From: an uncultured Methylomirabilota bacterium
GTDB lineage: Bacteria; Methylomirabilota; Methylomirabilia; Methylomirabilales; 2-02-FULL-66-22
Reading direction: 5' to 3'
Length of the DNA: 64,000 bases
Assembly (NCBI GenBank): GCA_963845565.1
Contig: CAWJSJ010000001.1
Location: 64,001 to 128,000, forward strand
The position numbers and the translations under genes were made by a program. The notes beneath the pieces were generated by a model. That model was not told where the DNA came from. It saw only the letters and a program-made list of their open reading frames with translations, and did not search any database. Of the stretch, positions 1-64,000 are shown in pieces; positions within the stretch are counted from its first letter, which is position 1, and every line of letters begins with the position of its first letter.

Positions 1-5
1 TGAAC

Positions 6-137
6 CGCCAAGGCGCCACGAGGGGTAGCCACAAGAAGCACAAGAGGCACACGACTCTCCGGGAAAGTCCGAAGCCGAAATCCATTCCCTGTGCATCTTG
101 TGCTTCTTGTGGCTCATCTCGTCTGTCGGCCTTGGCG
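6..137. repeat. Nested inverted repeat built from 9-mer units
   Basis: 27-51 AGCCACAAGAAGCACAAGAGGCACA pairs with 90-114 (1 mismatch in 25 bp); outer arms CGCCAAGGC 6-14 and GCCTTGGCG 129-137. Confidence 0.85.
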
Positions 138-148
138 ACTATCCTCGC

Positions 149-982
149 TCACCCAAGATGTTGGCGCAAGTGGACGATCGACTCCCGGAGATACTGGTCC
201 AGGATACCGGGCGACGCGCCGTCCTTGATCGAGCAAAACGGGTCCGGGCCGGGGGGCGTCACCTCCAGGACCACGGCCCCGGCGTACCGGATGGCGCGAA
301 GCGCGTCGGCCGGCGGGCCGAGATCGAGGTGGCCGCGGCCCAGCCCTTGGCGGTTGGTGTCGGCGACGTGGACGTGCCAGAGACGGGCGCCGGCCATGCG
401 GATCGAGCCCGCGGGGTCGGGTTCCTCCAGGTTGGCATGGAACAGATCCAGGGTGGTCCCGACCCAGGGCGAGCCGACCGCGTCCAGATAGGCGAGCGAC
501 GTCTCGAGGTTCGTCACCAGATAGGCCTCGTACCGGTTCAAGGGCTCGACGCAGATCCGGACGCCGAGCCGCTCCGCCTCGCGGGCGGCGGCCTGCATCC
601 CGGCGACCGACCAGGCCCACTCCTCGGCAACCGAGGCGAGCGGGCGCAGCCGGGGCTCGCCCGACGGCAGCATCTGGGTGAGCGGCGCCCCGATCTCGGC
701 GGCGAAGCGGAGACAGTCCACCAGGTACCCGACGGCGTCCGCGCGGATCCCCGGATCCGGATGGGCGAGATCGCGCCGGGTGGCCGGGACGGTGCACGAG
801 GCGGTGAGCCCGACCGGGGTCAGGCCAGTCTGCGTCAGGGCCCGGCGGACAGCGCCGGGATCGAAGACGCCGGGCTCCCCCGGAATCTCCACGCCGTCGT
901 ACCCGGCATCGGCGATCCGGGCGAGGGTCTCCTCCAGGGGTGCGTCCCCGTAGATCCACGCACAGACGCCGAATCGTGGCAT
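149..982 (-). CDS. Sugar phosphate isomerase/epimerase, TIM barrel (D-tagatose/D-psicose 3-epimerase-like)
   Basis: Motifs GYDGVEI, CVEPLNRYE, LDLFHANLEE, HVHVADTNRQGLGRGHLD, VVLE; GGAGGAG RBS. Confidence 0.9.
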   Translation of the reverse strand: MPRFGVCAWIYGDAPLEETLARIADAGYDGVEIPGEPGVFDPGAVRRALTQTGLTPVGLTASCTVPATRRDLAHPDPGIRADAVGYLVDCLRFAAEIGAPLTQMLPSGEPRLRPLASVAEEWAWSVAGMQAAAREAERLGVRICVEPLNRYEAYLVTNLETSLAYLDAVGSPWVGTTLDLFHANLEEPDPAGSIRMAGARLWHVHVADTNRQGLGRGHLDLGPPADALRAIRYAGAVVLEVTPPGPDPFCSIKDGASPGILDQYLRESIVHLRQHLG

Positions 983-1003
983 GACTCCTCCTCCGGCGCG
1001 CGC

Positions 1004-3190
1004 CTACCCGGTCACCGATCCGTCCGCCGCCGGTCGGCGTGACAGCCACTGGGCCGGCAGGATACACGCCGCCAAAACCAGGATGAGCAGCGTGGACAGG
1101 GCTGCGCCGCGCCCGATGGTGCCGTATCCCGCCCACGAGAGTATCAGGATCGTCACCAGGTCGTGGCCCGGCGACACCAGGAAGATGACTTGGCTCACCG
1201 CCGTCATGGCACGAACAAAACTGTAGATCAGGCCGGTGATGATCGCCGACCGGATGAGCGGGATGACCACGCGACGCAGCGTGGTGACCGTTCCGGCCTT
1301 GAGAGTGGAGGAGGCCTCCTCCAGACTGGGGTCGAGCTGCGTGAGGGCGGCCACTCCGCTGCGAATCCCCACGGGCATCCCGCGGAAGATGAATGCCAGA
1401 ATGATGATCAGGCCCGTTCCGGTCAGCTGGAGCGCCCCGGCATTGAACGCCAGAATGTAGCCAATCCCCATGACCGTACCGGGGATGGCGTAGGAGAGCA
1501 TGGCCGAGAACTCGAACGCCGTGCGCCCGAAGAACCGATGCCGTAAGGTGAGATAGGCAATGAGGAGCCCCAAGCCGGCCGACGGGATTGCCGCGAGCAG
1601 GGAAAGGTACATGGTGTCGAGCAGGACCGGGACGCCGTGGCTCATCAGGTCCTGGTAGTTCTTGAGTGTGAAGGTGTTGTCGATGCCCCAGAGCTTGACG
1701 AAGCTTCCGAAGAGAATGGATCCGTACAGCAGTGCCGCCACGGCCGTGAAGAGAAGAAACACGCCGGTGAGCACGAGGTCGGTCGCCAGCGGCAGGGGAG
1801 TGGGGCGCCCCCCTGACGGCTTGCCGGTCACGGTGACGTACGACCGTCTGCCGAGCCAGTAGCGCTGGAGAAGGAAGATGGTCAGCGTAATGACCAGCAG
1901 GACCACGCCGTATACCGCCGCTTCGTGTTGGTCGAAGCGCCCCTCGATGGCGTAGAAGATCTCGGTCGGGAGAAAGGGAACGCCACCTCCCAAGAGGAGC
2001 GGGTTTCCGAAGTCGGCCAGGCTCTCGATCATCACCAAGAGGATGGCGTTGGCCAGTCCGGGGCGCATGAGAGGCCAGAGGACGGTCCGGAACAACGTCC
2101 AGTGATCGGCGCGCAGTGTCCGGGCCGCCTCCTCGAGTGAGACATCCAGCGAATGGATCACGCCGACCAGAACCAGATACGCGATCGGCGTAAACGCCAG
2201 GACCTGCGCCACGCCGACACCCAGCGGGCCGAAAAAGACGTTGGTGGAGAGGCCCAGCAGCGTGTAGGTGACGAAGCCCCGCCGCCCGAACATGTAGATC
2301 ATGGCGAGACCGAGGACGAAGGCCGGCGTGATGATCGGCAAGATCGACAGCGGGGCCAGGAGGCGTCGTGTCCACAACGTACTCCGCGACTCGAGGAGGG
2401 CGAAGATGAAGCCGAGTCCCGTGGAGATCAGGCCGACGCTGACCGCCAAGAAGAGGCTGTTCCGCAGGGCCCCCAGGCCCAGGGCCAGCATGGTGACGAG
2501 GCCGGCCGCCACGCCCAGCCCCACCCCCCGGGCCAGGGCCTGCGTCCACCGCCCGAAGATCAGGCGGATCCCCGCCACGGCCGCGGCGCCCACGACGATC
2601 CCCACGCCGGCCCCCCAGCGTATGGGGTCGGTGGGGAGCTCGGGATGACGGAGGAGCAGAAAGATAGGGGAGGCGAGGTACCGCCGCAGAGCGGTCGTTG
2701 TGAGGTGCCCCTGGATGAGGACACTCTCTCGGAGCATGCTCAGCAGCGGGAGAAGGATAAAGATGGCGATCAGGCCGGCGGTCCAGAGAATGGCGGCCGC
2801 GACGAAGGCGCCGCCCCGCACATAGCCGGCCTGCGCCAGGCCGATGCCCGCGAGCGCGAGCAGGCCGGCCAGGCAGAGGAGCGCGCCGAGGCCAAACGGC
2901 CGTCCGGCGGAAATGAGATGGTGCAGCGCAGCCGCCACGCCGAGCCCGGCGGTGGCGAGCACGATTCGCCCCCCCCGCCGGTCGCCCGATGCGACAGCGC
3001 CGAGGAGGATGACCGCAGAGGCGGCCAGACCGACCACGGCGAGCGGCCAGGAACCGGACGCGCGGGCCAGGCCGGTGTGGGGCCAGGAGAGGACAAAGAA
3101 CGCCTTCCCGACCCGTTCCCACGGAAGGCAGCCGAACCCAGCGAGGGTCAAGAGCCCCCAGACAATCGTGTCCCGGCGGTATGCGGTCAT
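1004..3190 (-). CDS. ABC permease, AfuB/FbpB type, two TM repeats plus N-terminal extension
   Basis: Two EAA loops (SLEEAARTLRA, SLEEASSTLKA); LADFGNPL motif. Confidence 0.9.
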   Translation of the reverse strand: MTAYRRDTIVWGLLTLAGFGCLPWERVGKAFFVLSWPHTGLARASGSWPLAVVGLAASAVILLGAVASGDRRGGRIVLATAGLGVAAALHHLISAGRPFGLGALLCLAGLLALAGIGLAQAGYVRGGAFVAAAILWTAGLIAIFILLPLLSMLRESVLIQGHLTTTALRRYLASPIFLLLRHPELPTDPIRWGAGVGIVVGAAAVAGIRLIFGRWTQALARGVGLGVAAGLVTMLALGLGALRNSLFLAVSVGLISTGLGFIFALLESRSTLWTRRLLAPLSILPIITPAFVLGLAMIYMFGRRGFVTYTLLGLSTNVFFGPLGVGVAQVLAFTPIAYLVLVGVIHSLDVSLEEAARTLRADHWTLFRTVLWPLMRPGLANAILLVMIESLADFGNPLLLGGGVPFLPTEIFYAIEGRFDQHEAAVYGVVLLVITLTIFLLQRYWLGRRSYVTVTGKPSGGRPTPLPLATDLVLTGVFLLFTAVAALLYGSILFGSFVKLWGIDNTFTLKNYQDLMSHGVPVLLDTMYLSLLAAIPSAGLGLLIAYLTLRHRFFGRTAFEFSAMLSYAIPGTVMGIGYILAFNAGALQLTGTGLIIILAFIFRGMPVGIRSGVAALTQLDPSLEEASSTLKAGTVTTLRRVVIPLIRSAIITGLIYSFVRAMTAVSQVIFLVSPGHDLVTILILSWAGYGTIGRGAALSTLLILVLAACILPAQWLSRRPAADGSVTG

Positions 3191-3200
3191 CTGAATTCAG

Positions 3201-3296
3201 GTCGAATGGTCGATGAGTCAACTGGTCAATCAGGAACGGACGGAACCAGAGTGCCCGGCCCGACCAATCGGCTCATCGACCCGTTGACGAATCGAC
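3201..3296. repeat. Octamer-array inverted element (4x GTCRAYNN, spacer, inverted copies), copy 1
   Basis: gtcgaatg/gtcgatga/gtcaactg/gtcaatca at 3201-3232; inverted arm 3261-3296. Confidence 0.8.
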
Positions 3297-3301
3297 GTCG
3301 T

Positions 3302-4324
3302 CTATTTCGGCAGCGGGAACACCTGGTCGGTCCAGCGCCGGATCAAGCCATCGCGGACGGCCGGCGTGCCGTACTTGGCGAAATCGTAGTTGACCAGGTT
3401 GGCCTCTTCGAATTTTGGCACGTCCGGATCGATGACGGACTTGCTGTGCGAGGGGATGCTCACCTCGCCGTTTTGCGGGCCGAGCCGCTGGTTCTCCGGC
3501 TCCAGGGCCCAATCGATCAGGCGCAGGGCGTTGGCCCGGTTGGGGGCGCCCGTGATCAGGGCGATGCCACCGATCTCGTAGCCGGTTCCGTCCTTCGGGG
3601 CCACGAACTTGATGGGGTAGCCCTTGCGCCCGCGCTCCACCACGTCGTTGGCAAAGGAGACGCCGATGGCGACCTCACCGCGCCCGGCCAGGAGGCTGGG
3701 GTCGCCGCCGCTGCGGGTGTATTGCGCCACGTTCCGGTGGATGGCCTTCAGGAGTTCGAACCCCTGGTCCTCCCCGTAGATCTGCACGATGGTCGTCATC
3801 ATCACGTACCCGGTTCCCGAGGTGTTCGGGTTGGGCGTCGCGATGAGGCCCTTGTATTTTGGATCACCCAACTCCTTCCAGGTCGTGGGGACCGGGAGTT
3901 TCTTCTCTTGGAGGATCTTCTCGTTCACGCCGAAGCCGTGGATTCCGGTGTAGAGCGGGATGTAGTGGCCGTCCACCGCCTTGGTCAACTGTGGCCGCAA
4001 ATCCCCCCAGGCCTTCGGCCGGTAGAATTCGAGCAAGCCCTCGGCCTGCGCGACCCACAGGGAGTCGCCGCTCCCGCCCAGCCACACATCCATCGTGGCG
4101 TTCCCCTTTTCCGCGCGCAGGCGGGCCAGGGACGCGCCCGAGGCAAGTTTCACGAAGTCGAGCTGGATGCCGGTCGCCTTGGAGAATTCGCGTTTGACGG
4201 CTTCGCACCAGGCGGGGTCGGGGGTGCACAGGAGATTCACCCGATTTTCCCCGGCCACAGCCGGGGAGAGCCACAGGAGGCCAATACCGAGTGCCACCAG
4301 AACCAGGACGCTCGTCCGTTTCAT
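3302..4324 (-). CDS. ABC substrate-binding protein, AfuA/FbpA type (sugar-phosphate/Fe3+)
   Basis: Signal peptide; PNPNTSGTGY, QYTRSG, GTGYEIGG motifs; AAGGAGG RBS. Confidence 0.9.
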   Translation of the reverse strand: MKRTSVLVLVALGIGLLWLSPAVAGENRVNLLCTPDPAWCEAVKREFSKATGIQLDFVKLASGASLARLRAEKGNATMDVWLGGSGDSLWVAQAEGLLEFYRPKAWGDLRPQLTKAVDGHYIPLYTGIHGFGVNEKILQEKKLPVPTTWKELGDPKYKGLIATPNPNTSGTGYVMMTTIVQIYGEDQGFELLKAIHRNVAQYTRSGGDPSLLAGRGEVAIGVSFANDVVERGRKGYPIKFVAPKDGTGYEIGGIALITGAPNRANALRLIDWALEPENQRLGPQNGEVSIPSHSKSVIDPDVPKFEEANLVNYDFAKYGTPAVRDGLIRRWTDQVFPLPK

Positions 4325-4400
4325 GACGCCCCTCCTTTTTCACCGACGCTTCTGCCGCTCACGACGCATGCCGCGCGCCGCTGTCACCACACCGGGGTTC

Positions 4401-5711
4401 TCAGGCCAAGACCTGGTCCAGATTCGCAAAGACCCGCTGGACCGCTTCCACGTACTTCTCCATCAGCGCGAGCGGCTGCGGGAACAGCGGGAACGTATGC
4501 GATCCGATGACCAGGGAGTCTTCCAGCAGCTTCAGCGTCTCGGGATACTCGGCGAGATCGTACTTCACCTCTTCGCCCAGCGGGCACCGCCAGGGGCACC
4601 CGAGCCCGTAGCCTGTCCGCTCCTGGAACAGGGTCTGGCCGGGGACGGGGACGGTCTGCCATAGGCTCGCCTCGACCCCCTCGGCCCCGAGGGCGGCCAG
4701 GAGCTTCAGCCGAAACTCCTTGACCGGCAACGTGACGCCCAGCGCTGCGGGGTCCAGCCGAAGGCGATACTGGTAGTAGCTCGACGTGCAGTCGGCTGGG
4801 ATATGAGGCGGGAGAATCCCGGGGATCTTCCCGAGATGCTCGGTGAGATAGGCGGCGTTCCGCCGCGTCTGGGCGAGCGAGGCGTCCAGGCGGCGGAGCT
4901 GGCTTCGCGCCAGGGCCGCGGTCAGCTCGTTCGACCGGTACATCCAGCCCATCATGAGGGAATTGTACTCGCGCGCGCCGTCCAGCGGCCGGGCGGGGTC
5001 GAAGGCCTTCTTGTCGCTCTCCCGCACGTCCTCGCCGAACATGCGGAAGCGGTTGGCGCGTTCCTTCAGCTCCTCCCGGTTGGTCACGAAGATCCCGCCC
5101 TCGCCGGCCGGCAGATTCTTGCTGGCCTGGAAGGAGAAGATCCCCATGTCGCCGATCCCGCCGACCTTCTTCCCCTTGTACGTGGAGCCGTGGGCTTGCG
5201 CCGCGTCCTCGATCACCAGCAGGCGGTGTTTCCGGGCGATGGCCAGGATCCGATCCATGTCCGCCGGGCAGCCGTGGATGTGGACCGGGATGATGGCCCG
5301 GGTGCGTGCGGTGATCCGCTCCTCGATCTTGTCCGGATCGATGTTGTACGTCCGGGGGTCGATGTCCACGAAGACGGGGACGGCGTTGTTCTGGAGGACC
5401 GCCAGCGCGGTGGCCAGGAAGGTGAAGGCCGTGGTGATGACCTGGTCGCCGGTGCCGATCCCCCCGGCCGCGACGGCCGTATGGAGCGCCGCCGTGCCGC
5501 TGTTGGTGGTGAGCGCGTGGCGGACCCCGCAATACCGGGCCCACTCGTCCTCCAGCGCCTTCACCTGGGGGGCGTAGGGCCCGGAGACGATGCCGGAGTC
5601 CAGCGCGGCCTGGACCGCGGCCTTGTCCTCTGCCGTGATCATCGGCCAGCGGACGTGCAGGGCTTTGGGGACGACCGGGGTTCCCCCGCGGATGGCCAGC
5701 GTCTCGGTCAT
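4401..5711 (-). CDS. DegT/DnrJ/EryC1/StrS family PLP aminotransferase
   Basis: Start MTETLAIRGG at 5711 after AAGGAGG; NSGTAAL, IEDAAQAHG, SFQASKNL (PLP Lys), GEGG. Confidence 0.93.
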   Translation of the reverse strand: MTETLAIRGGTPVVPKALHVRWPMITAEDKAAVQAALDSGIVSGPYAPQVKALEDEWARYCGVRHALTTNSGTAALHTAVAAGGIGTGDQVITTAFTFLATALAVLQNNAVPVFVDIDPRTYNIDPDKIEERITARTRAIIPVHIHGCPADMDRILAIARKHRLLVIEDAAQAHGSTYKGKKVGGIGDMGIFSFQASKNLPAGEGGIFVTNREELKERANRFRMFGEDVRESDKKAFDPARPLDGAREYNSLMMGWMYRSNELTAALARSQLRRLDASLAQTRRNAAYLTEHLGKIPGILPPHIPADCTSSYYQYRLRLDPAALGVTLPVKEFRLKLLAALGAEGVEASLWQTVPVPGQTLFQERTGYGLGCPWRCPLGEEVKYDLAEYPETLKLLEDSLVIGSHTFPLFPQPLALMEKYVEAVQRVFANLDQVLA

Positions 5712-6793
5712 GGCTTCCTCCTTGCGCTGCGGTGTGACGGCGGCGCCGGGGGGAGACCGGTGCCGCACGAGGAACGGATCACCAGGGCGTGTGCCACCAC
5801 GGTCGTCGAAAACACGTGCTGGTCGCCTTGCTCCATCTGGGCGATGGCCTGCCGGACCGCCAGGCGTCCCATCTCTTCCTTGGGGACGGCGACGGTCGTG
5901 AGCGGGGGCGTCGTGTGGGCGGCGTACTCGATGTCGTCGAACCCGACCAGGGCGATGTCGTCGGGCACGCGGAGACCGTGTTGGTGGATGGCCCGCAGCG
6001 CCCCGATCGCCAGGTCGTCGTTGGTGAAGATCGCCGTGGGGCGGACCGGCAGCGTGAGCAGCGCCTCCGCCGCGTCGTAGCCCCCCTGGAGACTCAGCGA
6101 GGTCTCCAGGATAAAACCCGCCGGCGGGGCAACACCCGCCTCGGACAACGCCCGGCGGTAGCCGCTGGCCAGCGCCTCGAAGAAGGGATGGCGAGCGGGG
6201 CCCCGGATCAGGGCCACCCGCTCGTGACCCAACTTGACCAGGTGCCGGGTCGCCTCGTAGGCGCCGCCGGCGTCGTCGCAGACCACGGCGTCCACATCCC
6301 GGAGCGGCGGCCGCATGTCCGCCAGGACCAGGGAGAAGCCGTTGGCGTGGAGCTGCCGCACGAAGCGGGGCGATACCTTGCCGACCAGGATGATCCAGCG
6401 GGTCATCATGTCGCGGATCATCTTGGGGTACTCGAGCGACTCGAGCGAATCCCCCAGACCGTAGCCGAACAGGAGGTGGCAGTCCCAGCGCCGGGCCTCC
6501 TCGGCGATCCCCTGGATGATGCCGGCGAAGTAGCTGTGGGCGGTGACCACCTCCCGGCTGAAGATGGTGCCGATGATGCGGTCTTGGCTCGGGGCGGCGA
6601 CGCGGGAGACGAGCTGCCGGGCGGCGGGGTTGGGGATGTAACCGAGCCGCTGGACCGCGGTCAGCACCTTCCGTCGACTGGCGGCGCTGACGTCGGGCCG
6701 GCCCCGGACCACCCGGGAGACCGTCATGATTGACAGCCCGGTGTGGTTCGCGATATCCTTCAGCGTGACCGGCGACCCCTGGGCCTTCGGCAT
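5708..6793 (-). CDS. LacI family transcriptional regulator
   Basis: HTH TLKDIA..SIMTVSRV, LGYIPNPAAR, VPDDIALVGFDD, PPLTTV. Confidence 0.95.
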   Translation of the reverse strand: MPKAQGSPVTLKDIANHTGLSIMTVSRVVRGRPDVSAASRRKVLTAVQRLGYIPNPAARQLVSRVAAPSQDRIIGTIFSREVVTAHSYFAGIIQGIAEEARRWDCHLLFGYGLGDSLESLEYPKMIRDMMTRWIILVGKVSPRFVRQLHANGFSLVLADMRPPLRDVDAVVCDDAGGAYEATRHLVKLGHERVALIRGPARHPFFEALASGYRRALSEAGVAPPAGFILETSLSLQGGYDAAEALLTLPVRPTAIFTNDDLAIGALRAIHQHGLRVPDDIALVGFDDIEYAAHTTPPLTTVAVPKEEMGRLAVRQAIAQMEQGDQHVFSTTVVAHALVIRSSCGTGLPPAPPSHRSARRKP

Positions 6794-6809
6794 TTTTTTG
6801 GCGGTTGAT

Positions 6810-6866
6810 TGTTAGCGTTACCGGTAAGACTTGTATACCCCGGCCGCCCCCGTTGTCAAGCGCTTT
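6810..6866. promoter_or_regulatory. Putative LacI-family operators in the divergent intergenic region
   Basis: Palindrome TTACCGGTAA 6818-6827, overlapping TGTTAGCGTTAC, and AAGCGCTT 6858-6865; all have the central CG typical of LacI-family operators. Confidence 0.6.
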
Positions 6867-6914
6867 CGCGGCCGACCGGGGACCGGCAGGCATCCGAAAT
6901 CGGGAGGCGATGCG

Positions 6915-7889
6915 ATGGCACCCGTCCGGATCGACCCTCACTGGCGATACCACGATCTGACGGCCATCGTCCTGGAGAACGCCCGCCTCCGCCTCACACT
7001 CCTCCCCGAACTCGGCGCCAAGATCTACGACCTGATCCTCAAGCCGGCCGACCGAAACTTCCTCTGGCACAACCCTCGCCTGGAGCCCCGGCTTCCAGTC
7101 TTTGGCCAGAACTTCGACGACTGGTGGTGCGGGGGCTGGGACGAGGTCTTTCCCACCTGCGACGTCAGCACCTACCGGGGCGAGACCTATCCCTATCTGG
7201 GCGAGCTCTGGTCCCTACCCTGGTCGTGGCGAGTGGAGGAGGACGGTCCATCGCAGGGCTGTCTGTACCTCAGCCGGACGACGGTGATCGCGCCGGCCCG
7301 GATGGAGAAGTGGATTCGGCTTGCGGCGGACGAGCCCGTGGTGCGGTTCCGGCACCGCCTGACGAATCTCGGGACGCAGCCGATGGACTTCGGGTGGGGC
7401 ATTCATCCCTGTTTTCGGCTGGAGCCTGGCTACCGGATCGACGCGCCGGCCCGGGTCGGAATCGTCGGCCACACGGCAACGGCCCCGTTCGGCCCGGTCG
7501 GCACCACGTATGCGTGGCCGCGGCCCGAGCTCCGGCAGGTACCGCCGCCCAGCCAGGGATGGTGCGAGGGGCACTATGCCACCGACCTGACCGACGGCTG
7601 GGTTGCCTTGACCGATCCGGGTGCGAAAGTGGGGATCGGCCTGGCGTTTCCCTGCGAGGTCTTTCCCGTGCTCTGGTGCTGGATGGTATTCGGGGGATGG
7701 CGGGGTCACTACCACCTCGCGCTGGAGCCCTGGACCGGCTGGCCGCACCAGCTGGACAAAGCGGTGGCGGCCGGCCGACACCGTACGCTCCAGCCCGGCG
7801 AATGCCTGGAGTGCGAGACGCTGGCCGTGGCTTACACCGGTCTCACGGCAGTGTCGAGGATCGGGTCGGACGGGAGTGTGCGAGACTAA
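6915..7889 (+). CDS. Galactose-mutarotase-like / aldose 1-epimerase domain protein
   Basis: LEN..LRLTLLPELGAKI, GGWDEVFP, GELWSLPW, WGIHP, LALEPWT; GGAGG RBS before ATG 6915. Confidence 0.8.
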   Translation: MAPVRIDPHWRYHDLTAIVLENARLRLTLLPELGAKIYDLILKPADRNFLWHNPRLEPRLPVFGQNFDDWWCGGWDEVFPTCDVSTYRGETYPYLGELWSLPWSWRVEEDGPSQGCLYLSRTTVIAPARMEKWIRLAADEPVVRFRHRLTNLGTQPMDFGWGIHPCFRLEPGYRIDAPARVGIVGHTATAPFGPVGTTYAWPRPELRQVPPPSQGWCEGHYATDLTDGWVALTDPGAKVGIGLAFPCEVFPVLWCWMVFGGWRGHYHLALEPWTGWPHQLDKAVAAGRHRTLQPGECLECETLAVAYTGLTAVSRIGSDGSVRD

Positions 7890-7968
7890 CGAGTGCAGCG
7901 TGGTATGGGCCCAGGGTCGGGCGGCTCGCGTCATGGCGACCGCGTGACCCCACACGGAAGGAGGCATC

Positions 7969-8982
7969 ATGAGACACGCATGGCGAGGGATCGGGATCGG
8001 GATCACGGCGGTTCTGGCGGCGTGGACGGGGCAGCCGGCGGCGGCCGCGGACCACGAGGGGACGGTGGTGGTGTACACGGCCGCCCAGAGCACGATCGTC
8101 CAGGCGGTCGGCCCGATGTTCGAGAAGAAGACCGGAGTGAAGGTGCAATTCGTGGAAGGCGGCACCGGCGAGGTGTTGAAGCGGGCGGAGGCCGAGAAGG
8201 CCAACCCGCTCGGCGACGTCTTCTGGGCCCTGGCGGCCGAGCCGCTGGCGGCCAACGCCGACCTGCTGGAGCCGTACACGGTGACGGAGGACGCCAAGAT
8301 TAACGCCATCTACAAGAAGGGGATGGCAGGCGGCCGCGTGCAGCCCAACAACGTGACCCCGATGGTCATCGTGTATAACAAGAAGCTGGTGAGCGACGCC
8401 GACGCCCCCAAGAGCTGGAAAGCCTTGGCGGATCCAAAGTGGAAAGACAAGATTGCCTATGCGGCGGCGGACAAGTCGGGCTCGTCCTATACCATCCTGG
8501 CGACACTTCTCACGGTGTTCGGGGATAACGCCGCCGGCTGGAAGGTCGTCGAGGACATTATGAAGAACGCGAAAATCCTCCCCAGCTCCAGCCGGGTACC
8601 TAAAGGGGTGGCCGATGGGGAGTATCATGCGGGCCTAACCTATGAGGACGCCGCCATGCGACAGGTGGCCGGCGGCGCCCCGGTGGGCGTGATCTATCCG
8701 CAGGACGGGACCTCCGTTCCGCCGGACGGGAACGCCCTGATCAAGGGGGCCAAACATCCCAAGGCGGCCAAGCTATTCCTGGACTACGCCGTGTCGAAAG
8801 AGGTTATGGACCTTCTGGCGGAGAAGTTCTCCCTGCGCTCGGCTCGGACCGACGTGAATCCGCCCAAGGGATTTGCGCCGCTTGGCGAGATCAAGGCCGT
8901 GGCCTACGACATGGAGTGGGCCGGGAAGAACTATCAGGCCAACATCAAGAAGTGGCAGGACATCATCGTGCGGGTGAAATAG
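7969..8982 (+). CDS. ABC substrate-binding protein, AfuA/FbpA type
   Basis: Signal peptide; GGTGEVLKR, DVFW, KSGSSY, YPQDGT. Confidence 0.9.
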   Translation: MRHAWRGIGIGITAVLAAWTGQPAAAADHEGTVVVYTAAQSTIVQAVGPMFEKKTGVKVQFVEGGTGEVLKRAEAEKANPLGDVFWALAAEPLAANADLLEPYTVTEDAKINAIYKKGMAGGRVQPNNVTPMVIVYNKKLVSDADAPKSWKALADPKWKDKIAYAAADKSGSSYTILATLLTVFGDNAAGWKVVEDIMKNAKILPSSSRVPKGVADGEYHAGLTYEDAAMRQVAGGAPVGVIYPQDGTSVPPDGNALIKGAKHPKAAKLFLDYAVSKEVMDLLAEKFSLRSARTDVNPPKGFAPLGEIKAVAYDMEWAGKNYQANIKKWQDIIVRVK

Positions 8983-9004
8983 CGGCAGCGGGGCAGTCTC
9001 TGCC

Positions 9005-9032
9005 ATTTCGAAATTCGAATTTCGAAATCCGA
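9005..9032. repeat. Heptamer tandem array (AWTTCGA x4)
   Basis: atttcga/aattcga/atttcga/aatccga. Confidence 0.75.
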
Positions 9033-9089
9033 AGCGCCGCAGACTGCACCCCCGCTCCTCTGTATAACAGATGAAAGACAGGATTTCCC

Positions 9090-10742
9090 GTGATCGAATC
9101 ACGCAGTCGCGGTGACGTGTGGACTGGTGTAACCGGGATCGCCTTCGCGATCCTGGCGCTGCTCTTGATCCTGCCCCTGGGGCGCCTGCTATGGGCCAGC
9201 CTTCTGGATGACACCGGTGGCCTGACGCTGGCCCACTACCGGGAGTTTCTGGCGTATCCGTATTACTCGCGAACCATCGGCCACAGCTTCCTGGTGAGCA
9301 GCCTGGTCACCCTCGCCGCCCTGGTGGTGGCCGTGCCCGTGGCCTTCGTCCTGGCGCGGGTGCACATCCCGGGGAAGCCGTTCCTCACCACGCTGGCTAT
9401 CCTGCCCTTGGTCTCGCCGCCGTTCATCGGGGCATACTCTTGGATCCTACTCTTCGGGCGGGCCGGGTATGTCACGAGCCTCTTCCAGACGATTGGCATC
9501 AACATTCCCACCGTCTACGGCATGCACGGGATTGTCCTAGCGCTCAGCCTGAACCTGTACCCGTTCGTGCTCCTGATGGTGACCGGCGCGCTGCGCGCCC
9601 TGGACCAGTCGCTGGAGGAGGCGGCGCAGGGACTGGGGTCTAGCCCCTGGCGGGTGTTCTGGACGGTCACCGTTCCGGTCACGCTGCCCTCGATCCTGGG
9701 CGGGGCGCTCCTAGTCTTTCTGACGGCCTTCGCCGAGTTCGGCGCGCCCATGGTCATCGGCGAGGGATATCAGGTCCTCCCCACCATCGTGTACAGCCTG
9801 TTCGTGAACGAGATGGGCGGAAACCCCGCCATGGCCAGCACGGCCGCCACCCTACTGGTGCTCTGCACCACCGGCATCCTGCTGATCCAGTACTGGGCGG
9901 TGGGGCGGCGGCGCTACGCCATGAGCCAGCTACGGCCGATCCCGCCCGTTCGCCTCAGACCCGTCATGCAGTGGCTCTGTTCGAGTTATGTCTACCTCGT
10001 GGTCGGTCTGTCGCTGATCCCGGCGGTCGTGGTGATCGTGACCTCGTTCTTCGAGAGCCGGGGACCGGTGCTCTATCCGAACTTCAGCCTGGGGAACTAT
10101 CGGGAGGTCCTCTTCAGCGTCCCGCGCGCCATTGCCAACAGCTTCATGCTGTCCACAGTCTCCACGCTGCTGGACGTCCTCCTGGGGACCCTGATCGCCT
10201 ATCTGGTGGTCCGCCGGCGCTCTGCCACCACGGCGGTGCTGGACTCCTGCGTGATGGTGCCCTATGCGATCCCGGGGACCGTGATCGGCGTGGCGTTCAT
10301 CGTGGCCTTCAACAAGCCGCCCATCGTCCTCACCGGCACGTTCCTGATCCTGCTCGTCGCCTATTTCATCCGCCGGCTTCCGTACTCGGTGCGGGCGGGG
10401 TCCGCCATCCTCCACCAGATCGACCCGGCGGTGGAGGAGGCCTCGATCAGCCTGGGTGTCTCGCCGCTCAAGAGCTTCGTCAAGGTCACGGCCCGCCTGA
10501 TGATGCCCGGGATCGTCTCGGGCGGGATCCTGACCTGGGTGCAGACCATCACGGAGATCAGCGCCACCATCTTTCTCTATTTCGGCGCCTGGTCCACGAT
10601 CACCGTGGTCATCTATCGGCAGGTCAGCAGCAGCAACTTCGGCAGCGCCGCCGCGGCGTCCACCCTCCTGCTGGTGGCGGTCTTCATCCCCGTCCTGGTG
10701 GTGAACTGGGTGATGGGCGAGCGCGCCGTGACCGCGGTGTAA
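9090..10742 (+). CDS. ABC permease, FbpB/AfuB type
   Basis: SPPFIGAY; two EAA loops ([20 protein letters not shown]). Confidence 0.92.
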
Positions 10743-10783
10743 CGCCGGTTCAACTACTGCGGCCTGCGCGCCGCCGAGGGGCC

Positions 10784-11869
10784 ATGGGAGCGATCCTGCA
10801 GTTTGAGCGAGTTCACAAGCGGTACGCGGACGTGGCGGCGCTGGCCGGGGTGTCCCTCACGATCCAGGGCGGGGAGTTCTTCACGTTGCTCGGGCCCAGT
10901 GGGTGCGGGAAGACCACCTTGCTCCGGTGCGTGGCGGGATTCCTCCGGCCGGACGATGGCCGGATCCTCTGTGACGGGGACCGGCTGGACCGCCTGCCGG
11001 CGCACAAGCGTGACATCGGCATGGTGTTCCAGAACTACGCCATCTTCCCCCACCTCACCGTCTTCGAGAACGTGGCCTATGGGCTGCGCGCTCGGCGGGT
11101 CGATCCGGCCGAGATCCGGCGGCGGGCGCTGGAGACGCTCACGCTCGTGCAGATGGATGCGCTGGCAGATCGGCGGCCGGATCAGTTGTCGGGCGGGCAG
11201 CAGCAACGGGTCGCGCTGGCCCGCGCCATGGCGATTCGGCCGCGGCTCCTGCTGATGGACGAGCCGCTCTCCAATCTGGACGCGAAGCTCCGCGTGGAAA
11301 TGCGGACGGAGATCCGGCGGCTGCAGCGAGAACTGGGCATCACGACTGTCTACGTGACCCACGACCAGGAAGAGGCGCTCGCCATCTCCGAGCGGCTGGC
11401 GGTGATGAACGCCGGGCGCGTGGAGCAGGTGGGGTTTCCCTGGGACGTCTACCAGGCGCCGCAGAGCGCTTTTGTGGCCCAGTTCATCGGAACCAGCAAC
11501 ACCCTGGCGGGCACGCTGGGCCGCGGGGACGGTGAGTGGGCGAGCGTCCTGATCGGTGACTGGACGCTGCGCGCGCGCCGGGCGGATGGCGTGACGGGGT
11601 CGGTGCTGGCGGTATTCCGACCGGAGGCGCTCAGCCTCCTCGCCGACGGCCGGGAGGCGGCCGGCGCCACGATCGGCGATGCCGTGGTGGTGAGCCGGGA
11701 GTTTCTGGGGGCCGTCCTGCGCTACCGGCTGCGCCTCGACGGCGGCGCCCTGATTCACCTCGACGTGCACAAGCCGAACGCGGCGCACCTCACGCCGGAA
11801 GGCGCGCGGATCCGGTTCTCCGTGCGGCCGGAGGATGTGATGCTGTTCCCTGCGAAGGAGGGGTCATGA
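10784..11869 (+). CDS. ABC ATP-binding protein (PotA/FbpC type, TOBE domain)
   Basis: Walker [32 protein letters not shown]; start ATG 10784. Confidence 0.95.
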
Positions 11870-12723
11870 CCACAGAGCCATTTCGGATCAGCCGGTTGCC
11901 CCGCCACTTGCAGTCGCCGGTGAAGGAGGCGATCGCCGCGGCGCGGGAGGCCGGTCGGATCCTCGTGCGGCGCTTCCGCACGGGCGTGTCGGTGAAGATG
12001 AAGGGAGTGGCGGACATCGTCACCGCGACGGATGTCGAGGTGCAGGGCGTCGTGGTTCGCCGCCTGTGCCGCGCGTTCCCCGATCACGGCATCCTGGCCG
12101 AGGAGGGGCTGGACACCACGGCGGGCGCGGAGTGGCGCTGGATCTTGGACCCGCTGGACGGGACCAAGAACTTCGCCCGCGGCATCCCGAATTTCTGCGT
12201 GTCCATCGCCGCAGAGCGCCGGGGCCGGGTGGAGCTGGGCGTGGTGTACGATCCCATCCATGAGGAGTTGTTCGTGGGGGTGCGAAAGCATGGCGCCTGG
12301 TGCAACGGCAAGCCGATTCGGGTGTCAGGCGTGACGGACCTCCGGTCTGCGTTCGTGGCCACCGGGTGTCCGCACCGGGTGGGGCGGTACGTGCAGTCGG
12401 TGGCGCTGACCTTCGGGCGGTTCTGCGCGCGGAGCCTCGGGGTGCGGGACCGCGGGGCGGGGGCGCTGGATCTTTGCTACGTGGCGTGCGGGCGGTTCGA
12501 CGGCTACTGGGAGATCGATCAGTCGCCGTGGGACATTGCCGCCGGGGGCCTGATCGTGGAAGAGGCCGGTGGGCGGATGTCCGACTTCCGCGGCGGCTGC
12601 TTCGACATCTACGGCGGGGAGACGGTGGCCACCAACAGGCGAGTCCACGACCAGATCGTGCGGATCCTCCGGATGCCCGGAGGGATCCCCCCCCGGCATC
12701 GCCCGCCGGTGCGGCGCGGCTGA
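11866..12723 (+). CDS. suhB: Inositol monophosphatase family protein
   Basis: [42 protein letters not shown]. Confidence 0.88.
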
Positions 12724-12757
12724 ACCGTATCGCGCCGTTTCCGAGGGGTATGAGGTC

Positions 12758-13693
12758 ATGATGACGCGATCAGCAGCAAGAGCGAGGGGTTCGAGTCCTC
12801 GACACGATGGGCGCCGACGTCGGCCGCTGCTGCCCGTCCTGCGCCCGTATCTCTATCTCTTGCCGACGTTTGTTTTCCTCTTCATCTTCACCCACTGGCC
12901 GATCTTGCGCACGTTCTACGTCAGCCTTTTCAAGTGGAACATGGCCACTCCCAAGATGGAGTTCGTCGGACTGGCCAACTATGCGCAGGCCTGGAACGCC
13001 CCGGTGTTCTGGGAAGTGTTGCGGAATAATCTCCTCTTCGCCGCCGGGACGGTGCCCCTCACGCTGGGTCTGGCGCTCGTGCTGGCGCTGCTCATCAACC
13101 AGAAGATCCGGCGCCTGGCCATTTATCGGGTGTTTCTGTTCTATCCGACGATGATCCCCATGGCGGCGGCGGCCATGATCTGGCTGTGGATTCTCACGCC
13201 GAACTATGGCCTCCTGAACTACTACGGGCGATGGTTCGGGCTGCCGGACATCCATTGGCTTGGCGACAACAAACTCGCCATCTGGGCGCTGGTCCTGGTT
13301 GGGGTCTGGAAGCGGGTCGGCTATTACATGGTGATCTACTTGGCGGGGCTCCAGGTGATCCCCGAACACCTCTACGAGGCGGCCCGCATCGAAGGGGCGG
13401 GACCCTGGCAACGTTTCTGGAAGGTCACATTTCCGCTGGTTTCCCCCACGACATTTTTCGTGGCGGTCATGGTCGTGATCGATTCGTTTCAGGCTATCGA
13501 TCAGGTGTACCTGATGACGGGAGGCGGACCCGGCAACTCCACGAATCTTTTCATTTTCTACATCTATCAGAACGCGTTCCGGTTCTTCGACTTCGGGTAC
13601 GCCTCGGCCATCTCGGCGATCCTGTTCCTGATCCTGCTGGGGCTGACGGTTCTCGCATTTCGCACGCTCCACCGGAAGGTGCATTATGCGTAG
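12758..13693 (+). CDS. Carbohydrate ABC permease (UgpA-like)
   Basis: FVGLANY, LYEAARIEGAG.W..F..VTFPL, MTGGGP. Confidence 0.9.
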   Translation: MMTRSAARARGSSPRHDGRRRRPLLPVLRPYLYLLPTFVFLFIFTHWPILRTFYVSLFKWNMATPKMEFVGLANYAQAWNAPVFWEVLRNNLLFAAGTVPLTLGLALVLALLINQKIRRLAIYRVFLFYPTMIPMAAAAMIWLWILTPNYGLLNYYGRWFGLPDIHWLGDNKLAIWALVLVGVWKRVGYYMVIYLAGLQVIPEHLYEAARIEGAGPWQRFWKVTFPLVSPTTFFVAVMVVIDSFQAIDQVYLMTGGGPGNSTNLFIFYIYQNAFRFFDFGYASAISAILFLILLGLTVLAFRTLHRKVHYA

Positions 13694-14516
13694 CCGAACT
13701 GCCTGGAGCCCAGCGGTCCACGTCGCCTTGGCCCTGGCGGCGCTGGTCATGATCGTGCCGCTGGTCTGGATCGTCCTCACGGCCTTCAAGGAGCGGAACG
13801 AGGTCTTTTCGCAGATCCCGCAATGGCTTCCGGCGCATCCGACGTTCACGAATTTCCTCGGCGTCCTCGACGCGATGCCCTTCTGGCAGTACTACTGGAA
13901 CACGATCGCGGTGTCGTTCGGTCTCTTGGCTATTCAGTTGGTGACCGTGACCCTGGCCGCCTACGCCTTCGCGCGGATGACGTTTCCGGGACGCGACCTG
14001 CTGTTCATCCTGCTCCTGGTGCAGCTCATGATCGCGCCCCAGAGCACCGTGGTCCAGAATTACATCACCGTGACGCGGTTGGGTCTCTTGGACACCAAAC
14101 TCGCAATCATGGCTCCGTATCTCGCGTCGGCCTACGGAACGTTCCTGTTGCGCCAGACATTCAAAGGGATTCCGAAAGAATTGGAAGAGGCGGCGGCCCT
14201 GGACGGCTGCGGCGGTATCCGTTTCCTGTTATACGTCGCTATTCCGCTGGCGTTGCCGGGCTACCTCGCATTCGGCCTGGTGAGCATCACCTATCACTGG
14301 AACGAGTTCTTCTGGCCGCTGGTAGTCACCGAGACGACCAAATCGCGCACGCTGACGCTCGGACTCGGCATTTTCGCACAAACGGCGGAGGGGTCGGCCG
14401 ACTGGACCATGCTGATGGCCATGACCCTGATGGTGATCGCCGTGCCGCTGGTCGTGTTCCTGGTGTTCCAGCGACGGTTCATCAACAGCTTCATGCAGTC
14501 GGGGCTCGGCGGATAG
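13686..14516 (+). CDS. Carbohydrate ABC permease (UgpE-like)
   Basis: AAYAFAR, FLLRQTF..IPKELEEAAALDG, WNEFFWPL. Confidence 0.92.
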   Translation: MRSRTAWSPAVHVALALAALVMIVPLVWIVLTAFKERNEVFSQIPQWLPAHPTFTNFLGVLDAMPFWQYYWNTIAVSFGLLAIQLVTVTLAAYAFARMTFPGRDLLFILLLVQLMIAPQSTVVQNYITVTRLGLLDTKLAIMAPYLASAYGTFLLRQTFKGIPKELEEAAALDGCGGIRFLLYVAIPLALPGYLAFGLVSITYHWNEFFWPLVVTETTKSRTLTLGLGIFAQTAEGSADWTMLMAMTLMVIAVPLVVFLVFQRRFINSFMQSGLGG

Positions 14517-14561
14517 GACGCGGGGGCGCCGGGGCGTCCCCCTCTCACAGGAGGGTGTGTC

Positions 14562-15824
14562 ATGAAACGGATGGCATGGGCGATCGTTGCAGTGCTGCTC
14601 TTGGCCGCGCCGGCGTGGGCGGGGACGACCATCAAGTTCTACTATCCCGTGCATCTCACCGGTCCGCTGGTCAAGGAGGTGGAGGCGGTGGTGGCCGAGT
14701 TCCACAAGGCGCAACCCGACATCAAGGTGGAGCCGGTCTGGGGTGGAAACTACGCCGAGAACATGCAGAAGACGGTGGCGGCCCTGCAGGCGGGCAGCCC
14801 GCCGGACGTCGCCGTCCACCTCGCGGTGGACCTCATCACCCTGCGCGACATGGACGCGGTCGTGCCGCTGGATGAGTTCGTGCAGAAAGCGGGGGGCGAC
14901 AAGTTTCTGGCGGACTTTTTCCCCGGCTTCGTCAGTGACCTGAAAGCGGACGGAAAAATCTGGGCCATCCCCTTCCAGCGAAGCACGCCGATTCTCTACT
15001 ACAACAAGGACCTCTTCAAGAAGGCGGGCCTGGATCCGAACAAGCCGCCTACGAACTGGGAGGAGTTGCTGGCGACCGCCCAGAAGGCAACCGTGCGGAA
15101 TCCGCAGGGCCAGGCGACGACCTGGGGCCTAACCATCCCGGATGACATCTGGCTGGTCATGTCGTTCATCATGCAGAACGGGGGCCGGACCTCGAGTCCG
15201 GATTTCAAGAAGGTCTACCTCGGCGAGAAGCCGGCCATCGAGGCGGTACAATTCTGGGCGGACATGGCCAACAAGCACAAGGTGATGCCGCGCCACCGCA
15301 CCTTCCCTCAGTCGGTTCAGGACTTCGCGGCCGGCAATACCGCGATGCTGATTCACTCCACCGGAAACCTGCGCTTCGTGCGCGATTCGGCCAAGTTCGA
15401 ATGGGGAGTCGCGTTTCTGCCCAAGCACAAGCAGCAGGCGGTGGCCATTGGCGGCGCCGGCTTCTACATCTTCAAGAAGGCGTCCAAGGAGAAGCAAGAA
15501 GCGGCGTGGCAATTTGCCAAGTTTGCCTGCTCGCCGGAGATCCAGGCGCGCTGGAACATCGGCTCGGGTTACATCGCCACGCGAAAGTCCGCCTTTGATC
15601 TTCCGGTCATGAAGGAGTACGCGGAAAAGTTGCCTCAGGTGCTGGTGGCGCGCGACCAGCTTCCCTACGCCTCGCCGGAGATGAGCACGCACGACAACTG
15701 GAAGATGCGGAATGTGTTCACGACCACCTTCCAGGAGATCCTGGACGAGAAATACACGCCCGAGGCGGGGATGAAGAAGGCCCAGGCCGAGATCGAGAAG
15801 ATCCTGGCGCCGTTCCAGAAATAA
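14562..15824 (+). CDS. Carbohydrate ABC substrate-binding protein (UgpB-like)
   Basis: Signal peptide; IPFQRSTPILYYNKDLF, HSTGNL; GGAGG RBS. Confidence 0.9.
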   Translation: MKRMAWAIVAVLLLAAPAWAGTTIKFYYPVHLTGPLVKEVEAVVAEFHKAQPDIKVEPVWGGNYAENMQKTVAALQAGSPPDVAVHLAVDLITLRDMDAVVPLDEFVQKAGGDKFLADFFPGFVSDLKADGKIWAIPFQRSTPILYYNKDLFKKAGLDPNKPPTNWEELLATAQKATVRNPQGQATTWGLTIPDDIWLVMSFIMQNGGRTSSPDFKKVYLGEKPAIEAVQFWADMANKHKVMPRHRTFPQSVQDFAAGNTAMLIHSTGNLRFVRDSAKFEWGVAFLPKHKQQAVAIGGAGFYIFKKASKEKQEAAWQFAKFACSPEIQARWNIGSGYIATRKSAFDLPVMKEYAEKLPQVLVARDQLPYASPEMSTHDNWKMRNVFTTTFQEILDEKYTPEAGMKKAQAEIEKILAPFQK

Positions 15825-15898
15825 GGGCTGCCGGCGTGCGAGACGTCGGGGGCAGGGAACAAAACGCGCAATGCGATTGCTTCCTGCCCCTATTTCGA

Positions 15899-15920
15899 CT
15901 GTATTATCTTTGTAACATCC
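15899..15920 (+). promoter_or_regulatory. Pho-box-like 11-bp direct repeat
   Basis: CTGTATTATCT-TTGTAACATCC resembles the PhoB box (CTGTCAT units at 11-bp period); lies upstream of phnD. Confidence 0.45.
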
Positions 15921-15972
15921 ATCTGACGGGCAGGGAGCCCGATTTTTTCCTTGGACCACGGAGGGAGGTACC

Positions 15973-16962
15973 ATGCGCAAGACAATGTTGCCTTGCATGC
16001 TGGTCGGCTTTGCGATCCTTGCGGCGCTGTCGGGCAACGGGGCCGTCGCGGCCGATGCGTGCTCCAATCGCGGAACGCTGGATACCATGTACTGCGACGA
16101 GAACAAGGACCTTGTCGCCGATCCGCCCAAGGACAAGTCCCAGTGGAAGGATCCGGGGACTCTCGTCTTCACCTACACCCCGGTGGAGGATCCTGCGGTC
16201 TATCGCAAGCTCTTCGAGCCGTTCCTCGAGCACCTGGGCAAGGTGACGGGGAAGAAGGTTGTCTACTACTCCGTCCATTCCAACGCCGCTCAGGTGGAGG
16301 CCATGCGTTCCGGGCGGCTGCACATGGCCGGCTTCTCCACGGGGCCGACTATGTACGCCGTAAACCTCGCCGGCGCCGTTCCCTTCGCCTGCCGGGGCTA
16401 CCAGGATAAGTTCGAGGCGTACAACCTCATCGTCATCGTCAAGAGCAGCAGCCCCTTCCAGAAGGTGGCGGACCTGAAGGGCAAGAAGGTGGCCCACACC
16501 GCGCCCAGCTCCAACTCCGGCAACCTGGCCCCGCGCGCCCTGCTGCCCGCCGAGGGACTGGTCCCCGATAAGGACTACAAGCCGCTCTTCTCCGGGAAGC
16601 ACGACCAGTCCATTTTGGGGGTCAATAGCGGAGATTACGACGCGGCCACGGTCGCCTCGGACGTCTTCGACCGGATGGTGAACCGCGGGACGGTGAAGGC
16701 GGCGGACTTCCGGGTCATCTACCGCAGCCAGCCCTTCCCCACCTCATCCTACGCCTACGCCCACGACCTGCATCCGGAGCTGGTGGCCAAGGTTCAAGAG
16801 GGGTTCCTCAAGTACCCGTTCCCCCCGGAGATGTCCAAGGCGTTGGAAGGCACGACGCGATTCTTCCCCATCACTTACAAGAAGGAGTGGGAGGTGATCC
16901 GGAAGGTGGCCGAGTCGGTGGGCGAGACATTCACCGTCGAGACCCTGAAGCAGCTCAAATAA
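15973..16962 (+). CDS. phnD: Phosphate/phosphite/phosphonate ABC substrate-binding protein
   Basis: [29 protein letters not shown]; followed by phnC/phnE/phnE. Confidence 0.88.
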
Positions 16963-16976
16963 CCCCTGGAGCCGAT

Positions 16977-17737
16977 GTGACGCCAGGCGCGCTCGACATT
17001 CGGGATCTGACCAAGGCCTACACGCGGCACCAGCCCGTGTTGCGCGGCGTCACGGCGACGCTGGACTCGGAGGGGATCACAGCCGTCATCGGGCCCTCCG
17101 GGGCGGGCAAGAGTACCCTGCTCCGTTGTATCAACCGGCTGGTGGAGCCCAGCTCGGGCCGGATCCTGTTCAAGGGGACCGACCTGACCCGCCTCCACGG
17201 CCGGGCGCTGCGCGAGGCCCGCCGGCGCATCGGCATGGTGTTCCAGGAATTCAACCTGGTCGAGCGCCTGAGTGTGATCGAGAACCTGCTGAGCGGACGC
17301 CTGGGCTACCTGCCGCCCTGGCGGGCCTGGCTGCGGAAGTTCCCCGAGGCGGACCTCCGGCACGCCTTCGACCTGCTGGAGCGGCTGGGTCTGGAGGAGT
17401 TCGCGGCCAAGCGGGCGGACGCCCTCTCGGGCGGCCAGCGCCAGCGGGTGGGAATCGGCCGGGCTCTGATGCAGGAGCCGGAGCTGCTCCTGGCCGACGA
17501 GCCGACCTCGTCCCTGGATCCTAAGACGTCGGTCGAGATCATGGAGACCATGGCGGAACTGGCGCGGGAGCGGCACATCCCCGTGATCGTCAACATGCAC
17601 GACGTAGCCCTGGCCCGGCGCTTCGCCGACCGGATGATCGGCATGACCGACGGCCGGATCGTCTTCGACGGCCCACCCGACCGGCTCAGTACCGAGGTCT
17701 TGGCCACGATCTACGGGGGGAAGCATGGATGCGCTGA
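16977..17737 (+). CDS. phnC: Phosphonate ABC ATP-binding protein; 3' end probably frameshifted (as sequenced the frame runs on to 17966)
   Basis: [29 protein letters not shown]; one more G in the G6 run 17715-17720 gives the natural end YGGEAWMR*. Confidence 0.85.
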
Positions 17738-18555
17738 CCCGGCGAGCCCTGGGCGAGGTCCCCGTCCCGGCGGGGTGGGGCGACCGGCTGCGCTGGCTGG
17801 GGGAGCGATACGGGAGCCGGCTGGCGGCGGCCCTGGTCGTCGGCTACGCGCTTTACGCCGCCGCAGTGCTGGGCTTCACGCCGGCGCGCTTCTGGGCGGG
17901 GCTGGAGCACGGCCGGGTCTTCCTGGAGCGTCTGTTTCCGCCCGATTTCCCGACCCGGTGGAGTGACATCCAGCACGACATGTTGGAGAGTGTGGAGATC
18001 GCCATTCTGGCGTCGGTCCTGGGCATCGCCGCCTCCCTCCCTATGGGCCTGCTAGCGGCCCGGAACCTGATGCCGGCTTGGATCACCTGGCCGGTGCGGG
18101 GAGTCATCAGCATCTGTCGCTCGTTCCACCCGGTCATCGTCGGGATTGTCTTTGTCAAGGCGATCGGCTTCGGGCCGCTGGCGGGCGTCCTCACCCTGGC
18201 CGTGGCATCCGTCGGGTTCATCGGTAAGCTCTTCACTGAGGCGGTCGAGGAGATCTCGCTGAAGCAGGTCGAGGCCGTCCGGGCTACGGGGGCCGCCTTC
18301 CCCAACGTCCTGATCTTCGGCGTCTTGCCCCAGGTCTCGGCGCGTTTCGTGGGGTTCAGCACCTACCAACTCGACAGCAACTTGCGCAACTCGACGATCC
18401 TGGGGATCGTGGGTGCCGGCGGGATCGGCGGGACCCTCTTCGCCGCCTTCCAGCGCTTCGACTACAACATCGTGTGCGCCATCGTCATCGTCATCGTGGC
18501 CCTGATCATGGCCGGAGAGATCGTCTCCGAGCGCGTCCGGGCGCTCTTCCAGTGA
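17725..18555 (+). CDS. phnE: Phosphonate ABC permease
   Basis: [36 protein letters not shown]. Confidence 0.9.
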
Positions 18556-19361
18556 GCCAGGTCGGCACCGGCATCGCGCGCGAGTGGCGTCGGTTCACGC
18601 CCCGGGAGCGGGCGGGGCGCAGCGCGGTCTATCTCGCTACCGTCCTGGTCGTTGTCGTCTCGGCCCGGAGCATCGAGATCATCCCGGAGTTCCTGCGCGA
18701 CACGCCGGACCAGGTCGCCGACCTCTTCGTGCGCATGTGGCCGGTGGACTGGGGATTCCTGGTTGCCGCTGCGGGCGGGGCCATGGTCGAGACGCTTCAC
18801 ATCGCGACCCTGGGCACCCTGGCGACGCTGGTGCTGGCTTTCCCGCTGGGGGTGCTAGCGGCACGGAACATCGTGGCGAACCCCGCGGTGCGATTTGGGG
18901 CCAAGCTCCTGCTGGTGGCTTCGCGGTCGGTGAACTCCCTGGTCTGGGCGCTGCTCTTCGTCGCCGTCTTCGGGCCGGGGGCCGTGGCGGGGACCGTGGC
19001 CATCACCTTTCGCTCCATCGGCTTCGTCGGGAAGCTCCTGGGCGAGGCCCTGGAGGAGGCCGCCCCGGGTCCCGTGGAAGCCATGGTGGCGGTGGGCGCC
19101 CCCTGGGCGAGCGTCTTCCTGAAGGGTTACTGGCCCCAGGTGAAGCCGGCCTTCTTCTCCATCGTGCTCTTGCGCTGGGACATCAACGTGCGGGAGTCGT
19201 CCGTGCTGGGCCTGGTGGGCGCGGGAGGCATTGGTCTGGTGCTGGACTCTGCCATCAATGTCTTCCAGTGGCGGGCGGTGGCGGGCGTGCTGCTGCTGAT
19301 CCTGGCGGTGGTCCTCCTGGGCGAGGTTGTGGTAACCTATCTCCGCAAACAGATCCTCTGA
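18552..19361 (+). CDS. phnE: Phosphonate ABC permease, second copy
   Basis: GTG start overlapping the upstream TGA; RWDINVRESSVLGLVGAGGIG. Confidence 0.9.
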   Translation: MSQVGTGIAREWRRFTPRERAGRSAVYLATVLVVVVSARSIEIIPEFLRDTPDQVADLFVRMWPVDWGFLVAAAGGAMVETLHIATLGTLATLVLAFPLGVLAARNIVANPAVRFGAKLLLVASRSVNSLVWALLFVAVFGPGAVAGTVAITFRSIGFVGKLLGEALEEAAPGPVEAMVAVGAPWASVFLKGYWPQVKPAFFSIVLLRWDINVRESSVLGLVGAGGIGLVLDSAINVFQWRAVAGVLLLILAVVLLGEVVVTYLRKQIL

Positions 19362-19378
19362 CGCAGCAAATGTGGCGA

Positions 19379-19446
19379 GGTTCGACGGGTCAGCGATTCG
19401 GTGGTTCGGGAACGGCCGAACCCTCGAACCGCCGAATCCGTGAACC
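19379..19446. repeat. Octamer-array inverted element, GGTTCGNN type
   Basis: ggttcgac/gggtcagc/gattcggt/ggttcggg, then gccgaacc/ctcgaacc/gccgaatc/cgtgaacc. Confidence 0.75.
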
Positions 19447-19471
19447 TCTCGACACGGAAAGGAGCGATGCC

Positions 19472-20485
19472 ATGAAGCGCTGGATGCTGTTCTTGCCGTT
19501 GATCGGGGCTCTGGTGCTGTCCGCGGGGGTGGCTGCGGCAGCCGACACGGTGAATGCGTACTCGATCTGGCCCGAGAACTGGGCGCGGCCCATGTTCCAG
19601 GAGTTCGAGAAGGCGACCGGGATCAAGGTGAACTTCGTGCGGTTCTCCTCGGGCGAGGCGCTGGCCCGGGTGATCGCCGAGAAGAACAACCCGCGGGTGG
19701 ACGTCCTCTTCGGCGGCCCGGTGGAGACGCACGCGGCCGGGATCAAGGAGGGCATCTTCGAGTCCTACAAGCCGGCCACGTTCGCGGCGCTGCCGGCCCG
19801 CATGAAGCACGCGGACGGGCAATGGGTGGCCATCGCCGACGATCCACTGGTCTTCATGAGCAACGCCAAGTTTCTGAAGGAAAACAACCTGAAGGCGCCG
19901 GCGTCGTGGGACGATCTCTTGAACCCGGCCTACAAGAACATGATCCAGATGGCGGACGCCCGCACGTCGGGGACGGCGGTGACCCGGATCTTCTCCATCC
20001 TGGAGGTGTTCGGCCGGGACGAGGAGAAAGCCTTTGCCTACATGAAGAAGCTTCGGCCGAACGTCCAGCTTTACACCAAGAGCGGCGGCGGCGGGACGCT
20101 GCCGGTGGGCCTGGGCCAAGCCGGCGCCGGGATCTTCTTCATCGTGGACGCGCTGGACACCAAGGCCAAGGGATACGATGTGGTGGTCAGCTTCCCGAAG
20201 GACGGGATCGGAACGGCCGCCGAGGCGATCGCGCTGTTGAAGGGAGCCAAGAACCCCGAAGCGGGGAAGAAGTTGATCGACTGGGCGAGTTCGCCGGCGA
20301 TGCAGTCGCTCTTCGCCACGTACAAGATCAACTTCGTTCCGGCGCATCCCGAGGTGAAAGTCGAGGCCAGCCTGGCGGAGGTCTTGAAGGGGGCCAAGAT
20401 CTTCCCGATCGACGACGCCTACGCCGGGGCCAACCGGAAGCGGATCGTGGAGCGCTGGATCAACGAGGTGCTGCCCGCGCAATAA
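19472..20485 (+). CDS. ABC substrate-binding protein, AfuA type
   Basis: ATG 19472 after AAGGAG; signal peptide; SSGEALAR, ADARTSGTA, LYTKSG. Confidence 0.9.
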   Translation: MKRWMLFLPLIGALVLSAGVAAAADTVNAYSIWPENWARPMFQEFEKATGIKVNFVRFSSGEALARVIAEKNNPRVDVLFGGPVETHAAGIKEGIFESYKPATFAALPARMKHADGQWVAIADDPLVFMSNAKFLKENNLKAPASWDDLLNPAYKNMIQMADARTSGTAVTRIFSILEVFGRDEEKAFAYMKKLRPNVQLYTKSGGGGTLPVGLGQAGAGIFFIVDALDTKAKGYDVVVSFPKDGIGTAAEAIALLKGAKNPEAGKKLIDWASSPAMQSLFATYKINFVPAHPEVKVEASLAEVLKGAKIFPIDDAYAGANRKRIVERWINEVLPAQ

Positions 20486-20530
20486 GCCGTTGTCAAAGAA
20501 TTGGTTGAGCGGAGACATTCCGAAACGGCA

Positions 20531-20587
20531 TAAGGAGCCGTAACGAAATAGAAAGAGATGTGTAGGTTATTTCGTAACGGCTCCTAA
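20531..20587. mobile_element. Miniature (51-bp) inverted-repeat element with TAA flanks
   Basis: TAA-GGAGCCGTAACGAAATA (20534-20550), 17-bp spacer, TATTTCGTAACGGCTCC (20568-20584)-TAA; 1 mismatch in 17 bp. Confidence 0.6.
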
Positions 20588-20630
20588 CGAGATCAGCCCG
20601 CGGGGCCGGCAGAGACCCGTCGGCCCCGCG

Positions 20631-22355
20631 GTGTCGAGAGACGCCCACGTGCATCCCATACCCCCCCATCGCGCCAACAGTCTACGCCTCCTGTTCCGGG
20701 ATCCCGCGCTTGCGGCGAGCGTCCTGATCCTGTGGATCCTGCTCGGTCTGTTCGTCCTGTTCCCGCTGGGGTGGCTGTTGGCGCGGACATTCACCGAGGG
20801 TGGGACGTTCACGCTGGGGAACCTGCTCGGCATCCTCAAGGACCCCAACCATCGCCAATCGTTCTGGAACAGCCTGCTGCTGGCGGCCCTCGTCGGCTTT
20901 GCCGGCACGGCTCTGGGGTTCTTCTTCGCCTTTACCGCGGTGCGGGCCAACCTGTCGAAGGCCTGGGGTGCCGTCCTGGACGCGGCGTGCCTGCTGCCCC
21001 TGATCTCGCCCCCCTTCACGACGGCCATCGCCATGATCTTCTCCTTCGGCCCGCGGGGGCTCATCACCTATCATCTCCTGGGGATCAAGGGGTTCACGGT
21101 GTACGGGCTGGGGAGCACGCTCTTCTCGGAGACGCTCACGTTCTTTCCCATCGCCTACCTCACGCTGAAGCCGATCCTGAACGGCATAGACCCGAATGTC
21201 GAGGACATGGCCTTCAGCCTGGGGTCGTCGCGCTGGCGCGTCTTCCGCACCGTGACGCTGCCCTTGACCGTCCCGGGACTCGCCAACGCCTTTCTGCTCC
21301 TGTTCGCCGCCTCGCTGGCGGATTTCGCCACGCCGCTGATCCTGGCCGGGAACGCCTTCCCGGTGCTGCCCACCCAGGCGTACTTGCAGATCACGGGCCT
21401 CTTCGACCTGAAGGGGGGCGCGGTGCTGTCCTTCGTGCTCCTGGTGCCTGCCATGACCGTGTACCTGCTCCAGCGGTACTGGGTGAGCCGGAAGTCCTAC
21501 GTGACCATTACCGGCAAGGTGGGGGCGCAGACCATGGTGAAGGGCGTGGCGCCCTGGGCCCGGTACGCGCTGCTCACGCTCTGCCTGTTGATGGCGGCCG
21601 CCATCCTGTACTTCTACGTCCTGCTCTTCTACGCCTCGGTCGTGATGGCACTGGGCGCGAACCATGCCTGGACGCTCCAGCACTACCGCGTGATCTTCAC
21701 CGAGGGTTTGAAAGCGATCCGCGACACCCTGGTCATCGCGGGCCTGGGGATGCCGCTGGGCGGACTGTTCGGCGTCCTGGTCGGCTACCTGGTGACCAAG
21801 AAGGCCTTTCCGGGGCGACAGGCCATGGAGGTCGTCTCCATGATCAATTACTCGCTGCCCGGGACGATCGTGGGGATCGCCTATCTGATGGCCTTCAACG
21901 ATCCGCCGATCGTTCTCACCGGGACGGCGCTCATCATCGTTGCCTGCTACGTGTTCCGGTACAGCCCCACCGGGATCCGGGCCACGGTGGCGACGCTCCA
22001 GCAGATCGATCCCAGCATCGAGGAAGCATCGCAGAGCCTGGGGGCGACGAGTGGGACGACCTTCCGCCGGATCACGCTGCCGCTGATCCTGCCCGCCTTC
22101 TTCGCGGGACTGGGGGTGGTGTTCATCCGCTCCATGACCGCCATCAGCGCGACGATCTTCCTGGTCTCCATCAACTGGACCTTGATCACCGTGCGCATCC
22201 TGGAGAACATCACCGAGCTATCGCTGGGGCCGGCCGCAGCCTTTTCGGTCCTGGTGGTGGTTCTCGTGTTTGCCGTCATCGCCCTGATCGGCCTGGCGCT
22301 GCGGCGGTTCCGCGCGGCGGGCGGGGTCGAGGTGACGAGTATCCTGGGAGGGTGA
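20631..22355 (+). CDS. ABC permease, AfuB type
   Basis: ISPPF, LADFATPL, IDPSIEEASQSLGA. Confidence 0.92.
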   Translation: MSRDAHVHPIPPHRANSLRLLFRDPALAASVLILWILLGLFVLFPLGWLLARTFTEGGTFTLGNLLGILKDPNHRQSFWNSLLLAALVGFAGTALGFFFAFTAVRANLSKAWGAVLDAACLLPLISPPFTTAIAMIFSFGPRGLITYHLLGIKGFTVYGLGSTLFSETLTFFPIAYLTLKPILNGIDPNVEDMAFSLGSSRWRVFRTVTLPLTVPGLANAFLLLFAASLADFATPLILAGNAFPVLPTQAYLQITGLFDLKGGAVLSFVLLVPAMTVYLLQRYWVSRKSYVTITGKVGAQTMVKGVAPWARYALLTLCLLMAAAILYFYVLLFYASVVMALGANHAWTLQHYRVIFTEGLKAIRDTLVIAGLGMPLGGLFGVLVGYLVTKKAFPGRQAMEVVSMINYSLPGTIVGIAYLMAFNDPPIVLTGTALIIVACYVFRYSPTGIRATVATLQQIDPSIEEASQSLGATSGTTFRRITLPLILPAFFAGLGVVFIRSMTAISATIFLVSINWTLITVRILENITELSLGPAAAFSVLVVVLVFAVIALIGLALRRFRAAGGVEVTSILGG

Positions 22356-22356
22356 G

Positions 22357-23441
<1,085 letters not shown>

Positions 23442-23445
<4 letters not shown>

Positions 23446-23951
23446 GCCGGCTGCGGCAGGGGTTGATTCTCGTGGGAACCGTGGGGGCGCTGTTGCTCGT
23501 TCTGCCGACCCCCGCGCGCGCCGAGGGGCAGGAGATCCATGGGGAGAACTCCAGCTTCATGGGTCAGGGGGTGGCGATGGTCTGGGGTGTCCTGCGCGGC
23601 GCGCGCGAAGACGACACGCAAGCGGTACTCCGGATCGCGCCAGCGGGTGGCGCACACGCCGCGGTGAGCATCGACGGAGTGGATCCGTTCACCCAGGCGC
23701 GCCGCGTGCTCTTCGCACGAAGACCCCTGGGCGCCTCGCTGGACGTGCACACGCCGCGAGCGTCGTTCGCCGACCTGCCCCGGCGGGAGATCCACTTCTT
23801 CAGCAGCGCCGAGGCCGCGGACCCGACGCTCACCGTGTATTTCATGGGGCTGCCCGACACGACCCCGGAATTCACCTCCGAAGCGGCGCTCCACGCCTAT
23901 CTCGGCGAGACGCTGGCGAAACTGATGACCCCGAAAGGACGCACGCAATGA
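23442..23951 (+). CDS. Hypothetical exported protein
   Basis: Signal peptide; ATGA overlaps with both neighbours. Confidence 0.75.
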
Positions 23952-24610
23952 CACGGCAAGAACTGGCAGGACTTCTGGACCACTCCGTCCTGAGACCTGA
24001 CGCCACGGAACGGGAGGTCCTGGCCGGGGCCGATCTCGTGCGCCAGTGGGGGATCGGGTTCTACTGTGTGCAGCCGACGCTGGTGTCGGCTGCGACCGCG
24101 GCCCTGCAGGAATCGCAGGCGCGCGTGGTGTCGGTGGTGGGGTTCCCGCACGGTTGCGCCCGATCCGTGGTCAAGGCCCAGGAAGCGACGCTGGCCGTCC
24201 AGGACGGCGCCGCCGAGGTGGACATGGTGCTGAACGTCGGGAAGCTCAAGTCCGGGCGCAGCCAGGCGGTGGCGAGCGAGATCGCCCAGGTCGTCCGCGC
24301 CGTTCCGGGGATCCCGGTGAAGGTCATCCTGGAGACCTGTCTGCTGACCGACGACGAGAAGACCGTCGCCTGCCGCCTCGTCCAGGATGCGGGCGCCGCG
24401 TTCGTGAAGACCTCCACCGGTTTCCATCCCGGCGGCGGCGCCACGGCGGCGGATGTTCGGTTGATGCGTGCGACGGTCGGGCAGGAGTTCGGCGTCAAGG
24501 CCGCCGGGGGGATCCGGACGCTCCAGGATGTGCTGGTCATGCTGGAGGCCGGCGCCAACCGAATCGGGACGTCGGCGAGCGCGGCCATCCTGGGCGCGCT
24601 GCCTGACTAA
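23948..24610 (+). CDS. deoC: Deoxyribose-phosphate aldolase
   Basis: DHSVL, VGFPHG, EVDMV, KVILET, FVKTSTGF, VKAAGGIR, RIGTS. Confidence 0.95.
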   Translation: MTRQELAGLLDHSVLRPDATEREVLAGADLVRQWGIGFYCVQPTLVSAATAALQESQARVVSVVGFPHGCARSVVKAQEATLAVQDGAAEVDMVLNVGKLKSGRSQAVASEIAQVVRAVPGIPVKVILETCLLTDDEKTVACRLVQDAGAAFVKTSTGFHPGGGATAADVRLMRATVGQEFGVKAAGGIRTLQDVLVMLEAGANRIGTSASAAILGALPD

Positions 24611-24687
24611 GCCGTTGTCAAAGAATAACTCGCTGATTTCCTTGGAGCCGAGTTTCGATTGTTCGTCCACGACGTGGAGCCGCGCTG

Positions 24688-25890
24688 ATGACACATCGCC
24701 TCGCTCTAACGCAAGCGCTCGATGCACACAAGGGTGAGATCCTGGCCTTCACTCAGGATCTCATCGGGATTGCCAGCGAGAATCCCCCGGGGAATTACTA
24801 CCGGGAGTGTGCGCAGCGCATTCGCGCGGAGCTGGATCACCTGGGACTTGCATATCAGGTCGTGGAAGCTCCAGGTTTTTCCGCGCTTCCTCGATACAAC
24901 CTCCTCAGCTTCCACGGGGACGGTCAGCGCACGCTCTACTTTCATGGGCACTACGACGTGGTGCCGGCGCAGAGCCGCGAGCAATTCACTCCGCGAGTCG
25001 AGAAGGGACGACTGATCGGACGTGGATCGGCCGACATGAAGGCCGGGGTGGCGAGCATGATCTACGCCACCGCGCTGCTCAAGGAGTGCCGGATTCCCCT
25101 GGAGGGTCGCATCGGCCTCTGCATCGTGGCCGACGAGGAGACCGGCGGGCAGGGCGGCTCGCGCTATCTGGACGAGGTCGGCCTGTTGGGAGTGAACGGC
25201 GTGGCCATGCTCACGCCGGAGCCCACCAGCGGCGTGATCTGGAATGCCAACCGTGGCGCCGTCACGCTGCGGATCACGGTCAAGGGGAAGGCCGCCCACG
25301 TGGGATTGCAGCATCAGGGGATCAATGCGTTCGAACAGATGCTGGAGGTGGCTCGGGCGCTGCAGGTTCTCAAGGCCGAGGTGGAGCAACGCAGGACACA
25401 TTATCGGATCGTCCCGGAGGCCGCCGCGCACTCGATCCTGATGCTGGGGGGCCGAGTCGAGGGTGGGGCAAACTTCAACGTCGTGCCCGAGGCCTGCAGC
25501 TTCACCGTGGAGCGACGATTCAACCCTGAAGAAGATCTGGCAACCGAAAAAGCCGCGCTCTTCGCTCTGCTGGACGAACTCCGGGCGCGAGGGATCGCGC
25601 TCGACACCGAGATCCTTCAGGAAGGCTTCTCAAGTGGGGTACCGGAAGATCATCCGGTGGCCAAGATCCTGGCGGATACCATCGAGGGGGTGGTCGGGGA
25701 CCGGCCGGCCTTCACCATGTGTCCCGGCATCCTGGAGACCCGCTGGTATGCGCGCAAGGGGATCCCAGCGTTTGCTTACGGTCCGGGTCTTCTGGAGGTG
25801 TCCCACGGGCCGCGCGAGACTATCGAGATCGAACGCATCTACCAGCACACGCTGCTCTACGCGCTGGTGGCGGCCCGCCTCCTCTCCTAA
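24688..25890 (+). CDS. M20 metallopeptidase, ArgE/DapE family
   Basis: HGHYDVVP, GRGSADMK, DEETGG, YGPG..SH. Confidence 0.92.
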   Translation: MTHRLALTQALDAHKGEILAFTQDLIGIASENPPGNYYRECAQRIRAELDHLGLAYQVVEAPGFSALPRYNLLSFHGDGQRTLYFHGHYDVVPAQSREQFTPRVEKGRLIGRGSADMKAGVASMIYATALLKECRIPLEGRIGLCIVADEETGGQGGSRYLDEVGLLGVNGVAMLTPEPTSGVIWNANRGAVTLRITVKGKAAHVGLQHQGINAFEQMLEVARALQVLKAEVEQRRTHYRIVPEAAAHSILMLGGRVEGGANFNVVPEACSFTVERRFNPEEDLATEKAALFALLDELRARGIALDTEILQEGFSSGVPEDHPVAKILADTIEGVVGDRPAFTMCPGILETRWYARKGIPAFAYGPGLLEVSHGPRETIEIERIYQHTLLYALVAARLLS

Positions 25891-26100
25891 CCGGCAAACC
25901 CACGCTTCTCTTCCGCCATGTGCCCGCGCTGTCCGGACGTTCCGTTTCAGTCCTGTGGGGTCGGGATAAACGGTTGGAACTCCGAACAACGAACGGAGTC
26001 GGGATGACTTTGAGTCGCGGCCCGTGGTATGAGATCCCCCTGTGATCTGTGGTCTTGATGGGGGTCCGAGCGTGAATCCGAGAAACTAGAGGAGGGTCCG

Positions 26101-27496
26101 ATGACGCGTCGAGATCGATCTTCACTCTTGCCGTTGCTGCTGCTGGTCAGTCTGCTGCTTGCGCCGATCTGGTCGGGCTGCGCCACCATGGGCGCGACGG
26201 ACGCCTCGTCCGGCAAGGCCAAGAATGTGATCCTGCTGATCGGCGACGGCATGGGGCCGAGCCACTTCGGGGCGGCCTGGCTCTACAGCAATCGCGTGCT
26301 CAAGAAAGACCTGCAGATGGTCCAGGTGATGAATGCCGGACGCACGGCGTATCTGGTCAACGATACGGCGGATGCCATCGTGACCGAGTCGGCGGCTGCC
26401 GCGGGGCAGATCGCCACGGGACGGAAGATGACGGCCCGCGCCATCAGCATGGCGGCGGACGGCAAGACCCCGGTGACGACGGTCATGGAGATGGTGAAGG
26501 TCAAGGGGCTGGGCACTGGCTTGGTCACCACCTCGGGGATCACCGACGCCACGCCGGCGGCCTTTGCGGCGCATGTTCCGCATCGCAGCGACGAGGCCTC
26601 GGTGGCGGAGCAGGAGCTGAAGCTCGGCGTGGACGTGCTGATGGGCGGACGGAAACAATTCTTCCTGCCCGAGGTCTCGGCGGGCAAGCGGAAGGACGGG
26701 CGAAACCTGCTGGATGAAGCCCGTGCAGCCGGATACGCCGTCGTCGGGGACGCCGAGGAGCTGAAAGCGGCGCAGGGCGGCAAGATCCTGGGTCTCTTCA
26801 ACATGGGGAACATGGTCTACGAGATCGATCGCAAGGCGACCATGGAGCCAAGCCTGGCCGAGATGACCGCAAAGACGCTCGATGTGCTGTCCCGAAACCC
26901 CAAGGGGTTTTTCGCGATGATCGAAGGGGGTCGCATTGACCACGCCGCGCATCGGAACGACGCGGCGGGTACGATTCTTGACACGCTGGCATTCGACGAG
27001 GCGGTGGGCGTTGCCCGGGAGTTCGCCCGAAAGAACCCGGATACGCTGGTGATCGTCACGGCCGACCACGAGACGGCGGGGATGGCGCTCATCGGTCACA
27101 GCAAGGATAGCAAGGAGTACGTCGGAATCGACCTGGCGGCGATCCAGAAGGCGAAGGCGTCCTTCGAGGTGATCGCCGAGGACCTGGGAAAGAATCCGAC
27201 TCCCCAGAAGATTCAAGCAGGTGGTCAAGGAGTATCTGGGCATCGAGATCACCGAGGACGAGGCCAAGATGGTGGCGAACGACACCATCCGGAAGCTCGA
27301 TCCCGCCAATTACAGCTATCCGTACCTCCACAGCCTGGCGTTCGTTCTGCGGCCGTACCTGCGCGTCGGCTGGGGCAGCCAGACCCACACGGCCTCGCCG
27401 CTGTGGGCGTTTGGGATGGGGCCTGGGTCTGCACGGCTCACCGGACTCGTGCACAACACGCAGCTCTTCGACATCATGAAGACGGCGATGGAGTAG
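26101..27496 (+). CDS. Alkaline phosphatase (PhoA-type lipoprotein) with a +1 frameshift near 27212
   Basis: IGDGMG, VTESAAA (Ser nucleophile), DATPAAF, EGGRIDHAAH, VTADHET; the C-terminal part (..QTHTASP..) continues in frame 27221-27496. Confidence 0.85.
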
Positions 27497-27500
27497 TCGA

Positions 27501-27594
27501 GTCGAATTGTCAATTGGCCAAGTAGTCGATTGGGGAGGTGCGTCACCGGGAGGGAACTTCGCGAGTTGACCAGTCGACCTGTCGACGCGTTGAC
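27501..27594. repeat. Octamer-array inverted element, copy 2
   Basis: gtcgaatt/gtcaattg/gccaagta/gtcgattg 27501-27532; gagttgac/cagtcgac/ctgtcgac/gcgttgac 27563-27594. Confidence 0.8.
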
Positions 27595-27605
27595 TGTTTA
27601 TAGCC

Positions 27606-28529
27606 ATGAAACTCATCCAGTTCTTCTTTCCGGGCAAGGGGAAGCGGGTCGGTCTGGTCCAGGGCGATCGGGTGCTGGACGTCACCTCGGCCGAGGAGGG
27701 TGTCCGGTCCACGTTGGATCTCGTTACGCAGGGCAAAACGGCCCAGGGGCTGGTCACCCGGGTCACGTGGTTGGCTCGGACGCTTCACCGGAAGGGATTG
27801 GACTGGCGGGAGCTCCTGCGCCCGCCGTCGCGCCGCGCACCCCATCTGCTGATCCCGATCGAACCGCCGGAGGTCTGGGGGGTAACGGAGGCCTATGGGC
27901 CGGCGGCCGGGACACCTCCCGCGCCGACCTCCGGCGCTTCGGGCGCCATGCCGGCGCTCACACCCGGCTCTGCCGACCGACCGGCCCTCTTTTTCAAGGC
28001 TACCGCGGCCCGGACGGTGGGGCCGGGTGTGCCGATCGCCATCCGGAGCGACTCCATGCTTACCGTCCCCGGAGCCGGCCTTGCGGCCATCCTGGGGACC
28101 GACGGCGCGGTGGCGGCCTTCACCGGCGGCAACGATGTCACCGCCCGGGACCTTGAGCGCTGCGGTCTGGAATTCCAGAGCCAGGCGAGGATCTATGCGG
28201 GGAACTGCGCATTGGGCCCCTGCCTGGTTACGCCGGACGAGATCGGGGACCCACGCGGCCTTCAGATCCGCTGCAGCATCATTCGGGACGGGCAGATACT
28301 CTTCAGCGAAGCCACCAACACCGCGCGGTTGCGGCAACCGGTGACCGAGACGATGGCCTGGCTCTGTCGGGACAATCCGGTTCCGGCGGGCACCGTGCTG
28401 CTCACCGGGACCGGGATTCCCGTTCCGGACTCGGCGGCGCTCGCCGACGGTGATCTGGTCGAGATCGAGATCGAGGGTGTCGGCCGGCTCAGCAATCCGG
28501 TGGGGCGTGGGGCAACCGCCAAGCGGTAG
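27606..28529 (+). CDS. Fumarylacetoacetate hydrolase family protein (KdaD-like, degenerate active site)
   Basis: PEVWG, RPALFFKA, GNDVTARD, CALGP, LLTGTG, GRLSNPV. Confidence 0.85.
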   Translation: MKLIQFFFPGKGKRVGLVQGDRVLDVTSAEEGVRSTLDLVTQGKTAQGLVTRVTWLARTLHRKGLDWRELLRPPSRRAPHLLIPIEPPEVWGVTEAYGPAAGTPPAPTSGASGAMPALTPGSADRPALFFKATAARTVGPGVPIAIRSDSMLTVPGAGLAAILGTDGAVAAFTGGNDVTARDLERCGLEFQSQARIYAGNCALGPCLVTPDEIGDPRGLQIRCSIIRDGQILFSEATNTARLRQPVTETMAWLCRDNPVPAGTVLLTGTGIPVPDSAALADGDLVEIEIEGVGRLSNPVGRGATAKR

Positions 28530-28532
28530 GGT

Positions 28533-28976
28533 TCAGCGCGCAGGAAACGCGCGGTCGATGCTTGCCCATCTCGCCGTGAGGGCGCTGAAGCCCAGGGCGA
28601 GACGCTTCGTCAAGAGCGTGGCGACGTTCCCCTCCACCCGCAGCGCCTCCACCACCTCCTCGCCCAATATCCGGACGTGGTCCGCGGCGCTCAGAGGGCC
28701 GCTGAAGCCGATCACCCGGAGCGAGGTCACCACGGCCGCGACGTTGCCGTCCACGCCTTGGCTCAGCACGCGCTCCCCGGGATCGAGGCGGACCGCGGTC
28801 CAGACACCCGTCTCGGCGCTGAAGAAGAGAATTTCCCGCAGGGAGAGATAGATCGCGACATTGGTGCGAATCTCGGCCGCCCACGCAGCGGTCGCGCCGG
28901 AGGCCGTGAGGGACAGGGCCAGCATTCCCGCGAAGACGAGTACGCGGGGAGCGGTGGCGACGAAGGAGAGGATCAT
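28533..28976 (-). CDS. Hypothetical exported protein with three ~39-aa internal repeats
   Basis: Signal peptide; repeats starting NVA...FS; ATGA overlap with the upstream PilZ gene. Confidence 0.75.
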   Translation of the reverse strand: MILSFVATAPRVLVFAGMLALSLTASGATAAWAAEIRTNVAIYLSLREILFFSAETGVWTAVRLDPGERVLSQGVDGNVAAVVTSLRVIGFSGPLSAADHVRILGEEVVEALRVEGNVATLLTKRLALGFSALTARWASIDRAFPAR

Positions 28977-29443
28977 GCGTTCCCCCGCCCACCCAACCGC
29001 CCGGCCGCTTTCTTCCGGGGAGGGGAGGCGGCCTCCCGCTGGGCGCGGCGCTTCAGCCACTGACCGAGCAGGACGCCCACCGGCAGATCGAGAAGTTCGG
29101 ACCGGTCCGCCAGGCACAGCCCGTGCCGGACCACGTCCGGACGGCCGGCGACGCGGCGGGTCCACACCACGTCCGCTTCCAGGCGCATCGGGCCGATCCC
29201 CGTGCGAAGCCGGATCGCAACGCGCGTACCGGGCGGCAGGCGCGTGGGCATCTCCACGGAGAATCCGCCACCGCTGATGTCCACAGTCCTTCCTTGCCAG
29301 GAACGCATCGTCCGGGTCGAGAGCCGGGTGCATTGCACGGGGAGATTCACGATGAAGCGGGCGTGTTTCCGGGGGAGGTGCACCGGGGCGGGACGCGATT
29401 CGGTCTGCGCTCGACGCCGGGTGCCGCCCGGGCGAGGGGACAT
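28973..29443 (-). CDS. Single PilZ domain protein
   Basis: RKHAR (RxxxR) and DISGGG (DxSxxG); start ATG 29443 after GGAGG. Confidence 0.82.
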   Translation of the reverse strand: MSPRPGGTRRRAQTESRPAPVHLPRKHARFIVNLPVQCTRLSTRTMRSWQGRTVDISGGGFSVEMPTRLPPGTRVAIRLRTGIGPMRLEADVVWTRRVAGRPDVVRHGLCLADRSELLDLPVGVLLGQWLKRRAQREAASPPRKKAAGRLGGRGNA

Positions 29444-29691
29444 GGGCGATCCTCCTGCAGGTTGCCGTGATGTTCTGGGCCGGCGATGGCCGCGACCGGG
29501 CGTGCGCCCGTGCCGGCCGCCCGATGATCTGTAGCGTGTCTTGGGAGCAAAGTCAAGGGATCGATCCCGGCGTGCCCGCGGGGCGGGAAACACCTTGACG
29601 ACTGCGACTCGCGCATCTAAAGTCACAGAACACCGCGCGGAGCAGGGCGGAGGGTATTTTCCGTCGAACGTACGGACAAGGAGGGTACTCG

Positions 29692-30111
29692 ATGAGAACG
29701 GTGTGGACCGTTGCCGGGTTGGCGTTGATCGTCCTGGCGGCGGAGGCGCACGCGGACACGCTCTACCTGAAAGACGGGCAGACTGTCTGGGGCGCCGAGG
29801 TCGTGGAGGAGGGCGAGACCGCGATCGTCCTGCGGCCCGGCGAGGCGTTGCGTTTTCCGATGCGCGACGTGAGCCGCATCGAGCGCTCGCGGCTTTCGAT
29901 CCCGCGGTATTTCGAGCCGCCGCCGGGTGGGGTGACTCCCATCGGCGACCGCGTCATCCAGTCGCCGGCACCGCCCGCAGCCGCAGCCGGTGCGTCCCCG
30001 CCGGCGCAGGGGCCCGCCACGGCCGGGGGGCCCGCCGGGCCACCCGCTCCGCTCACGCCGACGCGACTTCCCGCACCTCCGCCGCCTCCCGGCGCCGGGC
30101 AACCTCGGTAG
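29692..30111 (+). CDS. Hypothetical exported protein with Pro/Ala-rich tail
   Basis: AAGGAGG RBS; signal peptide ending AHA-DTLYLKDG. Confidence 0.75.
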   Translation: MRTVWTVAGLALIVLAAEAHADTLYLKDGQTVWGAEVVEEGETAIVLRPGEALRFPMRDVSRIERSRLSIPRYFEPPPGGVTPIGDRVIQSPAPPAAAAGASPPAQGPATAGGPAGPPAPLTPTRLPAPPPPPGAGQPR

Positions 30112-30156
30112 CTCTCGGGGGTTCGTCTCGGCCGATGGGGCGGTAGCCGGAATGAG

Positions 30157-30190
30157 TCACCCGGCTGTGGATAGCGCCACAGCCGGGTGA
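30157..30190. terminator. Perfect 14-bp hairpin between convergent genes
   Basis: TCACCCGGCTGTGG-ATAGCG-CCACAGCCGGGTGA; no U tract. Confidence 0.5.
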
Positions 30191-30295
30191 TGAATAGGGC
30201 CTCAACGGCCTGCCGGATCCTGATCCCTCTTGAGTCCAGGGCCTCATCTTCCCCCCTGGGGACCACGCTCGGGGTGCGCGTGCGTCTCGGGGGGG

Positions 30296-31384
30296 TCAGA
30301 CGTTAAAGCGGACGATCACGATGTCCCCATCGGCCATGAGGTATTCTTTGCCCTCGACGCGGTGCAGGCCCTTCTTGCGCACGGCGACCATGGAGCCACA
30401 AGTCTCCAGGTCGGCAAAGTTCACAATCTCGGCCCGGATGAATCCCCGCTCCAGATCGCTGTGGATGGTCCCGGCGGCCTTGACGGCCGTGGCCCCCTTG
30501 GGGATGGTCCAGGCGCGCGTCTCCTCGCCGCCTTCCCCGGTATAGAAGGTGATCAGCCCGAGCAGGTCGAAGCAGGCGCGCAGGACCTCGGCGAAGCCGC
30601 CGGCCTCCAGGCCAAGATCGCGCCGGAAGACCTCGGCGTCCTCTGGCGGGAGTTGGCTCACCTCCCATTCCACCTTCAAGCACAGCTGCGATACGGCCAC
30701 GTCCTTGCCCGGCAATGTCCGCAGGTGTTCCACCGCCGCGTTCGGCTGACCGAGTTTCGCCTCGCCGATGTTCAGGAGGAGGATGAGCGGCTTGCCGGTC
30801 AACAGAGCGAACCCACGCAGGAGTTTCTCCTCGTCGGCCGTGAAGGTCAGGTCGCGGATCGGTTTCTCCTCGGTGAGCCAGGCGTGGCCTCGCCGGAGGA
30901 GATCCAACTCGCGGATCGCCTCGTCCTTCTTGCCCTTCTTCAGGTCCAGTTCCAGGCGCCCAATCCGCTTTTCCACGGTATCGATGTCCGCCAACAAGAA
31001 CTCGGTATTGACCAGCGTGGCATCCCGGATTGGATCCACGGTGGTCTCGACGTGCGCCACGCCCGGGTCGTCGAAGTCCCGCAGGACATGCACGATGGCG
31101 TCTACCTGGCGCATCTGGCTCAGGTAGTGGCTGCCCAGACCCTCGCCTTTGCCCGCCCCGCGGGTCAGTGCGACGAAGTCGATGAATTCGATGGTGGCGG
31201 GGGTGAGTTTCTTGGGCTTGAAGAGCGCAGCGAGATAGTCAAGACGCGGGTCGGGGACCTTCACCACGGCCACGTTGGGTTCCTTGGCGCTCTGGTGCGC
31301 GACGTGCGACCCGCCGGCCTGACAGAGCAGATTGAAGAGTGTGGTCTTTCCTGCAGCGGGCAGACCGATGATTCCGATGCGCAT
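30296..31384 (-). CDS. ychF: Redox-regulated ATPase YchF (Obg family)
   Basis: MRIGIIGLPAAGKTTLFN, GEGLG, AGTIHSDLERGFIRAE, EGKEY..DGD...RFNV. Confidence 0.95.
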   Translation of the reverse strand: MRIGIIGLPAAGKTTLFNLLCQAGGSHVAHQSAKEPNVAVVKVPDPRLDYLAALFKPKKLTPATIEFIDFVALTRGAGKGEGLGSHYLSQMRQVDAIVHVLRDFDDPGVAHVETTVDPIRDATLVNTEFLLADIDTVEKRIGRLELDLKKGKKDEAIRELDLLRRGHAWLTEEKPIRDLTFTADEEKLLRGFALLTGKPLILLLNIGEAKLGQPNAAVEHLRTLPGKDVAVSQLCLKVEWEVSQLPPEDAEVFRRDLGLEAGGFAEVLRACFDLLGLITFYTGEGGEETRAWTIPKGATAVKAAGTIHSDLERGFIRAEIVNFADLETCGSMVAVRKKGLHRVEGKEYLMADGDIVIVRFNV

Positions 31385-31650
31385 GACCGAGAACCTCTCG
31401 ATTGTGGTTGTGGCAGAAACACAGGTTGGCGATTGCGGCGCAATCCCCGACGAGGCAGCCAATGACGTCGCGGCGGACACAGCGCGGACGAACCGCGTGA
31501 CAGACGCGGTAGAGTAACATGCTGACGCAGGGCCGCGCAACATTTGGATACCGACACCTTTGGGTTGCTTTCCGGAGTCCGCATGTTATCCTGACCCGGT
31601 TGCTGCAGCCCGGCCCGGGCGCGCCGCTCGGGCCGGGCCGTTGAGGAATC

Positions 31651-33570
31651 ATGAAAGCATATCTGGATATCGAGACCTGCGCCGGCGGGGCCGTGACGGT
31701 GGTCGGCATCTATCGCGAGGATCGCGGATTGCGTCAGTTGGTGGGTGGCGAGATCACCGATGTCACCGTCTGGGAGGCGTTGGACGGCGTTGACACACTC
31801 TGCACGTTCAACGGGGACCGGTTCGACCTTCCGATCCTCGAGCGGCAGGTCCGGCTGGATTTGCGGAAGCAGTTCGCATCGCTGGATCTCTTGCGGGAAT
31901 GCCGCCGGGTGGGTCTGAAGGGCGGGTTGAAGCACTTGGAGGAGCGTTTCGGGATCGCCCGGAATACCCGGGGCATGAACGGGTGGGACGCGTTGCATCT
32001 CTGGGCGCGGTACGAGGCCGAGGGGGACCGGGAGGCGCTGCGTATGCTCTTGGAGTATAACCGCGAGGATGTCATGAATCTCGTGCAGCTCGAACGGATC
32101 GTGGTCGGGGTGGGGTTTGAGGTCGAGCGCGAGAGCAGAGAGCCGAGAGTCGAGAGGCCGAGAGCTGAGCAGATGAGGATCGCGTTTGCGACGGTGGGGT
32201 GCCGCCTCAACCAGTTCGAAACCGATGCCTTGCGAGGAAAGGCGCTGGCGGACGGCTACCAGGCGGTTCCATTCGAAGAGGTCGCGGACGTGTACGTGAT
32301 CAACACGTGCACGGTCACCGCCGAGGCGGATGCGGATTCCCGCCAGTTGACCCGTCGCGCGGTCCGGCGGAACCCGGCCGCGTTGGTGGTCATGACGGGC
32401 TGTTACGCCCAGGCCGCTCCGGACGCAGCCGCGGCCATTCCCGGCGTCGATTTGGTGGTCGGGAATGTCGGGAAATCCGGCCTGCTGGCCGAGGTCCAGC
32501 GGGTGCGTAAGACCGGCGCCGTGCGCGTCCGGGTCGGGGACATCGGCGGTGTCACGCGGATTGACGGCGATGAGTACGGACCCGGCATCGATCCGGACCG
32601 TACCCGCGCCTTCCTGAAGGTACAGGATGGGTGCAATTACACCTGCAGTTTCTGTATCGTCCCCGCGGTCCGCGGTTCGAACCGCAGTCAGTCTCCCGCG
32701 GCCGTGCTGGCAGCGATCCGGCGGCTGCACGCGGCAGGATTTCCCGAGGTGGTGCTCAGCGGGATCCATCTCGGGACATACGGGCGCGACCTGGACCCCC
32801 GGACCACGCTGGTGGCCCTGTGCGAGGCGATCGCGGCGCTCCCCGACGGACCACGGGTGCGCCTGAGTTCCCTCGACCCCCATGAGGTCACGCCGGAGCT
32901 GATTCGAATCCTCGGCGGCTCTCCTCGGTTTTGCCGCCATCTCCACTTGCCGGTCCAAAGCGGCGACGAAGAGATCCTCCGGCGGATGCGGCGAGGCCAC
33001 GGCGCGGCGGAGTTTCGGGCACTGGTCGAGCGGCTCGCGGCGGCCGTGCCGGGGATCGCGGTGACCGCCGACGTCATCGTCGGATTCCCGGGAGAAGGCG
33101 AGGCGGCATTCCAGTGCACCGTCGACCTTCTGGAGGCGTTGCCGCTGGCGGGCCTCCATGTCTTCCGGTACTCGCCCCGACCGGGAACCGCCGCCGCCGA
33201 CTTCCCGGACCGCGTCCCCAAGACGGTGACGCGCGAGCGTAGCCGCGTTCTCCGCGCCCTCGCCGGCCGGAAGGCCCTGGCGTTTCGACGGCAGGCCGTC
33301 GGGAGTGTCCTCGACACGGTGGTGCTGCGCCGCGACGGAAAGACCGACCTGCTGGAGGGGCTGAGCGACAATTATCTCCGCGTCTGGTTTCCGGGCGAGG
33401 CCGCGTTTCAGGGTAGGGTGGTCCGGGTCCGCGCGGATCAGGCGACGGGACAAGGTGTCGTCGGGATGCTGATCGGACGGGAGGCCTCCAGCGCGTGCTG
33501 CGGTGCCGGAATGGGCGATTCTTCAAGGCGTTCCGGGGATTCAGTTGACAGTCCCAAATCGGTGCAGTAA
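31651..33570 (+). CDS. mtaB: In-frame fusion of a YprB/RNase H-like (DEDD) domain (31651 to about 32120) and tRNA t6A37 methylthiotransferase MtaB (from 32173)
   Basis: N-part: YLDIET, TFNGDRFDLP, GGLK, EYNREDV. C-part: GCRLNQFE, INTCTVT, LKVQDGCNYTCSFC (radical SAM), HLPVQSG, TRAM-like end. Confidence 0.85.
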   Translation: MKAYLDIETCAGGAVTVVGIYREDRGLRQLVGGEITDVTVWEALDGVDTLCTFNGDRFDLPILERQVRLDLRKQFASLDLLRECRRVGLKGGLKHLEERFGIARNTRGMNGWDALHLWARYEAEGDREALRMLLEYNREDVMNLVQLERIVVGVGFEVERESREPRVERPRAEQMRIAFATVGCRLNQFETDALRGKALADGYQAVPFEEVADVYVINTCTVTAEADADSRQLTRRAVRRNPAALVVMTGCYAQAAPDAAAAIPGVDLVVGNVGKSGLLAEVQRVRKTGAVRVRVGDIGGVTRIDGDEYGPGIDPDRTRAFLKVQDGCNYTCSFCIVPAVRGSNRSQSPAAVLAAIRRLHAAGFPEVVLSGIHLGTYGRDLDPRTTLVALCEAIAALPDGPRVRLSSLDPHEVTPELIRILGGSPRFCRHLHLPVQSGDEEILRRMRRGHGAAEFRALVERLAAAVPGIAVTADVIVGFPGEGEAAFQCTVDLLEALPLAGLHVFRYSPRPGTAAADFPDRVPKTVTRERSRVLRALAGRKALAFRRQAVGSVLDTVVLRRDGKTDLLEGLSDNYLRVWFPGEAAFQGRVVRVRADQATGQGVVGMLIGREASSACCGAGMGDSSRRSGDSVDSPKSVQ

Positions 33571-33573
33571 TTT
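33545..33573 (+). promoter_or_regulatory. Sigma70-type promoter upstream of the DapA-like gene
   Basis: TTGACA-N17-TAATTT. Confidence 0.6.
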
Positions 33574-33678
33574 CACGCGACCAGCGGCCGATCGAACGTT
33601 CGCCCGGTCGAGGGCACGGGGTGGCCGCTTCGCGGGTGGGTTGAACAATCATGCAGTCGAAAGCAAGGGAGACCTGGG

Positions 33679-34575
33679 ATGGGTAAAGAACTTCGAGGCA
33701 TCATTCCGGCGGTGATCACGCCCTTCACCGCCGACGAGCAGGTGGACGAGCCGGCATTCCGGAAGGTCCTCAACCTGATGGTCGATCACGGCGTCCATGG
33801 CCTCTTCCCGGTCGGGACCGGCGGGGAGTTCTGCGTGCTGACGCTCGACGAGAAGAAGCGCCTGATGGATATCGCGGTCAAGGAGGTGGCGGGGCGCGCC
33901 TTCGTCATGCCAAACGTGGGGGCGATCACCACCGCCGAGTCCGTGGCGCTCGCCCGACACGCCGAGGCGGTGGGCTGCGATGCCGTATCCGCCGTGACGC
34001 CGTATTTCCTGAAACCGTCCCAGGACGAGCTGTTCGAGCACTACCGCACCATCTGTGCCGCGGTGAAGCTGCCGGTTCTGGCGTACAACATCCCGGAGCG
34101 GACCGGGGGCGTGGCCTTGAGCGTGGCGACGGTCGCCCGGCTGGCCCGGGAGGTGTCGAACTTCGCGGGGATCAAGGACAGCACCGGGGATCTCACCAAT
34201 TCGGTGGAATTTCTCCAGGCGACGCCGCCGGGGTTCCGGGTCTTCATGGGGCGGGACACGTTGATCTTCGGCGCGCTGCTGTACGGGTGTGCGGGTGCCG
34301 TGGCGGCTACGGCCAACGTGGCCCCGGCGGTGGCGGTCGGGATCTACCAGGCGGTAGAAGCCGGGGATCTTGCCAAGGCCAGGGAGTTGCAGGCGAAGCT
34401 GGCGCCGGTGCGCAAGCTGTTCGGGGTCGGGTCGCATCCGGCGGGCCTGAAGGAGGCCATGGTCCAGCTCGGCATGATCGAGTGCGGACGCTGTCGTCGG
34501 CCCACACTGGACATCACGCCCGCGCAGAAGGCGGAGGTCACCAAGGTCCTGCGGGAGGCGGGGCTGACGCCGTAG
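33679..34575 (+). CDS. Dihydrodipicolinate synthase-family aldolase (DapA/YjhH-like)
   Basis: ITPF, GTGGE, AYNIP, GIKDS (Schiff-base Lys). Confidence 0.88.
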   Translation: MGKELRGIIPAVITPFTADEQVDEPAFRKVLNLMVDHGVHGLFPVGTGGEFCVLTLDEKKRLMDIAVKEVAGRAFVMPNVGAITTAESVALARHAEAVGCDAVSAVTPYFLKPSQDELFEHYRTICAAVKLPVLAYNIPERTGGVALSVATVARLAREVSNFAGIKDSTGDLTNSVEFLQATPPGFRVFMGRDTLIFGALLYGCAGAVAATANVAPAVAVGIYQAVEAGDLAKARELQAKLAPVRKLFGVGSHPAGLKEAMVQLGMIECGRCRRPTLDITPAQKAEVTKVLREAGLTP

Positions 34576-34589
34576 AGCCGAGAGCCGAC

Positions 34590-34785
34590 CAGGCGCTGAA
34601 AATTCGTTTTCGCTCAGGCTGCTCAAAAAGGTCCAGCCGCAAGGCGGAGCGCCGGGTACCCATCCGCAGGATGGGTGCAGGCGCGAGGCGTACTTAGCGC
34701 GTACGCCGCAGTGCCGCGCGAGCGCGCGGGGTACCCGTCCGCAGGATGGGTCGCAGCAGATGGGCCTTTTTCAGCAGCCTGCTAG
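34590..34785 (-). mobile_element. MITE-like element copy A, at the TAG stop of the TPP-enzyme gene
   Basis: Terminal IRs CAGGCTGCTCAAAAAGG 34615 and CCTTTTTCAGCAGCCTG 34781; homologous to 41117 and 53967 copies. Confidence 0.8.
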
Positions 34786-36392
34786 AGCATCTGGTTGTAG
34801 TCGGCGGGGTCCACCGGGACCTCGATGACGGTCGGGCGATCGGCGGCCAAGGCGGTGGTGACGGCGGCTTCGAATTCGGGCCATGTCAGCGCCCGGACCC
34901 CGTGACACCCGAAGCCCGGGGCGATGCCGGCGAAGTCGATCGGCCCGAAATCCACGCCCGACGCGCGGAACCCCTTTCGTTCCTGATGGAGCCGAATGAG
35001 GTGGAGGCTTCGATCGCACAGCACCACCACGACGACCGGCAAGCGCAGGCGGGCGGCGGTCTCCAGTTCGGAGAGGACCATGGCCAGACCGCCGTCCCCA
35101 GTCACGGCGATCACCGCGCGCTCGGGATGGATCAGCTTGGCGGCCAGGGCGGCGGGAAGCGCCTGTCCCATGGTGGAGAGGCCGTGCGAGACGAGGTACG
35201 TCTGGGGCTGATACGAGCGCCAGATCTGCCCGACCAGCAGCTTGTGGGCGCCGGTGTCCACCGTCAGGATCGCGTCCCGGGGCGCCAGGTCGCGTAAGCG
35301 ACCGAAGAGCCGGGCGGGCGACAGCCCGAGCTGGGTGTGGTCGAGCGACGGCGTGAGAAAGGCCGCCAGTCCCTGCCGGAAGTGGGCGAGGGTGTCGGGT
35401 GGCCAGGTGCGACACGGTTGCGATTTGGTCGCGAGGGCGTTCAGGGTGTCAGGGACGCCACCGATCAGTTCCAGCGCGGGGATGAAGGACGGCTCCCCCA
35501 CGCCGTACTCGGCCACCGAGAGGAACGGGCGTTCCAGATAGAAGGGGCGAATCGCCTCGGTGGGATCGAACCCGATTCCGACCAAGAGGTCGGCCTCTTG
35601 GGCCAACTCGGTGAAGAGCCGGTCTCCCGCCATCCCGGTGCAGGTGGCCGCGAAGAGGGGGTGGTCCTCCGGGACGAGGCCCTTCGCCTTGGGTGTGACC
35701 GCGACGGGGATCTGTGCGGCGTCGAGCCAGCGGAGCAGTCCGGGCCGGCTCGCGATCGGATCGAGGCCGATGCCGACGACGGCGAGGGGCGTCCGAGCCT
35801 CCGCGATCATCCGGGCGGCCCGGTCGATCTCGGCACTCGTCGGGGCGTTGGTGGGCAGCGTCTGGTACGATTCGCTGCGGTTCGCGGCGGCGGGCTCTTC
35901 CATGCGAGCCACGTCCCCCGGCAACGCAAGATACACGGGACCGGGGCGCCCCTCCACGGTAAGGTCCAGGGCGCGCTGTACGGTGGCGGCGGTGTCCGTG
36001 CCGGTCAGGGTCTGGCTCCACTTGGTGATCGGGCGGAACAGGCCCTCCAGGTCGACCCGCTGATGCGGGAGGACGGCCGCCATGGACGTGGCGACCTGGG
36101 CCGAGATCACCAAGAGGGGGGCCCGTTCCAGCAACGCGTTGGCGACGCCGTTCACCAGGTTGGTGGCGCCCGGTCCCACGGTGGCCAGGACGACGCCGGG
36201 GCGTCGGCTGAGCTCTCCGGCGGTTCCGGCCATGATGCAGGCGGCATTTTCGTGCCGCGTGAGGATGAACTCCAGACCCAGGCGGCGGCAGGCGGCCATG
36301 ATCTCGGCGATCTCGCCGCCGGGGAGACCGAAGACACGGCGCACGCCGTTGACGGCGAGGATTCTGGCGACAACGTGGGCGACGGTCGGCAC
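34782..36392 (-). CDS. Thiamine pyrophosphate-dependent enzyme (acetolactate synthase-like)
   Basis: VFGLPG, TRHE, GPGATN, LSTMG, GDGG motif. Confidence 0.92.
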   Translation of the reverse strand: MPTVAHVVARILAVNGVRRVFGLPGGEIAEIMAACRRLGLEFILTRHENAACIMAGTAGELSRRPGVVLATVGPGATNLVNGVANALLERAPLLVISAQVATSMAAVLPHQRVDLEGLFRPITKWSQTLTGTDTAATVQRALDLTVEGRPGPVYLALPGDVARMEEPAAANRSESYQTLPTNAPTSAEIDRAARMIAEARTPLAVVGIGLDPIASRPGLLRWLDAAQIPVAVTPKAKGLVPEDHPLFAATCTGMAGDRLFTELAQEADLLVGIGFDPTEAIRPFYLERPFLSVAEYGVGEPSFIPALELIGGVPDTLNALATKSQPCRTWPPDTLAHFRQGLAAFLTPSLDHTQLGLSPARLFGRLRDLAPRDAILTVDTGAHKLLVGQIWRSYQPQTYLVSHGLSTMGQALPAALAAKLIHPERAVIAVTGDGGLAMVLSELETAARLRLPVVVVVLCDRSLHLIRLHQERKGFRASGVDFGPIDFAGIAPGFGCHGVRALTWPEFEAAVTTALAADRPTVIEVPVDPADYNQML

Positions 36393-36507
36393 GCGCAGGC
36401 TCCTCTGGGTTTCACGAAGGGACTGTTTCTAGCATTCGAAGTATGACCTGTCAAGGCGGCCGCGCTCCGCGAGGACTGCCGTAGCGCGCCGGACCAGGGG
36501 AGGAGCG

Positions 36508-37374
36508 ATGGCAGAGCGGCTGATCGGGATCATCGGCGGGAGCGGCCTGTACGAGATGGACGGATTGGAGATCCTGCGCGAAGAGCGGGTACGCACGCCG
36601 TTCGGTGATCCGTCGGACCGGTACATCCTGGGCCGCCTGGCGGGTCGTCCGGTGGCCTTCCTGGCGCGTCACGGCCGGGGGCATTCCCTGATGCCATCCG
36701 AGCTCAACTTCCGCGCCAACATCTTTGGCTTCAAGCTGCTCGGAGCGGAATGGATCCTCTCCGCCTCGGCCGTGGGCAGCATGAAGGAGGACGTCAAGCC
36801 GCTGGACATTCTGATTCCGGATCAGTTCTTCGATCGCACCAACGGCCGGGCCGGGACGTTCTTCGGGAACGGCCTGATCGTCCATGTCAGTGTGGCGGAT
36901 CCGACGTGCCACGTGGTGGGGGACGTCCTGTATCGAGCGGGCCGGCAGGTGGGGGCCACCATGCACAAGGGGGGCACCTACCTGTGCATCGAGGGTCCGC
37001 AGTTTTCCACGCGGGCCGAGTCGCGGATCTACCGCAGCTGGGGCGTGGACGTCATCGGCATGACGAATCTGCAAGAGGCGAAGCTGGCCCGGGAGGCGGA
37101 GATCTGCTACGCCACCATGGCCCTGATCACGGATTACGACGTCTGGCACGAGACCGAAGACGACGTCAGCGTCGACTCGGTGGTGGCGATCCTGCGGCAG
37201 AACGCGGCCACGGCCCGTGCGGTGCTCCGGGCGGCCGTGACCATGATCCCGGCGGAGCGGAGCTGCCCCTGCGCCCACGCGCTTCGGGATGCCATCATCA
37301 CGGCGCGCGAGAAGGTGCCCGCCGGCGTCAAGCGGGAGCTGGCGCCCATCGTGGGGAAGTACCTGGGGGAATAA
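36508..37374 (+). CDS. mtnP: S-methyl-5'-thioadenosine phosphorylase
   Basis: IGIIGGSG, LARHGRGH, EGPQFSTRAES, IGMT..EAKLARE, TDYD.W. Confidence 0.93.
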   Translation: MAERLIGIIGGSGLYEMDGLEILREERVRTPFGDPSDRYILGRLAGRPVAFLARHGRGHSLMPSELNFRANIFGFKLLGAEWILSASAVGSMKEDVKPLDILIPDQFFDRTNGRAGTFFGNGLIVHVSVADPTCHVVGDVLYRAGRQVGATMHKGGTYLCIEGPQFSTRAESRIYRSWGVDVIGMTNLQEAKLAREAEICYATMALITDYDVWHETEDDVSVDSVVAILRQNAATARAVLRAAVTMIPAERSCPCAHALRDAIITAREKVPAGVKRELAPIVGKYLGE

Positions 37375-37481
37375 CCGATGCACCTTGCGGAGGCTCTCCG
37401 GTCAGAGCCGGCTGTTCGTTGGCAGGCGGACGCAGAACACCGAATATCGCGGCAACACACGACAAGAAAGGAACGCGCACG

Positions 37482-38414
37482 GTGAGTGTTCTGGTGGTGG
37501 GTTCGGTGGCATTCGATACGATTCGGACCCCGTTCGGCGTGGCCACGGAGGTTCTGGGCGGCTCGGCGAACTACTTCTCGGTGGCGGCGAGCTTCTTCAC
37601 CGACGTCCGCTTGGTGGCCGTGGTCGGGGAGGATTTCCCCGATCAGCATCTGGACTTTCTGCGCGGCCGTGGGGTGGACCTGCGGGGCTTGCAGCGGGTG
37701 CCCGGGAAGACCTTCCGGTGGGTGGGCGAATACGGGTTTGATTTCAACGAGGCCCGGACGTTGGACACCCAGCTCAACGTCTTTGCCGACTTCGCGCCGG
37801 AGATCCCCGAGGATTACCGAGACTCGGACGTGGTGTTCCTGGCCAACATCGACCCCGACCTCCAGCGGGAGGTCCTGCAACAGGTACGGCGACCGGCGCT
37901 GGTGGCGGCCGATACCATGAACTACTGGATCACCGGCAAGCCGGATTCCCTCAAACGCACCTTGGCCATGGTGGACGCCCTCGTCATCAACGATGCGGAG
38001 ACCCGACAACTTGCCCAGGAGCCGAATCTGGTCCGGGCCGCGCGCACGATCCAGTCGTGGGGGCCGCGGATTCTGATCATCAAGCGGGGGGAGTACGGCG
38101 CGCTGCTCTGCGCGGAGGGGGAATGGTTCTCGGCCCCCGCGCTGCCGCTGGAGGCCGTCCAGGATCCCACCGGAGCGGGCGATTGCTTCGCCGGCGGCGC
38201 CGTGGGGTACTTGGCCAGCCGCATGCGCTTCGATGCGGCCCACCTGCGGCAGGCCATGATCATGGGGTCGGTCATGGCGTCCTTCAACGTCGAGGCGTTC
38301 TCGTTGGATCGGTTGCGCACCCTGACCGCGGGAGAGATCGAGACCCGCTTCAAGACCTTCAAGCGTCTGGTCCATTTCAACGACCTCGAGACGCGCCCGG
38401 ATGACTCCAGATGA
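37482..38414 (+). CDS. PfkB/ribokinase-family kinase
   Basis: VGSVAFD, LGGSA, DTMNYW, DPTGAGD.FAGG; GTG start after AAGGA. Confidence 0.92.
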   Translation: MSVLVVGSVAFDTIRTPFGVATEVLGGSANYFSVAASFFTDVRLVAVVGEDFPDQHLDFLRGRGVDLRGLQRVPGKTFRWVGEYGFDFNEARTLDTQLNVFADFAPEIPEDYRDSDVVFLANIDPDLQREVLQQVRRPALVAADTMNYWITGKPDSLKRTLAMVDALVINDAETRQLAQEPNLVRAARTIQSWGPRILIIKRGEYGALLCAEGEWFSAPALPLEAVQDPTGAGDCFAGGAVGYLASRMRFDAAHLRQAMIMGSVMASFNVEAFSLDRLRTLTAGEIETRFKTFKRLVHFNDLETRPDDSR

Positions 38415-38454
38415 GGCCGGGACCTCCCGGGTCCCCCTCGCACAGGCGGTGGCC

Positions 38455-39750
38455 ATGACAGACTGGCGCATTTTGGTGGCGGACGACGAGCCGTACGTTG
38501 TGCTGGCGATCAAGGAAGTCCTCGAGAGCCTGCCCGCCAGCGTGCTCGAGGCGCGGGACGGCGAAGAGGCGTTGCGGCTGGCGCGGGCCGAGCGCCCGGA
38601 CCTGATCCTGCTGGACGTGAAGATGCCGGGGCTGGACGGCTTCCAGGTCGCGGCGGCGCTTAAGAAAGACCCCGCGACGGCCGGCATTCCGCTGGTCTTC
38701 TTCAGCGCCCTCGGGGCCCCCAGCGAGAAGATCCGGGGACTGGAACTGGGCGCGGACGACTACCTGGCGAAGCCCATCGACGCCGAGGAGCTGAAGGCGC
38801 GGGCTCGCACGATTCTGCGGCGGAGTCGGCCGCGCAAGGGGCCGTCGTTCGTCGCCAGCGGGCAACTGCAGAACATGAGCCTGCCCTCCCTGGTGCTGGC
38901 CCTCGAGGGGGATCGCCGCACCACGCGACTCCTGTTGACCCGGGGCGAGGACCGCGGCGAGATCATCTTCGTGGACGGCCAGATCACTCGGGCGATCCAG
39001 GGGCCGCGGCAAGGCGAGGCGGCGGTCTACGAACTGTTGACGTGGCAGGACGGCGCGTTCCAGATGGCGGCGGTGGACCCGGCTCAGCAGATCGGGGGCG
39101 AGGTGGCGGCGCCGAACCAGGGTCTACTTCTGGAAGGCCAGCGCCGCCGCGAAGAGATACCGGACTTGAAGGGTCGTCTGGCCGCCATCACCGGGCCTCT
39201 TCGGGTTCCGCCCGCGGTGCGGGAGGCTGTGGACCGAAAGGCGCCGGCGCCCATGACCGGCCTGGTGTCCCTGTTGGACGGCGCACGGGCGATGGAGCAG
39301 ATCCTGGTCCACAGTCCGTTCGATACCTGGGCGACGCTCAAGACGTTGCTCCGACTGCTGGCCGTGGGCGCGTTGGATGCGGCGGCGCCGGAGTCCGAGC
39401 GGCGCGGGGGCTTGCGCCTCAAGGTCGGGCTGTCCATCGAATACCAGAGTCTCGGGTTGTGGCAGGAAAGCGCGACGTTCAATCTGTCGGCCTGGGGTGT
39501 CTTCATCCGGACGGCGGTTCCGTTCGATGCCGGCGAGGAGGTCATCCTGCGTTTCCAGGTGCCCGAGCGCGATCATCCAATCCGGGCCATGGGCCGGGTC
39601 GTATGGGCGAACGCCGATCCCAGCAAATGGGGCGGGATGGGCATGGGGATCCAGTTCGTGGATCTGGGCGACGAGGATCGCGGGGCGATCGAGATACACC
39701 TGGCCAACCTGGTCGCCGGGCAACTGTGCGGGGAGACGGAGAACTCATGA
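38455..39750 (+). CDS. Response regulator: REC + DUF4388 (PatA-N-like) + PilZ; alternative start 38401
   Basis: VADDE, LLDVKMP, KP; SGQL..SLPSLV..L; RRGGLR and NLSAWG; GMGIQF. Confidence 0.85.
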   Translation: MTDWRILVADDEPYVVLAIKEVLESLPASVLEARDGEEALRLARAERPDLILLDVKMPGLDGFQVAAALKKDPATAGIPLVFFSALGAPSEKIRGLELGADDYLAKPIDAEELKARARTILRRSRPRKGPSFVASGQLQNMSLPSLVLALEGDRRTTRLLLTRGEDRGEIIFVDGQITRAIQGPRQGEAAVYELLTWQDGAFQMAAVDPAQQIGGEVAAPNQGLLLEGQRRREEIPDLKGRLAAITGPLRVPPAVREAVDRKAPAPMTGLVSLLDGARAMEQILVHSPFDTWATLKTLLRLLAVGALDAAAPESERRGGLRLKVGLSIEYQSLGLWQESATFNLSAWGVFIRTAVPFDAGEEVILRFQVPERDHPIRAMGRVVWANADPSKWGGMGMGIQFVDLGDEDRGAIEIHLANLVAGQLCGETENS

Positions 39751-39805
39751 TGCCGTTCGGCCGGAATGGGGTGGAGCACACGACGGAGAGAAACGGGGAC
39801 GGGCG

Positions 39806-41119
39806 ATGACAGCGTGGCGCGTGTTGCTGGCGGAAGATGAGCCGCTCATGGCCCAGATGATGGCGGACATGCTGGCCGAGTTGCCGGTCGAGGTGACCCT
39901 GGCCCGCAACGGGCGGGAGGCGCTGGCCCAAATGGAGCGGGTCCAACCGGATCTGGTGCTCCTCGATTGCATGATGCCGGAGCTGGACGGTTTCGAGGTC
40001 GCCGCCGCCCTCAAGGCCACCCCCGCCACCCAGGACATCCCGATCATCTTCCTGACGGCCCGCGGCCGGGTCGAGGACAAGGTGCGGGGCCTCGAGTTGG
40101 GCGCGGAGGACTATCTCATCAAACCCGTCCGACGCGAGGAGTTGTTGGCGCGGGTGCGGAACGTCCTGCGTCGCTGCGAGGCCCGTCGGGCCGCCGTGCC
40201 GGCGGAGTCGTCGCTGATGCGCGGCCGCCTGGAGGTCATGGGACTGCCCAACATCGTCCAGGTGCTGGAAGCGGAGCGGCGTACGGGCACGCTCCGGCTG
40301 ACCAGCCAGGGGCGGCGCGGCGAGATCCTGTTCCTGGAGGGGCGGGTATCGTACGCCGTCGAGGGCCCGCGCCAGGGAGAGCCGGCCGTGTACCGGATGC
40401 TGGCCTGGGACAAGGGCGACTTCGAGCTGGAGCTGACCTCGGGCACGGGTCCCACGGCCGCCCAGATCACGCGGCCGAATCAATCGCTGTTGATGGAGGG
40501 GGTACGCCGTCTGGACGAGATCCCGGCACTCCGTCGCGCCGTGGGGTCGTCGGACGGAGCCGTCAAGATGTTCCCGGTCTTTCGGGACGGTCTGCTCCGG
40601 CGCACGTTGCCGAGCGGGTTCCAGCAGCTGGTGATGCTCTGCGACGGCAGCCACGATCTCGGACAGCTCCTGGACACCAGCGCCCTGGACGAATGGGCGG
40701 TCTTGCGCTACCTGGCGCGCTTCATGAAGCTGGGAATGCTGGAGCACGGCGTGGCCGCCAAGCGCACGTCCCCACGCCTGGGTATTCAGATCCCCGTCGA
40801 GTTCACCAGCGTGAAGGAGCTCAAGGCGGCTCGCAGCCTGGACGTCTCGGCGCGCGGGCTGTTCCTCCGCACCGGCCAGGTGTACCCGGTCGGCGACGAT
40901 GTCCTGGTCCGGTTCAACTTGCCCGGTGTCCCCGAGCCGTTCAAGACGGTGGGGCGTGTCATGTGGAGCAGCGCGACGGACACCCCCCAGGGCTTGCCGG
41001 CGGGCATGGGCATTCAATTTCTCGACCTGGATGGGCGGGAGCAGGAAATCATCGAGCAGTACGTCGTCGAACTGTTGCTCGATCGGGTCCTGACCGAAGA
41101 GCCCAACGGCAAGACATAG
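39806..41119 (+). CDS. Response regulator: REC + DUF4388 + PilZ (tandem paralog)
   Basis: LAEDE, LLDCMMP; RGRLEVMGLPNIVQ..RRTGTL; KRTSPR and DVSARG; GMGIQF. Confidence 0.87.
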   Translation: MTAWRVLLAEDEPLMAQMMADMLAELPVEVTLARNGREALAQMERVQPDLVLLDCMMPELDGFEVAAALKATPATQDIPIIFLTARGRVEDKVRGLELGAEDYLIKPVRREELLARVRNVLRRCEARRAAVPAESSLMRGRLEVMGLPNIVQVLEAERRTGTLRLTSQGRRGEILFLEGRVSYAVEGPRQGEPAVYRMLAWDKGDFELELTSGTGPTAAQITRPNQSLLMEGVRRLDEIPALRRAVGSSDGAVKMFPVFRDGLLRRTLPSGFQQLVMLCDGSHDLGQLLDTSALDEWAVLRYLARFMKLGMLEHGVAAKRTSPRLGIQIPVEFTSVKELKAARSLDVSARGLFLRTGQVYPVGDDVLVRFNLPGVPEPFKTVGRVMWSSATDTPQGLPAGMGIQFLDLDGREQEIIEQYVVELLLDRVLTEEPNGKT

Positions 41120-41272
41120 CCGGCTGCTGAAAAAGGCCCATCTGCGGCGTTGGAGCGCCTCGCCACTCGCTGCGACGTACCGCCAGTAGGCCTCGCTCGG
41201 GCTGCAGCGCTCCGCCTTGCGTCTGGACCTATTTGAGCAGCCCAAGGAAGAGCGGGTTTTTTTGGATCCTGT
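41117..41272 (+). mobile_element. MITE-like element copy B, at the TAG stop of the REC-PilZ gene
   Basis: TAGCCGGCTGCTGAAAAAGGCCCATCTGC...CTGGACCTATTTGAGCAGCC. Confidence 0.8.
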
Positions 41273-41467
41273 TGCGGTCCTCGGTGGCCTCCGAGGCCGG
41301 CCGGGGGGTACCCATCCCCAGGATGGGTGTGGCGCCGCGGCCGCGGGCGTGGCGCCACGGTCCGGGGTCTCGCGGAAGCGTTCCGAGACCGAACACCATC
41401 GCCTCCCGCCTTCCGCCCCGCACGCCCATCGCCGCATCTCGCCCCTCGCGCCCCGTCCTCCCTGTTC

Positions 41468-41495
41468 TTGCAGACGGACGTTGTCGAGGTATAAT
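41468..41495 (+). promoter_or_regulatory. Sigma70-type promoter of uvrA
   Basis: TTGCAG-N16-TATAAT, about 50 bp upstream of the GTG start. Confidence 0.6.
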
Positions 41496-41545
41496 ACTAG
41501 ACCGCTACCGCCATTCACCGGCAGCGCAGGAAGGAGTCCCGGCGC

Positions 41546-44218
41546 GTGACCACCAACACCATCCGTATTCGCGGCGCTCGCGAGCACAACCTGAAGTCCA
41601 TCGATCTTGACATCCCCCGCGACCAGCTCGTCGTCATCACCGGGGTATCGGGTTCGGGGAAGTCCTCCCTGGCCTTCGACACGATCTACGCCGAGGGCCA
41701 GCGGCGCTACGTGGAATCCCTCTCGGCCTACGCCCGGCAGTTCCTGGAGCAGATGGATAAGCCGGACGTGGACCTGATCGAGGGGTTGTCCCCCGCCATT
41801 TCCATCGAGCAGAAGACCACCAGCAAGAACCCGCGCTCCACCGTGGCCACGGTCACCGAGATCTACGACTACCTCCGGCTGCTCTATGCGCGCATCGGCC
41901 GGCCCTCCTGTTTCCGCTGCGGGAAGCCCATCGCGTCCCAGACCGTCAGCCAGATCGTGGATCAGGTGCTGGGTCTGCCGAGCGGGACCAAGATCCAGGT
42001 TCTGGCCCCTGTGGTCCGTGGGCGGAAAGGGGAGTACCGCCAGATCTTCGTCCAGATGCGAAAGGAGGGTTTTGTCCGCGTCCGGGTGAACGGCACGCTC
42101 CACGATCTAGACCATGCGATCGAGCTGGACAAGAATAAGAAGCACACCATCGAGGTGGTGGTGGACCGGCTGGTGGTCTCGGACACTCTGGGGCGCCGGT
42201 TGGCGGACTCGCTGGAGACGGCGCTCAAGCTGGCCGAGGGGATCGTGACGGTCAACCGGCTCGATGGGGGCAAAGACCTGATGTTTTCCGAGCGGATGGC
42301 CTGTATCGAGTGCGGAGTCAGCTATCCCGAGATCAGCCCGCGCATCTTCTCGTTCAACAACCCGCACGGTGCGTGCCCTGCCTGCGACGGCCTGGGCACC
42401 CGGGTGGACCTGCGCGCCGCGTCACTGGATCCCAGCCTGCGGGAACTGGGGGACGAGTTCTTCGGAGCCAGCCTGGGCGCGCTGGATCGCCGGTACAAGG
42501 AGACGCAGTCCTCGCGGGTCCGGGAAGAGATCGAGAGCTACGTCGAGCGTCTGGCCAGCGTTCAGCCGTGCGCGGAGTGTCAGGGGGCGCGGCTTCGGAA
42601 GGAGTCGCTGGCCATCCGCGTGGGGGGGCTGAACATCGCCGAGCTCACCCGGAAATCGGTCAAGGATGCGGTGGCCTTCTTCGGCGCCCTGGGGGCGGCC
42701 GGCTCCAACGGCGACCCGCTGGGACTCACGGAGAAGGAGCGGGAGATCGCCCGCCGAATCCTCAAGGAGATCCGGGAGCGGCTGGGTTTCCTGTTGAACG
42801 TGGGCCTGGACTACCTGACGCTGGACCGGACGGCCGCCACGCTGGCGGGCGGGGAGGGCCAGCGCATCCGTTTGGCGACGCAGATCGGCAGCTCGCTGAT
42901 GGGCGTGCTGTATATCCTGGACGAGCCCAGTATCGGGCTTCACCAGCGGGACAACGTCCGTCTCCTGAACACGCTGAAGCGGCTCCGGGACCTCGGCAAC
43001 ACCGTGCTGGTGGTGGAGCACGACGAGGAGACGATCCGCGCGGCGGATTATGTGATCGACCTGGGGCCCGGCGCCGGGGTGGCGGGGGGCCGACTGGTGT
43101 CCGCCGGGGCGCCGGACGTCATCATGGCCGACCGCGCGTCGTTGACGGGGCGCTATCTGTCGGGAGAGCTCTCCATCCCCGTTCCTGCGCAGCGCCGTCC
43201 GTTGACCGGGCAGCAGTTGACGATCCGGGGTGCACGGGAGCACAACCTGAAGAACATCGAGGTGGAGATCCCGCTCGGACTCTTCACCTGCGTCACGGGG
43301 GTGTCCGGTTCGGGGAAAAGCACCCTGGTCACGGACATCCTGCGCAAGGCGCTGGATGCCGCTCTCTACGGCGGCCGGGAGCGGCCGGGGGCCCACGACA
43401 AGATCCTGGGGATGGAGCAGATCGACAAGGTGATCGACATCGATCAATCCCCCATCGGCCGGACGCCGCGGAGCAACCCGGCCACCTACACCGGTGTGTT
43501 CAGCTTCATCCGCGACTTGTACGCCCTGACCCCCGAAGCCCGGATGCGGGGCTACCAGCCCGGCCGATTCAGCTTCAACGTCAAGGGCGGTCGCTGCGAG
43601 GCCTGCCAGGGGGATGGACTCATCCAGATCGAGATGCACTTCCTGCCGGATGTGTACGTCACCTGCGAGGTGTGCAAAGGGAAACGGTATAACCGGGAGA
43701 CGCTGGAGATCGCCTATAAGGGCAGGAGCATCGCGGAGGTCCTGGGCATGACGGTGCAGGAGGCGCTGCGTTTCTTTGAGAATGTGCCGCGCATCCGCGA
43801 GAAGATGCAGACGCTCCATGACGTCGGCCTGGGGTACATCAAGCTGGGCCAATCGGCCACGACGTTGTCCGGCGGCGAGGCGCAACGGGTCAAGCTGAGC
43901 CGGGAACTCTCTCGGCGCGGCACCGGGCGCACGCTCTATATCCTCGACGAGCCAACAACCGGGCTCCATTTTGCCGACATCCAGCAATTGTTGGATGTCC
44001 TGCATCGGTTGCGGGACGCGGGGAACACGGTGCTGGTGATCGAGCATAACCTGGACGTCGTGAAAACGGCGGACTACGTCATCGACCTCGGCCCCGAGGG
44101 TGGGGACGGGGGCGGACAGATCGTGGCGAGCGGGACCCCGGAAGAGGTCGCGCGCGTCAAGGTGTCCCACACCGGCCAGTTCCTGAAGCGTGTGCTGCGA
44201 AACGGCCGAGGCAAGTAG
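41546..44218 (+). CDS. uvrA: Excinuclease ABC subunit A with a short insertion domain
   Basis: Two [16 protein letters not shown] modules, Zn-finger Cys pairs, [11 protein letters not shown]. Confidence 0.97.
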
Positions 44219-44480
44219 GGGGTCGATGCGCCGTGGTTCTGCCCGTCGGGATACGTGCCCCCTCTCCGAGGGCCGGTCGGGCCTGACGGGGGTGCCAGCG
44301 TCCCCGGGCCAATCGTCCCATTCTCGAGCCGCAAAGGGTGACACAGTGTCCCATTTCAAACCGTACCAGGGTTGTGTCCTTGCGTGAGCTATCGGCGTGG
44401 TTTCTCGCGAACTCCATATTTGGTGGTAAGTTACACGCTGGCCGTGGCTGGCGTATCTTGGGCTGGGAAGAGGGCGAAGG

Positions 44481-44495
44481 TGGCATGCCGCTTGC
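44481..44495 (+). promoter_or_regulatory. Sigma54 (-24/-12) promoter
   Basis: TGGCATGCCGCTTGC: GG-N10-GC with TGGCA and TTGC cores. Confidence 0.7.
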
Positions 44496-44506
44496 CTCTA
44501 TTGATC

Positions 44507-44662
44507 CCAGTTGATTTCGAGAGGATAGACCGCGCAGGGGAATCTCTGGTGCCGGCCCGGAATATCGGGCGCGCACGTCACGGTAGCCGCGGGACCGACT
44601 CCCCCCCCTCCCCGGTCCCGCGACCAGGCCCCCGGCCCGAGCAATCGGGCCGGGGGTTTTTT
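44507..44662 (+). ncRNA. Candidate sigma54-dependent small RNA (~155 nt)
   Basis: Lies between the sigma54 promoter and a strong terminator; successive hairpins, one with a C-rich loop; no credible ORF. Confidence 0.55.
44629..44662 (+). terminator. Rho-independent terminator
   Basis: CCCCCGGCCCGA-GCAA-TCGGGCCGGGGG-TTTTTT. Confidence 0.9.
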
Positions 44663-44715
44663 GGTGCCCGAAACACGTAACCGTTTTCAAATCCGTGCGA
44701 CGTTGCGGGAAATTC

Positions 44716-44743
44716 TTGACAGGCCGTATTGAACCTGTAAAGT
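44716..44743 (+). promoter_or_regulatory. Sigma70-type promoter for the REC genes
   Basis: TTGACA-N16-TAAAGT. Confidence 0.5.
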
Positions 44744-44827
44744 AACTGACTTAACTCGGCGTTTTTCCGGAGAATGGAGCAGGTTGACTCAGAAGCGTGA
44801 ACAGGCCGAGGGAATGGGAGGAGGGCG

Positions 44828-45256
44828 ATGAGTCGCCTTCTCGTTCTGGTTGTGAGCGACAACCAAACCGAGGTGCGCGTTCTGAGTGAGATCCTCCGGG
44901 AACAATCCCGGGGGGAGGTATCCGTGGTCGGGGCGGCGGGTCGAGGGGAAGACGCGCTGAGCCGCGCCATGGCTCTTCGGCCTCACGTGATCCTGGTCAA
45001 CCTCGATCCGGCGGAGGAGGGCGACCTGGAGATCCTCCCGCGGTTACGCGGATTATTCGTGGACGTCGGCATCGTGGCGCTGATCGCGGCGGAGAACGGC
45101 GGTCTTGATGAAGCGGCTCGGGCCGCCGGGGCAGACCACGCTGTCGTCAGAAGCCAGGTGCGAAGCCATCTGGCGTCGGCCGTCAGGCAGGCGGCACAAA
45201 AGGCGCGGGCCCGGCAACGCGTGATCGATCAGAGCGCCATGGATCTGACACCCTAG
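44828..45256 (+). CDS. Atypical (pseudo) receiver domain protein
   Basis: REC-like pattern, but Asn at the phospho-Asp position (VILVNLD) and no conserved Lys; GGAGGAGG RBS. Confidence 0.75.
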   Translation: MSRLLVLVVSDNQTEVRVLSEILREQSRGEVSVVGAAGRGEDALSRAMALRPHVILVNLDPAEEGDLEILPRLRGLFVDVGIVALIAAENGGLDEAARAAGADHAVVRSQVRSHLASAVRQAAQKARARQRVIDQSAMDLTP

Positions 45257-45317
45257 GCGGGCGCCCGAAGGTGGCTCCCGTCGCTCCTGAGCCACACCTT
45301 CGGGCGCGCACGAGAAA

Positions 45318-45743
45318 GTGAACAGCATGACGCGGGTTCTGGCTATCGATGATGACGACATGACTCGCCAGTTTGTCACGTCCGTCCTGCAGTCCGCGGG
45401 GTACGAGGTGCACACCGCGCCCGGGGGGGTGTCCGGGCTCCAGCAGGTGACCACCGCTCCGCCCGACATCGTGCTGCTGGATGTGCAGATGCCCGACTTG
45501 AACGGTTACGAGGTATGCCGCCGCCTGCGGCAGGGGGCGAAAACCCAGGGAATCCCGGTCATCATGCTGACCGCCAGCGAGGACCCCAAACTCAATCATC
45601 TGGCCTACGAGGCCGGCGCCCAGGCCTGCGTACCGAAGCCGTTTCGCCGAGAAGCCCTCATCGCGACCATCGAAGCGGTGCGACTGAGCATGCCACACAC
45701 AAAGGCGGGTGGCGATCCGGGGAAGGGAGCCGGCGGGCAATAG
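45318..45743 (+). CDS. Single-domain response regulator
   Basis: AIDDD, LLDVQMP, IMLTA, KPF. Confidence 0.9.
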   Translation: MNSMTRVLAIDDDDMTRQFVTSVLQSAGYEVHTAPGGVSGLQQVTTAPPDIVLLDVQMPDLNGYEVCRRLRQGAKTQGIPVIMLTASEDPKLNHLAYEAGAQACVPKPFRREALIATIEAVRLSMPHTKAGGDPGKGAGGQ

Positions 45744-45966
45744 GGTCCCGGGGGAGGGGTCCGGCGCCTCCGCTGTGGCGCGCTTTGCCCGGTCCGGCGG
45801 GTCCCGTGATCTGTCGTGTTTCCCCGGCGCCCGCTGCGCGTCCGGGACGGCCGGCGGTGGCCGGTACCTGTTCCGCCGGGCCCTGCCTGCGTACCAAGGG
45901 GCCTCGAGCTTTCCTATTCCGCTTTCCTCCTTTACTTTCTGCGGTCTCCTTCGCTAGACTACTCCC

Positions 45967-47463
45967 GTGTCAAGACGAGGAGGTGTGTGGCCGAAAGGCC
46001 CCTGGAACCTGAGCCTGCGCGGCAAACTGCTGTTCATGATGTTCGGCCTGCTGATGCTGGTGCTGGCCACATTGTTCGCCCTGTATTCGAATGCAGAGCG
46101 GGACCTGATCACGCAGGTCGAACGGCATACCACCGACCTCAGCACCGCCATCCAGCTCAGCGTCGAGCAGTTGACCTCGAAGGGGCGGACCAGCGAGGCA
46201 CGCCTGCAGGACTACGTGCAGCGCCTGAAACAACGCGGCGTCGGCGAGCTCTCCATCGTCAGCAACGAGGAAGAGGTGATCGCCTCTTCCAACCCGCGGC
46301 GGGTGGGGGTACGGGTCGACCCCAAGCGAAAGGATATCTTCATCACGGCCCGACTCGGCGAAGAGGTGGAGGGCGGGCGGGGGCAAAAGACCTACAATCT
46401 TCTCGTGCCGATCATGGTCAACAATCAGCGGAGCGGATACATCCTGATCAGCATGGTCCTGGACGATTTCGCCGAGTTGGCCCGGATCAATTTCCTCAAG
46501 CGGTTGGCGGGGACCATTCTTATTTTCGCCGTGGGGATCGGCGGGGCCGTGGTGCTGGCGTGGACCTACACCAAGCCAATCTCCCACGTGGTGGACGTGG
46601 CCCGGCGGGTTGCCCAGGGGCGCCTGGACGAGCGGTTGCCGGCCAATCGGCGCGACGAGATCGGCGAACTGAACCGCAGCTTCAACGAGATGGTCGACCG
46701 CCTACAGGAGCGGGTCGAACTGGAGGCCCGGCTCCATCGGGCGGAGCGGGTGGCGGCGATCGCGCATCTGGCCTCGGGGATCGCCCACGAGGTCCGCAAC
46801 CCGCTGAGCACCATCAGCATGACGGTCGGCCACCTGAAGGCGCATTTTCCGCCCAGTGCGCCTGCGGAACGGGAAGAGTTCATGCGCCTGACCTCCATGG
46901 TCATGGAGGAGATCCGGCGCCTGGACGATATGATCCGGAGTTTCCTGAAATACGGCAAACCGCTCAACCTGAAGCGGCAGCCGGCCGACGTGCGTACGTT
47001 GCTCGACGAGGTGCTGGACGTGGCCGCACAGAAGGCCGCCGTGGAGCGAATCCAGATCACGCGGACCTACCCGACCGCGCTGCCCGAGATCTGGGTGGAC
47101 GTGCCGCATCTCAAGACGTGCTTCATGAATCTGGTCCTCAACGCCTTTCAGGCGATGCCCGACGGCGGGGAGTTCCGGGTGACGGCGGCCGGCGGCGCCC
47201 CCCCGGGGGAATCCACCGTGGGGGAATCGGCTGACGGCTGGCTGGAGATCCGGTTCCAGGATAGCGGGATGGGGATTAAGCCAGAGGACCTCCCCAAGGT
47301 CTTCGAGCCGTATTTCACCACCAAGGAGGTGGGGATCGGGCTGGGGTTGGCCTTGACGAAGCAGATCGTCGAGGAGCACGGCGGACAGATCGAGATCTCC
47401 AGCGATCCGGGGCAGGGAACGGCGGTCCGACTTCGGCTTCCCGTGGGGGCGCCCAAGGTATGA
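45967..47463 (+). CDS. HAMP-domain sensor histidine kinase (start approximate)
   Basis: Two TM segments, RRDEIG, AHEVRNPL, NAFQA, DSG.GI, YFTTK..G.GLGL. Confidence 0.93.
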   Translation: MSRRGGVWPKGPWNLSLRGKLLFMMFGLLMLVLATLFALYSNAERDLITQVERHTTDLSTAIQLSVEQLTSKGRTSEARLQDYVQRLKQRGVGELSIVSNEEEVIASSNPRRVGVRVDPKRKDIFITARLGEEVEGGRGQKTYNLLVPIMVNNQRSGYILISMVLDDFAELARINFLKRLAGTILIFAVGIGGAVVLAWTYTKPISHVVDVARRVAQGRLDERLPANRRDEIGELNRSFNEMVDRLQERVELEARLHRAERVAAIAHLASGIAHEVRNPLSTISMTVGHLKAHFPPSAPAEREEFMRLTSMVMEEIRRLDDMIRSFLKYGKPLNLKRQPADVRTLLDEVLDVAAQKAAVERIQITRTYPTALPEIWVDVPHLKTCFMNLVLNAFQAMPDGGEFRVTAAGGAPPGESTVGESADGWLEIRFQDSGMGIKPEDLPKVFEPYFTTKEVGIGLGLALTKQIVEEHGGQIEISSDPGQGTAVRLRLPVGAPKV

Positions 47464-48920
47464 GCAAGGGACAGATTCTGGTCGTGGATGACGAAGCGGC
47501 GCAGCGCGAGATCCTGCGCACGATCCTCACGGCAGAGGGGTACCGGGTCGAGACCGCGGGCACCGCGGCGGAGGCCCTGGACAAGGGGGGGAAACATCGG
47601 TTCGACCTGGTGCTCTCGGACCTGCGGATGCCGGGCGCGGATGGCCTGTCGCTGGTTCGCGATCTCAGCCGGGAGGACCCGCCCACGCTGGTCATCATCA
47701 TGACAGGCTTCGGCTCGCTGGATTCTGCCGAGCAGGCCATGACGCAGGGCGCCTTCGACTATCTCACGAAGCCGCTGGAGCGGGAAGACCTCTTGCGGAT
47801 CGTGGGGCGCGCCTTCGACCGGATCGGGCTCATTCAGGAGAATCGCCTGCTCCGACAGCAGCTGGAGGAACGGTATCGCGTCGCGGGCCTCGTGGGCAGT
47901 CATTACCGAATGCAGGAGGTCTTTAACAAGCTCCACAAGGTCTCCAGTTCGGTCTCCACCGTGCTGATCATGGGCGAGAGCGGTACCGGCAAGGAGTTGG
48001 TCGCCCGCGCCATCCACGGGCATGGTCCCCGGCGGGATCGGACGTTTGTCGCGGTCAGTTGCGCGGCGATTCCCGAGACCCTGATCGAGAGCGAATTGTT
48101 CGGCTACGAAAAAGGGGCGTTCACCGGCGCCATGACCCGGCGGCAGGGGTTGTTTGAGGCGGCGGACAAGAGCACCTTGTTCCTGGACGAGATCGGCGAA
48201 CTCAACGTGAACATGCAGTCCAAAGTCCTGCGCGCTTTGCAGGAACGGGAGATTCGGCGGGTCGGGACCCACGAGAGCGTCAAGGTGGATGTCCGCATCA
48301 TCGCGGCGACGAACAGGAATTTGGAGGAGGAAGTCGCCAAGGGCAACTTCCGGGAGGATCTGTACTACCGCCTGAATGTGGTCACGATTCCGCTCCCACC
48401 GCTCCGGGAGCGGAGTACGGATATTCCTCAACTGGCCGAATACTTCGTGACGCGTGTTTGTGGAGAGGCCGGCCGGCCGCCGATGCCGATCACGACGGAG
48501 GCCATGCGGTTGCTGCTGCACTACCACTGGCCCGGGAATGTTCGGCAACTGGAGGCCATCCTGCAGCGGGCCGTGCTGCTGTCGGACGGACAGAGGATCG
48601 ACTACTCCGATCTGCCCATCGAGGTTCGGTTTTCCGCGCTGCCGTCCCGTGAGCCGGACACCGGACCGACCGGCGGAGCGCACCGATTCCTCTTGCCCCC
48701 GCAGGGGATCGATCTGGAGGGGGTCGAGCGGGATTTCATCCTCCAGGCCATGGAGGCGACGGGGTGGGTGATCGCGAAGGCAGCGAAGCTGCTGGGGTTG
48801 AGTTATCGCACGCTTCAGTACCGACTGGAGAAGTTCCAGATCCGCCGGGAGGGAAGCGAAGGGGTGGGGTCGGCCGAGGAGCAGCCCGAAGGGGCTGACG
48901 GCGAACCCCGAGACGCATAA
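47460..48920 (+). CDS. Sigma54-dependent NtrC-family response regulator
   Basis: REC; GESGTGKE, GAFTGA, LFLDEIG, WPGNVR; C-terminal Fis HTH. Confidence 0.96.
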   Translation: MSKGQILVVDDEAAQREILRTILTAEGYRVETAGTAAEALDKGGKHRFDLVLSDLRMPGADGLSLVRDLSREDPPTLVIIMTGFGSLDSAEQAMTQGAFDYLTKPLEREDLLRIVGRAFDRIGLIQENRLLRQQLEERYRVAGLVGSHYRMQEVFNKLHKVSSSVSTVLIMGESGTGKELVARAIHGHGPRRDRTFVAVSCAAIPETLIESELFGYEKGAFTGAMTRRQGLFEAADKSTLFLDEIGELNVNMQSKVLRALQEREIRRVGTHESVKVDVRIIAATNRNLEEEVAKGNFREDLYYRLNVVTIPLPPLRERSTDIPQLAEYFVTRVCGEAGRPPMPITTEAMRLLLHYHWPGNVRQLEAILQRAVLLSDGQRIDYSDLPIEVRFSALPSREPDTGPTGGAHRFLLPPQGIDLEGVERDFILQAMEATGWVIAKAAKLLGLSYRTLQYRLEKFQIRREGSEGVGSAEEQPEGADGEPRDA

Positions 48921-48956
48921 CCATCGAATTCTGTCGGACCGGAAAGGGGGGATGGC

Positions 48957-49052
48957 ATGGGCAGCGTCGTCAAGAAGCGTCGGAAAAAGATCGCCAAGCA
49001 TAAGTACAAGAAGCTGCTGAAGCGGACGAGACACCAGCGACGAGGGAAGTAG
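48957..49052 (+). CDS. Small basic protein bS22/AURKAIP1-COX24 family (31 aa; absent from the ORF track)
   Basis: MGSVVKKRRKKIAKHKYKKLLKRTRHQRRGK*, with AAAGGGGG RBS. Confidence 0.9.
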   Translation: MGSVVKKRRKKIAKHKYKKLLKRTRHQRRGK

Positions 49053-49065
49053 CGTCCCGGGTCGG

Positions 49066-49111
49066 ACGAGGGGCCGTGTTCCCGAGTTGGGGACGGGCCC
49101 CTCGTTGTTTT
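49066..49111 (+). terminator. Probable intrinsic terminator
   Basis: ACGAGGGGCC...GGCCCCTCGT followed by TGTTTT. Confidence 0.65.
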
Positions 49112-49215
49112 GCGATTCAACCATTGACGGGATCCGCGGTCTAACGGGATACAATCGGTTGACGGGTCCGTCGCCGCCCGGCGCCCGACCGCCGGGCCCT
49201 CCCCGCGAGTACATT

Positions 49216-49761
49216 GTGCCCCAGTCAGATTCGGAGGTGATCCGGCGGGTCCTCGACGGAGAGACGGCGGCGTACGAGGTGCTGGTGCGGCGGTATCAAC
49301 AGACGGTCTTTCGTCTGGCCCAGCGGATGACCCGAAATGCCGAGGATGCCCGCGATCTCGCGCAGGAGGCTTTCGTCCAAGCCTACCGGTCGCTGGCGGG
49401 ATTCCGGGGCCACGCCAGCTTCTCCACCTGGCTGTACCGGATCGCCATGAACCTCTGCCTGAGCCATCTGAAGGCGACCCGGCGGGAGGATCCGGTCGAG
49501 GTGGATGCGGGGGTGGCGGATGCCCGGGACGATTCCCTCACCGCTCTGCTGGCTGACGAGCGGGACCGGGCGCTGGCGGCTGCCATCGAGCAATTGCCTC
49601 CACAGCAGCGGGCGACACTGACGCTGCGGGTGCACCAGGGGCTCAGCCATCGGGAAATCGCCGAGGTGCTGGACTGCGCCGAGGGTACGGCCAAGGCGAA
49701 CTACTTCCACGCCATCCGGACCCTGCAGCGGAGATTGGAGGCGTTCCGCGATACCGGATGA
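49216..49761 (+). CDS. ECF RNA polymerase sigma factor
   Basis: DARDLAQEAF, SFSTWLYRIAMN, LPPQQR, S.REIAEVL; GTG start 49216. Confidence 0.93.
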   Translation: MPQSDSEVIRRVLDGETAAYEVLVRRYQQTVFRLAQRMTRNAEDARDLAQEAFVQAYRSLAGFRGHASFSTWLYRIAMNLCLSHLKATRREDPVEVDAGVADARDDSLTALLADERDRALAAAIEQLPPQQRATLTLRVHQGLSHREIAEVLDCAEGTAKANYFHAIRTLQRRLEAFRDTG

Positions 49762-49813
49762 GGGGTGCGAGGTGGAGCCCAGCTGTTTTGGGCGATGAGG
49801 AGGACGCACGAGC

Positions 49814-50356
49814 ATGCCGGGCTGTGACGGGATCCGCGATCGGCTAATGGACTTCATCGAAGGCGAGCTTTCCGCCGAGGAGCATCGCCCGGTCGAGGCT
49901 CATCTTCGCCGATGCCCACAATGCTCCCGCGAGGTTGTCGGGCTGCGGGAGGCCCTGGCTCGCGTGCAAGCGCTCCCGGAGCCGGCGGCATCGGCCCATC
50001 TCCTGGACGGGTTCGCGGCCGCGGTGCAGGGGCGGCTCGCGGCCGAGAGGCCTCGGCGCCTGCCGTTCTGGAGGAAGGCCGCCGCCCGGCTGGATGGCTT
50101 CGTCAGGGCGCGGCCGATCCCCACGTTCTCGGCGGCGGCGGTCCTAGGGATCCTGCTGGTCATCGGCCTGGTGCGCACCTCCGGTCGCCCGCAGGTCTCG
50201 CCCGCGCCCGAGGTCCTGGTGGTTGGGGAATCGCTCTCGATGGCCCAGAATCTGGACGTGCTGGAGCAGTTCGACCTCCTGGAGGATCTGGATCTCCTGG
50301 AGCAGTTGCCGTTCCTGCGAGGTCCGGGGAACAACCGGCCGCTGACGCTGAGCTGA
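49814..50356 (+). CDS. Zinc-finger (HxxxCxxC) transmembrane anti-sigma factor
   Basis: EAHLRRCPQC; one TM segment; C-terminal LDVLEQFDLLEDLDLLEQL. Confidence 0.88.
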   Translation: MPGCDGIRDRLMDFIEGELSAEEHRPVEAHLRRCPQCSREVVGLREALARVQALPEPAASAHLLDGFAAAVQGRLAAERPRRLPFWRKAAARLDGFVRARPIPTFSAAAVLGILLVIGLVRTSGRPQVSPAPEVLVVGESLSMAQNLDVLEQFDLLEDLDLLEQLPFLRGPGNNRPLTLS

Positions 50357-50359
50357 GCG

Positions 50360-50626
50360 ATGGCTCAGCCGATGTGGGCGCTCGGTCTCCTGGTCTGTGG
50401 CGCGGTCCTGGCGTGCGGCGTCGGACCGGTGTCCGCCGGCGAGGCCCCGGAGCCGCGAGGTCAGGACAAGGCTGCCGAGGCTGGGGCGGACGCCCAACTC
50501 CTGGCCGATCTGGAGATCCTGCGCGATCTGGAAATGCTCCGGCAACTGGATGTCTTGCGGAAGGTGGATGAGGTGCGTCGCGCACCGAGTCCACGCCCGA
50601 CGCAAGAGGAAAAGGGGAAGCCATGA
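50360..50626 (+). CDS. Small exported protein of the ECF operon
   Basis: Signal peptide; LLADLEILRDLEMLRQLDVL; ATGA overlap with the next gene. Confidence 0.75.
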   Translation: MAQPMWALGLLVCGAVLACGVGPVSAGEAPEPRGQDKAAEAGADAQLLADLEILRDLEMLRQLDVLRKVDEVRRAPSPRPTQEEKGKP

Positions 50627-51204
50627 GGCGGATGCTGCCGCTCCTCGTGGGGATCCTGATGGCGCTCTGGGCGGGACCCGGAACCGCGTCGGCGGGCGAC
50701 CCGCAGGGTGCTCCGCCGACCCAGGGGTTGGAGTCGCTCTCGCCCGAGGACCAGGCGCGCGTGCGGGAGAACCTGGATCGCTGGAAGCAACTTACCCCGG
50801 AAGAGCAGCAGCGGGTGCGGGAGAACTACGAGCGCTGGAAGCAGCTCTCGCCGGCGGAGCGCCAGCGGGTGCGGGAGAACCTCGAGACCTTCCGCAAGCT
50901 GCCCCCGGACGCTCGGCAGCACATCCGGGAGAATTACCAACGCTGGCAGCGGTTGAGCCCCGAGGAGCGATCGGGGTTGCGCGAGCGGCTGGATCGCTGG
51001 AATACTCTGCGTCCCGAGGAGAAGCAGGCGCTTCGGCAGCGCCTGGACGAGTTCCGAAATCTTCCACCCGAGGAGCGGCAGAAAATCCGGGAGAATCTCC
51101 GACGCTGGCGCGAGATGCCGCCGGAAGAGCGGCAGCGCATCCGCGAGGAGTTTCGCACGCGCCAACCCGAGAGCGCTCCGCGAAATCCACCCTCCCGCCG
51201 GTAG
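50623..51204 (+). CDS. DUF3106-like periplasmic helical repeat protein
   Basis: Signal peptide; about eight 18-aa repeats W..L(S/P)PEE(R/Q)..(V/I/L)RE. Confidence 0.85.
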   Translation: MRRMLPLLVGILMALWAGPGTASAGDPQGAPPTQGLESLSPEDQARVRENLDRWKQLTPEEQQRVRENYERWKQLSPAERQRVRENLETFRKLPPDARQHIRENYQRWQRLSPEERSGLRERLDRWNTLRPEEKQALRQRLDEFRNLPPEERQKIRENLRRWREMPPEERQRIREEFRTRQPESAPRNPPSRR

Positions 51205-51406
51205 CCCGGCGGACTACCCGCGGACTCCCTGCACGTCTCGCACGATTGATTGCTCCTGTCGGTCTTCCCTGATAGGATTCGTTCGCACGCGTCCGACGAC
51301 GTCGGCTCCGGCAGTGCCGTGGTCGGCCCCTCCGCCGGTCCTTCGCGTACGAGCGTTAACCGTTTCATGAACTGATCTGTGACCTGGTGCCCCGGCGGCG
51401 CCAGAG

Positions 51407-52780
51407 ATGGCGAGAGTGACGATGGCTGAGACGGCACCAGTATCCGGCGCGCGCGCGGCGCGGCTCCGCGCGGGGCAACGCGTCCCCGTCACGATCGAAC
51501 GGCTGGTCTTCCAGGGGGACGGACTGGGTCGGCTGCCGGACGGACGGGTGATCTTTGTGCCGGCGACGGCGCCGGGTGACGAGGTTGAGGTCCAGGTCGA
51601 GGAGGATCGAGGCCATTTCGTGCGGGGAGCGGCGGTTGGGCTTCGGTTGGCCTCGCCGCTCCGCGTCGAGCCGCCGTGCCGGTACTTCGGGAATTGCGGG
51701 GGCTGCCAGTGGCAACATCTGGGGTACCCGGCCCAGCTCGACTGGAAGCGCCGCATTCTGGAAGAGCTCCTGGTCCGCGTCGGCAAGCTGGAGGGTGTGC
51801 CGATCGCGCCCATCATCGATCCGGGCGCCCCCTGGGAGTATCGGGCCCGGGCGCAGTTCAAGGTGATCGGCGGCGCGCGGCCCTGCATCGGGTTCCACCA
51901 GCGCGAGACGAACCGCGTGGTGGACATCGATCGCTGTCCGCTGCTGGATCCGCGCCTGAACGCGCTGCTGCACGCCATGCGTCACATGAAACATCCATCC
52001 TTCTTTTCGCTGTTCCAGCGGCTGCGCGAGGCCTGGGTCGCGCTGGGCACGGGGACCGGCGAAATGCTCCTCTCGCTGTTCGCTCGGGTGCAGGATCGGG
52101 GGGCCCTTCGCCTCGTGTTCCACACGCTGCAGGCCGCGGTCCCGGGGCTGCGCGGGGTTGCCCTGCTCGAAGGGGATCCGCGGCAGGGGCCGCGCCTGGT
52201 GGATTGGGCCGGCAGCGAGGTGCTGCAGGAGCAGGTGGGCGACCTGCGGTTTCGCATTGGGGGGACGGCATTTTTCCAGGTGAGCGGCCTGGCGGCCAGC
52301 CGCCTGACATCGCTGGTGCTGGAGGAGGCAAAGCTCGTCGGCACGGAGCGGGTCCTGGAGCTGTATTGCGGCGCAGGAACCTTCACGGTGCCGCTGGCAA
52401 AGCACGCCCGGGAAGTCATCGGGATCGAGACGAACCCCGCAGCCGCCTCGGACGGAACAACCAACCTTCGAGAAAACGGGTGTACGGCGGGCCGCATCAT
52501 CCAGGGGCAAGTGGAACAGACATTGCCCGCCTTGGCCGGCGAGGGGCGCTGGAATCTGGTGGTCCTCGACCCGCCGCGGCAGGGTTGCAGCCGGGCGGTC
52601 ATCGATCGCTTGGCGGCCATGCGGGTGGCGCGGGTGCTCTATGTGTCGTGCGATCCGAGCACGCTCGCCCGTGACCTTGGCGTGCTCGCTCGTGCGGGGT
52701 ATCGGTGTACGAAACTTCATCCGATTGATCTGTTTCCCCAGACGTTTCATCTGGAGACCGTGGCGGTGCTGGAACGGTGA
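51407..52780 (+). CDS. rlmD: 23S rRNA (uracil-C5)-methyltransferase RlmD
   Basis: TRAM domain, C...CGGCQWQH, FFQV, LYCGAG, DPPR.G, YVSCDP, DLFPQT.HLE. Confidence 0.92.
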   Translation: MARVTMAETAPVSGARAARLRAGQRVPVTIERLVFQGDGLGRLPDGRVIFVPATAPGDEVEVQVEEDRGHFVRGAAVGLRLASPLRVEPPCRYFGNCGGCQWQHLGYPAQLDWKRRILEELLVRVGKLEGVPIAPIIDPGAPWEYRARAQFKVIGGARPCIGFHQRETNRVVDIDRCPLLDPRLNALLHAMRHMKHPSFFSLFQRLREAWVALGTGTGEMLLSLFARVQDRGALRLVFHTLQAAVPGLRGVALLEGDPRQGPRLVDWAGSEVLQEQVGDLRFRIGGTAFFQVSGLAASRLTSLVLEEAKLVGTERVLELYCGAGTFTVPLAKHAREVIGIETNPAAASDGTTNLRENGCTAGRIIQGQVEQTLPALAGEGRWNLVVLDPPRQGCSRAVIDRLAAMRVARVLYVSCDPSTLARDLGVLARAGYRCTKLHPIDLFPQTFHLETVAVLER

Positions 52781-52786
52781 CGACAG

Positions 52787-52885
52787 GACAGAAGGCAGAG
52801 GGCAGAGGGCAGAACAGGCAGAGGATGTGAAGCGTGAGCGTAAAGCGTGAGGTCAGGCGAGGGACGAGAGCGGAGAGCGACGAGG
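52787..52885. repeat. Mixed heptamer arrays (GGCAGAR; CGTGARG; GCGAGAG-like)
   Basis: gacagaa/ggcagag/ggcagag/ggcagaa, then tgtgaag/cgtgag/cgtaaag/cgtgagg. Confidence 0.7.
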
Positions 52886-52919
52886 CAAGGCGGTTGCCCT
52901 GAAGAGCGAGACGGAGCGC

Positions 52920-52948
52920 TTGCAAAGGGGGCGTATATCCCGCATAAT
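52920..52948 (+). promoter_or_regulatory. Sigma70-type promoter of the Tim44 gene
   Basis: TTGCAA-N17-CATAAT. Confidence 0.55.
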
Positions 52949-53003
52949 ATCTCGATAACCCTTGAGTTGTTGCGTCAATGCGGATGATCAGGAGGAAGAG
53001 CGA

Positions 53004-53969
53004 ATGCGCACGATGTCTAGACTGCTGAGCGGTGTCGTCATCCTGACGGTGCTGGCGATGGTTGTTCCGGACGAGGTCTGGGCCCGCGCCGGCGGCGGGA
53101 TGAGTTCCGGCAGCCGCGGCACGCGGAGTTACTCGAGCCCCAGCCGGACCTACAGCGCCCCGAGCCCGTCCACGAGCCCCAGCACACGGCCGACCCCCGC
53201 CCCCGCGCCCATGGCCCAGCCGGCGCCCGCGGGTGGGTTCCTGCGGTCCATGGCGGGCGGGATCGTGGGGGGTCTCCTGGGCGGGATGCTCTTCCGCAGC
53301 CTGGGGTTTGCCGGCGGGGCCGACGGGGCCGGCGGCGGCGGCTTCGGCATGATGGATATGCTCTTGCTGGCCGGGATCGCCTATCTGATTTACTGGTTCG
53401 TGCGGCGCAAACGCGCAGCGCAAGAGGCGCCCGCGACCGCGTACTCCAGCCAGATGGTCGGGGACGTCTACGGCAGCGGGGCGCCGACCGCCACGCTGGA
53501 CGCCCCGGGCTGGCAGCAGGACCGGGATCGGGGCCTCGGGCATCTCCGGCAAATGGATCCGGGCTTCGACGAGGCGGCGTTCCGGGAGATGTGCACCGAC
53601 CGGTTCTTCCAAATCCAGGCGGCGTGGATGCGCCGGGATGCAGACAAGTTGCGCCCCCTTCTCACCGAGGAGATGCAGGGGGTGTTCGGCAAGCAGATCG
53701 CGGCGGCCAAGGCCAAGCGGCAGATCAACAAACTGGAGAACATCACGGTCCGCTCCGTGGAGCTGACCGAGGCCTGGCAGGAGTCGGGACAAGATTACAT
53801 CACGGCGCGGCTTCTCGCCAACCTGCTGGACTACACCGTGGACGACACCACGGGGACGATCGTGGACGGGAGCGACAGCGCGCCGGTGAAGTTCGAGGAA
53901 TTCTGGACCTGGGTGCGGCCGGTAGGCAAAAACGACTGGCGACTCGGTGCCATCAACCAGGCGGAGTAG
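53004..53969 (+). CDS. Tim44 domain-containing protein
   Basis: ARAGGG.S.GSRG, Gly-rich TM segment, F..IQAAW, FEEFWT..R...WRL.AI.Q. Confidence 0.9.
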   Translation: MRTMSRLLSGVVILTVLAMVVPDEVWARAGGGMSSGSRGTRSYSSPSRTYSAPSPSTSPSTRPTPAPAPMAQPAPAGGFLRSMAGGIVGGLLGGMLFRSLGFAGGADGAGGGGFGMMDMLLLAGIAYLIYWFVRRKRAAQEAPATAYSSQMVGDVYGSGAPTATLDAPGWQQDRDRGLGHLRQMDPGFDEAAFREMCTDRFFQIQAAWMRRDADKLRPLLTEEMQGVFGKQIAAAKAKRQINKLENITVRSVELTEAWQESGQDYITARLLANLLDYTVDDTTGTIVDGSDSAPVKFEEFWTWVRPVGKNDWRLGAINQAE

Positions 53970-54115
53970 CAGGCTGCTGAGGGGGGCCCATCTGCGGCGT
54001 TGGCCGCTCGCGAGGCGCTGCGACGTACGCGTAAGTGCGTCTCGCACCGCGCATCGCGTTCCGCCTGGCATCTGGACCCTTTTGAGCACCCTGGGCGAAA
54101 AGCGGTTTTCAGTGT
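53967..54115 (+). mobile_element. MITE-like element copy C, at the TAG stop of the Tim44 gene
   Basis: TAGCAGGCTGCTGA..GGCCCATCTGCGGCGTTGG...CTGGACCCTTTTGAGCACCCTG. Confidence 0.8.
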
Positions 54116-54210
54116 CACCCGATCACCCGACGAAGGGGCGCAGGCGGTTAGGTAAGGGTTTCTGATCGCTGTCGCTGTCGGATCTCGCTGTCGACCAGAT
54201 GGAGTGACCG

Positions 54211-54723
54211 ATGTTGAAGGGAACCGTGACGACAGTTTTTGGGGACGACATCAACACCGACGACATCATCCCGGCGTTTCGGCTGCAGCAGAGCAACGAT
54301 CCGGAGTTTTTTGCGACGTATGCGTTCGAGAAGTTCGATCCGGACTTCCGGTCGCGTTGCGGGCGGGGTAGAGCCAACGTCGTCTTGGCCGGGAAGAACT
54401 TCGGGTGCGGGTCCAGCCGCGAACAAGCGGTATATGCCCTGCAGTACAACCGCGTGGCCTGCGTGATCGCGGGATCCTTTCCCGACATCTTCTATCGGAA
54501 CTGCCTCGCCAACGGCGTCACGCTGGTGGCGCTCCCCGACCGAAGCGGTATCGGAATGGGGGACGAAGTGGAAGCGGACCTCGCCGCCGGCGTGATCCGG
54601 AATCTGACGCGTGGCACGACGATATCGTTTTCCATGAAAGAGGAAGACCGTCGCACCTTCCAGGCTGGGGGGATGACCGCGCGGGTGCGAGCGCATCTGG
54701 AGGAATTGCTGGCGAAGCGGTAG
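54211..54723 (+). CDS. leuD: 3-isopropylmalate dehydratase/homoaconitase small subunit (LeuD/HacB type 2)
   Basis: GDDINTDDIIP, NFGCGSSREQA, SF..IFYRN. Confidence 0.85.
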   Translation: MLKGTVTTVFGDDINTDDIIPAFRLQQSNDPEFFATYAFEKFDPDFRSRCGRGRANVVLAGKNFGCGSSREQAVYALQYNRVACVIAGSFPDIFYRNCLANGVTLVALPDRSGIGMGDEVEADLAAGVIRNLTRGTTISFSMKEEDRRTFQAGGMTARVRAHLEELLAKR

Positions 54724-54744
54724 GGTGTGGAAGCGGGGCAACGC

Positions 54745-54840
54745 TTCGATTGGTCGATCGTCAACTCGTCAACTGGAAAGGCAACAGCCTTCGTTTTGAT
54801 GCCCTTGCCATTCGACGACTTGGCCAATCGACACTTTGAC
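54745..54840. repeat. Octamer-array inverted element, copy 3
   Basis: ttcgattg/gtcgatc/gtcaactc/gtcaactg; cattcgac/gacttggc/caatcgac/actttgac. Confidence 0.8.
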
Positions 54841-54863
54841 AGTTTGTGAGACGGAGTAATCCA

Positions 54864-56204
54864 ATGGGCCAGACGATGGTCGAGAAGATCGTGTCGCGGA
54901 AGGTGGGTCGGCCGGTGCGCGCTGGCGAGTTGATCGAGCGTCTGCCGATCGGGAAGCTGTTCTTCAACGACGTGATCGGCCCGCCGGCGATCCTGACGCT
55001 TCAGCGGCTTTTCAGTGAGACCTTCAAGCAGCACGCGAAGCCGGTTCGAGTCTTCGATCCGCGCCGGGTCTTCATGCTCCCGGACCATTCGATTCCCGCA
55101 TACTCGGTCGAGGTGGCCGAAGGCGTGGATCTGATGGAATCCTTCGGTCGGGAGTGCGGTTTCAAGGTGTACCGGGAGGGGGATGGGATCGAGCACGTCG
55201 TCCTGATCGAGGACGGCCACATCGTGCCGTGGGACATCGTGCTTGGGACCGACTCTCACACATGCACCAACGGCGCCATGGGCGCACTGGCGTTCGGGGT
55301 CGGGACCACGGACGGCGCATATGCCATGGCGACCGGTCACATCTACGACTTCGTGGTTCCCGAGACCTTTCAATTCGAACTGACCGGACGTTTTCCCAAA
55401 GGGGTTTACGCGAAGGACCTCATCCTTCACATCATCAGTACGGTGGGGGCTGGCGGCTGCTCCCGTCGGGTGGCCGAGTTCGTGGGAGAGGGCGTGCGGA
55501 ACCTGCCCATGGATGCCCGGACAACCATCTGCAACATGGCCGTGGAGATGAGCGGCCGGACGGGGATCATGCCGACCGACGAGACGCTTTTGGGCTATCT
55601 GAAGGACCGGGCGCAGTGGCCCGTGGAACCGCTGGCGAGCGACCCCGATGCGACGTTCGCCAATCGGATGACGGTGGACCTGTCGGCCCTGGAGCCCATG
55701 GTGGCTTTTCCCCACAAGCCGGCCAACGCCGTTCCGTTCTCCCGGATTCCCGAGATGATGAAGAAGAGTCAGGCTCAGCCGGGCCCGGATCTCCCGCCGG
55801 TCGCCTCCGACCGAATCACCGACGCCTTCGTGGGGGCCTGTACGAATGGCCGATATGATGATCTGGTCGAGGCGGCCAAGGTTCTGAAGGGCAAGAAGGT
55901 CCATCCCGATGTCTCCCTCATCGTGATCCCCGCCAGCCGGAAGGTGTACGAGCGGGCCATGGACGAGGGGATTCTCCAGGTCATCATCAAGGCCGGCGCC
56001 AACGTCGAGTCCTCCAACTGCGGGCCCTGTTTCGGGAGCCACATGGGGGTCCTGTCGCGAAACGCCCAGATGATCAGCAGCAGCAACCGGAACTACCAGG
56101 GCCGGATGGGCTCCCGCGACGCCCGCATCTTCCTGGGCAGCCCCGCCACCGTGGCCGCCAGCGCCATCGAGGGCCGGCTCGCCGACCCGAGAAAATATCT
56201 GTAG
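54864..56204 (+). CDS. leuC: 3-isopropylmalate dehydratase/homoaconitase large subunit (LeuC/HacA type 2)
   Basis: DH, GTDSHTCTNGA, ICNMAVE, GACTNGR, CGPC, SNRNYQGRMG. Confidence 0.87.
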   Translation: MGQTMVEKIVSRKVGRPVRAGELIERLPIGKLFFNDVIGPPAILTLQRLFSETFKQHAKPVRVFDPRRVFMLPDHSIPAYSVEVAEGVDLMESFGRECGFKVYREGDGIEHVVLIEDGHIVPWDIVLGTDSHTCTNGAMGALAFGVGTTDGAYAMATGHIYDFVVPETFQFELTGRFPKGVYAKDLILHIISTVGAGGCSRRVAEFVGEGVRNLPMDARTTICNMAVEMSGRTGIMPTDETLLGYLKDRAQWPVEPLASDPDATFANRMTVDLSALEPMVAFPHKPANAVPFSRIPEMMKKSQAQPGPDLPPVASDRITDAFVGACTNGRYDDLVEAAKVLKGKKVHPDVSLIVIPASRKVYERAMDEGILQVIIKAGANVESSNCGPCFGSHMGVLSRNAQMISSSNRNYQGRMGSRDARIFLGSPATVAASAIEGRLADPRKYL

Positions 56205-56229
56205 ATCGCCGAGTCGCGTCTTTCCAGCG

Positions 56230-56267
56230 AGCCATAGCCCGGACCGTGTGTCCGGGCTATGGCTTTT
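56230..56267 (+). terminator. Intrinsic terminator
   Basis: AGCCATAGCCCGGAC-CGTGT-GTCCGGGCTATGGCT-TTT (perfect 15-bp stem). Confidence 0.8.
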
Positions 56268-56307
56268 CCACACGCCCCGCCCTGCGTATCCGTGCTGTGC
56301 AATTCCC

Positions 56308-56335
56308 TCATGTTTCTCCCCAATGTTTCCGATAA
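56308..56335 (+). promoter_or_regulatory. Sigma28-like promoter upstream of the MCP gene
   Basis: TCATGTTT-N12-TCCGATAA versus consensus TAAAGTTT-N11-GCCGATAA. Confidence 0.4.
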
Positions 56336-56501
56336 TCCTCATGGATTGCCACGGGATTCCTCGCCAGCAGGACGTGAGCTTGGCGTTATCGGAGGCGGCT
56401 GGCCCGCCGGAGAACGCGCAGAGCGCCCTGTGCGATACAACAAGCAGGGTCCAATTGACACCCGGGGCTGACGTGGTTCACCCCGGGGCGGAGAAGGAAC
56501 C

Positions 56502-58253
56502 ATGCGACTGACGATCCGGAACAAATTGACCATTCTCAGCGTCGTCTCGTCGGTTCTAGTGCTCGGAATGGCAGGGGGGGCCTATTGGGGCGTACGCACG
56601 ATCGCGTCGAGCGCGGAGCGGGCGCTGGAAAAGGATGCGGCGTATCTCGCACACGCCGCCGGGGCGCAGGTTGATGAGTTGCAGCTCAGGCGCCAAGAGA
56701 AGAACCTCTTTCTCCGCATGGACGATGGCAAGGAGTTCGCCGACGCCGAAGCCAAATGGCAAAAGAGCCTCGGCCGCGTGAAGAAGCAATTCGGAGCGCT
56801 GGAGAAGGTTGCCACGGCGCCGAAGGACAAGGAGCGCATTTCCGCCGTGGCCCGCGACCTCGAGGCGTACACGACCGGTATGAACGGGATACTGGGGAAG
56901 CTCAAGAGCAAGGAAATCCCCACGCCTCAGGCAGCGGATCGGGCCATCCTCGGGTTCCGCGAGGCGGCCAGGCACATGGATGCAGTACCGGAAGAAATGG
57001 CGGCAGAGGCCGTGAAGCGCCTGGAAGGGGTGCAGAAAGAGGTGGTGGCCGGAGCGCAGGGCGTGCTGTGGTTCGTGTTGGTTTCGGCATTGGTCGCAAT
57101 GGGCGCCATGAGCGTCCTGGTATGGTTGATCGGTCGGAGCATTCTGCGCCCCCTCAACGCCACCGTTCATATTCTTCAGGGCGTGGCGGGCGGGCACGGG
57201 GATCTTACGCAGCGATTGAGTGTGCACGGCCGAGATGAGATGGCCGATCTGGGGACGCATTTCAACCAGTTCATGGATACGCTTCATGCGTTGATCGGAC
57301 GCGTCCGGGCGACAACTCAAACCGTCGCCTCCGCCGCCCAGCAACTGGCTGGGGGCAGCGGCCAGCTCAGCAGCGGCGCCCAGGAGCAGGCCTCCTCCCT
57401 GGAAGAGACCGCCGCCTCCCTGGAACAGATGACCGCTACGATCAAGCAGAACGCGGACAACGCCCGCCAGGCCAACCAGATGGCGAGTGCCGCCCGCGAA
57501 GCCGCCGAGCAGGGCGGGGTGGTCGTGCAGGACGCGGTCGCGGCCATGGGGGGTATCACCGAGGCCAGCCGGAAGATCCAGGAAATCATCACCACCATCG
57601 ACGAGATCGCCTTCCAGACCAACCTTCTGGCCTTGAACGCTGCCGTGGAAGCCGCCCGAGCCGGGGAACAAGGCCGAGGTTTCGCCGTGGTGGCCAGTGA
57701 GGTCCGGGCCCTCGCGCAGCGGAGTGCCGCCGCCTCCAAGGAGATCAAGACCCTGATTACCGAGACCGGACAGAAGGTGGAGTCCGGGTCGGAACTGGTG
57801 ATCCAGACCGGCGACGGGTTGACCGCCATCGTGAACCAAGTCAAGAAGGTGGCCGACCTGATCGCCGAGATCACCGCCGCCTCCCAAGAACAGTCCCAGG
57901 GGATCGAGCAGGTCAACAAGGCCGTCACCGCGATGGACACCGTCACCCAGCAGAACGCCGCCCAGACGGAGGAACTGTCCTCGACCGCACAGGCGCTCGC
58001 GGCCCAGGCGGCGGAGCTATCCGCGCAGGTGGCGCAGTTCCGGTTGGGGGAGGAGGCCACGAATCACGAGCCACGAGCCACGAGCCTTGATCAGCCGGCC
58101 GCGGGCAGCAGGCAGCAGACAGCGAGGTCGGAGGGAATCGGGCGGGTGGTGCGGCTGGCTGCCAAGCGCTCCGGGCGCCCAGCCGCCAAGCAGCTCGGCC
58201 GCCTGGCCGCCACAGGGACGGATGACGCACAGGGGAGCTTCGAGGAGTTCTAA
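56502..58253 (+). CDS. Methyl-accepting chemotaxis protein (periplasmic sensor, HAMP, signalling domain, C-terminal pentapeptide)
   Basis: Two TM segments; GDLTQRL..DE; IAFQTNLLALNAAVEAARAGEQGRGFAVVA; ends SFEEF. Confidence 0.96.
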   Translation: MRLTIRNKLTILSVVSSVLVLGMAGGAYWGVRTIASSAERALEKDAAYLAHAAGAQVDELQLRRQEKNLFLRMDDGKEFADAEAKWQKSLGRVKKQFGALEKVATAPKDKERISAVARDLEAYTTGMNGILGKLKSKEIPTPQAADRAILGFREAARHMDAVPEEMAAEAVKRLEGVQKEVVAGAQGVLWFVLVSALVAMGAMSVLVWLIGRSILRPLNATVHILQGVAGGHGDLTQRLSVHGRDEMADLGTHFNQFMDTLHALIGRVRATTQTVASAAQQLAGGSGQLSSGAQEQASSLEETAASLEQMTATIKQNADNARQANQMASAAREAAEQGGVVVQDAVAAMGGITEASRKIQEIITTIDEIAFQTNLLALNAAVEAARAGEQGRGFAVVASEVRALAQRSAAASKEIKTLITETGQKVESGSELVIQTGDGLTAIVNQVKKVADLIAEITAASQEQSQGIEQVNKAVTAMDTVTQQNAAQTEELSSTAQALAAQAAELSAQVAQFRLGEEATNHEPRATSLDQPAAGSRQQTARSEGIGRVVRLAAKRSGRPAAKQLGRLAATGTDDAQGSFEEF

Positions 58254-58260
58254 ACGACTC

Positions 58261-58387
58261 GACAGCTTGGCGGCGAGGCGGCGGGGCAGCGGAACGGCTC
58301 GGCCGCCGGGCAGCCAGGCAGCGGGCCGCGAAGCCGCCAGGTGGCCAAGCCGCCAAGCAGCGCGGCCGCCAAACTGCCCAGCCGCGA
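58261..58387. repeat. GC-rich octamer array (GGCRGCNN / AGCCGCCA)
   Basis: About 14 degenerate 8-mers downstream of the MCP gene. Confidence 0.6.
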
Positions 58388-58449
58388 GGAGCGCGCACGC
58401 ATGTCACCGAGTTGCCGATGTCTGATACATCGAACACTGCGGAGGGAAT

Positions 58450-58894
58450 CATGGGGACGGGATCTGTGACTCCCCGGCGCATCCTCGTCGTTGACGACGA
58501 GCCGGGGATCCGCGAGACGCTGGTTCATCTCCTCCGGGCGCTCGGTTACGAGGTTGTCGAGGCGGATGGGGGCCGCGCCGGGCTCGCGCGTCTGGCGGAG
58601 GCCCCGGTGGATCTGGTGCTGACCGACCTCGGGATGCCGGACATGAACGGGTGGGAGGTGGCGCGGGCCGCCAAGGTTTGGGCCCCACGTGTTCCCGTGG
58701 TCCTCGTGACGGGTTGGGGGGAGGATGGTCCCGCGCCCGGCGCCGACCATTCGCTGGTGGCGGCGGTCTTGTCAAAGCCGTTTCGCGTGCAGGACATCGT
58801 GAAGGTCCTCGCGCACGCCCTTGGGCCGGCCATCGCACCGGAAGGCAACGGGGTTGCTACGCCGCCGAACCCTGCGCCCGCCGTCATCGCGTAA
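58450..58894 (+). CDS. Single-domain response regulator (start uncertain)
   Basis: LVVDDE, LTDLGMP, LVTGW, KPF. Confidence 0.88.
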
Positions 58895-58989
58895 TCCGCC
58901 GCCGCCCCGCCTTCCACGCCTTCCACTGTCAAAATCGCGATGCCGATTCCCGTCGCGCCGGGTGTGCGCGAGAGCGGCGCGGCGGATCG

Positions 58990-59640
58990 CTAGCGCGACC
59001 GTGCCGAGGAAAACATGGTGGAGGGGCGGACCGCGTGCCCCGCGGCTGTTCCCTTTGTGGCCACCCCGATGATGTGGGGCGCGACGAGGGGGATGGGGAG
59101 CCAGAATTTCTGATAGGCGACACCCGCGAACCCCTGCCGCTCGATGGCGTGCGATGTGGCTCGGTCGAGATGGCAACCGTCCGCCAGGGTCCGCACCAGA
59201 GGCCGCAGCAATCGCTGCATTCGCCGCAGCCAGGTCCCCGGCGAATCCGCGACGTGCTCGATGAAGAGGAACCGCCCGCCAGGTCTCAACACCCGGTGAA
59301 TCTCCCGCAGGGCGCCGGAGACATCCGGCACCGAGCAGAGAACGAGCGTGCTCACCACCACGTCCGCGCTCTCGTCGTCAAGGTCGATGCGATCGGCCGT
59401 CCCGTCGTGAATGTCGATCGAGATGCCCACTCGCGCGGCTGCGGCGCGCAGGTGCGGATGCATGAACGGATTCGGCTCGATCCCGATCCAGCGGATGTCG
59501 GGCGGGAAATATGCGAAATTCGCCCCGGTCCCCGGTCCGATCTCCAGAACCGTCCCGGCGAGTCCGGCAAAGAGGGCGCGCTTGCGAGGCGCGACGAGGC
59601 GCTCGTACCGCCCGTGGAACCTGGACAGCGCGAGAGCCAT
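58990..59640 (-). CDS. Class I SAM-dependent methyltransferase (start uncertain)
   Basis: VLEIGPGTG, IEPN, DVVVSTLVLCSV, RVLRPGG.FLFIEH. Confidence 0.88.
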   Translation of the reverse strand: MALALSRFHGRYERLVAPRKRALFAGLAGTVLEIGPGTGANFAYFPPDIRWIGIEPNPFMHPHLRAAAARVGISIDIHDGTADRIDLDDESADVVVSTLVLCSVPDVSGALREIHRVLRPGGRFLFIEHVADSPGTWLRRMQRLLRPLVRTLADGCHLDRATSHAIERQGFAGVAYQKFWLPIPLVAPHIIGVATKGTAAGHAVRPSTMFSSARSR

Positions 59641-59771
59641 CAGGCGTTTCCGCAGAGCAAGAGAGCGGGGCGGCGGCGTGCCGGGATGGCAGCACGGCGC
59701 GACCACAGGTGGGACAAGGGGCGGGACCTCCCGACCGGCCGAGAGGTCCCGCAATCCTTCCGGGGAGCGCA

Positions 59772-60668
59772 TTACGCCTTGAGGTATTTGTTGAACCAAG
59801 CCACGCAGCGGGTCCAGGCGTCCTTGGCCGCCTCGGCGCGATAGCTCTGCCGGTAGTCCGCGTTGAACGCGTGCGGGGCGCCGGGATAGAGGATGAACTC
59901 CGCAGTCTTCCCGGCGGCCTTGAGCGCCGCCTCCATCTCCTTCACATCGGTCGCCGGGATTCCCTGATCCGCCTCGCCGTAGAGTCCCAAGACGGGCGCC
60001 GTGATCTTCGCAGCTACATCGAGCGGTCCGACGTCCCGGATGCCCGCCGCCTTGGCGGGTTTGATCGTCCCGTACCAGGGCACCGCAGCCTTGACGTCGG
60101 GATGGTGTGCGGCGAAGAGGAGAGTGTACATCCCGCCCCGGCAGAACCCCGTCACGCCGATCCGGTCGGCGCGAGCCGCCGGATGGGCCTTCGCGTAGGC
60201 CACCAGCGCGTCGAGATCGCCCATAGCCTGGGCATCGGAGACCGAGTTGGCAACCTTCATCACGGCCGGCTGATCGGGAAGTTGGAGCGTGCCGCCTTCA
60301 CGGGCGTAGGTCTCGAACGTGATGGCGAGAAACCCTTCCTTGGCGAAGCGTCGGGCCACGTCCTTGATGTGCTCGTGCATCCCCCACACCTCGGGAATGA
60401 CCAGGACGACCGGATAGCGTCCCGCCGCGGCCGGCCGCGCCTCGTAGATCGGGACTTGAAACCCACCGGAGGATACCTTGGTGTCGGTGACTGTGAGTCC
60501 CTCGGTAGAGGTCGTGATGACCTGGGCGGCGACCGGATCTGCGGCAATCGCGAAACCGGCCAGACTGACGCCGGTCACTCCGACGCCGGCCAGAAACTGC
60601 CGGCGCGATACACCCTCTCCTGCGTTAGACAGCCAATCGTCGGTGTCGGTCAAGCGTCGCGTGCTCAT
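59772..60668 (-). CDS. Dienelactone hydrolase family protein with a Tat-like signal
   Basis: SRRQFL; EVWG, GFCRGG, GEAD, HAF. Confidence 0.92.
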   Translation of the reverse strand: MSTRRLTDTDDWLSNAGEGVSRRQFLAGVGVTGVSLAGFAIAADPVAAQVITTSTEGLTVTDTKVSSGGFQVPIYEARPAAAGRYPVVLVIPEVWGMHEHIKDVARRFAKEGFLAITFETYAREGGTLQLPDQPAVMKVANSVSDAQAMGDLDALVAYAKAHPAARADRIGVTGFCRGGMYTLLFAAHHPDVKAAVPWYGTIKPAKAAGIRDVGPLDVAAKITAPVLGLYGEADQGIPATDVKEMEAALKAAGKTAEFILYPGAPHAFNADYRQSYRAEAAKDAWTRCVAWFNKYLKA

Positions 60669-60816
60669 CTGCTCTCGTCTCCTCTGTGTGTGCGTGTTCC
60701 GATTCGGGTCGCTGCGGCGGCGGCGCGGAGTGGAGCCCACTACCGTACCCCTCCGGGGATTGGCGTTGACCAACGGGTCACCGCATCGCGCCCCTCTCGC
60801 CGCGTTGACCAAAATG

Positions 60817-60914
60817 TGTACCGGATGGTACAGCGCCAACAGGACGTACGCAATCCTGTTTTGCTGCCCTGTGAACTCGCCAGGGCCCAGGGGAGGCCTT
60901 GGCGATTTGCTTGC
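60817..60914 (+). promoter_or_regulatory. Putative sigma54 promoter with upstream palindromic activator site
   Basis: TGTACC-GGAT-GGTACA (TGT-N10-ACA) 60817-60832; TGGCGATTTGCTTGC 60900-60914. Confidence 0.55.
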
Positions 60915-61030
60915 CTGGCTCATGCAACGTTGGTATGCTCGGCGCGCCTCGGGACTTCGTTTGGCACCCAACGGCTGTGTGCCTCGCCGCCGTTGGAAAC
61001 GTGGGGTCGTCCTACTAAGGAGAGGGAATC

Positions 61031-62014
61031 ATGATGCGGAAGATCGGCTGGCTTGCGCTCGCGATGGGGTTCGCCGTGGTCTGCGTTCTGCCTTCCCCGG
61101 CCGCGTGGGCCGGTGAGAAGATCACCATCAAGCTCGGCCACGTCTTGGACACCAAGCATCCCTACCACATCGGCGCCGAACACTTTGCGAATCGGGTGCG
61201 CGAATTGACAAGCGGACGGGTCGAGGTCCAGGTGTTTCCCAGTTCGCAGCTCGGCGGCGAGCGGGAGATGGCCGAGGCGATTCAGTTCGGGACGCTGGAG
61301 TCCGCCGCGATCATGGCGGCCGTCGCCGGCCGGTTCGTGCGCGAGTTTGACATCTTCAACCTGCCCTTCCTGTTCCGCGACTTCGCGCATGTCTACAAGG
61401 TGCTGGACGGGCCGTTCGGGGAGGAATTGAACCAGGCGTCGATCAAGAAAGGATTCCGGCAGCTCGGCATCTATGTGGGCGGGTCGCGGAGTGTCTACGC
61501 GCGAAAACCGGTCAGCGATCTGGCGTCGCTGAAGGGCATGAAGATCCGGACGATCGAGTCCCCCGTGGTGGTCGCCACCTGGAAGGCCCTGGGCACGATC
61601 CCCACGCCCACGCCGATGCCCGAGGTGTACACCGCCATCCAGCAAGGGATGGTGGACGGCGGGGAGGGGAACGTGATCAGCTACAACAACATGAAGTTCG
61701 ACGAGGTGGCCCCGTTTCTCTCCCACATCAAGTACCTGATCACGATCGAGCCCGTCTTTATCAGCGAGAAGTTTCTCCAGGCCCAGCCCCCCGACATACA
61801 GAAGGCCATCCTGCAGGCGGGCAGGGAATCCGTTCCGGTGGAGCGAAAAGCCAACGAGGAGCAGGAGGCCAAGGTCGTGGAGACGTTGCGGGCAAAGGGG
61901 CGAACCGTCGTGGTCCCCGACGTCACCCCGTTTCAGAAAGCCGTCGAGCCCGTCTATGAGCAGTACGGAAAGTCGATCGGGCTGGACAAGATTCGGATGA
62001 TCCAGAGCCAGTAG
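61031..62014 (+). CDS. dctP: TRAP transporter substrate-binding protein
   Basis: FPSSQLG.ERE, LPFLF, KGMKIR, EVYTAIQQG.VDG.E. Confidence 0.93.
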   Translation: MMRKIGWLALAMGFAVVCVLPSPAAWAGEKITIKLGHVLDTKHPYHIGAEHFANRVRELTSGRVEVQVFPSSQLGGEREMAEAIQFGTLESAAIMAAVAGRFVREFDIFNLPFLFRDFAHVYKVLDGPFGEELNQASIKKGFRQLGIYVGGSRSVYARKPVSDLASLKGMKIRTIESPVVVATWKALGTIPTPTPMPEVYTAIQQGMVDGGEGNVISYNNMKFDEVAPFLSHIKYLITIEPVFISEKFLQAQPPDIQKAILQAGRESVPVERKANEEQEAKVVETLRAKGRTVVVPDVTPFQKAVEPVYEQYGKSIGLDKIRMIQSQ

Positions 62015-62029
62015 CAGGCGCCGACCGTG

Positions 62030-62539
62030 ATGGCTGATCAGTCACCCGAGAGGAGTCGCTTGTCCGTTGGTCGAGCGGTCATGACCGTCTTCACCCATCC
62101 CGTCGAGTGGGCCTGCGGGCTCCTGATGGCCGCCATCACCACGGTGGTGTTCCTGCAGGTCTTCACGCGCTACGTCCTGGCGTACCCGTGGGGGTGGCCC
62201 GAGGAACTGGCGCGGATTCTGTTCGTGTGGGTCGCACTCCTGGGAGCGGTCCTGGCGTTCCGGAGAGCCGGACACTTCAGCATCGAAGCGTGTGTCGGTC
62301 GCCTGCCGGCGCCGCTGCGGCGCGCGGTCGCGTTGTCCATGCGGTGGGTTCTCCTGGGCTTTCTCCTGTTGGTGGCGTACCTCGGTCTGCAAGCCACGCT
62401 CCGGGTGCGGGAGCAATTGACCACCGCCATGGAGATTTCCATCAGCTGGGGGTACGCCTCCGTGCCGGTGAGCTTCGCCTGCATGGCGTTTGAGATGGCG
62501 CGCTTTCTCTGGCAGGACCTGCGCGGTTTTCCGAAATGA
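62030..62539 (+). CDS. dctQ: TRAP transporter small permease
   Basis: QVFTRY..W.EELAR; GH; four TM segments. Confidence 0.9.
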   Translation: MADQSPERSRLSVGRAVMTVFTHPVEWACGLLMAAITTVVFLQVFTRYVLAYPWGWPEELARILFVWVALLGAVLAFRRAGHFSIEACVGRLPAPLRRAVALSMRWVLLGFLLLVAYLGLQATLRVREQLTTAMEISISWGYASVPVSFACMAFEMARFLWQDLRGFPK

Positions 62540-63816
62540 TCGCCCTCCTGTTCGGCGCCTTGGCAGTTCTGATCCTCCTCAACGCTCCCATCTCTTTGGC
62601 CCTCGGACTCGCGTCCACCATTGCGGCGGCGGTCCAGGCCAAGGGGCCGCTCCTCTTCTTGCCGCAAAAGATCTATACCGCGCTCGATTCGTTTCCGCTG
62701 CTGGCGGTCCCGCTCTTCATTCTGGCCGGATCCTTCCTGGAAACGGGTGGAGTGGGCCGGCGGCTGGTCAACCTGGCGAACGTGATGGTGCGCCACTTTC
62801 CGGGTGGGCTGGGCATGGTGGTCGTGGTGGCGACGATGATCTTCTCCGAGGTGTCGGGATCCTCGGCGGCGGATGCGGCGGCGATCGGGTCGGTCACCAT
62901 CCCGGCCATGCTGCGGCTCGGGTACACGCCGGCGTTCGCCACGGCCGTCGTCGCGGCGGCGGGGGGCGCCGCCGTCCTCGTCCCGCCCAGCATCGCCGCC
63001 GTGATCTACGGATGGCAGGCCAACACCTCGGTGGGGGCGCTGTTCGCCGCCGGCTTCATCCCCGGCTTTGCCACCGCACTCGCCTTGATGGTGTATATCT
63101 ACGTCACGGCGCGGCGGCACAACTTCCCCATCGAGACGAAGGCGACCTGGGCCGAGACCGGTCAGGCGATCCGGGAATCGCTGCCTGCCTTGCTCATGCC
63201 CATCATCATCCTGGGGGGCATTTTCGGAGGCTTCTTCACCGCCACCGAATCGGCCGCTGTGGCGGTGATCTACGGGGTCGTGGTCGCATTGTTCTACTAT
63301 CAGGAGATCACATGGCGGGACTTGCCGGGGATCCTGGTGGAGTCCGCCGTGACGACCGGGATCGTCGGGCTCCTGCTGGGCATGGCGGCCATCTTCGGGT
63401 ATGTGTTGACAACTCTGCAGGTTCCCCTGAAGCTGGCGAACGCCATCATGGCCGTCTCGGACAGCCGGTGGGTGTTCCTGGTGCTGGTCAACCTGCTCCT
63501 CCTGGTGGCGGGTTGTTTCCTGAACGCGACGGCCATCCTGGTGGTGATCGTGCCGATCCTGCTCCCCATGGCGGAGCGGTTCCAGATCGATTTCGTGCAT
63601 TTCGGGATCATGATCATCGCCAACCTGGGGATCGGCTATGTGACGCCGCCGGTCGGGACCTGTCTGTACGTGGCATGCAGCATCTCGAAGGAGCCACTGG
63701 ATCGCGTCGTTCGGCCGCTCGTTCCCCTGCTGCTCGTGATGGTGGCCATGCTGGCGGTCGTGACGTTCGTCCCGGAGATCACGCTGTTCGTGCCGCGGTG
63801 GCTGTATGGGAAGTGA
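62536..63816 (+). CDS. dctM: TRAP transporter large permease
   Basis: LAVPLFILAG, SGSSAADAA, PPS, FTATESA, TPPVG. Confidence 0.95.
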   Translation: MIALLFGALAVLILLNAPISLALGLASTIAAAVQAKGPLLFLPQKIYTALDSFPLLAVPLFILAGSFLETGGVGRRLVNLANVMVRHFPGGLGMVVVVATMIFSEVSGSSAADAAAIGSVTIPAMLRLGYTPAFATAVVAAAGGAAVLVPPSIAAVIYGWQANTSVGALFAAGFIPGFATALALMVYIYVTARRHNFPIETKATWAETGQAIRESLPALLMPIIILGGIFGGFFTATESAAVAVIYGVVVALFYYQEITWRDLPGILVESAVTTGIVGLLLGMAAIFGYVLTTLQVPLKLANAIMAVSDSRWVFLVLVNLLLLVAGCFLNATAILVVIVPILLPMAERFQIDFVHFGIMIIANLGIGYVTPPVGTCLYVACSISKEPLDRVVRPLVPLLLVMVAMLAVVTFVPEITLFVPRWLYGK

Positions 63817-63822
63817 CGGGAG

Positions 63823-63866
63823 GAGAGCCGAGAACGGAGAGCGCAGAGCCGAGCCGCGAGCCGCGA
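63823..63866. repeat. Heptamer array (GAGAGCC-like)
   Basis: gagagcc/gagaacg/gagagcg/cagagcc/gagccgc/gagccgc; same unit as 32130-32170. Confidence 0.6.
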
Positions 63867-64000
63867 TGAGGTGGAGAAGCGGGGAGAGAGACGGGGGCAG
63901 ATTTGCTTTGTCGCATGCACGGGGCGTTTCATGGAGTACAATGAACCCGCGGGTCGTGATGTCGAGTGGGGACTGCGCGTCGAACCCTAACCGAAGGAGG

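Follow-up and report, generated by a model that had tools for sequence, protein, structure and literature searches.

A probable sigma54-type non-coding RNA gene with a C-rich loop downstream of uvrA, restricted to one genus of uncultured Methylomirabilota

Does the gap that follows uvrA in the genome of an uncultured Methylomirabilota bacterium hold an RNA gene of its own, and if so, how would the RNA act and what would control it? The window, i.e. the whole stretch of DNA that was analysed, is 64,000 nt long; its features whose coordinates are written as start..end all lie on the plus strand. The uvrA gene (41546..44218, Pfam UvrA_inter) ends at 44218 and the next gene starts at 44828, leaving an intergenic gap of approximately 609-611 nt, in line with the 610 bp given in an earlier note on this DNA. 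That note proposed a standalone sigma54-type non-coding RNA gene in the gap. The proposal is strongly supported, because enhancer, promoter, stems and loop are all conserved. From these sequence comparisons we consider it very probable that the window holds a real, previously uncatalogued and genus-restricted sigma54 non-coding RNA gene. The genome of origin has a GC content of 66% and encodes rpoN; of its 38 matches to sigma54 activators, 31 are full-length in domain content, i.e. full activators. No Hfq was found in this genome, which is 98.7% complete.

The promoter predicted for the RNA, TGGCATGCCGCTTGC, is a sigma54 -24/-12 element at 44481..44495 and the sole strict motif of this kind in the window. 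Eighteen of 100 window shuffles also yield one, and the evidence for the promoter is therefore its conservation, not the motif match. Described earlier as a good promoter, the box is present and is kept in all 20 genome loci and in G005, a relative described below. Among the metagenomic matches listed, the motif is found in 34 of 36 homologues versus one of 44 non-homologous pattern matches. One of the two homologues without it has a TGGTAT variant, and the other has none in 241 nt. As a separate observation, locus L132 (~858-945, minus strand) is a core homologue of 90 bits that lacks both uvrA and, over the 241 nt preceding it, a sigma54 promoter; it is either a rearranged copy or an assembly artefact.

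Two 17 bp sites are located upstream of the promoter. In brief, the proximal enhancer site, UAS2 (44337..44353), is an imperfect inverted repeat with the genus consensus RGAGACAAAGTGGCTCA, and the distal site, UAS1 (44304..44320), is a degenerate palindrome, which 19 of the 20 loci have at 32-34 bp upstream of UAS2, L020 being the exception. Copies of the octamer GTCCCATT at 44315 and 44348 form the 3' halves of the two sites, 33 bp apart; the earlier note gave 44347 for the second. Two copies per 64 kb is chance level (57 of 100 shuffles), and the octamer alone is thus no evidence. The suggestion that these repeats are part of an enhancer holds for the 17 bp sites, which are conserved at a fixed distance upstream of the promoter. 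From UAS2 to the -24 box there are 143-147 bp in 19 of 20 loci, 132 in L019 and 144 in G005, whereas the DNA between enhancer and promoter has diverged to 49% mean column identity. The pair of enhancer and promoter has the top score in its own genome and contains the sole strong enhancer match among 228 promoter-like sites, which suggests that the regulator serves a single target. The enhancer might be read as ZraR-like; the motif did not occur among the literature matches listed.

An IHF-like site is located at 44421..44433. It is weak in this genome and includes a TT that is invariant in the promoter alignment. Measured against the IHF consensus as quoted in PMC3045617, 28 distinct loci out of 50 have at least seven of its nine letters, usually 59-61 bp upstream of the -24 box. 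An IHF-like gene motif is present in the genome.

With the whole gap as query, matches nearly always covered only positions 44583-44662. This 80 nt core comprises the C-rich hairpin and the terminator and is present in 19 of 20 same-genus genomes. The RNA gene is single-copy per genome, and uvrA, a constant neighbour outside the RNA unit, is located upstream of the core in all 20 genome loci. G005 is the sole relative without the core; it has enhancer and promoter, and its contig ends 76 nt past the promoter. In a sample of the phylum, an RNA model (R2) gave strong matches in seven of seven genus relatives and none in 18 genomes of the sister family f7 or in 12 of family f4. Weak matches in two genomes outside the genus (33.7 bits in G079 and 32 bits in G028) were rejected as terminators that follow other genes and have no promoter; G028 enters the present conclusions through the counts alone. 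Near the kinase gene discussed below, the model gave nothing convincing in eight sister-family and f3 loci or in 84 other loci. In metagenomes, 36 of 80 loci with the loop pattern are true homologues scoring 77-114 bits, among the matches listed and with many close kin. The loop pattern had no matches in viral contigs. Core, promoter and structure were thus found conserved genus-wide by the homologue search.

The predicted RNA is approximately 155 nt long in this genome and 97-172 nt across loci; two lengths of 388 nt among 50 loci are artefacts of the terminator pattern. Its start is placed by promoter geometry. The variable and dispensable 5' part (44507..44582) measures 15-89 nt across 20 loci and is not conserved in sequence. 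It is followed by a conserved hairpin (44583..44626), with a 10 bp core stem at 44588-44622 and a short basal extension, and by an intrinsic terminator hairpin (44628..44662) with a GCAA loop and U6 at 44657-44662. The hairpin loop (44598..44612) is C-rich, single-stranded and a putative seed. It contains CCUCC, the core of the 16S anti-Shine-Dalgarno, which is also found in the 16S 3' end. The loop is near-invariant save for its run of Cs (six, seven and eight Cs in 2, 40 and 8 of 50 loci), and in 47 of the 50 distinct loci it is predicted to be unpaired with a mean probability of 0.8 or higher.

The minimum free energy fold contains a hairpin at 44549-44576, the 44588-44622 stem with a 15 nt loop, the GCAA-capped stem and U6, with a stability z of -3.05 (one of 200 shuffles is as stable). 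The 10 bp stem, the 15 nt loop and the terminator named in the earlier note are both folded and conserved; its 44549-44576 hairpin folds but is not conserved. In the first helix 97.5% of the cells are paired over 14 pairs, four of them compensated, and in the terminator helix, closed by a variable tetraloop, 98.2% over 11 pairs, again with four compensated. Taken together, 97.8% of the cells pair and eight of 25 stem pairs are compensated in 20 sequences, a count over related sequences that are not independent and hence not a probability. None of 500 shuffles reaches eight compensated pairs, and slid controls give at most two. Pair counts from another alignment (A3) were set aside, as its rows include reverse-strand and chance matches. 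In 49 of 50 loci the predicted pairing of the terminator reaches 0.9 or higher, and no rival structure competes with it. A terminator scan with three hits did not include it; fold and alignment are its support.

The earlier note saw no credible open reading frame in the ~155 nt, and we agree. Frames led by a Shine-Dalgarno sequence occur in 11 of 50 loci, are not shared across the genus and are lacking within the RNA of this genome. Any reading frame is broken, since the length of the C-run and of the 5' part vary.

No Rfam family matched the window at the gathering cut-off, and the 14 weak matches to the RNA are all below cut-off, i.e. it belongs to no catalogued family. The best of these is sX13 (RF02232), which scores 22.1 bits at E 0.062 against a cut-off of 50; shared design is the preferred explanation of this match. 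As described in the available part of PMC3771888, sX13 of Xanthomonas also has two 3' hairpins and a C-rich loop, and represses Hfq-independently at G-rich motifs near start codons. It differs in having three C-rich loops, where the present RNA has one, and in belonging to a different phylum, and that part of the paper gives no sigma54 control for it. According to the portion available of PMC6486639, the 6C RNA of Actinobacteria also carries a C-run in a hairpin loop and, needing no chaperone, uses it in a high-GC genome to pair with G-rich ribosome-binding sites. Unlike the present RNA, 6C has more than one such loop, and it occurs only in high-GC Gram-positives. The present RNA has no Rfam match to it at E up to 10.

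Other known RNAs resemble the predicted control. GlmY of Enterobacteriaceae is a sigma54 sRNA with tandem activator sites more than 100 bp upstream and IHF sites, and is always located upstream of its kinase and activator genes (PMC3045617, in part). The GlrR sites, TGTC-N10-GACA, differ from the enhancer found here, GlmY is a protein decoy, and there is no Rfam similarity. Pxr of Myxococcales is a lineage-restricted sigma54 sRNA encoded beside an NtrC-like two-component system in an organism without Hfq, and one C in its loop is essential (passages of PMC5684412 and PMC5568312). Unlike the present gene, pxr is located downstream of its activator gene pxrR and its 5' stems are conserved, whereas here the 3' stems are; again there is no Rfam similarity. 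The targets of Pxr are still largely predicted, as far as the accessible text of PMC11928866 goes. By description only, the gene can also be likened to Dv_sRNA2 / DVU0679 of Desulfovibrio, for which a response-regulator survey found an sRNA beside the regulator gene as a target (PMC3333781, in part). In the available parts of these sources, known sigma54 sRNAs adjoin their activators (PMC3045617, PMC5684412, PMC5568312, PMC3333781). The present locus shares the features of the sigma54 sRNA class, i.e. a conserved -24/-12 box, activator sites 100-200 bp upstream, and a genome that encodes rpoN and a GAFTGA-containing activator, as well as that of the C-rich-loop sRNAs, a conserved unpaired C-rich loop on a covarying stem. 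By analogy, the RNA most likely works like sX13 and 6C and is wired like GlmY and Pxr, while being a member of none.

We suggest the following mechanism. A phosphorylated enhancer-binding protein, most likely the one encoded at 47460 and fed by the kinase encoded at 45985, would bind both sites and activate the sigma54 polymerase at the RNA promoter. The loop of the RNA would then pair with the G-rich extended Shine-Dalgarno sequences of several mRNAs and keep 30S subunits from binding, an action that, like that of 6C and sX13, would need no Hfq. The set of targets would probably be broad and species-dependent. Judging from the characterised relatives in design, it is reasonably likely that the RNA acts in this way, by Hfq-independent base-pairing of its loop to G-rich ribosome-binding sites. 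Both stems are conserved in sequence beyond what loop pairing alone needs, which counts against it.

Two G-rich ribosome-binding sites had been put forward as complements of the loop, and both are present at their places (44816 and 48943). They do not discriminate as targets: the first belongs to the gene at 44828, a receiver-domain gene that follows the RNA in only five of 20 genome loci, and the second, the six-G site of bS22, is equally conserved in both families, including f7, which is without the RNA. The bS22 gene itself encodes 31 aa (window 48957-49052) and is located between the activator gene and an ECF sigma operon. Rough gene calling gave 5058 predicted genes; the ribosome-binding window contains GGAGG in 1346 of them, GGGAGG in 289 and GGGAGGG in 83. 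A perfect 10 nt complement of the loop occurs before ATG 134 times in 21 genomes, versus 76 times for the reversed control, as expected for any word resembling a Shine-Dalgarno sequence. Clustering of 81 ORFs behind this complement (~90 of the 134 matches, with ORFs below 40 aa dropped) gave 71 clusters, none of them in more than three genomes. Ranking within the own genome, pattern searches in the genus, clustering, neighbouring genes and ilvB likewise yielded no conserved target. The pairing energies at the ilvB ribosome-binding site (-15.8 to -33.4 kcal/mol in 19 genus loci) overlap those in outgroups (-9.5 to -27.1 kcal/mol in 11 loci); one ilvB site matches the loop at 14 of 14 positions. 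The failure to find a dedicated target fits broad, low-specificity pairing or a protein partner.

The ilvB leader (L468-L486; in this genome C1 ~1008665-1008710, minus strand) has a feature of its own. Most genus genomes, but none of the outgroups shown, have a short hairpin with a CGAUC-type loop just before the G-rich ribosome-binding site. It is a possible cis element or protein site.

A protein partner is the basis of a possible but unlikely alternative, in which the same sigma54 RNA gene makes a decoy comparable to GlmY, whose stems and poly-C loop titrate a KH-domain protein, Rho or RapZ. Conservation of the stem sequences, terminator arms included, would fit such a role, as would the failure to find a conserved mRNA target, and motifs of KhpA, Rho and RapZ occur in the genome (pattern matches only). 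Csr/Rsm-type sponge RNAs have several GGA motifs in their loops. The conserved loops of the present RNA have no GGA and csrA was found in one of four genus genomes tested; this type of sponge was rejected, and the same findings argue against a decoy. The layout is like that of glmY upstream of glrK-yfhG-glrR (PMC3045617, in part), but up to an E value of 10 the Rfam search returned neither GlmY nor GlmZ, and a single binding site per RNA would make a poor sponge. Furthermore, the C-rich loops characterised in the available parts of PMC3771888 and PMC6486639 pair with RNA.

An improbable alternative is that the element acts in cis, either as a sigma54 leader with a leaky terminator that feeds the kinase and activator operon (positive autoregulation), or mainly as the 3' end of the uvrA mRNA with a hairpin released by processing. 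The kinase gene begins ~0.4-0.5 kb past the core in several loci. In several genomes the uvrA stop directly precedes the enhancer, leaving no room for a terminator of its own; uvrA transcription may share the terminator of the RNA gene by read-through. The AAGCU just before the core is partly conserved. Ten RNA runs contain part of the stretch, and four were compared, as contigs only, in which uncovered parts prove nothing. One contig of 4.3 kb starts 62 nt before the core and runs into the downstream genes, which would fit a cis element, and two contigs cover DNA upstream of the predicted start. Another, X4, is 79 nt long and equals the core with zero differences, which could also arise from strains diverging upstream. 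On a discrete transcript of the RNA gene, the four runs speak neither for nor against. Against a cis role, the downstream genes vary and up to 13 kb can intervene, and the terminator is firmly paired with no competitor. The receiver-domain gene that comes next here is a separate unit with its own sigma70-type promoter (44716..44743, 10/12 consensus), as the earlier note had it. In addition, a plain terminator leaves the invariant loop unexplained. That the locus is no RNA gene at all, being instead a small ORF or, at the level of the DNA, a palindrome or a repeat, is highly improbable: the expression picture from the RNA-run contigs is mixed and spurious ORFs cross the gap, but the element is single-copy, with an oriented promoter, enhancer and U-tail, its stems tolerate G-U substitutions, and indels in the C-run and variable 5' lengths break the frames, with Shine-Dalgarno-led ORFs in only 11 of 50 loci.

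We return to the sigma54 RNA gene and its candidate regulators, the NtrC-type system downstream that had been suggested as its driver. In brief, the gene at 45985..47463 encodes a membrane sensor kinase (Pfam HAMP-HisKA-HATPase) with a probable single Cache sensor as candidate signal input, and the gene at 47460..48920 encodes an NtrC-type enhancer-binding protein (Pfam receiver-AAA+-HTH) with an intact GAFTGA, the candidate activator. Look-alikes of the kinase sensor in the Atlas carry sCache families, which is a lead only, and no solved relative of the sensor domain was found. Close relatives of the kinase are labelled candidate division NC10, Methylomirabilales or Methylomirabilis sp. The activator reaches the cut-off of none of the named NCBIfam families listed, and a search of the genome contigs with it found only distant paralogues. 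Further along the operon are genes for bS22, for an ECF sigma factor with an anti-sigma factor and for a DUF3106 protein; by inference only, this content hints at envelope stress as the signal.

Of 20 genus relatives, 19 have an orthologue of the kinase. It shares contig and strand with the RNA in 14 of 20 genomes, 0.3-13 kb downstream, and five more are compatible with contig breaks; in G010 the distance is at least 77 kb. The recognition helix of the activator does not vary within the genus or the sister family. The genome has 25 strict sigma54 motifs, all outside confidently called genes; 13 of them are within 6 kb of an activator gene, where ~7% would be expected by chance. The linkage speaks for the neighbouring system as driver. 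On the other hand, orthologues of the activator (C-terminus) with the same recognition helix are present in 19 of 20 f7 genomes and in f3, both without the RNA and the enhancer. The complete f7 genome G043 has 24 strict sigma54 promoters, none with the enhancer, and enhancer matches in the sister family were discarded as chance-level. The number of full activators in the genome, 31, also counts against singling out this one. On balance, the 47460 protein is probably the activator of the RNA promoter.

Family f7, probably a methanotroph family, has a different sigma54 RNA candidate (L441:3469-3760, i.e. G043:C1 ~2229968 onward, and L445-L461), present in 17 of 20 f7 genomes and in none of 20 genus (g1) relatives. 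It is located directly behind another NtrC-type activator, 43% identical to the 47460 protein, and has its own repeated enhancer motif and a hairpin with a variable stem, whose conserved C-rich loop is closed by CCG/CGG, as is that of the g1 RNA. The candidate matches no Rfam family, has no clear U-rich terminator, is undetected by R2, and is unrelated-looking to the g1 RNA. One could speculate that more than once in Methylomirabilales a dedicated sigma54 two-component system has come to serve a sole output, a hairpin RNA whose loop mimics the 16S anti-Shine-Dalgarno and damps the translation of genes with strong ribosome-binding sites as a class, not as fixed targets, the g1 and f7 RNAs being mutually exclusive versions. 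We regard this as doubtful. The f7 RNA is checkable in enrichment cultures.

We found no regulatory sRNA of Methylomirabilota in the literature searched, mostly open papers without their supplements, whose RNA motif lists might contain one. If true, the present RNA would be the first regulatory sRNA family for uncultured Methylomirabilota. The mechanism class itself is already known; the RNA would add an independent lineage to the pattern of Hfq-less, GC-rich bacteria that regulate via C-rich loops. The predicted wiring is complete, with enhancer sequence, promoter and candidate sensor and activator, and could be rebuilt in a laboratory host.

Some minor observations were made elsewhere in the genome. 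Two strict sigma54 motifs (C2 ~476072 and C4 ~259726) have no called gene for more than 2.5 kb; they may be promoters of further non-coding RNAs or of genes that the calling missed. Upstream of uvrA, the window contains two tandem receiver-DUF4388-PilZ genes (38401-41119), followed by a ~120 nt non-coding, repeat-like element (41118-41245) that is very similar to an element following uvrA in the f3 genome G022 (L359).
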